This document shows, in pieces, positions 1-11,771 of a stretch of DNA of 11,771 bases. The stretch's first letter is position 1. Each line of letters opens with the position of its first letter. The DNA is from Planctomycetota bacterium (GTDB lineage: Bacteria > Planctomycetota > GCA-002687715 > DRQF01). The position numbers and the translations under genes are program-made. Under the pieces are notes generated by a model, which did not search any database, had not been told where the DNA came from, and saw nothing but the letters and a program-made list of their open reading frames with translations. The DNA is taken from assembly GCA_027001995.1 (NCBI GenBank), contig JALTLO010000111.1, forward strand, positions 38,082-49,852. Reading direction: 5' to 3'.

Positions 1-730
1 TCGCCGCTGGCCCAGGCGAAGCCACCAAAAATAGACGGTTCGAAATCGGAATTGCCAATGACATACATGAACATGACGTCAATGCCAAACCCCTCGACAT
101 CCAAATCGTCTTCACTTCCAGTGACGTAGGAAAAGTCGCCCCACATGGTGAAGGCACCGATTTGCTGTTGATAGGAAGCACCCACATGTAAGCGATCTAA
201 ATCAACGAGGCGTCCCCCAGACCGTTGGAGAGCATAGAGAAAAAGCTCGCTATCGATGAATGGCTCAAGGTGAGCCCCAAACAAATAGTTGGTGATGCCA
301 TCCTCTCGCTGACCTTCATCAAATAACTTTTGGGACACAGACCATTCAAGCAACGCTCCTTCCAGGTTGAGAAACAAGCGAACACCATCAATCTCATCGT
401 CGAAAACCCACTCTCTCCCCTGGTCAAACTTCTGCCGCCCGATCTCAAGAGCCATGCCATCAAAGGGGAAATCCAAAGCGACAAAATAAGCTTGATTGAG
501 TGAGATCCTTGAACCATGTTGATCGTCAATGCGTTCGTCGAAAATAGCCCAATCCCGCCTTACACTTACCTTCGTGAATGCGAAAAACTGTGGCGAGAAC
601 TCAAAAGAAAACTCCATCTTAAAACTGGGTTCTTGGATGAGACGATCACGAGGTCTACCCGCTCTCAAGTTGTGATTCCGGCGCCACTCGAGATTCCATT
701 GAAATTCCCCCCCCAAGGTGATGCCATCGG
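1..730 (-). other. N-terminal part of an alginate-export family (AlgE-like) outer-membrane beta-barrel
   Basis: Amphipathic strands (ITLGGEFQWNLEW, FKMEFSFEF, LNQAYFVA, HVGASYQQ, GFGIDVMFMY), a GRQ motif at 440-432 followed by W-x-F-D...DGVR, and FAWASG(D/E) at the edge. Confidence 0.7.
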
Positions 731-3650
731 CTATGCGAATGCCGTTTCCCGGTCGCAAATCGTCATCGTCAATCCGCAAGATTTTCTGCAATCGCTGGTT
801 TGAACGGGGACGCAATCCGCGGTCCTCAGGCTTCGGAGGATCAACCCCTTCAACATCCCAAACGACTTTCGTGTTTGATCGAAACCGTACGGGACTTCCA
901 GCGATCTCAAAGTGTTGCCGACTATAGCGGAGACTCTCTATTTGTCCTTGTAACTCATCACGTTCCTCTGGTTTTCGCTCTCGAAGAGTCAGTTTCCTCA
1001 GAAACAAATGCCCTTCCAGCTGAATACCTTCTGCTTTGCAGAATGAGGGCAAAAGTGAGGGTAGCTCCCCGGGGTCGATCGTCTCCCCCATGGCCGTCTT
1101 AAAAATGGAGTCGTCTCGTATCTCCATGACGTAAGCACCGAGGCGTACTTCTCCACTTTCGACATCAAACTCCAATAGATCGGACTTCACCTCGACCTCG
1201 TCGTCCGCCTCTTCGATTTCTATTCTCTCGGCGTGAAACGTATCACCGCGGAATTCTCCCTCCACTTCGACCGTGTCCTTCTTACGCAAATAGGAAACCC
1301 CCAATTCGATTTCAGCCCCGGCGACTTCATCCTCCAAATCAATCGCCGGTGGCGGAAGCAGGGAAACACAACCGGCGTTCAAGAATAGCATCGATAGGAC
1401 GATCAAGGGGGCAAGTCGCCCCAAGAGATCCCGAGCAACTCCCTGCCATCGTTTGCGGAAAAGGTAAACGCAGCCCAGGCGAAATATCGCCCGAGTTCTT
1501 TCGGCTTCAATCTCTCTTTCTTCGAGAGCCTCCCCCCCAGATTCATAGCCTTTGATGAAATCCTGTCGCCAAACACCCGAAACATCTCGGGACAACCCCA
1601 ATTGCCAAGATCGCAATTCTATGTGGGCCAGCATGTTTCCCACATCCCGCGCCTTGGGACCCCAAGAAACCCCTTCAACATCAATGATCCCTGCTCGATC
1701 GCCATTCAAAATCACGTTCTTGTCGTGAAAGTCTCCATGCAGGACACCTACCCGAGATCCCGCAGCCTGGGGTAGAGAAGAAAAAACATCACTGAGAAGT
1801 CGGCCTTCCGAGGGGAAGAAACTCAATGTTCGCGCGAACCAACCCCGGAGGTCATCTTCACGGGAGTCCGGGAGATCGTTCTGCACATCGAGTGCTTGAA
1901 ACTTCGCCAGCCCCATACCCGCAGCAAAAAAGTTGGGTTCGCGGTCATGCCAAATGAGTTCATGAAGCGATTCGCCTGGCATTTCCCTCACGTCCAGATA
2001 GCCCCATTCTCCATCGAAGCCGAGAATCTGAGGCAGCAAGAATTGATCGTCACCCAAAGCCGCATTCAAAAGAGTCAGACGTTGGGCAGCCTTTTTCGCC
2101 TTCTTCGGTGGCAAGACCTTGCGATAGAAAGCTCTTTCCTCAGTTTGAACGCGAACAACTGCCCGGCGTCCCACCCGTCGCGAGATCAGCTCACCTTCTT
2201 CCAGAGCTTTGGCCAATCCTGGTAAAGCACTATCTGCCTCTGGCTTAACAAGACAGAATCGTTTGCTCTGCGGGTCAAAACTGCCACAGCCTTCAGTACC
2301 AGAACTTCCATCCCGCCCGAATGCCGCCCAGGGGGTCTTGCCACTGGGATAAAGAAGAGTCCAAACCCAATCATCATTGTTTTTTATTGGCAACGTCGAC
2401 AAAGATTCCAATGCTGCATCGAGCATCCTCGCCGGGGACAACGGATGGGCCGCTCCCAAGCCACGCCGAAGGCCTCTGGCTGCCCCTGCCGCGAAACCCA
2501 GGGCAATTCCAATCGGCAGGACTCGCCTGATCCTCTTAGTGAATTTCTCCCCCCACCGCGCTTGGAACATGGCGGAAAAACTTGCATAGCTAGACCGAAG
2601 TTCGACTGGCTGCTCTAATCCTCTCATGTGGATTTCTGCAGCGAAATGACCAGCATCCAAAGCCGGATGAGACATGGCGCATCGTTCAAAATCGATCAAA
2701 GTCATCTGCCCAGAGGAGACAAGAAACTGCTTAGGGTGAAGGTCACCATGGGTGACACCTAAGTCTCCCGAATGAACCCACCCCAAGCGCTCCCCAAGCG
2801 CCAAACTCAGGCGCTTGATTCTCTCCTCCAAAGAGGCGTCTTCAAAGGTCTTCAAATCGTTAAGGCGCAATTCGACAAGCTGCTGGGCCGGGACGATTCG
2901 CAGGTCGGGGTCACGAACTGACCCCATGGACGCGACAACCTGGGCCAAGTTTCCAGCATCTTCGATTCGAGTGAAGGTGCAAAACTCCTCGCCATCCCGC
3001 AGTTCTTCCAACTGGATACATCCGAATTGGAATGCCCCGTATTGTTGAGGGAGGAATTCGGCCAATCCATTTCTTCGCAGGAATTCTGTTGCCCGGCCAA
3101 TCTCCGCTCCACGATTGTCGGCAAAGACCCGCATGAAGAGCTTCAGCGAGCTTTTCTTTCCTTCGGTATCCACCAACCCAAGAGTGAGCTTGCTCAAGAG
3201 ACGATGCTCGGGTTTATAACGAACAATGTCGAGACTCGATTTCCTCCCACGAATTCTCTGGCCCTCGAAAAATGGGGAACGTCCCAATATGCGTTTAAGT
3301 TTGCTGAGGTCAGCCGCCAAACCCAATTCACGGAGTCCACCATCGTAGGGAAACAGATAGAGAATTGTTCGACTGTCGGACATCAACTGAACGCTCAAGC
3401 CGAATGAAGTGGCCTCGTTCTTGAGTTGGGCCCGTTTCGCCATCACCTGAGCTGCTCGATTGGAGTCTACATAGCGCTTCAGGTAGCCGCGCAATTCAGA
3501 GGATTCCCTCTGTACGAGCCAGGCGGCAGTTTTCGTTCGGGGAGTCGCCCGATAATACTCCCAAGATAAGCCCAAAGCACCACAACCCACCTCACCCAAG
3601 AACCGGAGAAACTCCTCACGCTCGGGAAACTCAAGAGTCTCTCGGTTCAT
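1..3650 (-). CDS. Large fusion protein, truncated by the window edge (>=1216 aa): two APH/choline-kinase-like phosphotransferase domains + internal signal/lipobox segment + DUF5666-like domains + alginate-export (AlgE-like) beta-barrel
   Basis: ATG at 3650 overlaps the ABC stop (ATGA, 3647-3650). I found no in-frame stop between 3650 and 1. Starts MNRETLEFPEREEFLRFLG. Kinase 1 motifs: YLFPYDGGL, RYKPEHR, HGDLHPKQFLV (His at 2750), LIDFE. Kinase 2 motifs: DSALPGL, RRVGRRAVVR, HGDFHDKNVI (His at 1739), IIDVE, RLGCVYLFR. Then RLAPLIVLSMLFLNAGC, then VEVEGEFRGDTFHAERIEIE, then alternating aromatic beta-strands with GRQKFDQGREWVFDDEIDGVR and FAWASG at the edge. Confidence 0.9.
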   Translation of the reverse strand, partial: MNRETLEFPEREEFLRFLGEVGCGALGLSWEYYRATPRTKTAAWLVQRESSELRGYLKRYVDSNRAAQVMAKRAQLKNEATSFGLSVQLMSDSRTILYLFPYDGGLRELGLAADLSKLKRILGRSPFFEGQRIRGRKSSLDIVRYKPEHRLLSKLTLGLVDTEGKKSSLKLFMRVFADNRGAEIGRATEFLRRNGLAEFLPQQYGAFQFGCIQLEELRDGEEFCTFTRIEDAGNLAQVVASMGSVRDPDLRIVPAQQLVELRLNDLKTFEDASLEERIKRLSLALGERLGWVHSGDLGVTHGDLHPKQFLVSSGQMTLIDFERCAMSHPALDAGHFAAEIHMRGLEQPVELRSSYASFSAMFQARWGEKFTKRIRRVLPIGIALGFAAGAARGLRRGLGAAHPLSPARMLDAALESLSTLPIKNNDDWVWTLLYPSGKTPWAAFGRDGSSGTEGCGSFDPQSKRFCLVKPEADSALPGLAKALEEGELISRRVGRRAVVRVQTEERAFYRKVLPPKKAKKAAQRLTLLNAALGDDQFLLPQILGFDGEWGYLDVREMPGESLHELIWHDREPNFFAAGMGLAKFQALDVQNDLPDSREDDLRGWFARTLSFFPSEGRLLSDVFSSLPQAAGSRVGVLHGDFHDKNVILNGDRAGIIDVEGVSWGPKARDVGNMLAHIELRSWQLGLSRDVSGVWRQDFIKGYESGGEALEEREIEAERTRAIFRLGCVYLFRKRWQGVARDLLGRLAPLIVLSMLFLNAGCVSLLPPPAIDLEDEVAGAEIELGVSYLRKKDTVEVEGEFRGDTFHAERIEIEEADDEVEVKSDLLEFDVESGEVRLGAYVMEIRDDSIFKTAMGETIDPGELPSLLPSFCKAEGIQLEGHLFLRKLTLRERKPEERDELQGQIESLRYSRQHFEIAGSPVRFRSNTKVVWDVEGVDPPKPEDRGLRPRSNQRLQKILRIDDDDLRPGNGIRIADGITLGGEFQWNLEWRRNHNLRAGRPRDRLIQEPSFKMEFSFEFSPQFFAFTKVSVRRDWAIFDERIDDQHGSRISLNQAYFVALDFPFDGMALEIGRQKFDQGREWVFDDEIDGVRLFLNLEGALLEWSVSQKLFDEGQREDGITNYLFGAHLEPFIDSELFLYALQRSGGRLVDLDRLHVGASYQQQIGAFTMWGDFSYVTGSEDDLDVEGFGIDVMFMYVIGNSDFEPSIFGGFAWASG
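855..1285 (-). other. DUF5666-like small beta domains, probably periplasmic; boundaries approximate
   Basis: Patterns VEVEG...FHAERIEIE, CKAEG...LFLRKLTL and ELQGQIESL...FEIAGSPVRFRSNTKV resemble DUF5666 repeats. Recognised from memory, not by HMM. Confidence 0.55.
1368..1424 (-). other. Internal signal-peptide-like segment with lipobox-like end (aa 743-761: LGRLAPLIVLSMLFLNAGC)
   Basis: A basic residue, a hydrophobic run of about 12 residues, then LNAG-C (Cys codon 1370-1368). It sits exactly between the kinase part and the exported-type domains. Confidence 0.6.
1430..2380 (-). other. Phosphotransferase domain 2 (APH/choline kinase-like superfamily) of the fusion ORF; boundaries approximate
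   Basis: Canonical Brenner-type motif HGDFHDKN (1739-1716) followed by IIDVE. FYRK is the likely ATP-binding lysine strand. Confidence 0.85.
2390..3650 (-). other. Phosphotransferase domain 1 (APH/choline kinase-like superfamily) of the fusion ORF; boundaries approximate
   Basis: Catalytic-loop motif HGDLHPKQ (2750-2727) followed by the metal-binding DFE (2693-2685). Confidence 0.85.
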
Positions 3651-5386
3651 GTGGTCTCTCTTTCTCGTATCGAGACCACAGCGCCACCGCGCATCTCAAT
3701 AACCTGATCAGGAGCGACATCATCCAAAGAGGTATGGCTCACCACAATGGTCGTCCGGCCGTTGGCGATTCGGCGAATGGCTCTGGCAACATCCAAACGC
3801 GCATCTGTGTCCAATCCGGCCAAAGGTTCGTCGAGTAGCAAGATTGGCGCGGATCGGATTGCAGCCCGTGCCAAGGCAACAAGGCGCTTTTGGCCGCCAG
3901 ATAATTTATCGCCAGATTCCCCTATCTCAGTATCAAGACCTTCGGGCAAACCAGCCACAACTTGATTCAGCCCCGTTGCTGCCAGCGCGTCATCGACATT
4001 TTTGACGGAGGCATCTGGAAAGCCGAACAAAATGTTCTCTCTCAGTGTACCGGCAAAAAGAAGATTGTCCTGAGGCACATAGGCGAAACGAGATCGCAAA
4101 GATCCCAGCTCAAAAGTCTGGATATCGTCACCATCCAAGCGCACAGCCCCCCTTTGAGGAGTGAACAAACGCAAAAGGAGGGATAGGCTGGTAGACTTAC
4201 CAGAGCCGTTCTTTCCGGTTACAACGCAGAGAGCCCCTGCTGGGATTCGAAACGACAAGTCCTCAACCGCAGCGTTGTTCTCATTGTAGCTAAAGCTGAC
4301 CTGTTGAAATTCGATATCGCCACGAAAAACCGGAGCCTTTATTCCACCATCTGAATATTCCGCCGGTAAGTCCAAAACCTCAAACAGCCGTTCGGCACAT
4401 GCTGCCGCCTTGGACAATCGCACGCCATCACGGCTGAGTTTCCTAAGAGGTTTGTAGACGGCGCGAGCATAGGAGATGACCACTAAGAGTGTCCCAACCT
4501 TAAGATCGCCACTTAAGACTTGATTCGCTCCAACAAGAAGAATCAAAGCCAAGCCAGCCCCGGTGACAACTTCAGCTTGTAGACTAGCCATAGAAGCGAT
4601 TTTGGTGGCTAGGACACCGGCACGCTCTCCAGACCGTGAAAGGCCAGCAAAAAGCTTGGCACTTCGGCGCTCAGCACCGAACGCTTTGATGCCACGAATC
4701 TGAGTCAGCAGTTCGGATGCCATTGCTGCGGCGTTTCCTTCTTTGCGTCTTTGCTTGGAAACTGCCTTCTTCATGCGCCCCCCAGAGCTTCGAACTGACC
4801 AGGCCAAGAAAGGTAATGGCACAAGAGTGAGAAGACCTAAGAAAGGTGAGATCCAAACCATCAAGCAGAAAGTCCCGACGAACATGAGCAGGCGTTGGAT
4901 GAGAGAAACCCAACCCGAAAACAAGATGTCCCGCACCATGTTCACATCACCCATCACCCGAACCAGCAAGTCGCCAGTGCGAGCAGAATAGTGAAATGAG
5001 AGGGGCAAGAGCTGAAGATGTTCGCATACGTGACGCCGGACCCGGGTGGTAACTTTGCGCCCCACTTGGGCCAAGGCAACTTGACTCAAGCGATTCAGAA
5101 TACCTAAGGACAAAGGAATCAACAGCATGGCCAAAGCAGAGAAATTCAAGAGCGTCTCGGCAGTCATGGAACTCAAGAAGCCCGGCAAACTGCTTGTGTC
5201 TCCGGAAATAACATGATCCACGACAAGCTTAATGGGCCAGGGGCGCAGAAGCTCCAAGAGAGTCATACCGATGGAAGCCCCAACGCCCCCAGCAATGAGT
5301 GCTTTCTGATCTTCCATGAAACCACCGAAGTGATGGAAGGACTTCCTCGCCGCTGCGAAGGCACCTTTTCGTATCCAAAATTTCAT
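3647..5386 (-). CDS. ABC exporter, fused permease/ATP-binding half-transporter (MsbA/Sav1866-like architecture), 579 aa
   Basis: N-terminal multi-TM region (LLRPWPIKLVVD, TGDLLVRVMGDV). Walker A GKNGSGKST, Q-loop YVPQD, signature LSGGQ, Walker B ILLLDEP, H-loop VVSH. ATGA overlap with the upstream GT4 at 5383-5386. Confidence 0.95.
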   Translation of the reverse strand: MKFWIRKGAFAAARKSFHHFGGFMEDQKALIAGGVGASIGMTLLELLRPWPIKLVVDHVISGDTSSLPGFLSSMTAETLLNFSALAMLLIPLSLGILNRLSQVALAQVGRKVTTRVRRHVCEHLQLLPLSFHYSARTGDLLVRVMGDVNMVRDILFSGWVSLIQRLLMFVGTFCLMVWISPFLGLLTLVPLPFLAWSVRSSGGRMKKAVSKQRRKEGNAAAMASELLTQIRGIKAFGAERRSAKLFAGLSRSGERAGVLATKIASMASLQAEVVTGAGLALILLVGANQVLSGDLKVGTLLVVISYARAVYKPLRKLSRDGVRLSKAAACAERLFEVLDLPAEYSDGGIKAPVFRGDIEFQQVSFSYNENNAAVEDLSFRIPAGALCVVTGKNGSGKSTSLSLLLRLFTPQRGAVRLDGDDIQTFELGSLRSRFAYVPQDNLLFAGTLRENILFGFPDASVKNVDDALAATGLNQVVAGLPEGLDTEIGESGDKLSGGQKRLVALARAAIRSAPILLLDEPLAGLDTDARLDVARAIRRIANGRTTIVVSHTSLDDVAPDQVIEMRGGAVVSIRERETT

Positions 5387-6492
5387 ATCAGAGAATTCTG
5401 GCCTCGACGAAGAGAATCGATGTGCTCAACCATACGTCTCACATTCGATTTCCAGGTATGATGCTTGAGGACGTGTTCACGCCCCGCTCGAGCCATTCTT
5501 TGGCTCTCTTCTGGCTGCTCCAGGAGAGCGACAATACTTTCCGCCAAATGTCCGGCATCACCGGGGCGGCAGAGACGAGCGTGCCCGCCCGTCAAGAATT
5601 TAATGTCCCCAATCAGCGACGCCACCAATGGAACTCCTGCTGCCAAACTCTCAATGACCTTAAGTGGACAAAAATAGAAAGAATCATTTTGAGCATAAGG
5701 GGCTAAGGAAAGATCGCAAGAACTCAAACGAACAATTGCATCCTCATGGCAAAGAGGTCCGGTCACCTCGAGGTTTTCCCCCAGTCCCGCTTCTTCGAAA
5801 CGAGAGCGGATATCGTCACCTCCGGGTCCACCACCAATCACGAGCAAGCGCACGTTTTTCTTGGCGGCTAGCAAGGACTCCATGGCCTCAAGAAGCAATG
5901 CCGTTCCATGCCAGGGTTTCGGATGTCCCAAGAAAGCAAGAGTTTTCACTTCTTGAGTGGTTTGGCGCTTGGAAACGGATGCAAATTCTGACTGGCAAAC
6001 GCCATTGGGCATGAAGACTACTCCCCGGCTATGACCCCGGACATCTTTTATTCTCTCTTGCAAATAGGTGGAGACAGGAAAAACGAAATCAGCCTCTCGC
6101 CAAAGCCGATTTTCGACTTTTTGACTTTCTTCCGTGATCGTTGTGGGACGATGCAAGCTGGCCTCGGCGAAGAGAGGAGAATTGACCTCAAGTGCAAAAA
6201 GCCTACTTGTTTGCAAAGCCGCATCGATGCCAGAAGCCCCGTTGAGGGAATAACGTTCAAAAACCACCTCGGCATCGAATGATTCGATCGAGTCAACAAG
6301 CTGCTCCCGTGTCACCCCAGTCTTCACCTTAAATCGGAGCCCATCCAAAGACTTTGGCGACCTTTGAGTATGAAGAAGAACAGAATTCCCTTGCGCCACA
6401 AAGGCATTGAGAACACTGCGTAAGTGAATCGCCGCTCCCTTGCTCCCGTCTGGAGCAATGCCACGATCAGCATTCACTGCGAGAATTCTCAT
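5383..6492 (-). CDS. Glycosyltransferase family 4 (GT-B fold), 369 aa
   Basis: MRILAV start, GAAIH, ERYSL, LEVNSP, FLGHPKPWHG, and the donor-binding region YFCPLKVIESLAAGVPLVAS. ATGA overlap at 6489-6492. Confidence 0.92.
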   Translation of the reverse strand: MRILAVNADRGIAPDGSKGAAIHLRSVLNAFVAQGNSVLLHTQRSPKSLDGLRFKVKTGVTREQLVDSIESFDAEVVFERYSLNGASGIDAALQTSRLFALEVNSPLFAEASLHRPTTITEESQKVENRLWREADFVFPVSTYLQERIKDVRGHSRGVVFMPNGVCQSEFASVSKRQTTQEVKTLAFLGHPKPWHGTALLLEAMESLLAAKKNVRLLVIGGGPGGDDIRSRFEEAGLGENLEVTGPLCHEDAIVRLSSCDLSLAPYAQNDSFYFCPLKVIESLAAGVPLVASLIGDIKFLTGGHARLCRPGDAGHLAESIVALLEQPEESQRMARAGREHVLKHHTWKSNVRRMVEHIDSLRRGQNSLI

Positions 6493-7691
6493 TCTATCCC
6501 GCCACGTTGTTCCATTGTTGTTTCTTGGTCAGCAAAAACTTGAACAATCTGCGGAAGAGTTTTTCTACGATCAAATAGTTCTCGAGTTCGAATGGGTCCC
6601 CGCTCAGAACAAGTGCTCCATAAGACTTGATCATCCAGTAAGCTCTTCATCGCAACGGCAGTGGTTTCAAAATCGTCCACAGGAACCAAGATCCCACATT
6701 CATCATCCCCGACAATCTCTGGAATGCCGACCATAAGCGTTGATACAACCGGGAGCCCACAAGACAGTGCTTCGATAAGGACAGTCGGCAAGGCATCACG
6801 GTTCCCGTCTTTACCCTCACGACATGGGAGGACGAAGAGCTTGGCACTTTCCATCAAGGCCTTCACTTCCTCTCTCGGTAATGGACCTGTCATTGTCACG
6901 ATGTCATCTAACTCAAGGTCATGAACGAGCTGGGTGAGTGCCCCCTGTTCATCACCTTGGCCAACAATGGATAAACGAAGAGACTTGCCATTTTGACGCA
7001 GCAAGTGACAAGCACGAATGAGGATGTCAAAGCCCTTTTTCTCCACCAAACGGCCCACAGCCAATACATGGTTTTCTTCTCGCTCGATTTTTCGCCCAAC
7101 ATCGAAAGTGTCCTCAAGGGGCAGACCGTTGTAGACCATCCTCACCTTCTCAGGGCACTCGCTCAAAAACCGATCGATGATGTAGCGGCGATTAAAATAG
7201 CTGACAGTCACGACCGACTTTGCAGCCTTGGCGACTCGACGAAACACCCCTTTGTCAATGCCATGGCGAAATATATCCTTAGCGTGGGCTGTGACTGAAA
7301 ATGAAGGTCCGCCGCTCAAACGACAGACGGCGGCCACATGACTCGCCACCGTCATGAAATGAGCGTGAAGGTGGTCGACCGAATGATCAGCGCACAACTG
7401 TAGAACCCCTTGCCCTTGGGCCACGATTTTAGGCCGTCTTTGCTCAGGGAGTGCCTCAATCAGTGCACGAAGCTGTTGAGAGTCTTCGACCACTCCACCA
7501 TCGGACTCCTTAGGCACAAGGACGATCAGCGCTTTTAACTTCTCTAAGTCACCATGTCTCGGTTCGTCGTCAGCGACTTTCAGCGTAAACACGACGACTT
7601 CATGGCCAAGCTCTTCCAAGCCTAAGATCTCATTCAGAATGAAGGTTTCTGAAAGTCGAGGAAACTTCTTCAACACATAGGCAATCTTCAT
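6489..7691 (-). CDS. Glycosyltransferase family 4, WcaL/AmsK-like subfamily, 400 aa
   Basis: MKIAYVLKKFPRLSETFILNEI, HLHAHF, TAHAKDIF, VGRLVEKKG, RDALPTVLIEALSCGLPVVST. ATGA overlap at 7688-7691. Confidence 0.93.
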   Translation of the reverse strand: MKIAYVLKKFPRLSETFILNEILGLEELGHEVVVFTLKVADDEPRHGDLEKLKALIVLVPKESDGGVVEDSQQLRALIEALPEQRRPKIVAQGQGVLQLCADHSVDHLHAHFMTVASHVAAVCRLSGGPSFSVTAHAKDIFRHGIDKGVFRRVAKAAKSVVTVSYFNRRYIIDRFLSECPEKVRMVYNGLPLEDTFDVGRKIEREENHVLAVGRLVEKKGFDILIRACHLLRQNGKSLRLSIVGQGDEQGALTQLVHDLELDDIVTMTGPLPREEVKALMESAKLFVLPCREGKDGNRDALPTVLIEALSCGLPVVSTLMVGIPEIVGDDECGILVPVDDFETTAVAMKSLLDDQVLWSTCSERGPIRTRELFDRRKTLPQIVQVFADQETTMEQRGGIE

Positions 7692-8893
7692 CGCGCATTC
7701 TCGCGGAACATTGACTCTCCTGGTCCCAAATCAGTGAAGGCGCCGTCCGCAAGAAGCTCTTCGACCTCCTCGACCAAACGCTGGGCCCCCTTCATTACCA
7801 TCGAAGGAACCGCCTTGGCCTTGGGGTCAATGCAATCGTCGATGAATTCTTGGAATGTCCCGTCGGAGAGTTCACTCAAACGACACCACGAGAAGCCGCA
7901 AACTTTGCTCAAGCGCTGGGCCCGAAGCAACTGCTCAACACGAGGGACTTCCCGTGGGACAAGGAGGGCTCTACGATCCGAAGACATAATCTCTGCAACT
8001 GTGTTGTACCCTGCCATGCCAATAACTCCTCTGGCAGCAGCCACACGGTGAGCAATTTGCGGATCGAAGCGAATAAGCTGAACATCGTGGCCATCCAAGT
8101 CGTCCACTTGCGCCCGGATGGTCTCGAATCGTCTTTCAGACAAGAACGGACCGGTAACGATATCGACCGCCACATCACCTGCCGAACGCCGGGAGAGAAA
8201 ACCAATGAATGAACGCAAGAGCGCATGCCCATCGCCCCCTCCCCCGGCGGTCACCAAAAAACGCCTACTTGCTTGGCATCGCGGGCTCTCTGGAGCCAAG
8301 TAGCCAAGATGCCGGACTTTCTGTTCGCCTTTGGTGTCGATCAGGGCCTCAAGTCCCATCTCGACGGCCGTGGTTGGAACCCAGGATTCCCCATACACGA
8401 ATACGCGATCGTAGTCGTCTTCAATGGCAGAGAACCCACCGGTTTTGCGCCAAGCCCTCTCGGTCAATTCGGCATCGTCAACGATGTCACGCATTCCCAA
8501 GACTAATTTCGGCTTTGGATCCGCTTCACGAATCGACTGCAACAAGGGAAACAACTCGCCCTCAACTCCAACCGGGGCATGATCGACAATGATAAGGTCT
8601 GGAGCAAAGTCGCGAAAAGTACTGCACAGCAAGTTAGCCCTTAACGCCACCACCTCTTCCAAGGACAAATCGAGATCACGAGCGGCATAGGTTCCATCGG
8701 TCTGCTTAAGAATGGAAGGCATCTTGAGTGTGTCGCAGTTTGGCGGCAACTCAAAGGCATGGGCGCGAGGCGATCCCGTGGCAATCAAGACCGAAGCACC
8801 CAAATGGGAAGTCGCCAATGCGCGGGCCATCACCAGGCTGCGCCTGAGGTGGCCCAACCCATATGTATCATGACTATAGATAAGAACGCGCAT
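7688..8893 (-). CDS. Predicted glycosyltransferase, COG4671 / GT28 C-terminal-like (GT-B), 401 aa
   Basis: MRVLIYSHDTYGLGHLRR, LGMRDIVD, VTAGGGGDG, VTGPFL, GMAGYNT, VPREVPRVEQLLRA. ATG at 8893 is preferred over the track's 8908 because GGAG lies 9 nt upstream. Confidence 0.88.
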   Translation of the reverse strand: MRVLIYSHDTYGLGHLRRSLVMARALATSHLGASVLIATGSPRAHAFELPPNCDTLKMPSILKQTDGTYAARDLDLSLEEVVALRANLLCSTFRDFAPDLIIVDHAPVGVEGELFPLLQSIREADPKPKLVLGMRDIVDDAELTERAWRKTGGFSAIEDDYDRVFVYGESWVPTTAVEMGLEALIDTKGEQKVRHLGYLAPESPRCQASRRFLVTAGGGGDGHALLRSFIGFLSRRSAGDVAVDIVTGPFLSERRFETIRAQVDDLDGHDVQLIRFDPQIAHRVAAARGVIGMAGYNTVAEIMSSDRRALLVPREVPRVEQLLRAQRLSKVCGFSWCRLSELSDGTFQEFIDDCIDPKAKAVPSMVMKGAQRLVEEVEELLADGAFTDLGPGESMFRENAR

Positions 8894-8902
8894 GAACCGT
8901 AT

Positions 8903-8906
8903 CTCC
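8903..8906 (-). promoter_or_regulatory. Shine-Dalgarno site for the 8893 start
   Basis: Minus strand reads TTGGAGATACGGTTCATG: GGAG with a 9 nt spacer. Confidence 0.65.
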
Positions 8907-8931
8907 AAGAAAACTTGCCAACAGGGTCGAT

Positions 8932-10662
8932 CTATTGGGGGAAGTAAACAAACTCATCCACATCGACTTCACTGTTGTCCATAGGATCCCGCAGGCGAAT
9001 CCTAAATTTGTGGGGTAGTCCCGATAAGGAGGCCGGGAAGGGAGGCAAAGGTACCGCAAGAAACTGAGCAAAGATAACTTGCCCAGCGGCGAGAACGGTG
9101 GGTGAGCCTGTCAGCAATGTGGTGATAGTCCCAAATGGACCTTCCACCTCCGCTTCCAAGAAAGTTCCCGTTGTAATCCCGTTCGGATTGTAAATCGCGA
9201 CGGTGATGAACAGTTGGGGAGACCCAGCAAGCACCACTTGCGGTTCAGGGAATGCCGGGTCATCGACATACACGAACATCGGCAACAATTGTAGGCTACC
9301 ATTGAAGGTCGTCGGCCCTGCCACCACAACGGAAGGATAGACGCGATCACGGGCCAGACTTCCCTTCCTCGTCTTCAGAGTGATATCGAAAGTTCCCGTA
9401 GGTACGATGATGGCATAGTCGCCATTAGCATCGGTCAGGTTGTCGCCAGTTTCGATAGGAAGCCCAGAAACAGAATCGTTCAGAAGTACAGCGCAGCGAA
9501 CTTGAGGGGCAACGGATGCAAAGGCCGTAATGCGCCCGGACAAAAGTTGTCCCAATTGCACCGTCACGTTGCCCAAGTTCGTCGAGGCCGCGAAGGATTG
9601 AACAGTTGTCGTCTTAGCCAAAAGTGAGCTGGCGAGAGTAGGCTGAAAAACGACCCGGTAGTTGCCTGCAGGAACAACAACCTCGAATGTCCCATCATAC
9701 TCCGTGGCATCTCCGGGGGTATAGACAATGGCGTCTCCTGCATCCGACCTGACATCCAAGTCAGCGTTCGCCACAGGAAAACCATTTCCATCCACCAAAG
9801 TGCCGCTGATGGAGATCCCGGCCTCCATGGCCACAAACCCCATATTGGTGGGGGCATTGTTGACGAAGACAATCTCCTGATAACCGACGTAGAGTTGTCC
9901 TGCTGACCTTTCGAATGACACGGTGTAGAAACCTGCGGGAACAATGACTGAAAAGACTCCCGCGGCATTGGTGTTGTCACCTGGAGTTTGAATACGAACA
10001 CCTGTGCTCAGATCGTCCACGTCGATATCAACCCCGGACAGAACCGCAGACGTGACGGAATCTCGTACAGTCCCCGACAGGATGAAACCCTGGGGTAGAA
10101 CGATCGTGCCGACAGACATGGAAGCAGTGACGTTCAGGGTTTGTATCTGGGCTACAAGAATCTGGCCAGCGGCTGGTTCAGCTCGCAGGCGCAGCAGGCG
10201 CGCCGGCACCCGCAATGAGAATGACCCGGTCACTGTCGTCTTGTCCCCAGGGGTGTTGAACTTGATCCCTGTAAGGTCATCAAAAACGTCCAAGTCGCCA
10301 TTCACAATAGGAGCGTTGCCAGTGTCGCGCACGATGCCAGAAAGCAGGACCCCAGCCTCTAAGGTCACGTTGCCCATCGAACTCGGCCCGTTCACCACGA
10401 AGCCTGCGACGATGCCCGGTGCCAAGAGCATTCCAGCAGGTGGAATAATCTGAAAACTGTAAGTACCGCTGACCAAGTTCAAGGTAAAGCCACCAACGGC
10501 ATTGGTGACAACCGAAGAACCTTCCCGATAAACCTCCACGGTCGCCCCTGGAATAGGCTGGCCCAGGGAATTCACCACAACTCCCGTAACCGTGTCGGCC
10601 CAAGCGACGTTGGTCAAAGCCAGCACCAGGACCACAAACAATATCTTACTTCGTATCCACAC
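8932..10662 (-). CDS. Secreted protein with five carboxypeptidase-regulatory-like (transthyretin/CnaB-type beta-sandwich) repeats and a C-terminal beta domain, 576 aa
   Basis: GTG at 10662 with AAGGAG 8 nt upstream. Sec signal peptide MWIRSKILFVVLVLALTNVAWA|D. About 90-aa repeats start TVTGVVVNSLGQPIPGATV, LLSGIVRD, ILSGTVRD, SISGTLVDGNGFPVANA and LLSGRIT, most with T-x-x-x-G-x-[FY] and P-[AT]-G-x-[YF]. Confidence 0.85.
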   Translation of the reverse strand: MWIRSKILFVVLVLALTNVAWADTVTGVVVNSLGQPIPGATVEVYREGSSVVTNAVGGFTLNLVSGTYSFQIIPPAGMLLAPGIVAGFVVNGPSSMGNVTLEAGVLLSGIVRDTGNAPIVNGDLDVFDDLTGIKFNTPGDKTTVTGSFSLRVPARLLRLRAEPAAGQILVAQIQTLNVTASMSVGTIVLPQGFILSGTVRDSVTSAVLSGVDIDVDDLSTGVRIQTPGDNTNAAGVFSVIVPAGFYTVSFERSAGQLYVGYQEIVFVNNAPTNMGFVAMEAGISISGTLVDGNGFPVANADLDVRSDAGDAIVYTPGDATEYDGTFEVVVPAGNYRVVFQPTLASSLLAKTTTVQSFAASTNLGNVTVQLGQLLSGRITAFASVAPQVRCAVLLNDSVSGLPIETGDNLTDANGDYAIIVPTGTFDITLKTRKGSLARDRVYPSVVVAGPTTFNGSLQLLPMFVYVDDPAFPEPQVVLAGSPQLFITVAIYNPNGITTGTFLEAEVEGPFGTITTLLTGSPTVLAAGQVIFAQFLAVPLPPFPASLSGLPHKFRIRLRDPMDNSEVDVDEFVYFPQ

Positions 10663-10670
10663 GACACAGT

Positions 10671-10676
10671 CTCCTT
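10671..10676 (-). promoter_or_regulatory. Shine-Dalgarno site AAGGAG for GTG 10662
   Basis: Minus strand reads TCAAGGAGACTGTGTCGTG, directly before a signal peptide. Confidence 0.8.
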
Positions 10677-10847
10677 GAATCACGTCCACTTTGGCATTCC
10701 CACGACACACTTGATGAGGAAGGCGTGCACATGTGGCCCCGGGTAGCTGGCTCATTCGGTGCTCGCCTTGAGTCATAGAAGGCAACGGCTCAATCGAACA
10801 AATGCGGTCAGAATTTCTTTCGGGAAAAAAATGACCCAATGGACCAT

Positions 10848-10863
10848 AGCAACCACTATGCCA
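10848..10863 (-). promoter_or_regulatory. Sigma-54 (RpoN) -24/-12 promoter
   Basis: Minus strand TGGCATAGTGGTTGCT against consensus TGGCAC-N5-TTGCW: exact GG-N10-GC spacing, one mismatch, pointing into the operon. Predicted TSS is about 10837. Confidence 0.75.
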
Positions 10864-10967
10864 CGAATGCCCAGTTGAAGAATCCCGATCGAAGAAAGAG
10901 AACAATTCCCTTGAGAGGCTTTGCTCCTGTGATGGTAGGAAGTTATGGCGATCAAGGCTTGGCTCCA

Positions 10968-10993
10968 TCCTGCAACTCGTAGAAGTTGCAGGA
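10968..10993. promoter_or_regulatory. Perfect inverted repeat; candidate activator binding site or hairpin
   Basis: TCCTGCAACT-cgtaga-AGTTGCAGGA, centred about 145 bp upstream of the predicted TSS, with no U-tract on either side. Confidence 0.4.
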
Positions 10994-11020
10994 GGGCTAG
11001 GCCCACGCCCACCCGGCGTC

Positions 11021-11037
11021 TGTACGGATTCCGAACA
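11021..11037. promoter_or_regulatory. TGT-N11-ACA palindrome; candidate enhancer-binding-protein UAS
   Basis: TGTACGGATTCCGAACA = TGT-a-CGGA-t-TCCG-a-ACA, about 190 bp upstream of the predicted TSS. Confidence 0.45.
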
Positions 11038-11102
11038 CCGTGCAGGATTGACACCATCACCATTTTTTTGCTTCCCCAAGCCTCTTGGCTTTGGGGGTTT
11101 CT

Positions 11103-11771
11103 CAAAATGACCACGAAGCGGCGGGGCACGACCAAGATGGAGGGGTATTTTAGGGGTCCTTGGTTCTTTTTGGATGGCCAAGAAGCGGCGGGACGCCACT
11201 GCTCCCAGTTTTTGGGCTTGTTGGATAGCCACGAAGCGGCAAGGCACGACCAAGAGGGAGGGGTATTTTAGGGTTCCTTGGTTCTTTTTGGATAGCCAAG
11301 AAGCGGCGGGACGCCACTGCTCCCAGTTTTTTTGGACTTGTTGGATAGCCACGAAGCGGCGCGGCACGACCAAGATGGAGGGGTATTTTAGGGTTCCTTG
11401 GTTCTTTTTGGATGGCCAAGAAGCGGCGGGACGCCACTGCTCCCAGTTTTTTTGGACTTGTTGGATGACCACGAAGCGGCGGGACACTTCCAAGATGGAG
11501 GGGTATTTTAGGGGTCCTTGGTTCTTGTTGGATAGCCACAAAGCGGCGGGACGCCACTGCTCCCAGTTTTTGGGCTTGTTGGATGGCGAAGAAGCGGCGG
11601 GACACGACCAAGATGGAGGGGTATTTTAGGGGTCCTTGGTTCTATTTGGATGGCCAAGAAGCGGCGGGACGCCACTGCTCCCAGTTTTTTTGGGCTTGTT
11701 GGATAGCCACAAAGCGGCGGGACACTTCCAAGATGGAGGGGTATTTTAGGGGTCCTTGGTTCTTTTTGGAT
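11103..11771. repeat. Tandem array of bipartite 118-120 bp units with REP-like hairpins (at least 5.5 units, continues past the edge)
   Basis: Units start at about 11103, 11221, 11341, 11461, 11579 and 11699. Periods are 118/120/120/118/120, the difference being T5 versus T7. Each unit holds two copies of a TTGGATRGCCAMGAAGCGGC-like core. AGCGGCGGGACGCCACTGCTCC is invariant at 11184, 11302, 11422, 11542 and 11660. Confidence 0.93.

Follow-up and report, generated by a model that had tools for sequence, protein, structure and literature searches.

An unbroken planctomycete gene joins two APH-type kinase domains to an AlgE-like beta-barrel through an internal lipoprotein-type signal segment

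How a single chain can carry kinases of a cytoplasmic type together with a barrel of an outer-membrane type is the question raised by one uninterrupted gene of a marine Planctomycete. Here, we report the analysis of this gene and its neighbours in a window (the whole stretch of DNA analysed) of 11,771 nucleotides, taken from contig JALTLO010000111.1 of assembly GCA_027001995.1. The host genome (G000) is a 92%-complete metagenome bin of 204 contigs. The features referred to below are as follows, with the basis of each assignment in parentheses.

3..3650 (-), fused reading frame, residues 1 to 1216 of about 1358 (open frame and gap closure)
2463..3572 (-), kinase domain 1, residues ~27-396, APH/TCAD9-like (Pfam below cut-off, invariant residues, AF2, Foldseek)
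1413..2369 (-), kinase domain 2, residues ~428-746, canonical APH (Pfam, invariant residues, AF2, Foldseek)
1422..1424 (-), in-frame TTG, Leu743, candidate internal start (sequence)
1368..1418 (-), internal lipoprotein-type signal segment (sequence, junction table, model helix)
852..1310 (-), periplasmic beta-rich domains, DUF5666-like, residues ~781-933 (weak Pfam, relatives, AF2)
3..740 (-), AlgE-like barrel, first ~12 strands, residues ~971-1216 (AF2, Foldseek, Pfam on the continuation)
3647..5386 (-), MsbA-like ABC exporter, 579 aa (Pfam ABC_membrane and ABC_tran)
5383-6492 (-), GT4 gene (profile match)
6489-7691 (-), GT4 gene (profile match)
7688-8908 (-), GT28-like gene (profile match)
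8932..11541 (-), CarboxypepD_reg-repeat protein of 869 aa, at the head of the cluster (Pfam)

The initial annotation had described a frame that begins at ATG 3650 and reaches the window edge uninterrupted, and all 1216 codons of 3..3650 (-) were indeed open; the ATG overlaps by 4 bases with the stop of the preceding ABC-transporter gene. The estimate of at least 1216 residues stood in that the frame continues past the left edge, with the correction that it does so only to about 1358 residues and that the edge is itself a scaffold gap. This gap of 10 Ns is flanked by 6 bases repeated on both sides, was bridged by a contig of another study's run (exactly 16 letters omitted), and is crossed without a break by the alignment to P0003, a complete protein 93% identical. 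The gap is therefore spurious, and the whole protein measures about 1358 aa. Extension of the contig located both the stop (G000:C111, about 37639; L002 9558) and the terminal aromatic beta-signal that the initial annotation had proposed to look for, the C-terminus reading ...FQAEWNF, an ending shared by P0003-P0006. The remaining barrel strands and this C-terminus lie just beyond the window edge.

Along the chain follow kinase 1 (APH/TCAD9-like), kinase 2 (APH), a signal-peptide-like segment, DUF5666-like beta domains and an AlgE-like beta-barrel; the order proposed initially was thus recovered by Pfam, AF2 models and Foldseek, with the DUF5666 match weak in the window. Pfam APH (PF01636) matched residues 498-707 at 89.2 bits (cut-off, 23.2), and TCAD9 and Choline_kinase-like profiles matched kinase 1 at residues 164-342, both below their cut-offs. 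Catalytic HGDxxxxN and metal-binding Asp motifs are present in kinase 2 (HGDFHDKN, 638-645; IDVEG, 656-660) and in kinase 1 (HGDLHPKQ, 301-308; IDFER, 319-323), where Gln replaces the motif Asn. Invariant positions were H301, G302, D303, Q308, D320 and R323 in kinase 1 (alignment A2) and H638, D640, H642 and D657 in kinase 2. The AF2 model of the kinases (pLDDT 88.6) matched methylthioribose (MTR) kinase, choline kinase, APH(3'), macrolide phosphotransferase and maltokinase in Foldseek (E ~1e-7), as well as glucosamine kinase. A Kdo/WaaP match was weak (E 0.003), and no PDB chain matched the kinases by sequence at E<=0.01.

For the C-terminal half, Pfam Alginate_exp (PF13372) gave no match on the window's own part of the frame and matched the continuation outside the window (Alginate_exp 265-383/395, 47.8 bits; cut-off, 25.2); it is also present in complete P0003. 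Fused orthologues scored 81.2 bits (G001) and 59.8 bits (G003) against the same cut-off, and in both genomes a single frame carried APH and Alginate_exp over cut-off. The initial annotation had made its barrel dependent on structure prediction, and the AF2 model of P0003 residues 744-1358 (pLDDT 88.8) bore it out: it placed 19 strand elements over model positions 228-614, and the 17 top-ranked Foldseek chains were all AlgE (E 3e-24 to 3e-21; TM 0.74-0.83 on the target), giving a closed ~18-strand barrel fold of the AlgE type. Strands of the beta-rich domains occupy model positions 38-190, with pLDDT mostly above 90, between low-confidence linkers at 20-35 and 202-208. The Pfam DUF5666 match in this region is weak (residues 788-811), and stronger matches were found in relatives. 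A model helix covers the signal segment.

That segment comprises Arg745, a hydrophobic stretch of 15 residues (L746-G760) and the lipobox L-N-A-G-Cys761. With its Cys at residue 761 (codon 1368-1370), the lipobox places the junction at 1368-1418, which corrects the initial annotation. The last helix of kinase 2 (FRKRWQGVARDLL) passes directly into the segment. Lipoprotein signals were recognized by a basic n-region, a hydrophobic stretch of 7 to 22 residues and a lipobox ending in Cys, all of which the segment has; the usual place at the precursor N-terminus it does not have, the Cys standing behind two kinase domains. Asn at lipobox position -3 is atypical against the consensus and occurs here and in P0007, the other eight fused sequences being closer to consensus. 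The junction table held 8 fused and 11 split proteins, and 2 further fused (P0007, G007) and 1 split (P0020) were read by eye. Within this set, the Cys and the x-x-[FLI]-x-P after it were kept in 10/10 fused sequences, with hydrophobic stretches of 13 to 16 residues in the 8 measured. The 12 closest split barrels read all had an N-terminal lipoprotein signal (stretch of 12 to 19 residues in 11 measured), and split kinases ended without a hydrophobic segment. Conservation of the Cys could stem from another cause.

Across 23 genomes of the order, the junction query found an unbroken frame in five genomes of family f1, at 40-100% junction identity. Homologues across the junction in independent genomes, as sought by the initial annotation, thus exist, unbroken in G001, G003, G007 and G008. 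In a further f1 genome (G002) a contig breaks exactly at the junction; seven genomes of two sister families (f2 and f3) matched in two pieces with the break at the junction, and the remaining 10 gave no match. Separate genes, which the initial annotation would have taken against the fusion if all close relatives had them, occur in f2/f3. Split loci consist of adjacent genes, two in G013, G018 and G010 and three in G012 and G017. Fused genomes G000, G001, G003 and G008 each hold a single copy of these genes, and 3/9 f1 genomes (G000 counted) have none, so the cluster is dispensable. Fused forms and G002 formed one clade in a quick tree (SH-aLRT 99), spanning three genera with identity down to 40% over the junction.

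Stand-alone DUF5666 plus Alginate_exp lipoproteins (P0010-P0020; in G010, G012, G013, G017 and G020) are orthologues, 32-41% identical over the C-terminal part, with the same lipobox and C-x-x-F-x-P and in the same gene cluster as the fused gene. They differ in being separate genes of 549-637 aa with an N-terminal signal, the kinases being one or two separate soluble proteins. Judged from these sequences, the hydrophobic segment is the kept lipoprotein signal peptide of a once-separate barrel gene. Three adjacent genes (kinase, kinase and lipoprotein pore) would have fused and become fixed, with loss of the last ~10 kinase residues, the kinase stop and the barrel start codon, and with retention of the barrel's signal peptide (basic residue, hydrophobic stretch of 13 to 16 residues and lipobox Cys). 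The topological paradox stated in the initial annotation is a real puzzle and mostly dissolves with this history of a retained signal; a signal-anchor oriented N-in/C-out behind a cytoplasmic kinase domain is ordinary topology.

Of the arrangements put forward initially, a polyprotein cleaved at the internal signal is the best supported, and we infer the cleavage itself. We consider it somewhat better than an even chance (roughly 0.55) that the internal signal exports the C-terminal half and is cut at Cys761, leaving tethered kinases and a lipoprotein pore. The full chain would be translated and both APH-fold kinases would fold in the cytoplasm, after which the signal would insert N-in/C-out and thread the C-terminal ~600 residues through Sec. 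Lgt would then lipidate Cys761 and LspA cut between Gly760 and Cys761, freeing the N-acylated DUF5666-like part and 18-strand AlgE-like pore for insertion into the outer membrane by BAM, while the former signal peptide would hold the kinases at the inner membrane beside the ABC exporter. At that site their substrate would be a sugar or a lipid-linked glycan, phosphorylated ahead of export. The genome has matches for LspA (1), Lgt (3), Lnt (1 over cut-off) and an Omp85/BamA (1); LolA (PF03548) was not found in the 92%-complete genome, a point against this reading, as are the atypical Asn of the lipobox and the absence of the genes from 3/9 f1 genomes. A literature search found no description of LspA cleaving a signal hundreds of residues from the N-terminus, and a term search of a signal-peptide review (PMC9360617) returned no mention of internal signals.

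Alternatives to cleavage at Cys761 differ in what becomes of the long chain. Separate translation, in which the pore would arise mainly from an internal start (TTG, Leu743) and the long chain would be a minor or irrelevant by-product, appears rather doubtful. The TTG at 1422..1424 is the only plausible internal start here that would yield a working signal peptide, its product beginning MGRLAPLIVLSMLFLNAGC, a normal lipoprotein signal; in-frame candidates also exist in G001 (GTG and TTG), G007 and G008 (ATG), and a Met precedes the hydrophobic stretch in P0005 and P0006. However, 14 nt separate the TTG from the nearest GGAG upstream, and the Met/Val column corresponds to a hydrophobic residue in the last kinase helix, Leu in all split kinases, and does not represent a relic start. 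None of ATG, GTG and TTG occurs in G003 between kinase end and hydrophobic stretch (its genus-mate G007 has an ATG), and the barrel there is thus derivable only from the long chain. Moreover, as a stop codon is missing, the long chain is made regardless, and its fate needs explaining; a stop has not been regained in any of the five unbroken fused genomes, at identity down to 40%. An uncleaved trans-envelope chain (cytoplasmic kinases, inner-membrane helix, periplasmic beta domains and outer-membrane barrel) strikes us as unlikely. It would draw on the continuity of the chain, on the precedent proposed for long MlaD (PMC10665443) and on the two low-confidence linkers, which could supply reach, and if true would couple glycan phosphorylation physically to the exit site in one protein. 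Against it, the hydrophobic stretch has kept signal-peptide length and was not lengthened to a stable span of ~20 residues, the lipobox Cys is retained throughout the fused set although an uncut anchor has no need of it, and the ~210 residues from Cys761 to the first barrel strand, mostly folded, would be short for the periplasm unless the linkers were fully stretched.

A tolerated accident, by which stop loss between translationally coupled genes would be near-neutral, since signal processing would restore both ancestral products, and would bring nothing new in function, shares the mechanism of cleavage at Cys761 and differs from it solely on selection for the tether; we hold it to be quite improbable. 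In that case signal-peptide proteases may remove the kinase stub or set it free. Cluster genes overlap by 4 bases, so that altering a single base can produce a fusion, and other fusions are known: P0077 joins a GT28-like glycosyltransferase to a barrel of this family (a singleton, all 12 relatives listed being stand-alone), and two GT4 genes are fused in G010. Yet the kinase-barrel fusion has persisted without reversal throughout its three-genus clade. That the junction is an assembly or sequencing artefact (false join, missed stop or indel) is barely credible, even though G000 is a bin of many contigs with a scaffold gap inside the gene and may itself derive from X1, the best-holding run. The X1 contig covered window 1-1543 with zero differences and had neither the indel nor the stop near 1400-1445 that the initial annotation had envisaged; the junction is unbroken in G001, G003, G007 and G008 and also in P0003, P0004, P0005, P0006 and P0009 from separate assemblies. 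This candidate was rejected.

The surrounding cluster would make and export a glycan or glycolipid, with CarboxypepD_reg, GT28-like, two GT4 and MsbA-like proteins, the kinases and the AlgE-like pore as its parts; we infer both what the kinases act on and which polymer is exported. Neighbours in the glycosyltransferase trio (5383..8908 (-)) overlap by 4 bases, and the exporter scored 333.9 bits against NCBIfam MsbA_lipidA, below the 602-bit cut-off. In G013, G010 and G003, too, the first gene of the cluster is of the CarboxypepD_reg type, and G010 carries its double GT4 gene. Alginate biosynthesis genes (alg8, alg44, algK and others) were not found next to the fused gene; with GT4, GT28-like and MsbA-like neighbours in their place, the pore is an AlgE-family member by fold and not an alginate exporter by context.

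Compared with AlgE, the alginate export porin of P. aeruginosa, the pore shares the PF13372 family, the ~18-strand barrel and the terminal aromatic residue, at 16-18% identity. It differs by the extra DUF5666-like periplasmic part, by a lipobox in place of a plain signal and by the internal position of that signal, behind 745 residues of kinases. VirB10 spans both membranes; we know of no enzyme-to-pore protein that spans the whole envelope. The claim in the initial annotation that no example had been described was nevertheless too strong: the long form of the MCE protein MlaD in Veillonella parvula has been proposed to be anchored in the inner membrane and to end in a C-terminal barrel in the outer membrane (PMC10665443). 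Long MlaD resembles the fused protein in that one chain combines an anchor in the inner membrane with a beta-barrel in the outer one. It differs by its long helical bridge, by the lack of a lipobox and of a cytoplasmic enzyme, and in being regarded as uncut, and serves as a precedent for the uncleaved trans-envelope chain, not as a relative. With APH, choline-kinase and MTR-kinase phosphotransferases the kinases share the APH match, HGDxxxxN, the Mg-binding Asp and the fold, whereas here two domains stand in tandem, the first with Gln for Asn. The LPS core kinases (WaaP/Kdo family) are alike by role: WaaP works on the cytoplasmic side, ahead of the flipping of LPS by MsbA, a sequence that parallels the gene order here. 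In Bradyrhizobium, FbcH, the precursor of cytochromes b and c1, undergoes cleavage at an internal signal peptide and, like the polyprotein proposed here, is a bacterial chain divided there after membrane insertion; it differs in using signal peptidase I and not LspA, and in that neither half leaves the inner membrane, with no outer-membrane product.

The open frame running from the ATG at window position 3650 to the window edge (3..3650, minus strand) was single and uninterrupted over 1,216 codons. The initial annotation had described it as one long ORF joining two kinases, a signal, and an outer-membrane barrel, and this was confirmed by the frame, domains, structural models, and fused relatives. 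Features of the locus are as follows (L002 coordinates are those of the contig locus, including DNA left of the window).

Window 3..3650, minus strand: fused gene (kinase 1, kinase 2, internal lipoprotein-type signal, DUF5666-like region, AlgE-like barrel)
Window 1368-1370: codon of Cys761 at the junction, where the last kinase helix FRKRWQGVARDLL is followed by Arg745 and hydrophobic L746-G760 (15 residues), running into L-N-A-G-Cys761
Window 8932-11541, minus strand: 869-aa protein with three CarboxypepD_reg repeats, first in the cluster
L002 9990-9999, just left of window base 1: 10-N scaffold gap, with 6 letters repeated in the flanking bases
L002 7463-9268, minus strand: 601-aa ORF immediately downstream of the fused gene, with no Pfam match at E<=0.01
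L002 2813-7405, minus strand (~2.6-7.2 kb left of the window): 1530-aa Ser/Thr protein kinase with TPR, GAF, sigma-54 activator AAA+, and HTH_8 regions

The window covered positions 38082-49852 of contig C111 in the source genome (G000), which was 5.2 Mb in 204 contigs and 92% complete. Beyond the N run, the barrel resumed in a different frame for 143 residues, reaching the stop after the terminal aromatic ...FQAEWNF for which the initial annotation had proposed extending the contig. In Pfam, this continuation scored 47.8 bits against Alginate_exp (cut-off, 25.2), aligning to positions 265-383 of 395. Two independent results showed that the gap is spurious and splits the barrel halves into different frames: a complete fused orthologue (P0003; 1358 aa, 93% identical to the window's protein) ran uninterrupted over the gap position, and a 187-base contig from run X3, belonging to a different study, spanned it with exactly 16 letters omitted (the 10 N plus 6 repeated bases). 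The real protein is therefore ~1358 residues long. The gap-flanking pieces were never joined; analyses relied on P0003 or took each part by itself. The runs carrying the stretch were mainly labelled hydrothermal vent metagenome, and no RNA run was among those listed. Only run X1 carried most of the stretch (0.88 of sampled words), and it may be the bin's own source; it had no contig coverage for parts of L002 9770-9990.

The domains anticipated in the initial annotation were recovered. Within the window's part of the protein, Pfam APH matched at aa 498-707 (89.2 bits), TCAD9 and choline-kinase-like models matched at aa 164-342 below the Pfam cut-off, and DUF5666 matched weakly at aa 788-811. 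Catalytic-loop and metal-binding residues were invariant in an 11-sequence alignment, both in kinase 1 (H301, G302, D303, Q308, and D320) and in kinase 2 (H638, D640, H642, and D657). Modelled by AlphaFold (pLDDT, 88.6), aa 1-760 contained two kinase-like alpha/beta units, whose best PDB matches were small-molecule kinases (E ~1e-7; TM on target, 0.42-0.64), namely, methylthioribose kinase, choline kinase, APH(3'), macrolide phosphotransferase, maltokinase, glucosamine kinase, and TvaE. By sequence, the kinase half matched no PDB chain at E<=0.01, and a protein search with it gave six hits only, too few for a wide count of stand-alone kinases. The C-terminal model (P0003 aa 744-1358; pLDDT, 88.8; pTM, 0.77; alignment of 51 sequences) began with a helix spanning the hydrophobic stretch; a disordered linker came next, then beta-rich domains at aa ~781-933 and an AlgE-like barrel from ~971 to the end. 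With this model, the top-ranked 17 Foldseek chains were AlgE (E, 3e-24 to 3e-21), followed by OprD-type porins (~1e-11).

Relatives were sought with the whole protein over 41 related genomes (G000 counted) and with a query of 300 residues centred on the junction against 23 genomes of the order. Homologues spanning the junction, as the initial annotation had suggested looking for, were found in four genomes besides G000.

Results of the junction query, by family
Family f1 (with fused forms), G000, G001, G003, G007, and G008: unbroken single frame, 40-100% identity
Family f1, G002: interrupted by contig ends precisely at the junction, both ends including the residues CVSIV
Sister families f2 and f3 (separate genes), seven genomes: two pieces, with the break at the junction

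The query had no match in the remaining 10 of the 23 genomes, three of which belong to f1. With the frame unbroken in several genomes, an assembly artefact is practically excluded. Split relatives were arranged either as kinase-kinase/barrel (G013, G018, and G010) or as kinase/kinase/barrel (G012 and G017). Their kinases stopped 10-15 residues past a conserved RRxW..L...LL helix, without the hydrophobic segment, and their barrel genes started with ordinary lipoprotein signals (e.g., MVRALVLVSLVAISTLAGC and MKKIIVLAAALLAFTSC). With the C-terminal part as query, exhaustive HMMER searching of 1.84 billion representatives yielded 390 hits; of the top 150, only P0003, P0005, P0006, and truncated P0009 had the kinase fusion, and the next hits (P0010-P0020; 32-42% identity) were stand-alone, mostly of ~610-640 aa. 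All fused forms and G002 formed one clade in a quick maximum-likelihood tree (SH-aLRT, 99); one fusion event is enough. The fused genomes G000, G001, G003, and G008 each carried a single copy only. The fused gene's ATG shared 4 bases with the end of the ABC-transporter gene upstream of it, and such overlaps linked five genes, from 7688..8908 through the fused ORF (ABC exporter, GT4, GT4, GT28-like, and the fused gene). These overlaps make one-base fusions easy, and the chain (window 3647-8908) suggests translational coupling.

The internal signal was retained after fusion. Cysteine and the following x-x-[FLI]-x-P were present in 10/10 fused sequences (G000, P0003-P0007, P0009, G003, G007, and G008; eight tabulated, P0007 and G007 by reading), and the eight measured had a basic residue, then 13-16 uncharged residues, and then the cysteine. 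The 12 closest split barrels shared these features, the stretch being 12-19 residues long wherever it was measured (11 barrels; P0020 by reading). By length and motif, the fused segment is thus still a signal peptide, with no long membrane span evolved. The G000 genome encoded LspA, three Lgt paralogues, Lnt, and one Omp85/BamA; LolA was not found in it with PF03548.

Of the three readings in the initial annotation, the best fit (probability, roughly 0.55) is a polyprotein cleaved at the internal lipoprotein signal; an internal start and an uncleaved chain fit less well. Separate translation of the pore from an internal start would draw on in-frame ATG/GTG/TTG codons that some fused genes have ahead of the hydrophobic stretch (TTG at Leu743 in the window, GTG/TTG in G001, and ATG in G007 and G008), but at the Met/Val site, a hydrophobic position of the helix, split kinases have Leu, and G003 has no such codon, yet its genus-mate G007 has one; we consider this reading unlikely. 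A chain left uncleaved would represent a new type of trans-envelope protein; it ranks behind the internal start as improbable, the junction segment having kept signal-peptide length. Lower again, and doubtful, is a tolerated, functionless read-through. If the internal signal is used as the polyprotein reading proposes, this would be natural, conserved LspA/Lgt processing far from the N terminus and, in effect, a bacterial envelope polyprotein. With the fused gene, three questions can be tested cleanly: what amount of N-terminal cargo the lipoprotein pathway will accept, whether a leftover "signal peptide" can tether an enzyme to the membrane, and whether an outer-membrane barrel can assemble from a precursor beginning in the cytoplasm.

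The cluster recurred in split and fused relatives (CarboxypepD_reg-repeat protein, GT28-like, two GT4, MsbA-like ABC exporter, kinases, and barrel) in varying order; in G013, the ABC gene came after the barrel. Genes like that for the 869-aa protein also headed the cluster in G013, G010, and G003. The 1530-aa protein may regulate the cluster; a TPR-GAF-sigma-54 activator also adjoined the G013 cluster (G013 locus L020, 7-2715). LPS core kinases act ahead of MsbA. By analogy, a glycan or glycolipid assembled by the glycosyltransferases on the cytoplasmic side would be phosphorylated by the kinases and exported by the ABC protein and AlgE-like pore; a weak Pfam Kdo/WaaP match in the window's part fits this analogy. 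As a Rosetta-stone link, the stepwise fusion from three genes to two to one connects two uncharacterised APH-fold kinases in function with a Planctomycetota route through an ABC exporter and an AlgE-like pore, and suggests that the exported product is a glycan or glycolipid in phosphorylated (anionic) form.

Gene fusion is recurrent in the cluster, as in G010, where the two GT4 genes were merged into a single gene for a protein of 773 aa containing both GT4 modules (G010 locus L023, 3646-5964). In a homologous protein, P0077 (992 aa), a GT28-like glycosyltransferase was linked to a DUF5666 and Alginate_exp barrel by a signal of the signal-peptidase-I type (...PLGARA|DEA), giving another kind of fusion between a cytoplasmic enzyme and a pore. 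It was set aside as an independent recurrence; it is a singleton, all 12 listed relatives being stand-alone barrels (580-598 aa), and is therefore not counted as support.

Precedents exist for parts of the idea. Bradyrhizobium FbcH is reportedly cleaved at an internal signal peptide; literature searches on FbcH returned no paper, and one on polyproteins and bc1 returned an unrelated 1982 review. Literature searches on internal signal peptides with a lipobox or signal peptidase II returned no paper on an internally used lipoprotein signal, and a term search of a signal-peptide review (PMC9360617) gave no mention of internal signals. Among the papers listed by a broader search on signal peptides, none was specific to the question, and the titles and abstract openings listed for DUF5666 contained nothing bearing on the fused gene. 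The other part, a chain anchored in the inner membrane and carrying an outer-membrane barrel, has been proposed for Veillonella MlaD (PMC10665443).
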